Below, in pieces: positions 1-64,000 of a stretch of 64,000 nucleotides of DNA (position 1 is its first letter; every line of letters begins with the position of its first letter). The notes beneath the pieces are model-generated. The model worked only from the letters and a program-made list of their open reading frames with translations, was not told the origin of the DNA and made no database searches. The DNA is from the human T2T-CHM13v2.0 reference genome, Homo sapiens, in NCBI RefSeq assembly GCF_009914755.1, contig NC_060946.1; one strand, written 5' to 3'. Made by a program: the position numbers and the translations under genes.

Positions 1-589
1 GTATTTGGTAGAGACAGCGTTCGCCATGTTGCCCAAGCTTGTCTTGAACTCCTGAGCTCAGGACATCTGCCTGCCTCAGCCTACCAAAGTGCCAGGATTA
101 CAGGCCTGAGCCACTGCTCCTGGCCACATGGTCTATCTTTGAAAGGCTTGGTAGTACACTTGAAAACTATTTATATTCTGCAGTTATTGGGTACAGTGTT
201 CTGTAAATGTCAGATCAAATTTGTTAACAGTGTTGATGCGATTTTTCTATACCCTTGCTGATTTTTTTTTTTTTTTTGAGACAGGATCTCATTCTGTCAC
301 CCAGGCAGGAGTATAATGGCACAATCATAGTTCACCGCAGCTTGTTTTTAAAAAATCAATTTTAGTGAATTACATAGAAAGAATCATTGATTATTTGGAT
401 TTATCTGTTTCTTCCCTTAGTTTTGTCTATTTTTGCTTCCTGATTTTTTTTTTCCTTCAGGAATTGTGATGCTCTGTTGTTAGGTGTACATATATTTATG
501 ATTGCTATGTCTTCTTGATAAATTGTTCCTAGCTTGTGGTTTTCAAAGCCACGCATGGAGAGTCAGTTCTCTCCCCTAGCAAAACTTCT

Positions 590-1056
590 TTTCATGCGCG
601 TCCGTGTGAAGAGACCACCAAACAGGCTTTGTGTGAGCAATATGGCTGTTTATTTCACCTGGGTGCAGGCGGGCTGAGTCCAAAAAGAGAGTCAGCGAAG
701 GGAGATAGGGGTGGGGCCATTTTATAGGATTTGGGAAGGTAATGGAAAATTACAGTCAAAGGGGGTTGTTCTCTGGTGGGCAGGGGTGGATCTCACAAAG
801 TACTTTCTCAAGGGTGGGGAGAATTACAAAGAACCTTCTTAAGGGTGGGGGAGACTACAAAGTACCTTCTTAAGGGTGGGGGAGATTACAAAGTACATTG
901 ATCAGTTAGGGTGGGGCAGGAACAAATCACAATGGTGGAATGTCATCAGTTAAGGCTGTTTTTACCTCTTTTGTGGATCTTCAGTTACTTCAGGCCATCT
1001 GGATGTATACGTGCAAGTCACAGGGGATGCGATGGCTTGGGCTCAGAGGCCTGACA
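590..1056 (-). mobile_element. Solo HERV-H LTR (LTR7 family, LTR7B/LTR7Y-like)
   Basis: Minus strand begins TGTCAGGCCTCTGAGCCCAAGCCATCGCATCCCC and ends GGACGCGCATGAAA. 5-bp TSD CTTCT at 585-589 and 1057-1061. Three 31-bp internal repeats (AAGGGTGGGG at 810, 841, 872). Minus-strand TATAAAA (720-726) and AATAAA (649-654). Confidence 0.93.
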
Positions 1057-1870
1057 CTTCTCATACCTTTTTTCTCTCTTCCCAATTCTCTCTCTCACAC
1101 ACACTACCCTGGAGTTTCTCATTTAACACCCTCCATGCTCCAAAGAAAGCCTATAAAACAAAGAAACCCCTGTTTCACTTGAAGACTAAGTGGCAGGATT
1201 GGTCTCTTCTATCTCTCTTTTTCTCCTCCCCTCCTTACTTTCTCCTGGTTCTGCATTTTATAGGTTGTCTAAACCTCTCTCATGAGCCCTCTAGCTCTTG
1301 TTTCAGGCTCTCTTGGCCCATCTTCCTCTGCCCACAAATGTCCCTGATCAGTCTGATAGGGACAGGAAGGGGTGGGGACCAGAACATTCTGCTGGAAAAG
1401 ATAACATTATCTGGCTCAGGAAGGGGAGGGGAATGTTTAGGAACATTTGCGCCTCAGTAAATTTTAACTCCTCATTGTATCATACCATTTATTCAACAGA
1501 TCATTTGCCTGGGACATACAATGGTAAACATGACACCTAAAGTTTTTTCTCCCACTCAGTTTAATGGGGAATGAATGCGGAAAAGTACAGAGCTGTTTGC
1601 AAATATTCTATGATAGGGGCTGTGGGGGCGGGAAGCATGGGGTTGGGGGCGGACCCTTCTTGTGCCTACCTCTACTCAGACCGTCCCAGAACATCTGACC
1701 ACTTGCTTGACACCTTGATGTGAATGTCTAATACACATCTCAAACAAAACCGGACCAAACATAACTGAAGCTACACTTTTCAAGTTGTTCAGGCTAAATG
1801 TCTGGAATGATCCATAACCCTTCTCTTTCTCTCACACCTCACATTCTAATCCATTGGCAATTCCTACTAG

Positions 1871-2297
<427 letters not shown>

Positions 2298-2486
2298 TGA
2301 TCTGCTCTCTGCCCAGCATTCAGAGTGGTCCTGCTAGAAACGTAAGGCAGATCTTGTCACACTCCTGCTTAAAATCCTCCCATGCTCCCCACCATGCCAA
2401 GAAAACAACAATAAAAAAACCCAGTATTATTCCCAGTCCTGTGAAGCTTGTCATCATCTGCATCTCCCCACTCTCCCCACAACCTA

Positions 2487-2980
<494 letters not shown>

Positions 2981-3004
2981 ACAAAGAAGAAGAAGAAGAG
3001 GGCA

Positions 3005-3725
3005 AGTGTATGAGTCTGCTCCAGTTGCTATAACACAATACCACAGCCTGGGTGACTTAAACCACAGAAATATTTCTCATAGTTCTTGAGACTGGATCCC
3101 AAGATAGAGGTGTCGGCAAGGCTGGTTTTTCCTGAGACCTCTCTCCATGGCTAGTAGATGGCCCCTTTCTCCCTGCATCTTCTTTTATTATTATTATTGT
3201 TATTACTATTATTATTATTATTATTAAGACAGAGTCTCACTCTGTTGCCCAGGCTGGAGTGCAGTGGTGAGATCTTGGCTCGCTGCAGTCTCCGCCTCCC
3301 AGGTTCAAGAGTTTCTCCTGCTTCAGCCTCTCGAGTAGCTAGAATTACAGGCGTGTGCCACCATGCCTGGCTAATTTTTGTGTTTTTAGTAGAGACAGGG
3401 TTTTGCCATGTTGGCCAGGCTGATCTTGAACTCCTGACTTCAGGTGATCTGCCTGCCTTCGCCTCCCAAAGTGCTGGGATTACAGTTGTGAGCCACCTTG
3501 CCCAGCCTCTTCCTGAATCTTCACATGGTCTTGTCGCTATGCACATGCATCCCAGCTGCCTCTTCCTCCAACAGGACACCAGTCCTGTTGGATTAGGGCC
3601 CCGCCCTAATGGTCTCATTTAAACTTCATCACCTCTTTCAACACTTTACCTTCAAATACAGTCACATTCCGAGGTACTGGGGGTTTGGGACTTCAACATA
3701 TGAATTTTAGGGGGACATAGTTCGG
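3005..3725 (-). mobile_element. MLT1 (ERVL-MaLR) LTR interrupted by an antisense AluS (~3183-3508, TTA-repeat tail)
   Basis: MLT1-type motifs (ataccacagcctgggtgacttaa; ggattagggccccgccctaat; gaattttagggggaca) on both sides of the Alu. Confidence 0.8.
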
Positions 3726-4008
3726 TCAAACACTCTCCCATCTGAGCTATTTCAGCTGCTAGAGGGGCACACAGTCCAGCCCATAACCCAGGCTCATTCC
3801 CATCTGAGGTTTTCAGCTTGTGCTGTTCCCTCTTCCTAGAACACTCTTCCCTCTGCTATTTCCCATCAACACTCTCCCGTAGAGCCAGATTCATAGACTG
3901 TCAGACCTTCTAGATCTGGATCTAGAACAAGGACGCTTCTAGATCATCAAGTCTAGCATTTCCCAACATTTTGTCTTTCCTTGTCATCCCCCTAGAGAGT
4001 CTTTTTAG

Positions 4009-4161
<153 letters not shown>

Positions 4162-4315
4162 TGACCCCACCCCATGAAGTTTTAATATCACAAATATAAA
4201 GTATGTAATATACGTCTGTACAAACTCTGTATATATATCTGTGTTTTATACATAAAGAGTAAGATGGTTTTTTTGCTTCCCAAGATCAATTTTCACCTCT
4301 TGGGGGTCCTACTGA

Positions 4316-4534
<219 letters not shown>

Positions 4535-6008
4535 TAGGCCTATGACACCATGCCCAGGTTTTTTGTTTTTTGCAGAGACTGGGTTTTGCCATGTTGCCCA
4601 GGCTGGTCTCGCACACCTTGGCTCAAGCAATCCGCCTGCTTCACCCTCCCAAATTGTTAGGATTACAGGCATGAGCCACCACACCTGGCCTTCATCCCTT
4701 TTTAACACGTAGGGAAATGGAAACCCAGGGAAGTGTGGGGACTTGATCAAGGCCATACAGCAAGTTAAAGGCAAAGCCAGGATTCAGACACAGACTTGTT
4801 CATTCATTCGTTCATTCATTCATTAAACATGTATCAAATGTCTGCTATGTACCAAACACTGTTACAGGTTCCAGGATCTAACAGGGAACAAAGATAAAAT
4901 CCCTTGCCTTGGGGAATTTATATAATTGTCCAGGGATACAGATATTTCCCCTATACCTCCATGGCTGCTCAGTCAGGATTTTTCAGACTGTTACACAGAT
5001 GTTGTAACATTGTTCTTTGAAAAAAAAAATCATGTGCTTTAGTTTTGGGTATTGTTGGTGTCCACACTGCAGGACTTCTCAGTGCCTACAATAGTTTAAC
5101 ATGTATTGTGAATCTCTGGAAGGGAGAATAGAATATTCAGAGTTTTCCAAATTTATTTGACCACAGAACAATTATGAACTTGTTCTTTCCCTTCTGTGGA
5201 GCACCTTGCATTATGAGTGGCCTGTGGAACATAAGGTAGGAAATGCTAGAGTTAGCTAGGATAGCCACTCACAGCCTAGTATGAATTAGTTTCCAAACGA
5301 GCTTTATGAAATGGACTGTGGAAGTTGTAAGTGTTGCTGTAGGGGCAGGGGTACTGTCCAGGAAGGGGTTCCATGGTCAGTCCTAGGGAAATGGGATTAG
5401 GAAGACATAGGGGTGAGGACAATTTAGAGAGGCCCATGAAGTCAATCTCTGTGGACTCTGAGGCCCAGAATGAGGGCTGGGCCTGGCTACCATCTTCCAG
5501 CTAGAAGTTTCCTCACTCAGAGCCCCTGAGGCCCTAGAAGGCACTGGATGTAGAGGGCTCTGCTGCACCTACCACAGAGAGGCCACTGTTTGACTTTGAC
5601 AGGAAGACTGAGTTGGCACCAGCCTCCAGAAGAGGCCATCATGGGTTTGGGTTTGCATCCTGGGTTTACCAGCATGTAACCCCAGTTTCCTCATCTTTTA
5701 ATGGAGAAATTCTCATCTCCTTGCTTGCAAAAAGTTAAATGATATATTATATATATGCCTGTGCCCAGGGTACACACAAAGAACTTGGTAAGCTCTCAGT
5801 AAAGGTTGATGGAAATTGTTAGTATCATTCTTAATATTGTTATTAGTATTATTATACATTTCTCGGTCCCTTTGCTTTGACCTCCTCCCTTATCTCCACC
5901 CAAAACCTTTTACCCAAGCATACCTTTCTCAGAATAATGATGATAATAATATCGATGATACATATTGTGTTTATCCCTTTCACATGTGATATAATTTAAA
6001 CCTCACAG

Positions 6009-6346
<338 letters not shown>

Positions 6347-6540
6347 TTATTGTCTATTTAAAGCAGAGACGTGAGGCTCAGAGGCTCTGAGAGTTCAAGC
6401 AACTTGCCTGAGACCACCCAGCCTGCAGGACCATTGAGCCCACCGTAGGTTGTGCAAGGTTTTGGGGGGTGGATGAAAGAGATAATGGGCACAAATAAAA
6501 TGTATAAACAATAAGTTGCTGGGTTCATGTCCTCCCTTTA

Positions 6541-8346
<1,806 letters not shown>

Positions 8347-8349
8347 CAA

Positions 8350-9604
<1,255 letters not shown>

Positions 9605-9615
9605 GAAAAAAAAAA

Positions 9616-10562
9616 ATCTCCCACTAAAGAAAAGACCAGGACCACATGGCTTCACGGTGAAATTCCATCAAACATTTAAAGAAAAACCAATACTTATCCT
9701 TCCCAAACTCTTCCAAAATAAAGAAGAAGGAATACTTCCAAGCATATTTTACAGCATTATCCTGAATGCAAAGCCAGACCAGGACACAAGGAAAGATAAT
9801 TACAGGCCAATATCTCTGATAAGAATAGGTACCAAATACTAGCAAACCAAATTCAACAGCACATTAAAAGGATCATTCATCATGATCAAGTGGGATTTAT
9901 CCCTGGGACGCGAGGGTGGGTCAACATAGACAAATCAATAAATGTGAGCTGGGCGCGGTGGCTCATGCCTGTAATCCTAGCACTTTGGGAGGCTGAAGCG
10001 GGCAGATCACCTGAGATCAGGTGCCATTATTTGAGGTCAGCCTGGCCAACATGGAGAAAATGTTTCTACTAAAAATACAAAACTTAATCGGGCATGGTGG
10101 CACATGCCTGTAGTCGCAGCTACTCAGGAGGCTGAGGTGGGAGAATCACTTGAACCCCAGAGGCGGAGGCTGCAGTGAGCCAAGATTGTACCACTGCACT
10201 CCAGCCCAGGCGACAGAGTGAGACTCTGTCTCAAAAAAACCCAAAATCAAAAACCAAAACAAAACAAAACAAAGATGTGATCACTACATTAATGAATTAA
10301 GGACAAAAACCATAAGATCACCTCAATAGATAGAGAAAAAGCACTTGATAAAATTCAACATATTTTCCTGATAAAAACTCTCAATAAATTAGGCACAGAA
10401 GGAACGTACCGCAACACAATAAAGGCCATATATGACAAGCCCATAGCTAACATCATACTCAATAGTGCAAAGCTGAAAGCTTTTCCTTTAAGATCAGGAA
10501 GACCACTCTCACGACCTCTAGTCAACATTGCGCTTGAAGTTCTAGCCAGATCAATCAGGTAA
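9616..10562 (+). mobile_element. L1 ORF2 (reverse transcriptase region) fragment with an Alu inserted at ~9947-10270
   Basis: Translates to degenerate ORF2 motifs (FHQTFKE, NYRPISL, MGFIPG.RGW.NI.KSINV, EVLAR). Confidence 0.88.

Positions 10563-10615
<53 letters not shown>
10563..10615 (+). repeat. (CA)n microsatellite
   Basis: About 26 uninterrupted CA units. Confidence 0.97.
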
Positions 10616-10618
<3 letters not shown>

Positions 10619-11009
10619 TTTCTTATTCTTCCCTTTCTCCCTCTCCTGCCCCCTCTACCCCAGTGAAGGAGGAGGAGGTTGCAGTAAGCTGAGATCATGC
10701 CACTGCACTCCAGCCTGGGCTACAGAGATTCTGTCTCAAAAAAAAAAAAAAAAAAAAGAAGGTTAATCCTGCCATTGGTGACAACATGGATGAACCTGCA
10801 GGACATTATGCTATTATGCTAAGTGACATCAAGACCTGGTTCCTCCTCCTGCCCCTCTACCTGAGCTCTCACTACTGCTCCACTGAGATCCCCAAGAGCA
10901 AAGCTGTGACAAAGACTTCAGTGGGAGTCATCAGAGAAAAAGGAACACAACCACCTAGCGTGAAAGGGGGTGAGAAGCTGAAGATCCTACACATCTAGGG
11001 TGTGTTTAT

Positions 11010-11420
11010 GAGAGGAAGGGAGGGAGGCAGAGAGGGAGAGAGGGGCGAGAACAAGAGGAAGGGAGTCAGAGGGGAGAGAGAGAGGCCAGAGAAAGAGAGA
11101 AAGAGGGAGAGAGAGGAGGTGGGGGGACAGACTGAGAAGAGAGAGAAGAGAAAAATGGAGGGAGAGAGAAGGGAGAGACAGAGGAGAGAGGGAAGAGAGA
11201 GAGGGAGAGAGAGGAGAGAGTAGGGGTCAGGGGAGAGAGGGGAGAGAAAGATGGGGAGAGACACAAAGAGAGAGAGGGAGACAGTGGGGAGAGAGGGGAG
11301 AGACAGAGAGACAGAGAAAGAAGGAGAGGAGGTGGGGAGAGAGGGAAGAGAAACAGGAGAAAGAGAGAGAGGAGAGTGGAGAGACCAAGGGGAAAGAGAG
11401 AGATGGAGAGAGAGAAAAGG
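11010..11420 (+). repeat. GA-rich polypurine low-complexity tract
   Basis: ~400 bp of almost pure G/A. Confidence 0.92.
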
Positions 11421-11629
11421 AGCACTGGCAAGCTTTTGTTTGTGCTCCCCTGAGAGAGGCCTGTATGGAATGCGTATTCATTATTAACAAGGACAAAAGC
11501 AGTGATGATTCCAGTAACAACCACCCTCACCACAGCCATTTGTGGAAAGGAGAGACGGCATCTACTGAGCGCTCTGCTCTGTGCTGGGCACCTGGTGAGG
11601 CCCTCACACATCCACAATCTCTGAGTCAG

Positions 11630-11648
11630 CAGCCACCAGGGGGCTGGC
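11630..11648 (+). promoter_or_regulatory. CTCF motif (forward) with adjacent AP-1 site
   Basis: AGCCACCAGGGGGCTG versus consensus CCACCAGGGGGCGC; TGAGTCA at 11622-11628. Confidence 0.6.
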
Positions 11649-12345
11649 CCCTCACCTCAGCCGGGAGGAAACTGAGCAAGTGAGGCCCCCACCCGGCCTG
11701 CGGGTGGTGAATCCCCACCCACCGCTCCTACTTCCTGGGGCCTCTGTTTACCAGTTACTGTAATTAGAAGATTAATAGAGGGGAAATAGGGGAGGGGGTG
11801 GAGAGGCCCTTCCTTTTTCTGCTGTGAGTTCCTGGAATCTTCTCTTGACACAAAACATCAGGGAGGCAGGCCTGTGGGTCATGACAGGTTCCTCCCCACT
11901 GGAGGGAGGTGGCCTTCTGCTATTTTATCCTCCCCGGACCTTTAGCAGCTTCTGGGTGGACCCTCAGTTTTAGATTAAACAATCACCCTTCCTCTTCTCT
12001 GACTCAAGTCACTGAATGGGGTTGACCCATCTTGATTCCAAAAGGGAGGACATAACCCAGGTTTGGCCAATAATAGTCATCGTGATTGGGTTCAGGATGG
12101 ACGAGCACGTGATCCAATTTGAGCCAGTGAGAATCGGCTCTAAAACTCTGGTTGGATCAATTCAGAAAGAACAGCTCTCTTTGAGCAGAGCTTAAGAAGC
12201 TCATAGGATGTAATTTTGGACCTTGCCATCAAAGCCACCCTGCAAACAAAACTGGTGCAGGAGAAAGCCGAGGCTGGAGATGGTGAGAATGAGCTCAAGC
12301 ATCTTGTTATTGCAGACACCCCATTTGCTTTTTTTTTTTTTTTGA

Positions 12346-12717
<372 letters not shown>

Positions 12718-13104
12718 TGAGTTTCTGTCATTTCCACTTGAAAAAGTCCTGACTAGTTTACTCCCCCGAACCAACCAGAAGACACAAAGCAGAGCTCACC
12801 TTCCTGGAAATGGGCCCTTTACCCCCTCTTTTTTTTTTTTCTCCTCTAGTTTGGAAATTCTTTCTCTCCACTTCTGCCTGTCCCAGGCTTCATTGGCCAT
12901 GATCGTCCTCCATTGCTGGGTCTCAGTCTCCTCCTCCCTCCATAAATCTCCCCCTTTCTCAGATGAAAAGACCAACACTGAAAAGGCAAGTTGATGTGCT
13001 CCGGTTTGCACAGAGCCCTGGAAGCAGAGCTGGGATTTGAATTCTGGGCTCCTGATTCTCTGTCCAGGGCTCTTCATTCTGGCAGAGCAGGAGATCAATT
13101 TCTT

Positions 13105-13946
<842 letters not shown>

Positions 13947-14055
13947 CAGGAGATCAATTTCTTTGTTGAGGTTCCACCTAAGGCTGTAGCACTCACTCAC
14001 TGAGGTTCCTAAGAAACCTGCCTGTCCTAGGAAACCTCCTACTGAGACCTGCCCC

Positions 14056-14074
14056 GCACTGCCACCTGGTGGTA
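14056..14074 (-). promoter_or_regulatory. CTCF motif (reverse)
   Basis: Minus strand reads CCACCAGGTGGCAGTGC, a strong CTCF core match. Confidence 0.65.
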
Positions 14075-15972
14075 AGATATAAAAACACACCCTCCACGGT
14101 GGGATCAGATTGCGCGCCTGCTCCGCCCCCACCCCGCCCTCTCCCCGGTGGTGGGGTAGAGGGATGGTGGAAAGGGAACCAAGAGCTAGTTCCCAGAAGT
14201 GTAGGTATCTGGGATTGAGATTGGAGTGGGGCTACACCTCCTTCTCTGTTTTCAGTACCAGCCATAGCTCTGTCACTGTGCCTCTAGTTTCTTTCCTCTT
14301 TGCAGACATTGGCCACTTGTGAAACTAATTGTATTCCCTCTTTGCATTGTCTTCCAGGACACCTGGAACCAGCGTACAGTTCACTGTTAGCAACTGGATA
14401 GAATCGCATGGCAGGAATTTAGAAGAGGAGCTTAATCTCTGAGTCCACATTCCTTCCCCTGGGCCTCATTTTCCTACCTTATTTTATATTTAGTTTTCTG
14501 ATGATGTTCAGGACATCCTTCCAGCCACCTTAACTCTCCTCTTTGTAAGGGACAGGAGGGACAAAGCAAGGTTATACATTCAGAAAGAGCTTGCCTACCT
14601 TCTGCAAGTCTCAGTTTCCTCCCCTATAAAGTGGGCACAAGAATCCCTGCCTTGGAGGGTTTTGTGTGTGTTTCAGGAGATGCTGGATTAATATTAGTGT
14701 CCACCCTATTTCCCACCTCCCCATCCTCCAGGCTCTCTGCCAGTTATGTGATGCAGGCTAGGATGCAAAGGAGATCAACAGCACAGATCACTTTTTCCCC
14801 AGTGCCATTTGTGCTCTGCAGGCCCAGTGGGTGCCCCTACTAGAGCCTTGTACCCTGAGCCCAGTCCCTACCTGCCTTCTGGAAGATGTTGGCTCCAGAA
14901 TTCTCTGCCTCCCTCCTGCAGGCATTGTGGCATTCACAGCTGATTTGCAGAGAGCCCAGATGCATCTCATAAATAAGGAATGTACTGTTCTGCAGGACGG
15001 CTGTGGCGTGGCTGTGTGGGGGTGGGCAGGCTGGAGTAGACAGGAACCACGAGAGGCAGGGAGGACTGTACAGGGGTTGCTGACCAGGTGGAAGATGATG
15101 GGAGCCTCAGAAGGTGTCGTGGGACAGGGTCAGGGAGAGGGCTCTATGCGGCCAGGATCTGGATGCAGATTGTTGAGACTGAAATTTGGCTCAGATCCCT
15201 TCTAGTTGTGTCTGTTTTATCTTCAGTTTCCTTGTCTATAAAATGGGGAGAGATTGTGTGTCCCCGGCATCACTGGACTGTTAATAGCTATTGCATTTAT
15301 AGCATTTATCCCAGAACCTGAAACACAGTAAATGCTCAGTAAGTGTTATTATTTGCCCCAAACTGTCTTAGTGCTTTCCCCAAGAGCTTTGTGTTGTTTG
15401 TACTATGAGGAATAATGAGGGTGGTGTGGGAGTCGGCCTCTGTGTCTGCAGAGAGGACCACAGACCACAGGAATAGAGACAGGTAGATAGGATCAAGGTG
15501 ACAGGAACAGATGTTCAGAGCAAGAGATGAAGACGGCATCATCAACCCAGACAAGCCAGGTAAGTCCCTGAAAGGGGACTGCATTTCTGCAGCCCTTTCA
15601 AGGTGGGCACTTGAGACATTTGATTGGCTTTTAAAGGAAAGACTGACCTTTAGAAGGCATAAGCAGCTGGGGTCCCTGGAGACCCTGGGATGACACCGTC
15701 AGCATGGCTGTATTGAAACGGAGACCTCAGGCAAGCCACCTTTCTTCTCTGGGTCTCTGTTCCATCTATAAAGTGCTTTCTGAGAAGCCCTCCAGAACCG
15801 CAGCATTGGAAGCTTCAAGATTTAGTCATTCTTCTGGCAAACATATGTGGAAGGCCTCCGGGGTAGCAGACCCTTCACCGTGCCCTGGAGATGCTGGGAT
15901 GCGACAAAAAAGTAGGCTTCTCCCATGATGAACCTCACGGGTTAGTTGTGGGGGCGGCGGGGACGTGGGGGG

Positions 15973-15975
<3 letters not shown>

Positions 15976-16016
<41 letters not shown>
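15976..16016 (+). repeat. (GA)n microsatellite
   Basis: About 20 GA units; a second imperfect (GA)n lies at ~17468-17542. Confidence 0.95.
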
Positions 16017-16020
<4 letters not shown>

Positions 16021-18221
16021 GTACAACAGAAAAGCAAATGGATATGTAATTCTAAACTGAAATCAGCCCCAGAAGGAGCGGGGCCCCAGTCAATCCAGGG
16101 ACCTAAAAGTCAGGGAAGGTTCCCTGAAGACCATGAGGCTGGGCTGCTCCTGGAAGTGTGTGCCTGGGGTGGGAGCGTGCTGAATGATGAGGGTGGAACC
16201 TTGGGCTGGGGGCCAGCCATGGCAGGGTAAGGCTGCAAGGGAAGGTAAAGGTTGCTCTCCATCTTGAGACCAGAGGGGCTGCGAGCAGGGGAGTGATGAG
16301 GTCAGCTTTGCATTTCCAGAATCTTCAGGCTGCTGCAGCAAGGAGAACAGACTGGGGGGAAGCCCAGTAGGGGATGTTGGGGGCCAGGACCATGGTGGTG
16401 GTGACTTGGTGGGATGGGAGGGGGAATGACTTGGCGGAATGTTCCAGAGCATCGATGGGGCTTGGAGTGCATTGGGTGTGGGGGCCGTGGGAGAAGGAAG
16501 GGTGAGTGCGAAACTGGAGGAAGGGTGTTTTTGTAAAGTCTCCTGCAGAGCTTGTCTTCCCCATCCCAATTCCTTCTAGCCCCATCTCTGGCTCTGTCAG
16601 CAGCTGTCCATACAGGAAAAAAGATGAGACTCATCTCCTGTGGCTGAGAGGGGTGGCGGCAGGCGGGCGGGGAGGAGGGAAGGCAGCCGCTGTGCTGGCG
16701 GCTGCGGTCTGCACCTTTCTCTCAGCCTCAGCAGAAGCAGTAGCAGAAGCCACTGCAGCAGGGAGAGGATGGCCAGGCTGCAGCACCTGCTGGGGCGACT
16801 GGGAGGGCCTGGGAGCAGGTGCAGGGCGTCTGGAGGGGGTCTGTTTGCAGATGGATGAGAGCAACACACACTCTGCCCCGCTTCTCTGTTGTCTGGACAC
16901 AAAAGGCCAGACAAAGAAGCAGCAGGGATGGAGACACGGCCCTGCACGCACGTAGGCAAGCGCACACGCTGGAGACAAAAGAGAGGCAGAGGCGAGGTGC
17001 ATGGAGCAGGGAGCCTGGGGGCAGGGGGAGGCTCCCTGCGACCTCAGGCAAGGTCTCCTGGCCTCCTGAGCCTTGCTGTGTGCACCATAAAATACAGATG
17101 CTGGGGGAAACCAGTGGTCCCTGGACTTTCATAGTTTGATGGGGTTTTTTTTTTTTTTTGTCTTAATGGAAAATGGGTCATAGACTCCATAAAGTAGAGG
17201 ATACATTTTCAGGTCCTGCCAATGGAGAAAAGACCTGATAATTTTTTTTAAGTGCCGCTAATGTAGTAGAGTATCTACACTGCCCTGAATTATAGTCAAA
17301 GCAACAGCATCTGCTCACGCAGAAAGAACAGCAACTGTGTCTGTGGACTGGACTTGATATGTGTGTGCACTGCAGACAGTGTTGGTGTCTGTTTAGCTTC
17401 TAAGATCCTTTATAATAACTAACCAGGTATAAGAACTCTAGGTCTTGTGGGGAGTCTCTAATGGCCTTGAGAGAGAAAGAGAGAGAGAGAGTGAGAGGGA
17501 GAGAGCGAGAGAGCGAGACAGAGAGAGAGAGAGAGAGAGAGACTACCAGGCTGAAGTCAAATCACTTGCATGAGGCCCAAAAACTGGGAGCAGGAACCAC
17601 AGAATATTCACAGGAAGGAGGAAAAAATTCAGAAAAATAATAGTTCAAAGTCATATTTCATACTAATGTGAGAGAGAGAGAGAGCATTTACTGAGCAATG
17701 TGACAGGGCCATGTGTTTTCTGCACTCAGACCACTTAGTTCTTTCAAAAGCCCTGCAAGTGAGGTTATGTAATCTCCGTTTTACAGAAGAGGAAACTGAA
17801 GCCCAGAGGGTTGAAGTTCCCTACCCAAAGTCACATGGTGGGTAAGGGGCAAGGGTGGGATTCAAATTTAGTTCTGTCTGACTCCTGAGTCCATGTATTC
17901 ACTGCCCGCCCTGGCTGGGAGGAAGGCAGAGAAAGGAAACAAGACAGAGTGTCAGGTGGCAAAGAGCCTGGCAGTCCCTGGTGGATTCCTCCCCACTATT
18001 CCTGCAGACTGAAGGAGACCAGGCCCCGGGTGCTGCCCATCACTTCTCAAACCCTGTTTCCTTGTGTGCCCAAGGCAGACAACAGTGCCCAGCTCATGGG
18101 AGCTGTTGTGTCAATTGGATGAGGGCACATGCTTGGTCTGTGCAAGGGGCAGCCTGGAGGTGGCAAGAAGTTGATGTCCAGGGATCATCCTTCAACCATA
18201 AGAGATAAAAGCAGGTGGAGG

Positions 18222-18586
<365 letters not shown>

Positions 18587-18627
18587 TCAGCAGGACTGAG
18601 TTCTAGTCGCTAACAACTTGCTCATAG

Positions 18628-18995
18628 TTATGGAGTAAATTGTGCTCTCTCCACTCAAATTCTTATGTTGAATTCTTAACCCCCAATGTGACTACATTGG
18701 AAGATAGGGCCTCTAAAGAAGTAATTAAGGTAGAATGAGGTAGAAAGGGTGAGACCCTAATCTGACAGGACCGATGTCCTTATGAGAAGAGGGAGAGACA
18801 CCCGGGTTGTGTGTGCACAGAGAAAAGACCACATGAGGACACAGTGAGAAGCTGCCATCTGTGAATCGAGGAGAGAGGCCTCAGGAGAAGTTGACCCTGC
18901 TTCTACCTTGGTCTTGGACTTCCAGCCTCCTTAAGTTGTTTGTTAAGACACCCCAGTCTATGGTATTTTGTTATGACTGTCCTTGCTGACAAGTA
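18628..18995 (+). mobile_element. MLT1 (ERVL-MaLR) LTR
   Basis: MLT1-type motifs (ttcttatgttgaattcttaacccccaatgtgact; gaggcctcaggaga; ggacttccagcctcc; gtctatggtattttgttatg). Confidence 0.8.
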
Positions 18996-20124
18996 TCCTC
19001 TTTAATGTACCTATTCCAGATTTCTCCTCTTCCCTGTCTCCCTAACCTGCTCCCTTACCAAGGCTTCCTGGTACCAATACCTCCTAAATAAACAACTTGC
19101 ATTTGAATCCGTGTCTCAGGATCTGTATCTGGGGTGATCCAGGCTTATAATCCCCATTTATCCTTTATCTAGAGAGACTGCTGACTTTCACACATTTAGG
19201 CGCCACTGGGGGCAGGACAGAGATAAGATTTTGGAGACCACTGAGCTCTAGTTGACCATGGCATTGATCCTGAGCCCATGCCCAGTTGAACAGACCCTGG
19301 AGTGACCCAAGCATGGCAGTGGGGTCATTGTTCAGCTGGCTGAGGGGTGGTACATCCCTTCCTAGGGGAAAAAAGGATTCAGGATGATGCAGATGGGTTT
19401 TCAGAGAGTCTGAGGGCAGCTTCTGGAATCAGACAGCACTGGGTTTCAATCTCAGGTTTACTACACACATTCTAGCTGGCTGACCTCGGATAAGTCACTT
19501 TCCCTCTCTAAGCCTCGCTTTCCTTACCAGTTGGAGATGACACCGATACTTCCTTAGAGGGTGCTAAGACAGAGTGTGGGTAAAGCACTTGGAAAGTCTT
19601 CTGGCAAGTAAGTGGGCAAGGGGTCAAGTTCATTGCATCTGATGGTGATTACAGGGCCGGGGAGGGGGTGGCAGGGAAATAATTTTGTAGTTTCAGGGAA
19701 TTGTTGAAAGGCACATTCTTTCTGGGCCATACCAAATGCAGCTCTCCTCTCCTCTGCTCTACAATCACTCACTGCTGAACTCAGGGAGCCCCATGCTCAC
19801 CACAGGTAAAGATGGCCGCTTTGATGACTCAAATGAGATTTTCTATCTGGGTAAAACCAGGAGCTGTTTGCTCAGGGAACAGCTGTCAGAAAAGAGATCC
19901 CCTGATCCCCTGATGGACCAGTCTCCATCAGTAACATGGCTGGAGGGAAGACAAAATTTGGCCTTGCCCAGAGCCCTTCCTCCAAGGGCTACAGGTGTGG
20001 CCCGGCAGAGAAGTGGAGCTGGGAACATGGGAGGGTGTATGTGAGGAAGCCCACCTTGCTACTGACTCCATAATCCCTCTGACTAAGGCAAGGTGGGGGA
20101 ATAGAAAAGGAAACGTGGAACAGA

Positions 20125-20555
20125 GAGGTACGTACCCAAAAGAACGGAAAAGAAGGATTCAAACAAATACTTGCACATGCCTGTTCATAGCAGCGCTATT
20201 CAGATTAGCCAAAGGGTGGAAACAACCCATATGTCCATCAGTGGATGAATGGATGAATAAATTGTGTTCTGTTCATACAATGGAATATTATTCAGTCATA
20301 AAAGGAATAAAGTGCTGAGCCATGCTACAATGTGGATGAACCTCAAAAACATTATGCCGAGTGAAAGAAGCCAGCACAAAAGGTCACATATGACAATGGG
20401 CTGGAGGGGAAACTGGGAAGTAACCGCTTAAGGGTGTGGGGTGTTATTTTGGGGGTGATGAAAATGTCTTGGAACTAGCTAGACCTGGTGGCAGCATTAC
20501 ATCGTGAATGTACTCAGGGCCACTGAATCATACGCTTTAAATGGTTAGTTTTAGA
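20125..20555 (+). mobile_element. L1MB-type 3' fragment
   Basis: gtggaaacaacccatatgtccatcagtggatgaatggat and catgctacaatgtggatgaacctcaaaaacattatg motifs. Confidence 0.82.
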
Positions 20556-20589
20556 GGATGCGACTTCCCTTTCTTTTCTGTTTGTTTCT

Positions 20590-21243
20590 TTCTCTTTTTG
20601 AGACAGAGTTTTGCTCTGTTGCCCATGCTGGAGTGCAGTGGTGCAATCAGAGCTCACTGCAGCCTCTAACGCCTAGGCTCAAGTGATCCTCTTTGCTCAG
20701 CCGTCCACGTAGCTGGGACCACAGGCACACACTACCATGCCTGGCTAATATTTAAAAGGTCTCTGTAGAGATGCGGTGGAGCCGGGGGTCGATCTCATTA
20801 TGTTGCCCAGGCTGGTCTTGAGTTCCTGGACTCAAGCGATCTTCCCACCTCAACCTGACAAAGCGTTGGAATTACAGGTGTGAGGCATTGTGCCCGACCT
20901 TAGATTATGTGAATTTCCTATCTCTCTCTCTCTTTATTTATTCATTCATTTATTTTTTTTTTGAGACGGAGTCTCACTCTGTCACCCAGGCTGGAGTGCA
21001 GTGGGCATGATCTCACCTCACTGCAACCTCCGACTCCCGGGTTCAAGCAATTCTCCTGCCTCAGCCTCCTGAGTAGCTGGGATTACAGGCGCCGCCACCA
21101 TGACCGGCTAATTTTTGTATTTTTAGTAGAGACGGGGATTTCACCATGCTGGTCAGGCTGGTCTCAAACTCCTGATCTTGTGATCTGCCCCCCTCGGCCT
21201 CCCAAAGTGCTGGGATTACAGGCATGAGCCACTGCGCCTGGCC
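20590..21243 (-). mobile_element. Two antisense Alus (AluJ, AluS)
   Basis: Alu consensus sequence. Confidence 0.87.
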
Positions 21244-22009
21244 CTCTCTCTCTTTTTTTAAAGAGGCACCCAGTGGGCTGATAACAGAATTGCAATGGGA
21301 ACCCTGGCCTCCAGAGCCACTCTTGTTTCTCCAAGGGCTGTTCTAGGACTAAAGAGAAGAGAGACTCAGGCTCCCCTTTCCTTGATATGTTGTCAGTGTC
21401 AGAATTCTCCTGGAAATCTGGGGTTTCAGAGTGGTATCATGCAGAGCAGGAATACTGACGTGTCTCTTTGGGGTACTCTTATCTTATGGGCTCCTGGGGT
21501 CCAAGTTAGCCCTACACATGTTTCCTGGAAGGTGTTTACCATCTCGGGGCTTGCTCTTCCTAGCATATGTCCTAAGTCTACCCACAGGATAAGGTGAGGG
21601 TCACAGTTACATTGATGGGGAGGAGAGAAGGATGCCAGCTCTACTTCTCAAACCAAGCATGAACTGCAAAGGATGTCCAACCCTCCGTAGGGAAATGGAA
21701 GATGCTAGGGAAGACTTTGCTCACCACAAAGGCACTCAACAGATGGGCAAAATGAGGGCAAAGGACCAGCTGAATCCCCCAGAAGGGCTAGTCTGGTCTA
21801 CCCCATGATGCAGAAATGTACCATGTTAGAGAACTGGGAGCAGAGGAGGCCACACAGGTATTGGCATCTGCTGAACATGAGGGTCCACTCCTTCCTTGCG
21901 TTACTCAGTTCACGGCTTGTCCCGAGTCCATCTGAGTTACAGTCTATTTGCAGTGAGCCACGGTATCCTCTAATGGTCACCCCTTTTGCTCCCCTCCGCC
22001 ACCTCCCCA

Positions 22010-22830
<821 letters not shown>

Positions 22831-23179
22831 ATATCTCTAGAACCAAAGATACTTGGAGATAGGATCATAGATTCACTATTGCTCATCCTTAAGAAGCCCC
22901 AGGGTATAGGATGAAGTGTGAAAGTTTGGGGTGAACAGGTGGCTTCATTTTTTTCCAAGTAGATATTGGAAATGATAGACTGACAGTCAGGAGAATTTGG
23001 GAATGGATTATAAAACAGGTGGCTTGGGAATACTTAAGAAAGGAAGTGGTGACCTCTATGGATCCCCTGTATTCAGTTAGAATGTGTCATGCCAAATTAT
23101 ATTTCCCTTTTTGTTTGTGTCTAGGGAGACTAGACTGGTGAATTAGGGGGAAGTCGTAGACCTGTGTGATGACAAAAGC

Positions 23180-23598
23180 TCAGGCAGGAGGATCCCTTGA
23201 ACCTAAGAGTTCAAGGCTGCAGTGAGCTATGATCCTTGTCACTGCACTCCAGCCTGGGCAACAGGGCAAGACCTTGTCTCAAAACATTTATTTATTTATT
23301 TATTTTTAAATTTTTTTTGAGACAGAGTCTCACTTTGTTGCCCAGGCTGGAGTGAGTGGCGTGATCTTGGCTCACTGCAAGCTCCGCCTCCTGGGTTCAC
23401 GCCATTCTCCTGCCTCAGCCTCCCGAGTAGCTGGGACTACAGGTGCCTACCACCATGCCCGGCTAATTTTTTGTATTTTTTAGTAGAGATGGGGTTTCAC
23501 CGTATTAGCCAGGATGGTCTCGATCTCCTGACCTCGTGATCCGCCCGCCTCGGCCTCCCAAAGTGCTGGGATTACAAGCGTGAGCCGCTGCGCCCGGC
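23180..23598. mobile_element. Alu right-arm fragment (+) abutting an antisense AluY
   Basis: Alu consensus sequence; aaaacattt flanks the AluY on both sides. Confidence 0.85.
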
Positions 23599-24297
23599 CA
23601 AAACATTTTTAAAAAAGGACTTTTGTGATTACATTGGTCCCACCCTGATAGTGGGCTGCATACTCTGGGCAATGCTGTGACCACACACTGCCTTGCCTTT
23701 TCTCTAACTCTTTCACATGGGTCTTACCACCCTGGCAGGACTGTTAACTCTGTCAGGGTAGGAGGCTGTGTCTAAAGCCTCCTTGGGACTCTCAAGCTTC
23801 CTGCAATGGTCTTGGGCTGGGCACATTGGAAATGTTTTATAGGTTTGTTGAATTGGGTTTGTATTTTCTGAAGACCAGGGCTGGTCCCAGCAACAGATGT
23901 GTAGTCCAGAGAAAGCTGGGGAGGTTGGAATCTAAAAGGACAGGCTTAAATCTACCTGAGTCCCTTACGGTGTCTGTGGGCAGCTCTCATTGCCTCTCTG
24001 AGCCTCTTTATGTGAGCGATGAAGATGATAAACAATATTCACAGAAATGTGACAAAAGAGATGTTGTAGTTTAATAATATAAATATGTCGTGAGCCCTTA
24101 CTAGGTGCCAGCAACTGTGCTAATCACACTTCCTTCATTTAGCCTGATGATGTGGATTCCATTATTATCTCTACTTTATGGACAAGTAACTGAGGAAGGG
24201 TGTGGAGCTTGCCTAAGGTCACATTTGGTCAGAGGCATGGGCAGAACTGAAATGTAAACCCGGAATAGTCTGGTTCTGAAGGTCGCTGGAATGTTCT

Positions 24298-25280
<983 letters not shown>

Positions 25281-25699
25281 CTAGCATCCCTACTCTAGAA
25301 AATAGTAGGTACTAAGAAGAGGGCAGTTAAATAAAAGACTAATCCGGGCGCGGTGGCTCGCGCCTGTAGTCCCAGCTACTCCGAAGGCTGAGGCGGGGGC
25401 AGGAGGACTGCTTGAACCCAGGAGTTCGGGGGGGTGCGGTGAGCTATGATTGTGCCGCTGCACTTCAGCCGGGGTGACAGAGTGAGGTCCCATCTCTAAA
25501 ACAATAAGAATAAATAATAATAAAAAATTCAAGATTAAACCTATAAATGTTGTTAGGCCAAATGCTGTACACGCATGAAGTTAACAGTTATGGGTTCAAA
25601 TCTGGACTCCACCATAACCATGTGCATAAAGAGGCATACACCCGAGGTCTTCCTGGTTAAGCCCTTGGCGCTATGCCAGAACAAGCGTCTTCTGTCCTC

Positions 25700-26260
25700 T
25701 TACTCCGGGGTTCAGGCTTCTGCGCCCCTGGTCCGCGGTCGCGCGCAGCCCCCGCGCCTCTCCAGCCCTGAGCTCTCTGCGGCCTAATGTGGACGGGCAA
25801 GCGTTGCCATGACAGCGCCGCGGGTGGGGATGCGGGAGGCTGAGCGCACCGGCCAGCTAGCCCCTTTGTGCGGCGGGGGCTGCGGAGTGCTCCCTCCAAG
25901 ACCGGTTGCACCCCGCTTTCCTGGCCAGGACTCTGGGCGCGGGTAAGGAGGGGTTGGGTGTGAGGTTGTAGGGGCGCAAGGAGGCGGGAGGAGGGTGGAG
26001 GCGAGGGCCGGGGGTGGGGCGCCTCCGCCCGCCAGCCGCTCCCGCATTAAAATTTCATGGGCGCTGCAGCAGCTACAAAGACGACGCCGGCTGCGCTCGC
26101 GGGACCAGAGGGAGGGAGGCTGCGGACGAGTGCGGGGAGGAGTTTGAGATGGGAGGCGCTTGCAGGGGCTCCCCCAGTTCTGCGCTGTGAGCCGGGGCAC
26201 AAAGAGCCCTCTGCACTAGCGCCGCAGGACCGCGGACCCGAGGTAAGACGTCGCCCCATC
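25700..26260 (+). promoter_or_regulatory. MIAT: CpG-island promoter of MIAT
   Basis: High CpG density, GC boxes and G-runs. Isolated TATA-like ATTAAAA at 26046-26052 just upstream of the exon ending at the 26243 donor. RFX X-box-like GTTGCCATGACAGC at 25803-25816. Confidence 0.85.
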
Positions 26261-28143
26261 CTAGAAGCCTTCCTTCCCAAGTGTCCTTGTCCCCTAACGG
26301 GGAACAGCCTAATTCCCCAAGGCTGGGGTCGAGGGTAGGTCCCAGAGTCCCAGGGCTGGGTTCAGGGATGCAACGCCGCCTGAAGTGTCCCGCATTGGAT
26401 GGATGAAGAGGCTTTACAGCCTGTAATTCTCAAACACAGCCAAGACTCTGGCTGGGATGGGGGGTGAGGTCAGGCAAGGGGAGGATGCTTTAGGAGTCCA
26501 GTGCGAATGGGGATCTTGCAATCATGATTATGAGGGGGAACAAAGACCCTTTCCTTCCGACGACACAAGACACAATTTGGGAGGTGGACCCGCGGACCTT
26601 CTCGGTCCACCAGGTTAGCAATTAACTGGCCAAGCCACGGGCAGAGCCCAGAGGGTCTCGGAACTGGAGGTGGGGGTGGGGCGGTGGGGCAGGGTCCTTG
26701 AGCTCCCCTTCCCTCATACTCAGCCCGCCCCCGACCCAACCCCCCCGAGCCTGCCATTCCTTCACTTCCCAGATGTCCGGCGTCAAATTTGGCTCCAAAA
26801 GGATGGAGAGGGCTGGTAGGTAACTCACCCTCGTTGAAAACAACAGTGACATCAGTTTATGGAGAGGTTACTCTACGCAGGGACGTGCTTGGTGCTTTGC
26901 AAGCGTTATCACAACAGTCCCACGAGGTGGTAAGAAACAACCCCATTTTAAAGATGAAGAAATGGAGATTCAGAGAGGGTTATCGACACCTCCAAGGTCA
27001 CACAGCCAGTGATTGTGAATCCAGATATGTAGGACTCTAAAGCCCATGTTGCATCTCCTAAAGGGTCTGAGGAGATCCCGCAACCCACCAGCTCGATTCT
27101 CTCTACCTCTCCTCGGCTCCAGGACACTCCCTGGAGAGGCTGGGGATTTGGGAAGAAAGGGGCCAGACCTTTCCCCTCTTCCAGCGGAGGGCCCTGGGGT
27201 AGAGAAATTGTTTCTGGGATTGTGCAGGAGGAGGCCTGGGGGGCGCGCCCTGGATTCCCCACCCTCATCCCAGGCTCCGGATCCGAGGCTGCCCGGCGCC
27301 TGGGATTGTTGGCGCGCACACCCCACTGCAGTGCCGCCGCGGGGAAAACGCCCCCACCTGCTGCGGCGGGAGGGGAGGAAGTATGAGAGGGAGGACTGCG
27401 AGAGAACTTGAGGGAACGGCTTTGTTTTTTCTCGGGGCCAGGCTGGGACTGAGCACGGCTCAAAGCAAAACACTTGCTCTGGACTCAGTGCTTTGCAAAG
27501 CGCATTCCCATTTGGGAGCATCTGGGAGCCCCGCGATGGCCCAGGGAGGGAGGCGGGGGTAGACGCAGGGCAGGGATGAGTAATTCCACTTGACAGACAG
27601 GGAAACCTGAGGACGGTGGTTCTCAGACTTTAGGGGCGTTGCTTCCAGTAAGCAGATGTCTGAGCCACGTGGCAAGGAGGATGAGTCAGCAGGTTTGGGG
27701 TGGGGCTGGGTATCTGATGTTTACTCAGACCTCCTCATCCTCATCCTGCAGGTGGGCAGATGCTTGGTTGAGGGAAGAGTGCCCCCACCTCGCCCCTCAA
27801 CTTTCTAGGCAGAATCATCCAGCAGCCTGGGCAAACCATTTCCGGACACTTTGCCAGCTCCTAGCTTTGTGTGGCATTGAATTGATCCCACTCTAAGTTT
27901 GGTTAATTTCATGTTGAAAGCATTTTATGTAAACACCTTCCATGTCCCCCATGCCCGCCTATTTTACTATTTAGTGATCCTTGCCATTGAGAACTGTTCT
28001 GAAATCTACTCATTTTAAGCCTTAACCCTACTCCTTAACAGGGAAGAGTGGTGAAGTCTTCACAGTCCCCCAAAACAACCATAACCCCTTACCGCCAGCT
28101 TTAGGAGAATAATTCTCTATGCTTGCATTAAAAATGAGAATTT

Positions 28144-29080
<937 letters not shown>

Positions 29081-30477
29081 AAAAGAAATTGCATTATATG
29101 TATAATGCTTTTGAAAAGTTACATCAGATGTGTTTCTCCATGTTATTACGACCTTTGCAGAAATCATTATGAGAGATTTCAGTGTTTCATGGAGGAGATA
29201 AGCATGGTCTACTTCGTCAGTTCCCTATTGTTGGTCCTGCTAGTTGTTTCCAATTTTTCTTTTCTTCTGCGTCTTCATTTTAAGGTCCTTTCTCTGGCTG
29301 TGATCCATGCTTCTTCCCAGGGCAGGATTACACTCTTTGAATTTACTTATTCATCAAGACAGTGCAGAGTGGTGGAAAGAGAAGCAGCTGAGAGTTACGC
29401 AGGTCCGTGTGCAAATCCTTCTCTCCATGTGTGTCCACTTCAGTCAGGGAGTAATCTCCCTTTTCTGAGCCTGTTTCCTCATCTATAAAGTGGCAATCAC
29501 AATCCCGGTTTTAAAAAGCGGCCGTGAGGCTATGAACCAGTGCATGTTCGGTGCCCTGTAGGTGCTTACTAAAGCTAGTGAATGTTATCGTGCACCCACT
29601 GGGTGTCAGCTGAGTTCACTTATGTAGCCCCTGAGTCTTGTATGGATACTTAGTGATTTGCTTTTATTTCTGTTGAGGCTGCTGGTTTGTCTCCTGGGTG
29701 ATTATTAGCCTGTTCGAGCAGCGTGTTTCTGGGGCATTGGGTCCATTGTGCAGATTCAATGGGCTGGTGAATAACTTGTAGGCCAGTCTTTGTTTCAAGA
29801 GGATCCCTTCCCTTGTCTCTGAGGCCTGACTCATCTGTCAGCTTGAGCTCCGAGGAACAATAGCCAGAGATTCTCAAGAGCAGAGGTGAAGTCTGGCTAA
29901 GAGTGACATCTGTCTCCCTATCCCATCCCACTCTGATCAGATCAGATGAGGCAGGTGTCCCCTTATCCCTTGTGGTGCCAGGTGGGCCCCTCTGGAAGCT
30001 ACCAGATGAGTCATGGAAGGGAGGCGGATGCTGAGCTATTGTATACTCAAAGGTGTGGAGGAGATGATGAGTAGTAACTAACCCTAACTACCACTTTGTT
30101 ACCGTTTACCAAGGTTCTTGCTGAGTGCTGCATCATGGAGACTCCATGATAAGGCAGGGATTAGGCATTGCAGGTGGGAAACAGGCTCAGAGAGGTGAAG
30201 TGATGAGCCCAGGGCCACGCAGCGAATTAGCTGTGCAGTCAGGATGTCAACCCGTATCTTGTTTGACTCTGAAACATGTGTTTGTAACTACTACACTATG
30301 CCACTCTCCTAAAAGTGAACTCAATCATTTGCCTACAGACTGTGAAAGCAACCGGCATAAACTGAACAGAGATGATTTATCAATCATGGGCCAGTTTTCT
30401 CACAGTAATAGTAATGCAGATGGCCATCGAGTTTGCAGTTTACATATACCTTCCTTGGATCTTTTATCATTTAATCC

Positions 30478-30503
30478 ATATATATATGGATCTATATAGA
30501 TCC

Positions 30504-30540
<37 letters not shown>

Positions 30541-30820
30541 TATACATGGATCTGCTCTGTCACCCAGGCTGGAATGCAGTGGAGCAATCGCGGTTCACTG
30601 CAGCCTCTACCTCCTGGGTTAAAGCGGTCCTCCTGTTGAAGCCTCCCAAATAGCCACAGGCACAGGTACACATAACCACGCCCAGCTAATTTTTGAATTT
30701 TTTGTAGAGGCAGAGCCTTGATCTGTTACCCAGGCTGATCGTGAACTCCTGGCCTCAAGCAATTCTCCTGCCTCTGCTTCTCAAAGTGCTGGGATTATGG
30801 TGTGAGCCACTGCGCCCAGT
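30478..30820 (-). mobile_element. Antisense AluJ whose tail has become a (TA)n(CA)n microsatellite
   Basis: TA/CA repeats at 30478-30545 directly adjoin Alu sequence. Confidence 0.8.
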
Positions 30821-31881
30821 CCCTGCCCCTATTTGAATACACCCTCTGCCCCTTTGGGGTCCAAGAGGCCTGTTTAGAATCCTGGTTGCCTTATTTTCTA
30901 ACTGAACCTCAGTTTCCTCATCTGTAAAGTGGGGATAATAAAACCCAGCTTGTTTTGCCATGTAGATAAAGACACTCCCAATTAGCATCTGTTCTTAATA
31001 AGTGTTAGTTTAGCTTTCTTTTCCTTCTTCTTGGTTTTCTTTCCTCTCTCTCCACTGCAGGGGTTCCCATGTTTGAAGGAGATTTGAATTCTGAATCTCC
31101 TCTTTTGTGGACATTGTGTTTGAATTCGTAAAGAAACAGCGCTTTAATTCTCCTCTGCAGAAGCATCTGCTTCCCCCAGCATGTCTCCTGCGAGGCGCGT
31201 GGCACATTTTCATTATTCTCTGGAGCTTCCGTTATCTCTGGGTGCTGGCTCATCCAAGGCAATTTGGGCCAACATCTCTTGTACGTCTCAGATCTCCGAG
31301 TAGTCATTTTATTCCAGAGTCAGGGAAAAAGACCAAAAACCCAGAGGGATTCTAAAATGCAACAAATGTATGTTTTCCTGGCAGCTGCCCATCCATTACT
31401 AAGAACAGTACATGCTGTTTAGCGGGAAAAATGAATATCTCATGGGTAGTGTTAATGAACTGTGTGGTCAGTGATAATAATAATAATGATGTAAGAAAAT
31501 GGTAGAATTCAAGCTAAGTCTCATTCATCTTCTCATTTGATCCTCATGACAACCCTGTGAGGTGGGCACTGTTATTATCCTTAGTTTGTGGATGAGAAGA
31601 CTGAGGGTCACTGTGGTAAAGGACTTGGTCAAGGTCACACAGTTTGCCGGTGGCAGAGCAGCACAGGAATCCATGCCATAAAACCCATGTTAGGATGTAT
31701 TGGTTGACACTGGCCTGATCAAAATACCTCCTTGTTTCCTGTTTTGCTTTTGATCTGCATCCAAGGAGATCAGTTTTGGGAAACGCTGTGATTTGAAACA
31801 GGACCTTAGCATCTATTCTCCACTGTACCCATGGGTATGTATTTATTCTCTCACTGCTGTCTCTTTTTCTCTTGATGACAG

Positions 31882-31964
31882 TTGGAGGCATCTGTCCACC
31901 CATGTGGTTCCAGACACGTTCATGTGGCCACCATGACCCCGTCGGCATCACAGGGGTAACCAAG
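31882..31964 (+). ncRNA. MIAT: Candidate MIAT internal exon
   Basis: Polypyrimidine tract plus ACAG acceptor ending at 31881. Possible donors are GGG|GTAACC (exon end 31955) and AAG|GTGATC (exon end 31964). Confidence 0.55.
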
Positions 31965-32269
31965 GTGATCCTCCCTCTCTTCCTGTGTCCACTGGGGATG
32001 GTAGAGACCAGCTTAATGCTTTGAGATCAGATCCATCACGAAATCCGTATGTCCTGAGACCTCCTGAATCTTAAGGTGGGAGAGACTTCTGATGACCCTC
32101 TGGGTTCCAGTTCCCCAATCGTGGCTTTCCCGACTGACCTTGGCTTGAAGTGGGTGGTCTGTGTGGCCTAGTGAAAGCTGAGATGATGAGGCCCTGGTGC
32201 TCACAACTGGTTCTTTGTGCGGCCTTTGATCTGGCACTTTTTAGTTCCAGTCCTCTTTCATCACATACA

Positions 32270-33320
<1,051 letters not shown>

Positions 33321-33521
33321 GATAGGGGATTTTAATTTGATCAGTGCTGCCTAACTGTGGTATATACATATAATGCTACAGGATAAATATGGCTTATATT
33401 TCTGGAACATAAATATCACACACAGATTTACTTAAAGTTTAAATCATTGAGTGGTGAAAATAATTTTTGGAACATGTACTGTGTGCCAGGCACTGGCTAA
33501 GCTTTGAAAATCATTAACTTT

Positions 33522-33815
33522 GGACAGGTGTGGTGGCTCATGCCTGTAATCCCAGCACTTTGGAAGGCTGAGGCCAGCGGACTGCCTGAGGTTAGGAGTT
33601 CAAGACCAGTCTGGCCAACATGGTGAAACCCCGTCTCTACTACTAAAAAAAAAATAAGTTAGCCGGGCGTGGTGGCACACATCTGTAATCTCAGCTACTT
33701 AGGAGGCTTAGGCAGGGGAATCACTTGAACCCAGGAGGCAGAGGTTGCAGTGAGCCGAGATCATGCCACTGCACTCCAGCCTGGGTGACAGAGTGAGATC
33801 CTGTCTCCAGAAAAA

Positions 33816-33871
<56 letters not shown>

Positions 33872-33872
33872 A
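33522..33872 (+). mobile_element. AluS with a (GAAA)n tail
   Basis: Alu consensus followed by ~14 GAAA units. Confidence 0.9.
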
Positions 33873-35917
33873 AAACAATTAACTTTGAGTCACACATTGA
33901 GTACGTAGGAGTGAGAGAGCCACAGTTTCCTCCAGGTTTCTCTAGCCCCAAAGCCCATACCTTCCTTTGTACCCTCTAAGACGGTGTCAGCTAAAGGTCC
34001 CTTGAAACCTCCATCACCTTATTAATATCATGACTCTAGGTCCACAGAACGAGGGGAAAGGGTCACTGTGGATCAAGCCAGGCTCCTCTGAGCAGTCCAG
34101 GGTCTATTTACAGAGAGCAGCAAGTTCCTGGGACAGAGGAGACAGAAGGGAATTTCCAGGTTCTTCAGGACGTTCACAACCACACTGAGAAGCATCTTTG
34201 CAGATAAGTATTTAAACTTACCAGCCCATAGCCTACCAGCCTGCCCTCTTCTGGTCTGTGCAGGAAAGTGTAGTATCCTAGAATGCCAAAGTGGGAGGGG
34301 AAATGGGTGATGTAGCTCATTCTCTTTTCTACCTCTATGGAAGAAAGAAAGAGCCTGTCCCCATTTTGTGGGGTCCCAGAAAGGGTGATTTTCACACTTC
34401 ACATTTGGCGTTAGGGCTAGTATTTCACAAACATTACCGTCTGGAACTTTTGAAGGCTGAGTTAAATGACTTCATCTTGTGTACTTGTAGAACTGCTATT
34501 AGAAGGAGGCTGGGGACTCCCTGATGATGTGAACCAGCCCTTCTCTTCTCAGTTTTAGCACTTTGTGATCATATTTATAAACCTTGGACAGGGCTCCTTG
34601 GCCTTAGAGTTAAGTGAAGAGTTAACACTGTGACTTTAGATGCATTTTTCTCAGTGTAAGTGTCTGAGCTCATCTCCAGTTCTGGACTCGTGCCCCCACT
34701 CCCGGGTGCTGACAGCAAGCTCTGAAGATATGCTGAGAGACCTCCCTGACTCTCCTGACTCAGGTCTGCCAGTTGATGAAGACAGCACAGTTGTTACCAA
34801 AAACAAAACCTGGCAGATGGTCCTAGGTCAGGATTAGTGGTCATTCTCTGGTCTTCTCCAGACTGGTGACACAGGGTGGTCTTAAAAGAGTCCTAGTCCA
34901 GCCTCTGGCTCCCCGAATTTCCTCTGGTGCATGGGGCATCAGGAAAGGGCAGGGGAGAAGGAGGGGGAGCAGAAAAATAACTGAGGCTGGGCAGAAGGGT
35001 CCCTTCCATTTCCCATCCATTGCTTCAAACAATGGGTGATTACCGTGCACCTTGAGTGAATGTCAAGGCAGGAAGGGTTCCAGGGCCACCCAGTGTGGCA
35101 GGAGCAGAGCTGGGATCAGAATTCTGGATTCCTGACTCTCCGTTCAGCTGCTATTCAGCTATCACCAAGCTGCTGAGTTTGTCCTACTTTCTCCTGGGTC
35201 ACATTCTGCTGTTGTTGGGAAACAGGGAGTGAGTGAAGGGAACCTGGGAACCCTTCTCCCCTCACCTTTTAAGGATGTTCTGGGGTGGAATAAAGAGAGG
35301 TGGAGGGTGGGGTGCCTGGGCCCAGCCTCCCTGGCTCCTGGTCCTTCTTTCTTCAGCAGGGAGTTCTGGCAAGGCCTGGGCCTGGGGAGGGGGCCTGGGT
35401 GCAGTTTTCTCCTGTGGTGTGGTTGGCTCTTTTGTCTTCCAGGATGGGCCTGTGGGGTCTGTGTGGGGAAGGAAGGAGCTGGGAGCCTGGGCTGCCTGTG
35501 TGTCGGCTGGATGCTGCCAGGTAAGCCTGAGAGGGATGTGGGGAGGGAGGGAGGGAGGTCACATGGAGCTTGGTTTCATGGGGGTAGGTTGTCCTCCCAC
35601 CTGTGCCCCCTCCTCAGGCCCAGAACGCTCCTGCTCATGAGAAGATGGCCAGGGAGCCAGGTGGCTGGAATGCTTGCTCTGTGTGGTCTTGGTGGGGGTG
35701 GGTGGGATGGAATCAAGACCATTGTGGGTGAGCTCGAGCAGAGAATTTAGCAAGTCCCTTCATTCAGCACCGGCATGGACCAAGCAACTTCTCTGAGCCA
35801 GATGCTGGGGACGCAGAGGTGAACCCAGAGACATGATCCCATCTGCTCAGATCTTCATGTCAGAACACGCTTTATTACAGTCTCGGCAAGGGGGTGAGCT
35901 CCTCGTCCTGGGAGCAG

Positions 35918-36022
35918 TGTGTGTGTGTGTGCGTGTGCACATGTGTGTGCATGCCTGTGTGTGTGTGCATGCGTGCATGTGTGTGCGCGTGTATGTGTGT
36001 GTATGCGCGCGTGTGTGTGTAT
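35918..36022 (+). repeat. Imperfect (TG)n / purine-pyrimidine alternating repeat within MIAT
   Basis: ~100 bp of TGTG/TGCA/CGTG. Confidence 0.92.
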
Positions 36023-36254
36023 GTTGGGGGTGGTGGTGTGCAGAGATCCTCCCAGTGGGAATGTTGTAAAATGAATTGAAGCCATCAAAGGCCTCTGAAA
36101 GTCCTTCCCATCCCCTCAAACCCTTGCCCTGTCTCTGCCCATGATGCTCCTGGAGCTTGCTATGGGCTCCCTTTACTGCTTTTCCTCTGGTCCCCTGAGC
36201 TAACCCTGCCTGGTGGGGTATTCTCAGCTTTCATTGCTTCCTCTTTTTAGACAA

Positions 36255-36615
<361 letters not shown>

Positions 36616-37824
36616 TGAGAGACTGGGGGGATCTCTGAACATGAGTCCCCTCAGATGCAGAATTAGGCTGGGGGGATGTGGGAAGTTGGGGATGGAGGCT
36701 GTGGCCTCATCCTCACTCGCTGTCTTCTCCCCCAGGTGGCTCCATCTGGGCCGCATCTCCAGGACTCCTGGCCTGGACTTCTCTTTGGACCTCGGGTGAC
36801 CTTGGATTCTGGCCACAGTGACTTAGCGGTCAGACTCCGGTGGTTTTCTAGCCCGCTGGGTGACTCCCTGAAGATCTCATCCTCTTCACACCTGTTGGGA
36901 TAGAGCCTCCCATGGATAGGAACTCTTCCTGGTTGATGCTCAGCAGATGACTGATCTGGCTCTGGAGGACAGCTCCAGGGGTATGAGGGAGGCCTGGCAG
37001 CCCACTACTCCCTCCTCACCTGCTCGGGCCCTGCCTGCTGGGCCCTATTGTCTGGGTCTGGGGGCCCTTTCCTGCCCCATGTGAACTTGATTCCTCCTCG
37101 CGTTTCTGCCGGTGACCAGACAGAGCCTGGCCTGGGCCAAGTCCCCACTGACCACACTTTCCCCAAGGCTGGGTCTCAAAGGACCCTACAGGATGGGGAC
37201 AGGAACAAGGATGGGAGTCGGGGAGGGGCTGTCAGGCAGAGGGCAGATGCAGCTCCTCGGGTGCCGCTGGCTGGAGTCCTTTGTCTCCATTTGCTCAGTG
37301 CGTAATTGTCATTTTGTGGGGGACTTCCTTGGTGGGGCTTTTCCATGCTTTTCCTCTCCCTGATGGTTACAAAGAGGAGACAGTCAGGATCTGGGAGGAG
37401 CTGGAGCCTTCCCCCTGTGCTGTTGAACTCTGGGAGGGGCAGCCAGAGGGGCTGAGAGTGCACCATCCTGAAAAGAGAGGGTCTTTAAGAGATAAGATTT
37501 AGGCTAGGGAAATTCACTAGAAAGAGACAGGTGGCCCTGGGTTTTTTTTCCTGCCATCCAAAGGGAACCAGTCTTACCCAAAGGCTTAAGGGGTCACCTT
37601 AGCCCAGTCTCAGGACACTCTTCTCCAATCAGATCGCTGCTTCTAGTTGCACTGCTCCTGGATTCTGTTCTTGGGGAACAGAAGGTGGCAGGACAGGCCC
37701 CACAATCTGCAATTCCAGCTCCCTCCAGAGGGGACAGTCCCAGCGTTTGCAAGAGAGCAGCTTGTGGCCTCCCTTAGGCAAGTTTAAAAGCCAGATGTCC
37801 TTTTTCCCAGAATGCGGAGTGGTG

Positions 37825-38222
37825 TGTACTATTCATCAGCTTGGGCTGCCACAGCACCATGCCAGACTGGATGGCTTAAACATCAGGAATTTATTTTCTG
37901 CCAGTTCTGGAGGCTGGAAAGTCCAGATCAAGGTGTTAAGACTTGGTTTCTGGTGAGGCCTCTCTCCTTGGCTTGCAGGTGGCACCTTCTCACTATGTCC
38001 TCACATGGCCTTTTCTCTGTGGAGAGGGACAGAGAGCATGAGCAGGCTCTGGTGTCTCCTCCTCTTCTTATAAAGACACTAATATCACCATATTAGGGCT
38101 TAAACCTATGACCTCATTTAACCTTAACCCCTTAAAGGTCCCATCTCCAAAAACAGTCACATAGCAGGCTACTGCTTCAACATATGCATTTGGGGGAGGG
38201 GACACCATTCAGTTCTTAACAG
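37825..38222 (-). mobile_element. MLT1 LTR within the MIAT terminal exon region
   Basis: cagttctggaggctggaaagtccagatcaaggtg and tatgacctcatttaacctt...cttcaacatatgcatttggggg motifs. Confidence 0.82.
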
Positions 38223-39993
38223 GGTGGTCACCGCAAACATGGAAAGTCAGAGCCTTCTCCCCTTCAGAATTCCCGCCCCCACCCAGGGATGGGGAAGAGG
38301 AGCAGAGAGGTATGGGAAGCAGACACGGAGAGTGGCAGGTACCATGCTGGGGTGGCTCAGGAGTGCTTCGGAGGACATATGGAACTGGCAGGGCTCAGTG
38401 CAGGGAGGCGGAGGCCCTGGGAGAGCCGTGTCCTGAGAAGGGCCTGGGCTACAACCCTGGGCAAGTTACTTCACCTCTGAGCCTCCGATGCTCTGTGAAA
38501 TGGAAGGAATGTGCTTGCCTGTCAGGTGCAGGGAGAATTCAGTGAGATTGTGTGCCTAGCACAGTGCCTGACTCCCAGTAGGTGCTCAGCAAATGCTCCC
38601 ATCCATCTGGGAGTATAGACTTAGGGTTTATCTATTTTTTTTTTTTTTTTGGCTCTCTGGACTTTAAAACTCAGCATCTTCTGAACCAGAGGCATTTCTG
38701 ATTAGCCCTTCCCTACCTATTTTCCTAGTATCACTCTTTAATCAGCTTGGGGAGGTGGCAGCATTTCATGGCCTCCGTAGTAACTCACAATGCTTCCTGG
38801 GGTATTTAAATTCTACTCTCTCATCAGCACTGAGCACCTACTTTGGGCCCTTTCCCGTGCTAGCCATTTGGGGGAAATATAGGTGAAGAGTGGCTGGGGT
38901 TTGAACCTTTAGGATTTCACAGCCATGCTGGATGGGATAAAACCAGCTCACATGGAGAATCAGAGAATGGGACAGTGCCACAAAACAGTCTACTGAGGCA
39001 CAAGTTCTGAGTGCCTGGGAAGTGGTAGAGAGACCCCAGAGAGGGCTGCTGCAGTCTGGAACAGCTTCCTAGCAAGCTGTACCAAACAGGGCCTTGAAGG
39101 ATGAGAAAGATCTGGCTGAGATGATACCCGACCCTCTAGGGAAATTCTTAAAGTAACTTCTAGGAAATGTCATTGCTCCTTAAAAAAAAAAAAAAAAAAA
39201 AGCAGGTTCTAATTCAAATTCCGCTGCACTACTGAAGTAGTGCAGGACTTATCAGAACCTTTAAAATGCTAATGGCAATTTCAAATACTCAGGGACAGGG
39301 CATAGGATGAAGTGTTCCTTGACTTTTATGGCCGTAGAATCTTTTTCTCATGGAACATCGTTTAGAACTGTGGGAGATGCTAGGCTGGGGTTTCTATGGG
39401 AAAAGTACAGCAGTGATAGAAGATGGCATAATTAGGGTACACTTAGGTGCTTTGTAGCATTGGCTGAAAAGGAAGCAGACCGGGTGGGCGTGGGGGAGTC
39501 TCAACTTGGTTCCAGGAGCCAGGCCAGCTTGATGCGTTTTTTTTTTTTCTAATGGTGGGAGGGCAGGCCAATAGTTGGAGAAACTAGAGGCCTGACAGTC
39601 GGTGATGGAAGAGATGTCTACTAAGCACGGTTGTCAGATCTTTTGCGGAGAGATGCGGGTGTGCGTGTGTCTGTCAGAGTGTAACAGGATCCAGCCCTCT
39701 GGGAAGGGGCTGACCAGAACCAGGCAGGGGGTTTCTGTCTAGGACAAGTAGGGTCCATTTTCAGGGGAGCTGAAATATTTGCAGGGGGTGCTCTGAGACC
39801 CACAGCCAATAAATAGGGAAGCAACATGCTTTTGGGCAGGGTCCATGTGGTTAGGGTTGATTTTGATGGGGCTGGGGGGCTTAGAGTTAGACCCCCTGCC
39901 CTGGTCAGGCCCCACTCCCTGGCTGGTGGGGGCGGGAGGCCTCTGAAGCTGCAGCTGGAGGGGCCGGGGCAGTGTTGCATGGTGTGATTAACC

Positions 39994-40800
39994 TACTAAC
40001 CCAGGGCTCAGCCGGGACGCTGTGGCGTGTGACGAGGTGCCTGGCCTTCTGCCAACCAACTAACCCACTAACCAGGCCCGAGCATGCCCTACTAACCACC
40101 CCCCCGCAGCCAGATCCTACTAACTGTGCAGCTCATGGGCCTTTCAAGGGGCTGGGATATGGGGGCAGCCAAGGCTCCAGAAGGCTCTGCCTATGGGCTG
40201 GGATCTTTGTGCAGACCCACGTTCCAGGACAGAGAATGCAAATAAGACTCACCAACTCTGCCACTTCCTGTTGAGTGAGTTTGAGTAAGTCACCTCACTT
40301 CTCTCAACCTCAGTTTCCTCAGTGGTAGAATGCGAGTTCTGATACCTTACAGGTTGCAGTGAGGATTCCCGTCAATATAAGGGTCTCAGCACATGGCAGA
40401 CACTTAAAAAAAAAAAAAGTATGAGGATGGAGGAAGGCCCCTCAAACCTGGTTGAACACGTCTGCTGCCTAGGCCCTGGCCTCTCTGGGTGTTCTGCACA
40501 CAGATCCTTCTGCCTGGGGCAAGACACTTGGCTTTGAATCCATGTCACTTCCCCACATTCTTCCTCCGTCTCAGCTTTCTTTTCTGTAGGCAGCTCTTTT
40601 GTTCGATTACTAACCCGTCTAACCCCTGGGGTGCCTCAACTGCACCCCGATCATCCCTTAACAAACTAACGGACCTGCGTGCGTTCTTCCTTTTCTCTTA
40701 GCGACTCCTGTGTGTGTCTGCTGAGGTGCCCTGTCCGCTGGTGCTGTGCTCTGACTTACTAACCCAGCCCCTACTAACCCTGTTTTCTCTTCTTACTAAC
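39994..40800 (+). repeat. MIAT: TACTAAC (UACUAAC) branch-point motif cluster of MIAT; SF1/QKI-binding element
   Basis: Perfect TACTAAC starting at 39994, 40090, 40118, 40608, 40757, 40772 and 40794. Near-matches: AACTAAC 40058, CACTAAC 40066, CTAAC 40619, AACTAAC 40664. Confidence 0.95.
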
Positions 40801-41219
40801 CCCAGCCCTGCCGAGCTCTGGGCTCCCCCCGGGGGCTGGTCCCCCTCCTTTTGGCAAGCAGATGACCTGGGGCTACTGGCCCTGTAGACAGATGTCCCAC
40901 TTTGCTGCCCCATATTGGCTGTAAGATCAGAGTCCACTGGGCCAGGTCTAAGGCAGGGGATGGCCCTATTAACAAGACTCAGAGGAGGAAGAGGTGGTCC
41001 TGTGGATGTGGGAGGCTGGACTCTGAGTATGACATCTCTCCTATGTGCAGAAGTCTGGTTGCCACTGGGAGTAGGTGGGACCAGGGAAATCTCTGGGACG
41101 TGAGTGTGGAGGCCTGTTGGTCTAGACTCTAGACTGTGGAGCTCTGAGCTTTTGTGTCCTCTGGAAGGAAGCTGGGGAAGAATCCTCTCCATTGTTAAGT
41201 GACAGGGATAGAAGCTGTC

Positions 41220-41630
41220 CTGCACAGGAAGTCACGAGGGGGGCGTATCCCACGAGGAAGGCAGGAGGGGGCGTGCCCCTCACCGGAAATTAGCAGAGGG
41301 GCGTGTCCCACACCGGAAGTCAGAAAGCGGAGCCTTTCTTACACCGGAAGTCAATGAAGCGGGTCTTTCCTACGCTAAAAACCACTGAGTGGAGTATTTA
41401 GTACACAGGAAGTCGGCCAGAGAAACATTTCTCATATTTGAAGGCCGGAAAGAGGGACATTTCTGACACCGGAAGTCAGTGAGAGGACTCTTTCCCACAC
41501 AGGAAGTCAGCTAGAGAGCCGTCTCCCCTCTCTGGAGCCGAGAGAGGCCGGTTTCCCCCACCGTAAGTAGACGTGGGGCCGTGACCGGAAGTCCTTGGGA
41601 AAGATCCGTCCCATTCCCGGAAGCTAGAGG
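41220..41630 (+). promoter_or_regulatory. MIATNB: Internal ETS-array promoter (probable promoter of MIATNB and/or short MIAT isoforms)
   Basis: Eleven GGAA cores, mostly (C/A)GGAAG, including CCGGAAGT at 41313, 41344, 41469 and 41585. GGGGCGT GC boxes, local CpG enrichment, and a CC|GTAAGT donor at 41563. The MIATNB assignment is from memory of the locus. Confidence 0.75.
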
Positions 41631-42209
41631 GCGTTAGTTGTCGGGTTGAAAAGGGGTGTGGGGAGGGGAAGCAGCTTTACCCCGGGCTCGGAGTTTGCAG
41701 GAGAGAGAAGTGGGGAGCAAGAAGTGAACCTCAGGGGCTCACAGGGTTCCCGCAGATGCTCAGGCCGGCCAGGAATGCATCTCTGGCTCTCTGTTCCCAC
41801 GGACGTCACTGCCTCAGCCAGCCTCCCCCAGAGCCCGCCAGCCGCTAAGCCGGGGCCACACCTGGGGGTGATTTCATGCCTCACCTCCAGTAGGCACCTT
41901 GGTTTCTTTGGGCTAATCTCTGGCTCCCTTGCGCTAACTCTTGCTCTCACCCAGCTAATCCCTGCCTCACCCTGACTGCCCCAGGGGCTGACCACTAACA
42001 ACCAACCTGGCCCTGTCTGGGGGTTCCAGGCTCCTGGCCTGGCCCTGACCGGTTCTTAATTAACCTTTCCTTCACCTTGACTAACTCCTGCCTTCCTGGT
42101 CTGTTCCTTTCAGCAGAAACTAATGGTTTGTGGATTTTTTTCTGACTAACAACAGGTCTAACATTCCTCGTTACTGTTAACAGCTTGGATGTCGGCATGG
42201 CTGGGAAGG

Positions 42210-42300
42210 GGCTAACACAGCTTTGAACTTGGCTAACACAGGTTTGAACTTGGCTAACACAGGTTTGAACTTGACTAACACAGGGAAAAGCATAGCTAAC
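42210..42300 (+). repeat. 21-bp tandem repeat GGCTAACACAGGTTTGAACTT (3.5 copies plus an in-phase fifth CTAAC)
   Basis: Units at 42210, 42231, 42252 and 42273; CTAAC at 42212, 42233, 42254, 42275 and 42296. Confidence 0.93.
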
Positions 42301-45028
42301 AATTTTGGGCGTGGTGGCTGCTCTGAGTCAGAACAATCAGAAGTCGGTAAAGATGGTAGTTTTCTAAAGGAGGTGCCAGGGCTCTGGTGTGGACCAGGCC
42401 TGATGGAGCAGTGGTACCCACCAAGGTGGGGTCAGAAGTATAGCCAGTCTTGCAAGGTTTTGGCCATTGGGCATATCTTCACTCCTCATAGTCTGCATTT
42501 GGTTTCAGTTCTTAAAAATATATAGCCTTATAGCTACAGTAGTTTGCACAAGTAGATGCAGCTCTTATAAACCTTAAAATACCTGTCTGGTGTCTACAGA
42601 GCATATGCCATTTTGTATAGAGTCACCCTTCCCCAGGCCAGGGCCTAGAGTCTTCATTTTGGGGACTTTGTGTTTTGGAAGTTCTAGGACATAAAGCTTT
42701 AGATCAGAGTATTCAGAAGGGTTATAACTCCGTCAGTCATTTACATGTTAGTAGTATAAATTATCTGAGCTTCCTGTTCTAACTTTTAGCTCTTCTAGCA
42801 TAAACTCTTCTGTGCAATTTAGCTGCACCGAGGAAACGGGAGTTTTTCTGGAAGGGACTTTTGATCTCTTTAGACTGAGGGAACGTCCTTTGGGAGTAGA
42901 GGGGCAGGGAGCATACGCAAGGGATTCCAGGTGCAGGTAAAAGGTGGCACTAGTTCAAGGTTTTGCTGACTCAGTCTGGTAGTCAGAGTCTGCAGGAGAA
43001 GACAGTTCAAGGCAGGGCCTGGAGGATTGGATCAGTTTAGGGACAGGTCAAAGGCTGGCTTAGAGACCTTAGAGGCAGGTTGCTTGGGTCGTTGAATGCT
43101 AGTCTGGTGCTGAGAGCCCTTTTCTCTGGCAACTGTGGACTCAGAGCTAACCAATTGTAGTTGGCAGTGGGGGTGAAGGGTGATCCAGAGGCCTGAGCTG
43201 CAGAGGGCACAAGAGAGAAAAGATGTCTTAGAAAGAGCTTTGAGAACATGCCTTGGCTGCTGGCAGGGACCTTGGATGGGGTAGTCTACACCCGGAAGTG
43301 CCTGCCTGCCATCCTCTAGTGGCTGCCTTGCTCCATTTCACTCAAAGCAGGAAGCTCACATCTCCTATTCCTGAAACTCCTCTTTGTTTAACTGCAAAGA
43401 CTTGATGCTGCTAAGGATCTACTATGTGCCAGGCACTGCTCTGGGCGCTGGGACCTGCACCTGGGCTTTTTCGTCATGGTGCTTTTATAGCCTAGTGGGA
43501 GAGTTGGTGAAGTAGATAGTGATTCAGTGAGATGGGTGTTATGATTGGTCAGGGGTCTGTGGGAGCACCAAGGAGACAGACAAGATTGATGTGCACCTAC
43601 TCTGTGCCAGGCGTGTGCCAGGCATTGGGGATGTAGTGGTAGTTAAACACCATTTGGTCTTCAGGAGCTTTAATTCTAGTGTGTTGGGTGCAGGGGGGTG
43701 GAATGGGGACAGAGAGACACCTAATCCACCCTGTGGTGGCTTTCTGGAGAGGGAGGCATCTAAGCTGAGCTGTGGCTGGGTGGAGTGTGGGTGGGGATGA
43801 GTTCCGGGCAGCGAGAGTGGTGGACACCAGTTTCTGGGGATCAGAGAGGATCCAAAGAGGTTCTGGAAGGTTCATGTGGAATGTAGCAAGAGATAGGAGA
43901 CATGGACATGGTGCCGGGTCTGGTTGCCAAGAAGTTTAGATTTTATCCTTAGGCCTTGGGGAGCGACGGATATGATCTGAGAAAGGGAGTTAGTGGATTT
44001 GAGTTTTAGGCTGGCCATTTGGCTTTTCCAGCCCAGGTGGAACTCAGAGGAGTTTGCAATGGCCTCTGGCCACATTTTAGACAACTGAGCAGAACTTTTT
44101 GAAACTAGGAAGACCCTTTGGTCCATCTTTTGATAAACAGAATCCATACATGTCTACCCCAGTTGGAAGTATCTCTGCAATGACTGGAAAGTAAAGAGGA
44201 CCAAGGTGAAAATAAAGGCTCGGAAGGGGAGCAATCTTGAAAACATGTCATCCCATGGTGGTGGGAAGTCCCTGGAGAAGATCAGGGGAAACACAGTCAT
44301 AGGCTGCAAGTCTATAAGATAATTCCATTGGGGAGGGAGCCCATTTGTCATGCATGGCTGCAAGGGGCAGATACAAGTGTGGAGTAAGCTTGCAAGAGCT
44401 GATCCTGGTCCCAGAGAGGGAAAAATATGCCTTGGTGGGTAATGAACCTTTTGTTCCCAGAGGCAGAAGGATTGGGACTAGGCCAACATAGAGATTGGCG
44501 ATGGTTGTGAGATTCTAAGAGTGTGTGTGCATCTTGACAATATTAGAGGAGGCTGAGCCCAAGCAGGCACATTCTCTTCGACCCCTCCCTCATTCAGTCT
44601 GCTTTGGAGTCTACTGAACATCAAGCTTGCTATGAGCAGGATCTTAGAGCTGAGGAATTGGCCTCCCAATCCGAACAGGTGTTATAATCCTTTCTTAATA
44701 GGTTGTGCTGTGGACCCAATGTGAGGGCTGTGCTGGTGTAAATGGTGACATATTGAGCTGGGGGGATGCTTTCGGGGTGGGGGGACTGGTTCCATTCCAT
44801 CAAAGGCCCTCTTGAGAGTCTATCCAGGGACCCATTGTTTTACTTTAACAGACCAGAAAAGATGTTTGTTTTCCATGTCATTACCCCCAGGGGATACCGA
44901 ATGTGTGGGTAGAAATTTCTCTGTAGATTAAAAATCAGATTTTTACATGGATTCAACAAAGGAGCGTCACTTGGATTTTTGTTTTCATCCATGAATGTAG
45001 CTGCTTCTGTGTAAAATGCCATTTTGCT

Positions 45029-45034
45029 ATTAAA
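45029..45034 (+). terminator. MIAT: MIAT polyadenylation signal (ATTAAA)
   Basis: ATTAAA preceded by TGTA (CFIm) elements at 44996 and 45010, close to where unique sequence gives way to L1/Alu repeats. A second ATTAAA lies at 44927. Confidence 0.75.
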
Positions 45035-45319
45035 AATCAATTCACGCTGGAAACATGACTGTGGCCTATGAAGCAGAAGGGACGTGCTGTTTAGGGGAGA
45101 GGGGGCAGCCAGTGGCATTCTCAAGGAGCAGGGGTGGGCTCTCTCGGTGAGTCAGCCTTTCCTCAAGAGTGACCCTAGAAGTCAATATAATAGGGTATTT
45201 TATTTTTTAATTTTGGTAAAATAATCATAACATAAAACTTCACCACCATAATAATTTCTAAGTGAACATCTTGGTGGTATCATTCACATTGTTGTGCAAC
45301 CATTATCACCATTGGTATT

Positions 45320-45841
45320 TATTTTTCTTTTCTTTTTTTTAGAGATGAGGTCTTGCTATGTTGCCCAGGCTGGCTTTGATCTCCTGGTCTCAAGCGATCC
45401 TCTTGCTTCAGCCTCTTGAGTAGCTGGGACTGCAGGCGTGCACCACTGTGCCTGGTGGTATTTTTAAAAAATAACACTTCTTTATGCCTAGGGCAGTGCT
45501 TCCAGAAATCCAGGTTCTTATTGCCAGGGAATTTGTTTATTTTATTATTATTTTTTTTTTGAGATGGAGTCTCGCTCTGTTGCCCAGACTGGGGTGCAGT
45601 GGCGCGGTCTCGGCTCACTGTAAGCTCTGCCTCCTGGGTTCACGCCATTCTCCTGCCTCAGCCTCCTGAGTAGCTGGGACTACAGGCACCCACCACCACG
45701 CCCGGCTAATTTTTTGTATTTTTAGTAGAGACGGGGTTTCACCGTGTTAGCCAGGATGGTCTCGATCTCCTGACCTCGTGATCTGCCCGCCTCGGCCTCC
45801 CAAAGTGCTGGGTTTACAGGCTTGAGCCACCGCGCATGGCC
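45320..45841 (-). mobile_element. FLAM plus AluY, both antisense
   Basis: Alu consensus; AluY-type ccgtgttagccaggatggtctcgatctcc. Confidence 0.88.
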
Positions 45842-47419
45842 TGCCAGGGATCTTATACTTCACTGGGGAGGCAAAGAGTTCCTTGGTGACAGAGAAAAAG
45901 ATAGAGTTTAGTGTGTGATCGTGAAGGACTGGCAAATATAAGCCACACACATCGCCACTCTTCCCTTCAGCATCCTTGACAGACATTGCAAGTTGATTGC
46001 CTATCTCTCTTTGGGAACTTGGGTGCATTTTCAGGCTCTTTCTCAGAACAGTGTTCTGGGTAGCCAAGTTTTAAAAGAACTTTGGAGTCAGTCTTAGGAT
46101 TGAGACTACTGATAATCCTCAGTTTGAATCCCAGCTTTGCCACACACCTGCTGTTAGATCTTGGGGATGATTGCCCTTCCCTGAGCCTCCATCGGCTCTG
46201 TAGAATGGGGAGACCACTCCCACCTCATAGGGCCATTGTGAAGGTTCCCAAGCGTTCTTGCAGAGCTAAGACAGCGCTTGATGCCCTGCAAGTGTTCCCT
46301 GAAACCTCATTCTGTGTTAGCACCAGATGATGAGATTGGGGGCCAGAGGTGCTCTGTTGGAAAGAAGGTCAGGAGGAGGTGGGGTGAGGGTGGGGGCAGT
46401 AAGGGATGGCTTTCTGGGAGAATCAAAACTTGAGGGGAACCTTGAAGGATGGGGAATAGTCAATAAATCCGGAGAAAATAGTGATGGTGCAGGGCATTTC
46501 AGGATGGCTTCTCCAAGATTCATTGGACTGGTTCGGTAGGAGATGAGGATATTGATAGGATATTGGGGTGGGGGCAGGGTGGACACTTCAGAGGAGGTTA
46601 CAGATTGAGCTAAGAAGTGGAGGCTGGTCTGTGCAGCAGTGTTCAAGGCGTGGTAAGAAGGGTTGGGAATCTCCCACGGCTGGCAGAACTTGTGAGCCCC
46701 CCTGCCCTCAAAGGACTACAAGACCCCTAATGAGAAGAGAGCTTCCTCCCAGTCCTCCTTTCTCTTCCTCCTCTCCCTCCCTCTATTCACCCAGCAGCTG
46801 TTTACTGAGTCCTTCTTTTATAGTGGGCACTGCCCTAGCCTCTGGGATGCCAGGTTGCTGGCCTTTCTGTTACCAGTGCACCTATTTGCTCTCGCCTGGG
46901 TACCTACTTTTGCACTGGCTTTTCCCGTCACTTAGAATGTATGTCCCTCTGGTTTTCACGTGGCTGACTTCTTGTTGGCGCTCAGCTGAACATCACTTGT
47001 TCAGAGAAGCCTTCCCTGACCACCCTGTCCACAGTACTCTATCACTGCAGTTCTCAAACATTTTGGCTTCAGGCTCTTTACACTCTTGCCATATGACGCA
47101 CAGTGCTAGCTGATTGCCTGCCTATCTTTGGGAACTTGGGTGCATTTTCAGCCTTTTTCTCAGAAAAGTGTTCTGGGCAGCCAGGCCCAGTTGCAGGTGT
47201 TTTTTCAAAGGCATTGTGGATGCTGGCCACTCACAAGGCTCAACTGGCCCCTGTTTCATTCATTCAGCAAAATGTTGTTGAGTCCTACTGTGTGTCGAAT
47301 ACAATGCTGGGTGCCCAGGGCACAGCAGACAGGCATCACCCCTGCAGAGTGCAAAGCCCAGGAGAGGCAGTGAATGGAAACTAGATTTGGATGGGGGACA
47401 GGGACAGAAGGAAACCATT

Positions 47420-47690
47420 GTAGAGACTCTGCCATGTTGTAAATTAAAACAGAGACATTTTAAAAAGACTTGTTTATTCATGGAAAAATCACAATAACAA
47501 TAATAAACCCATCGCATATTAACAAAAATAACACATGCTTTATTATGAATAACCGTATTTTCCAAAGCAAAATAAATTTAGTGAGAAGACAGCATTATTT
47601 TACTTTCTTAGGGTAAATCTCTTTAATGTCTGGCCTAATAGAAGACAGATTGTGTTGCATTCTGATATCTGCCTCTGCATTTAGTCTGTT
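47420..47690. mobile_element. Charlie1-type hAT DNA transposon fragment
   Basis: atttagtgagaagacagcatt...aaatctctttaatgtctggcctaatagaagacag resembles the Charlie1 consensus as I recall it. Confidence 0.7.
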
Positions 47691-47956
47691 GCATGTCAGT
47701 GTCGTGTAGCTCCTGGGAGTCCAGTCCGCTTTGTAGGTGCTCTGTGGCCCAGCCAGAGCTGTAGTTCACAGGAGCGACCAGGAGATGGTGGTGTTGCACC
47801 AAACCCTTACTGCTTATTATTGGAAACTCAGTTCCTCTCAGGGGCATTTGGGGCTGGATGCTCTACGGGATACTCTGGAAATCACAGAGTTTTAGGGCAT
47901 TGAGTAGGACTTGGCATGGGTGGGACAAGGATAGGGACTGGAGAGAATGCAGCTGA

Positions 47957-48392
<436 letters not shown>

Positions 48393-49284
48393 GAGGGCTC
48401 CTTTTCCTAACAGAGGCCAAGCCAAGTGACTTCCCCTCTCTAAGCCTCAGCTTACTCCTCCACCAAATGGGCAAAGTACGCCTTTGGCTTCCATTCCATC
48501 CTGCCACTCTCAGCAGGGTTCACTATTTTGATAACACTGGTGTTTTCAGCAATGCAGGATCCCCCAACCATCGACCTCTGAGGCCTAGACTATTCCAAGA
48601 ACTCGCTGATGCTGTGAGCTCTTCCTGCAGGCAAAACTGTTCCTTCTCTCTCCACCTCCAAACACACCTTCATTCACCTGGATTGAGTTAAAGTGGCCGG
48701 TACTGTTTTCCGAGTGTTTGCTCCATGCAGGCTCTGTGCTGAATGGTTTGGACACATTGATGTATGAAGTGCTCAGAAATAGTTTACGAGTTTCATTACC
48801 ACCCCCATTTTATAGGAGGAGGCACTGAAGCTTAGAGAGGTGAAGAAACTCACCCAAAGACACATGGTTGGAGGATGGAGAAACCTGGATTCAAGGTGGT
48901 CACCACACCCATGGGGCTCCATCACCCCAAAATGCTGACTCCGTCTTGTGGGATCGAACCCAGTTACTCTTTCTATGCTGGTTTCTCTCCTGTCACTCCT
49001 TCTCCCTGCAGGGTGTTCATTGCCCTCGGGGATCTGAGCACAGTTTGTGATTTCATATTTATTGGCTCATTGACTGCTCCCCTGACTGTGAGCACCACAA
49101 GGGCAGGGGCAATGCAGCCTGCTTCACAGCTGTACCCTGGGTACCCAGTACTGCACTTGGCACAGAGTTGGGAGTCAACAACATTTTATTGAATGAATGA
49201 AACAAGAGCCAGTTGGGCTTTTCTAGTGGGTGGTGTCCAGGCAAATTAGGGAGTAGCCAGATCCACCCCTTACTGGTTATGTGA

Positions 49285-49745
<461 letters not shown>

Positions 49746-50684
49746 TCAATTCCTGTTTCATGTGTTGATGGTTTCTCTTGGCCTTGGGCAGGTATGGCAG
49801 GCCAACAGGGTTGGGGGAAGACAGAGTGGCCTGAGGATTAGACCGGGGAGCAACAGGACCAAGTCATGGAGCAAGCTGGCCGGCAGCTCTGGCCTCTTTA
49901 TCCTCTGAGCCTGCCTGTGGTGAGCACTCAAGAAGCCACAGTCATGGCGGCCCAGTCCCTACAGTCATCTCTTGCCTGGCCCATGGCCTATAAACAGATC
50001 CTCCCCTGCAAAGCACCCACAACAGCGGCGTAGCCATGTAGCCAGGGGGACAGAGACCGCTGTGGGGAGCTGGTGCTGTTCAGCCTGAAACACTAGCGAT
50101 TTCCTAATCTTCACTCAAGAGGCCTCTCCTGTGTGAAGGAGGCTTCCTCCCAGAGGAAAGCTCTGGAATGTAAGGAATGTGCCAGAGCCTCCAGCCCAGG
50201 CCCCAGGAAAGAGAACATCTTGGAGGCACAGGGCTGAGGGGGCATTTTCCCAGCCATCTCAGGGACGCCAGGCCACCGGGGAGCTCATACCAGACATCAC
50301 CTTCTGGCAGTGGGGTCAGGCCTCAACCGCCTTTACGCTTTCCCAGGTTCTCAGGCTGGAATGACGGAGGCCCCGTGGACTCTCACGGTCTTTGATTTCA
50401 GCCTCTCGCCCAGCACCTGCACCCCTGGATCTGGGGCCAGACCCTGTACTGGGCACTGAAGTACAGAGAAAAATGAAGCTGGCTCTTGTCTGAGCCAACT
50501 GGAGGTGGGACAGGTCCAGTGTCAAGTCTGGATTCCCATACTGTGTCACCTTGGACAAGTCACGTCAGCTCTCTGAGCCTCTGTATCCCCATTTATAAAA
50601 TGGGGGTAACACTAGGATCTTCTTTCTAGGATGGTCACAAGGGTGAAAGGCCCCCATGTTCCTGGTGCCATAAACAGAAATTAT

Positions 50685-51150
50685 TATTGTTACAAAAATG
50701 GCTGTAACAATATCTCCCATCCCACGTGCGCCTCTTATAATGTGACTTTGACCCTTCTCCCCTTGACTCTGGGTGGTTTGTGACTTTGGTGGAAGTGATG
50801 CCATGTGACTTCCAAAGCTAGTTCATAAAACGCGGGAGGGCAATACTCACTCTTGGAACCCAGCCACCATGGTGTGAGGAAGCCCAAGCAGCTTCAAGAG
50901 GCTCACGTGGAGAGGAACCAAGGCTCTCACCCACAGCCTTGGCTGAGCTCCTGGCAATCCTATGGATGAACCATTTTGAAGGTGGGTCATCCAGCTCTAA
51001 TTGAGTCACTGCAGTGGATACTGCATGGAGCAGAGACAAACTGTCCACACCAAGCCATGCTCCAATTGCAGGTTACTGAGCAAAATGATGGTAGTTTTAA
51101 GCCTCTAGGTCTTGGAGAGGTTCATTATGCAGCAATAAACAAGGATACAG
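50685..51150 (+). mobile_element. MLT1 (F/H-type) LTR
   Basis: ggaagtgatgccatgtgacttcc; tcttggaacccagccaccat...gtgaggaagcccaagcagc; ttatgcagcaata motifs. Confidence 0.75.
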
Positions 51151-51285
51151 TTCCTTTTAAGAAACAACTTTGCTTCTGTCTCAGCTGATCTCAGGATCTT
51201 TTTTCCCCAAATCCTAGTCCCTTCCAGCATTTTCCATCTCAGGAAAGAGCCCCAGTCTCTCCGGTTGCTTGAAAAAGAAACCTGA

Positions 51286-51944
<659 letters not shown>

Positions 51945-53499
51945 TAAATATCTCTTCTCACTTTATTCTATCCCCCTGACATTGCCCCAGTCCAAACCAC
52001 CAGCCTTCTGTTTTGGACAGCTGTGGCAGCTTTCTCACCAGCCTCACAGTTTCATAAGGAAAACGGGAATCTTGATATATGAATGATGTACGGAATAAGA
52101 AAAATCATCAGTGTTCAGTTTCCTTCACCTCCAGTGCTGTGTCTCTGAGCCCTTCATTTGTTTTTGCCTGGACTGTTCCCTTTTTTCCCCACATGAGCCC
52201 AGGATAAGACCCCTCCGGTCACTACATCTTGTCTATGCATAACACCCTCCTTGACTAAGCCTGAGCGAGTTCACTCACTGCTTTGGTCTCTGGGCAAGCA
52301 GGTCCTGTTTATTTTTTTTTCCCCATCTAGACTTTAGATTTGGATTCAGTAGTAGATCAGATATGCATTGACACTGTCCATGTGCCAGGCTCTGTGCTAG
52401 GCACCTAGAATAGAGTGGTGAGAAGAAACTAAATGTCTGTCCTCATGGAATTCTCAGTCCAGTGGGGGAGACAGGCATTCAGTATAGAAACAAGAAAGTT
52501 AAATCCTTTCTACCACTGTTTATTGCTATGAAAAGAAGTACGGCAGGACAGTGGGACAGGATGGCCCGGGTGGAGTGGAGGATGGGCAAGATCAGGCGGT
52601 GGTCAGAGAGGGCCTCTCAGAGGAGGTGGCATTTGAGCTGTTAAGATGGAGTCAGCCATGCGACATTAGGAGAAAGTGTCAGCAGGGGGAACAGCAGGGG
52701 CAAAGGTACTGAGGTGGGGATAAAGCTTGCCATGCTGAAGGGACAGAGGTAAGGCCAGAGCACAAGAGGCTGGTGGGATGTAATGTTGAAGCCAGGGTTG
52801 GATAACTCAGGGCCTGCTGAGCCACAATAAGGAATCTGATTTGACTCTAAGTATATTTGGAAGCCATTGGAGGGTTTTGTACTGCAGAGTGACACCTCTG
52901 ATTTATGCTGTAAACACTGGCTTCCAGCTGCTGGGTGCAGAATGGATTGGAGGGGGACGGGGAAGCAGGAAGCCTGGGGCGGAGGCTGTGGAGGAGTCCA
53001 GGTGAGAAACTGCATTTATCAAAGACACCATCCACACTGGTGTTGTGGGGCTGAGACTCCTCTGTCTCCACTGTGGACCAGCTACCCTGTGCCTGTGACT
53101 TCCAGACACTTCTGTCTGTTATTCTTTAAAAGGCAGTTCCCTCCTTAATTCTGAGGTGAGGATCTGCCTTCACAGACTCACTTCAGCATCCTGAAAGTCT
53201 GCCAGAAGCCCAGTCTGACTGCCTGAGTGAGGCCTTCCCAGCACTGTGTTAAAAGCTGGGATTGAACCATTTGTTCAGGCCCTCCAATCCTAGCTGTGCC
53301 CTACCTCCCCAGCAACTTCATCCTCTTCAGAAGGGCTGTCCCCACAAATAAGGCGGCAGCAACACCGTAGTGTGTTGACATTGGACTTGTGTTCTTATCT
53401 AGATGTACCAGGGCTGTATGACCTATGGCAAGTCATTTTACCCTGTTTTCCCATCTCTGCCACCTTCACCGCCTCTCCATATTGGTTCAACAAATGATG

Positions 53500-54568
<1,069 letters not shown>

Positions 54569-55624
54569 GAATCTGTCTTTCCTCTGGCAAATGATTCTTG
54601 GGCTCGCAGATGTTTTAGAACCAGTGCATTACAGAGTGAGTTCCTAAGCAGAGGGACTGCATCGGATACAGCACCACGTACCACGGTCCCCTGTGCAAAT
54701 CTTACACTCAATAAATGCATGTTGCTTGAATGAATGAGGTTTTAGGCAGGGATGTAGGGAGAGTCATTTTATTCTTCCTAGAATCCCCCACACTCGCTGA
54801 TGGTCCCCATGTTCGACAAGAGGTCTCACCAAATTTTTCTGCCACTGGGAAACTTCTCCAGTAAGAATTCCCCTATGCCCCACTGTATAATCTTCTCATT
54901 AATACACAGTATTGTAAAGGTGATCTATAATTAGATGCTAACCGCGTTTGCCGTAAAATTGGGTGGGCGAGGTCAACAAGGTAAGCTGGGAGCCGGCTGA
55001 TTGTTATGATCAATCAATAACCTATTTATTTCCCAACATTTCTATTAACCTCTGCCAGCCAATCACAGTTTCAATTTGAAAGGCTGGGGTCTGCTTTGCT
55101 GACTGGAGAAGTCTGATTGAAAGCGGGCCTCTGACATGACCCCAAGGGCGAAATCCAATTAAAATCATTTTCACTGGTAGATTAATATTTTTAGCATGTT
55201 CTACATCCTGGGATTCATCATTCCTGGCAATAACTAATGTCTTGTGACACGAGCAGGTGGATTGGCACTGCCATCAATAATAATTGTGATTAATTAGCTC
55301 ATCAGGTGCTAGGATGGCTTTGGGGTGGCAGTTGGTGCAGCTTCTGGGAACTTCTCCCGTCAAACCCTGGTTATGTGGATGTCTCTGGGTCATACCAATG
55401 TAACGGCCTTTTCTGAGTAGGAATGGTGTTTATCTGTCTCTGGGTCTGAAACTCCCTTGGAACTATGAGTTCCTTGAGGGCAGGTATTATTTCTCATTGC
55501 TTTCAGCAAGTCACTTATTGTTTGGCACACCCAGCTGCCCTTTTCTGAAGACTGTCCTTTACTTTCTCCATCCGCACAGCTACAGTAGAAGCCAACATAT
55601 TTGTGTAACATGGCCCCATTCCTG

Positions 55625-56025
55625 GCTGCTGCTTATTGAACTGGGGTAGAGCCCATCTTAAGCCAATGGCTCCATTCTTGGATGCTCTTGATTGGACCAG
55701 GGGTAGGTCCCGACCCAAGCTGGGACAATGAAAGCATCAAGGCACCACTTGTGGACACTGTTGATTGGACAAGGGGTAGAGCCAATCTTAAGCCAAACCA
55801 ATGAAAACCTTATGGCACCACCTCTGGATGTGGTTGATTGGATTAGGAGAAGGGCCCAACCCAAACTGGGCCAATGAAAGCCTCACGACCCCACCTGTGG
55901 ACACTGTTGATTGGACAAGGGGTAGAGCCCATCTTAAGCCAAGCCAATGAAAGCCTCTTGGCTCTACCCCAGATGTTGTTGATTGGACTAGGAGTAGAGC
56001 CCAATCCAAGCTGGGCCAATGTAGA
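55625..56025. repeat. 73-bp tandem repeat with alternating A/B units, probably derived from an ERVL LTR (LTR16/33-like)
   Basis: GATTGGA recurs at 55690, 55763, 55836, 55909 and 55981. Confidence 0.88.
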
Positions 56026-56717
56026 TCTTCCTTAGTATGGAATTAGGTTTAAGGGAAGGGGTCCTACTGGCCAACTTGAGTATTTAGGGGAGTTGATGGC
56101 CATTGTTTGTACTGTAAACAGGGAACTAGTTATGAATGAAAGTGGTGCTGAGAGAGGAGAAAGGATGAGGGATACAGAAAGTAGTACATCTTAGATTTCC
56201 TGGTACATCTCAGTTCCTGTTTCCAGGCCACTCCTGAAACCTGACTGCATTCCAGCTCCTTGGTTCTCTGAGTTATCTCTGCATCTTTGTAATAATTATT
56301 CTTCCCCCCACCTCCCTTGCTTGGGCTAATTTGAATGAGTCTGTTACTTTCAACCAAAAGTATCCCAGTGAATTTAGAGCCCAAGAGATGTCCAATGTCA
56401 CACTGCAGGCCAATGAAAAACTATCCTCTTTCTGCTGACTCTCAGATGCAAAGCCTTTTGGGGGAAGAAAGAAACAAGGAAGAAAAAATAACTCACATTT
56501 ATTGAAGGCCTACTGTGTGTTAGGTGCTTTGCAATGTCATGTATTTAATGTTTACCAGGCTGGGAGGTAGATTTTATTTTATTAGTTTACAGATGAGGAA
56601 ACCGAGGCTCAGATATGTTGGATAACTTGTCCAGAGAAGAATTGGGGGTTGTATTTAATTATTTTGGCAAATTCCATGATTGCTGAGCACCCCATGTTGT
56701 CTCTTAAAAAGAGGTGT

Positions 56718-57026
56718 GGCCGGGCGTGGTGGCTCACGCCTGTAATCCCAGCACTTTGGAAGGCCGAGGTGAGCGGATCACAAGGTCAGGAGATCCAGAC
56801 CATCCTGGCTAACATGGTGAATACCCGTCTCTACAAAAAATTAGCCGGGTGTGGTGGTGGGCGCCTGTAATCCCAGCTACACAGGAGGCTGAGGCAGGAG
56901 AATGGTGCGAAGGCAGGAAAATGGCGTGAACCCGGGAGGCGGAGCTTGCAGTGAGCCGAGATCGCGCCACTGCACTCCAGCCTGGGCGACAGAGCGAGAC
57001 TCCGTCTCAAGAAAAAAAAAAAAAAG
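56718..57026 (+). mobile_element. AluY with a small internal duplication
   Basis: AluY consensus; aggcagga(g/a)aatgg is duplicated at ~56892-56925; TSD-like aaaaagaggtgtg on both sides. Confidence 0.88.
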
Positions 57027-59018
57027 AGGTGTGCTGCTTTGCTGTAGATATCAGCATGAGGCTGTTGAAAGATAATGAGGTAGCCAGTGGGGACCCTGGG
57101 AAGAAGTCAATCTTCAGATTGGTGATCAGCCTCTTGAAGTCCTGTAGAGAACAGACAGAACCAAGAGTTGAGTCTTGACCAAGTCTCCCCCACCTTCAAA
57201 AACCATCTCCTTCTAGAACCCACTCACTGCTTTCTGATTGCTTCAGGACTCCCAGGACTCACCCAGACAGCCCCAGCTCCAGCTTCTGGAGACATCTCAT
57301 TAGTGGGTTCTCTGTAGCCATTCCATCCTTAGGAAAACCCAGGGCAAAACCATATCTTCCAAAAGAGGCTCTGCAGTGGAGAAATCCCAGTGGACCAAGG
57401 TGCATGATCTGCTTTGAAGCGTTCAGGGATATTTGTCTTCTCCCATTGGGCTAGTGGTGGCGAAAGGTGCACCAGGCTCCCCTTAATGTACACATCTGGA
57501 TTGAACTGAGATTCCCACAGCAGATTTTCCAATGAGGAGTGGATTGCAACAGGGAAATAAATATAATTATTTATATGCATGCTGGAGAGTTTCAACAGGT
57601 ACCAACAGATATATTCAGGAGTCAGGAAACCTTGGGAAATTCCTATAGTCCCAAATTCGAATCTCTAGGTCAAGTTAGCTGACCATAAAAAATCAGCCTG
57701 GGAGGTGTTTTAACACTGCAGTTTCCTGAGCCTGACTTCTGGGGATTCTGATTCCTGTGGCATATTCGTTCTTTTGAGAAGCTTCAGAGAGAATCCTGAC
57801 AACCAGCCAGATTAGAGATACACAAGAAACATTATCACATTAAAGGCACTAAAAAGTCCTGCAACAAAGACACCCATGACATTTCATTGAACCAGTTTAT
57901 CAAAGTTAAACAAACACAGGTCCCTCTTTCTCTATGTTTTGATATAATACCTGTTTTTACAAGGTCTACTGCTCAGAGAGCTTACCAACTTTCCCGCTTA
58001 ATAATTATACACTAATATCATGAATCCAGTGATTTTTTTCATGCCCTTCCTATTTTATAGCATTGGGTTATTCTCTCCCTGAAGACAGGAATAGTATCTG
58101 TGTTATTTGTAACATCCTCCACATAGAGTCTGAGGAAATGAGTGAGTCTCTTAAAATTGTCTTTGAATAGGGGACGTGGTCCTCTGCCCACCAATAGGAA
58201 CATTGATAACAGGGTAGGAGAAAGATTTAAAGCAGCTGGTCATAGTAGGAAAGCCTGCAGAGCCACATTTGGTTGACAGTTGTGGATGTTGAGTGCCAGC
58301 AGTCCAGCTGCTTCTCTTCTGAGCTGTTTCTCCACTGCTCTGAGATCTGCCTCTTAACAAACTTGGTCCCCAGGTATGAGCCCTCCTGAGACATTTGGTT
58401 AAGAAGAGGAGTTTCCCATTTCTCTCCTTCTCCTCCTTTCGGCCACCAGTGGATTGAAGGGAGCAGTGCTGAGGCCATTTAAATGGGCTTCTCTGCAGAA
58501 CGAACAAGCCCTTGTGTTGGAAATTGGGTTAAATTCAGCATGCATAACCACTCACAATGGCTCTTTACACCCCAGGAGCAGTAAGATCCCACTAATCTTC
58601 AGTCAAAACAATTAGAGCATGAAGGGTGGTGTATTCATCCCAAAGGCACTGGGCAACTGGGAGTTAGGAAGGGGTGGGACCACCCACATTCGGGGCTTTG
58701 ACTTTCCAGCCGCAATGACAAGGCCAAAAGACCCGGGGGATTCGGAAAGCGGGTCTGGTCAGAGAAGTTGCTTCAGTCCATCTGTCTCTTTCTCCACGTG
58801 GTGGACTCTTAGCAAGTGCGAGGCACTTTACATGCACCGTGTCATTGCATCCTCACATTAGCTTTGTTACCATCATCTCCTATTACAGCTGAGGAAACCG
58901 AGGTGCACAGAGGTTAAATGATGCACTCATCAGAGCCCAGCAGCAAATAGATGGCACAGTTAAATCAGTCTGGTTCAAGAAGAATTTAATAAAGGTACCA
59001 TTCAAAGAGGTGCTGACA

Positions 59019-59600
59019 GTGTATTAGTTTTCTATTGCTCCATAACAAATAACCAGAAACTTAGTGGCTTTAAACAACACCCTTCTATTAGGTCATAGTC
59101 CTGTAGGTCAGTAGTTCAGGCACAGCATGGTTTTCTGCTCAGAGTCTCACAAGATTGAAATTAAGGTGTTGCTGGGGCTGTGATGCCATCTGAGGCTCAA
59201 AGTTCTCTTTCAAACTCTCTCAGGTTGTTGGCAGAACTCAGTTTCTTGCAGTTGCAGGACTGAAGTCCCCATTTCCTTGCTGGTTGTTGTCCAGGGATTG
59301 CTTTTACCTCCTAGAGACCACCCTCAGTCCACAGACAGTTCACAGCCTGGATATCTGCTCCTTCAGGGCCAGCAAATGGCTGTCTCTCACTTGAAATCTT
59401 TCTGACTTCTAAGGGTCACCTGATTAGACCAGGCCCACCCAGGATAACCTTCCTTTTGATTAACTCAAAGTCAACCTAAGACAGTATGAAATCCCATCAT
59501 ATTTGCAAGTTCAGGCCACAGTCAAGGGGAGGGGATTATTCAGGGTGTGTTCACCAGGGAGCTAGAATCTTGGCGGCCAGTTGAGTTTTCTGCTCTCCAC
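59019..59600 (-). mobile_element. MLT1 LTR
   Basis: tgtattagttttctattgct...cttagtggctttaaacaacac and gttgttggcagaactcagtttcttgcagttg motifs. Confidence 0.8.
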
Positions 59601-60338
59601 AGACAGGATGTGGGAAGCCACCAGGAATAGTGCACTTCCCTGGGGATAGCAGTGGTGGGACTTGATTACCACCCCTGGTTATGAACAGATGAGGAGCTGG
59701 GAGACACAGAAGGAGAGGGCTGCGTAGTAGAAGCTGGGACCTTTGGTTGAAGGACACAGCTAGTCCCTGGTGACTTGGCAAGGAGGGAGCTAGAGGAATA
59801 AATAGGTTGACCTCAGTTTCCTTCCTCTCTTTCATCTTCTGTTGTTGCTCTCCGTTGGCTGATCTTAACAAGAGGCTGGAGGAAGGGGCACAGCCTATTT
59901 ATGCAGCCAGTAGAGACCAACTTCTTAGGGACTGGGTAGGTTGGAGGAGGATGGACAGTGGATCAAGAGGGGTAAATAGATGATACGCTGCACAAGCAAC
60001 TTCTTAGAGTCACGCACCTTCTAGTGTTAGAGTTCAGATTCAAATTCAAATCTCTTTAAAGTCAGATCATACCGTGCACCCTTCCGTTTCCTGACAATCT
60101 AACAATCCAGTGAGAGACACACTTATATTTCTACTTCGTAAAGGTCCAGAGAGGTTAAGTAAATAAACCAGAGTCACACAGCTAGCAAGTGGCAAAGCTG
60201 GGATTCTAATTCAATTCCAAAACTTGACTTCCAACCTCTCCACCTCCATCCACCCATATATATCCACTGACCAATCTATTCATTCATCAGACTTTTACTG
60301 CATGTCTTAAGCTATGCACTGTGTTCAGAGCGGAATGA

Positions 60339-60815
<477 letters not shown>

Positions 60816-62819
60816 AAGATGCCATTCTTATGTCCTCATGTTATTTACAGTCTGATGAAAGAAACGGACCTGTATACAGATTATCGTGCAGTGGAGGGGA
60901 ACAGGAGCTTTAAGAGAGGAAAGTACAGTGCTCATCGGTGGGCATGTGGGAGGGAGAGGTCTGCTCAACTGGGGGAGCCTGGAAAGGCAGCATCCTTTTA
61001 AGCTGGGTTTTGAAGGATACATAAGATCCCAAGGGGATGGTGCATCTTGGGAAGGTATGCTCATATCTTTTTAACCCAGCTGCCTCTCCTTTGCTGGAGC
61101 TTCCTCCTTCCAGGGCATGATTTGGAAGGACAGAGTTTTACTGTTATTGAGGACACAGAGTTCTCTAAAGTGCATAGCCCAGGGGATGGAATGGAGCAGG
61201 GGATGTATGTATGTGTGGAAAAAATCCACCTTGGTTTGAATTCTTGTCTGGCCATTTCTGAAATATATGACCTTATGGGGACCCTTCCCTATGTGGTCAT
61301 CTCTACAGGAGATTTCATATCCCTACCCAACTGGTGTCAGGTTGGCCAGGTGACTTTCAGCCAATGGGATGAAAGTGAGTGGAGGTGGTATGTGCCACTT
61401 TTTGGCAGACACTATAAGAACCCTTGTGTGGTCACCTTTTCCCTTCCCTCTTTGTGACACTATGGTAATTTTTACTATTTCCTAAGTGTTGTGCTTCACC
61501 TTCCCTTTTTACCTTGGCCTTGAGACCATCAGGTTTCCATAAGGGAGTTGCTCCCTTTGCCTTCATCCTGGAATGAAGTGAGGAGGGGCAGAGCAAAAAC
61601 AGAGCTACAAGGGTTTGTCAGATTGCAGAGGAATGAATGATTGCTATCTAAGCCACCGAGACCTTTGAAGGCACCTGTTAGCATCACATAGTGTAGCCTA
61701 AGATGACCAAAACAGCAAGGTGTGTTGCCTTTCTGTGTGTTAGTTTGCTCAACTGTAGAAGTGCATTGATAGTTGTAGTTACCTTATGGAGGTCTGGTGA
61801 AGATTAGGTGGAATTCCTAAGTAAAAGTGCAGTTTCTAGCCTATAGTGTGTCTACACTTCGCAAATGTCTAAGACTCTTCTTCCAGTTCCTTGTCTCTGC
61901 TGTACTTACTTCTACCCCAGGGCCTGTGCACATCCATGCTGTTCTCTTTGCCCGGGGTATTCTGTCTTTCCCTCGTTCCCTTCTTTACTCAAAATCCCAT
62001 ATGCAGACCTAGCTCCTCCAGGAGGTCAGCTAAGGATGGGCTTGGAGCCTCAGGAAAGTCAGGTCATGAAAGGGATGAAAAAGGTTGCACTTCAACAACC
62101 AGAATCAGGAAATCTAGAAAACAGTTCCTTTAACATCAACATGCACACATATTTTGGGTTTTATGGTTTTGCATTGTTTTAATTTCAGTTTACATAGGGG
62201 ATTGCAGAGGGGGCTCCCTCATCTTTTCTAAGCTTAAGGCTTCTGAAGATCTTTACCTGTTCCTGTCCACAGATAGCAGGGCTGGGAGAAAGGGATGGGG
62301 AGAGTCCCTCCTGCCACTGACCCAGGATGGATAAAAGTACCCCTTTCATAGAAGGAAGAAAATGGGAACAAAGGTGCTGCTGATCATCTGAGGTTGCCTG
62401 CATGGCAGTGAAGAACATGGACCTTTGGGTGAGGCTACCTGGATTTAATTGTTGGTTCTGCCATTTACCAGCTATATGAGCTTGGGTGTGTCATTCTTTA
62501 CCACTGAGCCTCACTTTTTACATTCATAAAATGGGAATAATTATACCAGCTTGCTGGGTCATGGTGAGGACAACTAAGGCGAGTGCCCATAGTGAAGCCT
62601 ATATAAAGATGGCTGATTGTTCGGTCATTCCTTATTTATTGAATGTCTGCTATGTGCCAAGTTCCATGAGAGGCACTGGAGATGCAGAGATGACCAGGAC
62701 AGACTAGATCCTTGCTCTCAAGATTATGTATTTGTAAATAAACATATAATGAGTCAGATTGCAGCAAGGGATATGGAGAAAAAAGTCAGGGTAACTGTGG
62801 AAAGTAACGGTGGATCAGA

Positions 62820-63235
62820 TTTTATTTTATTTGGACATAATTGACAAATAGATTGACCAATACCCAAATATAATTGGGTAATGTTTAAGGGGTACAACTT
62901 GATGCTGTAATATACATATATGTTGTGAAATGATCCTTATAGTCAAGCTATTTGACACGTTCATCGCCTCACATAATTGTCTTTTTTTGTGGTGAAACCT
63001 ACCCTCTTAGCAAATTTCAAATATATATTATTAACTGTAATCATTATGCCATACATTAGATCTCCAGAACTCATCCATCTTGCTTAATTGAAACTTTGTA
63101 CCCTTTGACCAACATCTCATTTCCCTGTCCCTCCAACCTCTGGCAACCAGTATTTTAGTCTATGTCTCTATGCTTTGACTCTTTTAGATTCCAAATATAG
63201 GTGAGGTCATACAGTATTTATCTTTCTGTGTCAGA
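62820..63235 (-). mobile_element. L1MA-type 3' end
   Basis: cattagatctccagaactcat...gaaactttgtaccctttgaccaacatctc...ttttagattcca motifs. Confidence 0.82.
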
Positions 63236-63309
63236 CAAATTCTGTTTTAGAAAGCGAATTCAGAAAAGGCTTCTCTAAGGAGGTGACATTTGAACAGGGA
63301 CCCATGCAC

Positions 63310-64000
<691 letters not shown>

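What the first reader, a model, noticed from the sequence alone, without database searches (positions are those of the whole stretch)
39994..42300. Three-part module in the MIAT terminal exon: branch-point cluster, ETS promoter array, second branch-point cluster
Seen: within 2.3 kb there are seven perfect TACTAAC (39994-40800), a phased ETS array (41220-41630) and ten further CTAAC (41934-42300), all on the + strand. Known: MIAT UACUAAC repeats bind SF1, and ACUAAY is the QKI element. Inference: the internal promoter sits between the two clusters. Full-length MIAT would carry both, whereas RNA started at ~41.4-41.5 kb would carry only the degenerate second cluster; that RNA could be MIATNB pre-mRNA or a ~3.6-kb short MIAT ending at 45055. 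Promoter choice could then switch the splicing-factor decoy load, with a broadly active ETS-driven version alongside the tissue-restricted one. I do not know of this architecture being described as a unit.
Basis: partly seen in the sequence, partly recalled or inferred. Interest (0 to 1): 0.85.

Follow-up and report, generated by a model that had tools for sequence, protein, structure and literature searches.

The report
MIAT decoy clusters flanking MIATNB promoter
Two already-known clusters of branch-point-like motifs in the last exon of the human non-coding RNA MIAT flank a small repeat-built CpG island that serves as the annotated start, first exon and splice donor of the neighbouring gene MIATNB, and the proposed promoter-controlled decoy switch has no support.

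Summary
There are seven TACTAAC (39994-40800), ten CTAAC (41934-42300) and a phased array of ETS motifs (41220-41644), all on the + strand and all far denser than background.

Both motif clusters are already known. The seven human repeats are tabulated in Tsuiji 2011. The clusters also coincide with Rfam families MIAT_exon5_1, _2 and _3. Five of the ten CTAAC in cluster 2 come from a 21-bp minisatellite just outside the conserved region.

The ETS array is a diverged 31-bp minisatellite of 14 units. It is single-copy in the genome and is the only CpG-island-like segment of the terminal exon. The ETS core is its best-kept block. It holds the RefSeq MIATNB start (41418), the whole of exon 1, and its donor. 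The donor is a repeat unit whose core reads GTAAGT instead of GGAAGT.

In the only annotated transcript from this promoter, cluster 2 is intronic (intron 41563-85897). None of the 20 RefSeq MIAT transcripts starts here.

No capped-end, binding or cross-species data could be reached with these tools. Interest is modest: known decoy clusters plus a neat, apparently undescribed repeat-born promoter, exon and donor.

The parts
39977..40125 (+). Cluster 1a: three TACTAAC plus two further ACTAAC. It corresponds to Rfam MIAT_exon5_1.
   Evidence: 157.4 bits against a gathering score of 100.
40252..40341 (.). Fragment of an old interspersed repeat lying between the two halves of cluster 1. The name MIR-like is recalled, not tested.
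   Evidence: 10 other dispersed places in the genome at 76-93% identity.
40608..40823 (+). Cluster 1b: four TACTAAC, one ACTAAC and one TCTAAC in a pyrimidine-rich stretch. Its 3' part (40739-40823) corresponds to Rfam MIAT_exon5_2.
   Evidence: 108.7 bits against 75; pyrimidine fraction 0.675 over 40560-40830.
41220..41644 (+). 31-bp minisatellite of 14 diverged units with consensus core CCGGAAGTC. It is CpG-island-like and is the putative MIATNB promoter.
   Evidence: It is single-copy in the genome.
41418..41562 (+). MIATNB exon 1 (RefSeq NR_110543.1), made entirely of units 7-12 of the minisatellite.
41563..41568 (+). MIATNB exon 1 splice donor GTAAGT. It sits at the position of the ETS core in unit 12.
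   Evidence: The matching acceptor AG lies before exon 2.
41829..42205 (+). Cluster 2a: five CTAAC plus one ACTAAT. It corresponds to Rfam MIAT_exon5_3, and all five motifs are present in the family consensus.
   Evidence: 377.7 bits against 90.
42210..42300 (+). Cluster 2b: a 21-bp minisatellite contributing five CTAAC, just outside the Rfam region.
   Evidence: period 21, 3.6 copies, 96% matches, family D3.
45029..45053 (+). ATTAAA signal and the annotated MIAT 3' end. MIATNB transcription must read through this site.

Best explanation
Two unrelated kinds of element lie side by side.

(1) Clusters 1 and 2a are the conserved branch-point-mimic regions of the MIAT/Gomafu terminal exon. In the full-length nuclear RNA they offer high-affinity UACUAAC/ACUAAY sites to SF1 and QKI. 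This is published for the UACUAAC repeats; for cluster 2 it is inferred from the motifs and their conservation.

(2) Between them lies a diverged 31-bp minisatellite whose units each carry an ETS-type site, C(C/A)GGAAGT. It behaves like a small intragenic CpG-island promoter. ETS-family factors would bind the repeated sites and start TATA-less transcription (inferred). The annotated MIATNB RNA starts in unit 7. Its 145-nt first exon is repeat sequence, and its donor is unit 12, where the core reads GTAAGT (shown by sequence and annotation). Splicing then jumps 44 kb to exon 2, past the MIAT poly(A) site. Cluster 2 is removed as intron.

The promoter therefore produces a different RNA, not a reduced-load MIAT.
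For: Clusters:
- three Rfam MIAT families match above their gathering scores.
- Tsuiji 2011 lists 7 repeats in human MIAT and shows SF1 binding to the mouse repeat.
- secondary reports of QKI and SF1 binding.

Array:
- It has 14 units with mean pairwise identity 0.48. The ETS core is the best-kept 9-column block, at 11.1 of 14 units against 7.6 of 14 for the other 21 columns.
- The core CpG is kept in 7 of 14 units. Four units have the alternative ETS form AG, and only one has TG.
- CpG o/e is 0.75, against 0.09 in the left flank and 0.23 for the whole exon. It is one of 6 CpG-island-like segments in the 64 kb and the only one in the terminal exon.
- The RefSeq start, exon 1 and donor all lie inside it. 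The intron is a canonical GT-AG intron.
Against: - No capped 5' ends, ETS-factor occupancy or expression data could be seen.
- The start rests on a single RefSeq model, whose 5' end may be incomplete.
- RefSeq lists no functional element over the array.
- The array is not part of any Rfam conserved region, so it may be lineage-restricted.
- ETS-like words in ~30-bp minisatellites are common and usually lie far from gene starts. Of the 21 other loci I grouped's hits, 19 lie more than 2 kb from any annotated gene start.
- A younger ETS minisatellite in an NXN intron also has high CpG (o/e 1.09). CpG richness alone is therefore weak evidence.
- Binding of SF1 or QKI to cluster 2 is not shown in any text I read.
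Confidence: 0.7

Rival explanations
1. RNA started in the array often stays unspliced and ends at the MIAT poly(A) site. This would give a ~3.6-kb short MIAT carrying only cluster 2, so promoter choice would tune the SF1/QKI decoy load.
For: By coordinates, an unspliced RNA running from 41418 to 45053 would hold cluster 2 only. MIATNB transcription must pass the poly(A) signals at 44211, 44927 and 45029, so some termination there is plausible (this is inference). Cluster 2a is conserved.
Against: None of the 20 RefSeq MIAT transcripts starts in the array. The strong donor 145 nt from the start is used in the annotated RNA. Cluster 2 has no TACTAAC and only 4 ACTAAC plus 1 ACTAAT. Tsuiji 2011 found weaker SF1 binding when UACUAAC was degraded to looser branch-point consensus forms. 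A decoy effect needs abundance, for which there is no evidence. No paper was found.
Confidence: 0.12
2. The array is a neutral minisatellite that happens to contain GGAAGT. On this view the MIATNB model reflects low-level noise transcription or a 5'-truncated cDNA, with no selected promoter function.
For: A triple phased CMGGAAGT pattern hits 56 places, mostly minisatellites, against reversed-pattern controls of 3 and 70. Only 2 of the 21 loci I grouped from those hits lie within 1 kb of a gene start. The array is absent from the Rfam conserved regions. There is no RefSeq functional element on it.
Against: The units are old (mean identity 0.48), yet the ETS core is the best-kept block and CpG o/e stays at 0.75 beside a flank at 0.09. 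An annotated start, exon and a used donor lie inside the array.
Confidence: 0.13
3. The array acts at the RNA level inside full-length MIAT. It would be a purine-rich GGAAG-repeat platform for SR proteins such as SRSF1, placed between the SF1/QKI clusters.
For: The array is purine-rich (pyrimidine fraction 0.435) between pyrimidine-rich clusters (0.675 and 0.605). A review states that Gomafu interacts with SRSF1. That SRSF1 prefers purine-rich motifs is recalled, not tested.
Against: There is no stable structure signal (z -1.79). The array is not in an Rfam conserved region. CpG retention points to a DNA-level property. No mapping of SRSF1 to this part of MIAT was seen.
Confidence: 0.05

Closest known systems
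Gomafu/MIAT tandem UACUAAC repeats that bind SF1 (Tsuiji et al. 2011; Rfam RF01875, RF01876, RF01877)
   Same: It is the same locus and the same motifs. The count of seven repeats in human MIAT is identical. The clusters match the three Rfam conserved regions of the last exon.
   Different: Nothing differs for cluster 1. For cluster 2, the passages I read do not describe it as a second cluster. Its human 3' half is a 21-bp minisatellite outside the Rfam region.
ETS-driven (GABP/ELK-type) TATA-less CpG-island promoters, including intragenic orphan CpG islands used as alternative or nested promoters (recalled knowledge)
   Same: C(C/A)GGAAGT sites lie within tens of bases of the annotated start. 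The sequence meets CpG-island composition. The island lies inside another gene's transcribed region.
   Different: Here the whole island is a 31-bp minisatellite. The repeat also supplies the first exon and the donor. Factor binding and capped ends are untested.
RNA decoys whose load depends on isoform choice, for example NEAT1 short and long forms, NORAD repeat units, and DMPK CUG repeats (recalled; the DMPK/MBNL analogy is drawn in PMC11483029)
   Same: Repeated protein-binding motifs in a nuclear RNA are proposed to titrate splicing factors.
   Different: In MIAT no isoform with a different motif load is annotated. All 20 RefSeq transcripts carry both clusters.
Other human minisatellites with an ETS word in each unit, for example the 33-bp array in an NXN intron (L002 593-949)
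   Same: The period is about 30 bp, each unit holds ACCGGAAGT, and CpG o/e is high.
   Different: The NXN array is younger (units 87% alike, against 48% here) and lies 45 kb from any annotated gene start. There is no detectable sequence relationship.

Membership tests
MIAT/Gomafu conserved exon regions (Rfam RF01875, RF01876, RF01877) | Match to the covariance model at or above the gathering score | tested here: met
   157.4 against 100, 108.7 against 75, and 377.7 against 90 bits, all full-length.
MIAT/Gomafu SF1-binding repeat | Multiple exonic UACUAAC on the transcribed strand | tested here: met
   7 on the + strand inside the exon 36736-45053. Cluster 2 has none.
MIAT/Gomafu SF1-binding repeat | Physical binding of SF1 | not testable with these tools
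   Published for a mouse repeat oligonucleotide (PMC3116199 passages). Nothing was seen for human cluster 2.
QKI response element (bipartite ACUAAY with a nearby UAAY; definition recalled) | ACTAAY followed within 1-20 nt by TAAY | tested here: met
   7 bipartite matches, 5 in cluster 1 and 2 in cluster 2. Binding was not tested.
CpG-island promoter | GC above 0.5 and CpG o/e above 0.6 over more than 200 bp (criteria recalled) | tested here: met
   GC 0.565 and o/e 0.75 over 425 bp. The CpG-island-like windows merge to 41201-41750.
CpG-island promoter | A transcript start inside the island | tested here: met
   NR_110543.1 starts at 41418. This is annotation only; no capped-end data were seen.
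ETS-driven promoter | ETS consensus sites close to the start | tested here: met
   CAGGAAGT at 41406-41413, ending 5 nt before the annotated start. There are seven MGGAAGT sites in the array.
ETS-driven promoter | Occupancy by ETS factors, and loss of activity when the sites are mutated | not testable with these tools
   No ChIP or reporter data were reachable. No paper was found.
Minisatellite / VNTR | Head-to-tail units of 10-60 bp | tested here: met
   period 30-31, 14 units.
Minisatellite / VNTR | Copy number varies among people | not testable with these tools
Functional 3' splice site (for the branch point + pyrimidine tract + AG mimics) | Use as an exon start in annotated transcripts | tested here: not met
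   no RefSeq exon starts after the AGs at 40701, 40805, 41954 or 42113.

The most novel reading that the evidence does not exclude
A single 31-bp minisatellite, possibly inserted or expanded in a restricted lineage between two conserved decoy regions, created a complete 5' gene module inside another gene's exon. The module comprises a CpG-island ETS promoter, a first exon and a splice donor, and the donor is an ETS core that reads GTAAGT.

A fraction of its transcripts may end at the MIAT poly(A) site. That would give an ETS-driven short MIAT carrying only conserved region 3.

In full-length MIAT the same unused donor, followed 370-550 nt later by conserved mimics of branch point, pyrimidine tract and AG, could assemble stalled early spliceosomes. 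These could help hold MIAT and its bound factors in the nucleus.
Probability: 0.12. Interest if true: 0.6.

Novelty: new member of a known kind. Interest (0 to 1): 0.3.

Why it matters
MIAT is a much-cited model of a splicing-factor decoy RNA. Its motif clusters are already catalogued, so re-finding them adds nothing.

Two points are useful.

First, the MIATNB promoter, first exon and donor are all built from one diverged ETS-bearing minisatellite inside the MIAT terminal exon. This is a compact example of how a tandem repeat can give rise to a nested gene start. It also has a practical consequence. Probes, primers, antisense oligonucleotides or CRISPRi guides placed after 41418 in the MIAT exon may also report or perturb MIATNB pre-RNA.

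Second, half of the apparent second cluster is a human 21-bp minisatellite outside the conserved region. Motif counts for MIAT therefore depend on lineage-specific, and possibly variable, repeats.

Tried and rejected
- Copies of the array elsewhere in the genome. The only match was the array itself, so it is not a detectable transposon-derived or multi-copy element. Cluster 2 is also single-copy.

- Whether ETS minisatellites in general mark promoters. Exact double and triple phased patterns, combined with distance to gene starts, showed that most such arrays are far from gene starts. The motif array alone was therefore rejected as evidence of a promoter. The MIAT array itself does not match the triple pattern, because no three consecutive units are perfect.

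- An RNA structure in the array. The fold z-score is -1.79, and 1 of 100 shuffles folded as well. This is not convincing.

- Other known RNA families in the spacer. There were none; the only extra match was WT1-AS_5 at E 0.68, which is chance. The ORF list uses bacterial start rules and showed nothing relevant.

- Literature on MIATNB. Twenty-four papers hold the name. The five I opened concern methylation or SNP associations, not the promoter. Searches gave nothing relevant.

- Cross-species comparison of the array. No mammalian genome other than this reference is reachable, so the age and conservation of the array remain untested. The figures of Tsuiji 2011 (repeat positions) are not held. 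Supplementary files were not requested, and any that list isoforms or CLIP peaks could bear on the short-MIAT question.

- Barry et al. 2014 (QKI and SRSF1 binding). I did not read it. It is cited only through.

Full report
OBSERVATION

The sequence is as described.

TACTAAC occurs 10 times in the window. All seven + strand copies lie at 39994-40800. Shuffles gave 2.89 +/- 1.76, and none of 100 reached 10.

CTAAC and ACTAAY are not enriched over the whole window. CTAAC gives 84 against 91 expected, and ACTAAY gives 47 against 40. The + strand copies are nonetheless strongly clustered. Twenty-one of 48 fall in 39994-42300, which is 9.1 per kb against 0.44 per kb outside. Eleven lie in 39994-40800, ten lie in 41934-42300, and none lies in the 1.1 kb between them. 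The − strand shows no comparable cluster; its maximum is 3 in any 2.3 kb.

MGGAAGT gives 19 against 17.3 expected window-wide, but seven + strand copies sit at 41226-41592. TACTAAC(C) and (CC)GGAAGTC(A) are among the most repeated 7- and 8-mers of the 8.3-kb terminal exon.

THE TWO MOTIF CLUSTERS

Rfam places three curated families on these stretches: MIAT_exon5_1 at 39977-40125, MIAT_exon5_2 at 40739-40823, and MIAT_exon5_3 at 41829-42205. All three are full-length matches above the gathering score.

Cluster 1 is therefore conserved regions 1 and 2. Between them lie about 600 nt that include a fragment of an old interspersed repeat at 40252-40341, which has 10 dispersed relatives at 76-93% identity.

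Tsuiji et al. 2011 (PMC3116199; I read passages and Table 1) list exactly 7 TACTAAC in human MIAT NR_003491. They show that a mouse repeat oligonucleotide pulls down SF1 and delays splicing in vitro. They also report that UACUAAC binds SF1 better than degraded branch-point forms.

The first half of cluster 2 is conserved region 3. All five human CTAAC there are also present in the family consensus. The first reads ACUAAC in the consensus but GCUAAC in human.

The other five CTAAC (42212-42300) are copies of a 21-bp tandem repeat that begins 5 nt after the Rfam match ends. It has 3.6 copies at 96% matches.

Cluster 2 has no TACTAAC. It holds 4 ACTAAC and 1 ACTAAT. I count 15 ACTAA on the + strand across both clusters (10 + 5), and 17 in the whole terminal exon. 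A 2024 preprint (PMC11483029, passage read) already speaks of 16 ACUAA elements in MIAT and of possible SF1/QKI trans-competition.

THE ETS ARRAY

The stretch 41220-41644 is a 31-bp minisatellite. Autocorrelation peaks at lags 31, 62 and 94. Tandem Repeats Finder reports periods of 30 and 31. Fourteen units align.

The units are old, with mean pairwise identity 0.48 and a range of 0.25-0.77. The best-kept 9-column block is the ETS-type core CCGGAAGTC. It is kept in 11.1 of 14 units on average, against 7.6 of 14 for the other 21 columns.

At the core CpG, 7 units keep CG. Four units have AG, which gives CAGGAAGT or GAGGAAGG. Only one unit has TG.

The array has GC 0.565 and CpG o/e 0.75. The left flank is at 0.09, the right flank at 0.28, and the whole exon at 0.23. 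The array is one of six CpG-island-like segments in the window and the only one in the terminal exon. It is single-copy in the genome. No RefSeq functional element or masked repeat of 100 bases or more covers it.

RELATION TO MIATNB

RefSeq NR_110543.1 starts at 41418. That is 5 nt after the CAGGAAGT of unit 7. Its exon 1 (41418-41562) is made wholly of units 7-12.

The donor at 41563 reads ACC|GTAAGT. It aligns with the ETS core of the other units, and one letter distinguishes GTAAGT from GGAAGT.

Exon 2 lies 44 kb downstream. It is preceded by a pyrimidine tract and AG, so intron 1 (41563-85897) is a canonical intron.

Cluster 2 begins 371 nt into that intron. The MIAT poly(A) signal at 45029 and the annotated MIAT 3' end at 45053 also lie inside it.

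The placement of a promoter between the clusters is supported by annotation and by composition. The functional switch is not supported.

- The only annotated RNA from this promoter loses cluster 2 on splicing.
- All 20 RefSeq MIAT transcripts start at 15028 (6 transcripts), 25846 (6) or 26176 (8), and all carry the whole exon 36736-45053.
- An unspliced RNA ending at 45053 remains possible, because transcription must pass three poly(A) signals. I found no evidence for it.
- Searches for an internal MIAT promoter, for ETS control, or for the module as a unit found nothing relevant.

CAUTIONS ON THE PROMOTER READING

Repeated motifs inside a tandem repeat are copies, not independent events. Across the genome a triple phased CMGGAAGT pattern hits 56 places, mostly minisatellites, against reversed-pattern controls of 3 and 70. 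Of the 21 loci I grouped from those hits, only 2 lie within 1 kb of an annotated gene start: MON1B at 62 bp and PCSK6-AS1 at 164 bp. That count treats the X and Y pseudoautosomal copies as separate loci.

An exact ACCGGAAGT pair at 20-24 nt spacing occurs at only 3 places in the genome. One is this array. The other two lie in a 33-bp minisatellite in an NXN intron. That array is also CpG-rich (o/e 1.09), but it is young, with units 87% alike.

The case for function therefore rests on three things together: the age of the MIAT array combined with its retained core and CpGs, the annotated start, and the used donor. It does not rest on the motif count.

OTHER READINGS

An RNA-level role for the purine-rich array is conceivable, since a review reports that Gomafu interacts with SRSF1. 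It has no support from structure (z -1.79) or from the Rfam conserved regions.

Several CTAAC are followed by a pyrimidine tract and a first AG 17-43 nt from the branch adenosine. These AGs are at 40701, 40805, 41954 and 42113. By my simple criterion 5 of 21 motifs inside the module qualify, against 4 of 63 elsewhere in the window, with Fisher P 0.039. They look like complete 3' splice-site mimics, but none is used as an exon start in RefSeq. In the main text of Tsuiji 2011, polypyrimidine and U2AF appear only in the reference list.

VERDICT

The clusters are already known. The middle element is the annotated MIATNB start, here shown to be a diverged ETS minisatellite with CpG-island character that also supplies the exon and the donor. 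The decoy-switch idea is untested and weakened by the splice structure.

The following rest on recall, not on a call: the ETS consensus, the CpG-island criteria, the QKI bipartite element, the MIR name, the SR-protein motif preference, and the comparison systems.

Noticed in passing
window 40664-40701, 40772-40805, 41932-41954, 42079-42113: Branch-point motifs are followed by a pyrimidine tract and a first AG 17-43 nt away. These look like complete 3' splice-site mimics. By a simple criterion 5 of 21 motifs qualify here, against 4 of 63 elsewhere in the window (Fisher P 0.039). None is an annotated exon start.
   Followed up: partly
window 42210-42300: A 21-bp minisatellite (3.6 copies, 96% matches) supplies half of cluster 2. 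Its unit resembles 42071-42085 inside the conserved region at 80-87% over 15 nt (family D6). This hints at a local duplication of a branch-point segment.
   Followed up: partly
window 40252-40341: A fragment of an old interspersed repeat, with 10 dispersed relatives at 76-93% identity, lies between the two halves of cluster 1. It is followed by an A-run at about 40406-40418.
   Followed up: partly
window 22054-22179: Three ACTAAC lie on the + strand within 126 nt of an AT-rich stretch of a MIAT intron. The meaning is unknown and it may be chance.
   Followed up: no
L002 593-949 (chr17, NXN intron): A 33-bp minisatellite has ACCGGAAGT on the − strand in its units. The units are 87% alike and CpG o/e is 1.09. 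It lies 45 kb from the nearest annotated gene start. It is the only other place in the genome with an exact ACCGGAAGT pair at 20-24 nt spacing.
   Followed up: partly
window about 40670-40703: A differentially methylated region of 4 CpGs, tied to the HIV reservoir in CD4 T cells, is tabulated at hg19 chr22:27068060-27068092 (PMC11896887 table row). By offset arithmetic it maps to four CpGs that overlap one of the branch point + tract + AG mimics, not to the ETS array. The mapping assumes the assemblies are colinear here.
   Followed up: partly
window 41252-41267 and 42085-42100: A 16-nt stretch of the array is 94% complementary to the pyrimidine tract of the 42113 mimic (pair I2). This may simply reflect purine-run against pyrimidine-run composition.
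   Followed up: no
window 27201-27650, 51301-51800, 56601-57100: Further CpG-island-like segments by a 400-bp sliding test. The last two lie in MIATNB intron 1, downstream of the MIAT 3' end, and have no gene start annotated on them.
   Followed up: no
window 41220-41310 and 41802-41808: The first three array units also carry a GGGGCGT(G/A) box after the ETS core, which resembles a GC/GT box (by recall). A GACGTCA word, resembling a CRE (by recall), lies just before conserved region 3 (family D8).
   Followed up: no
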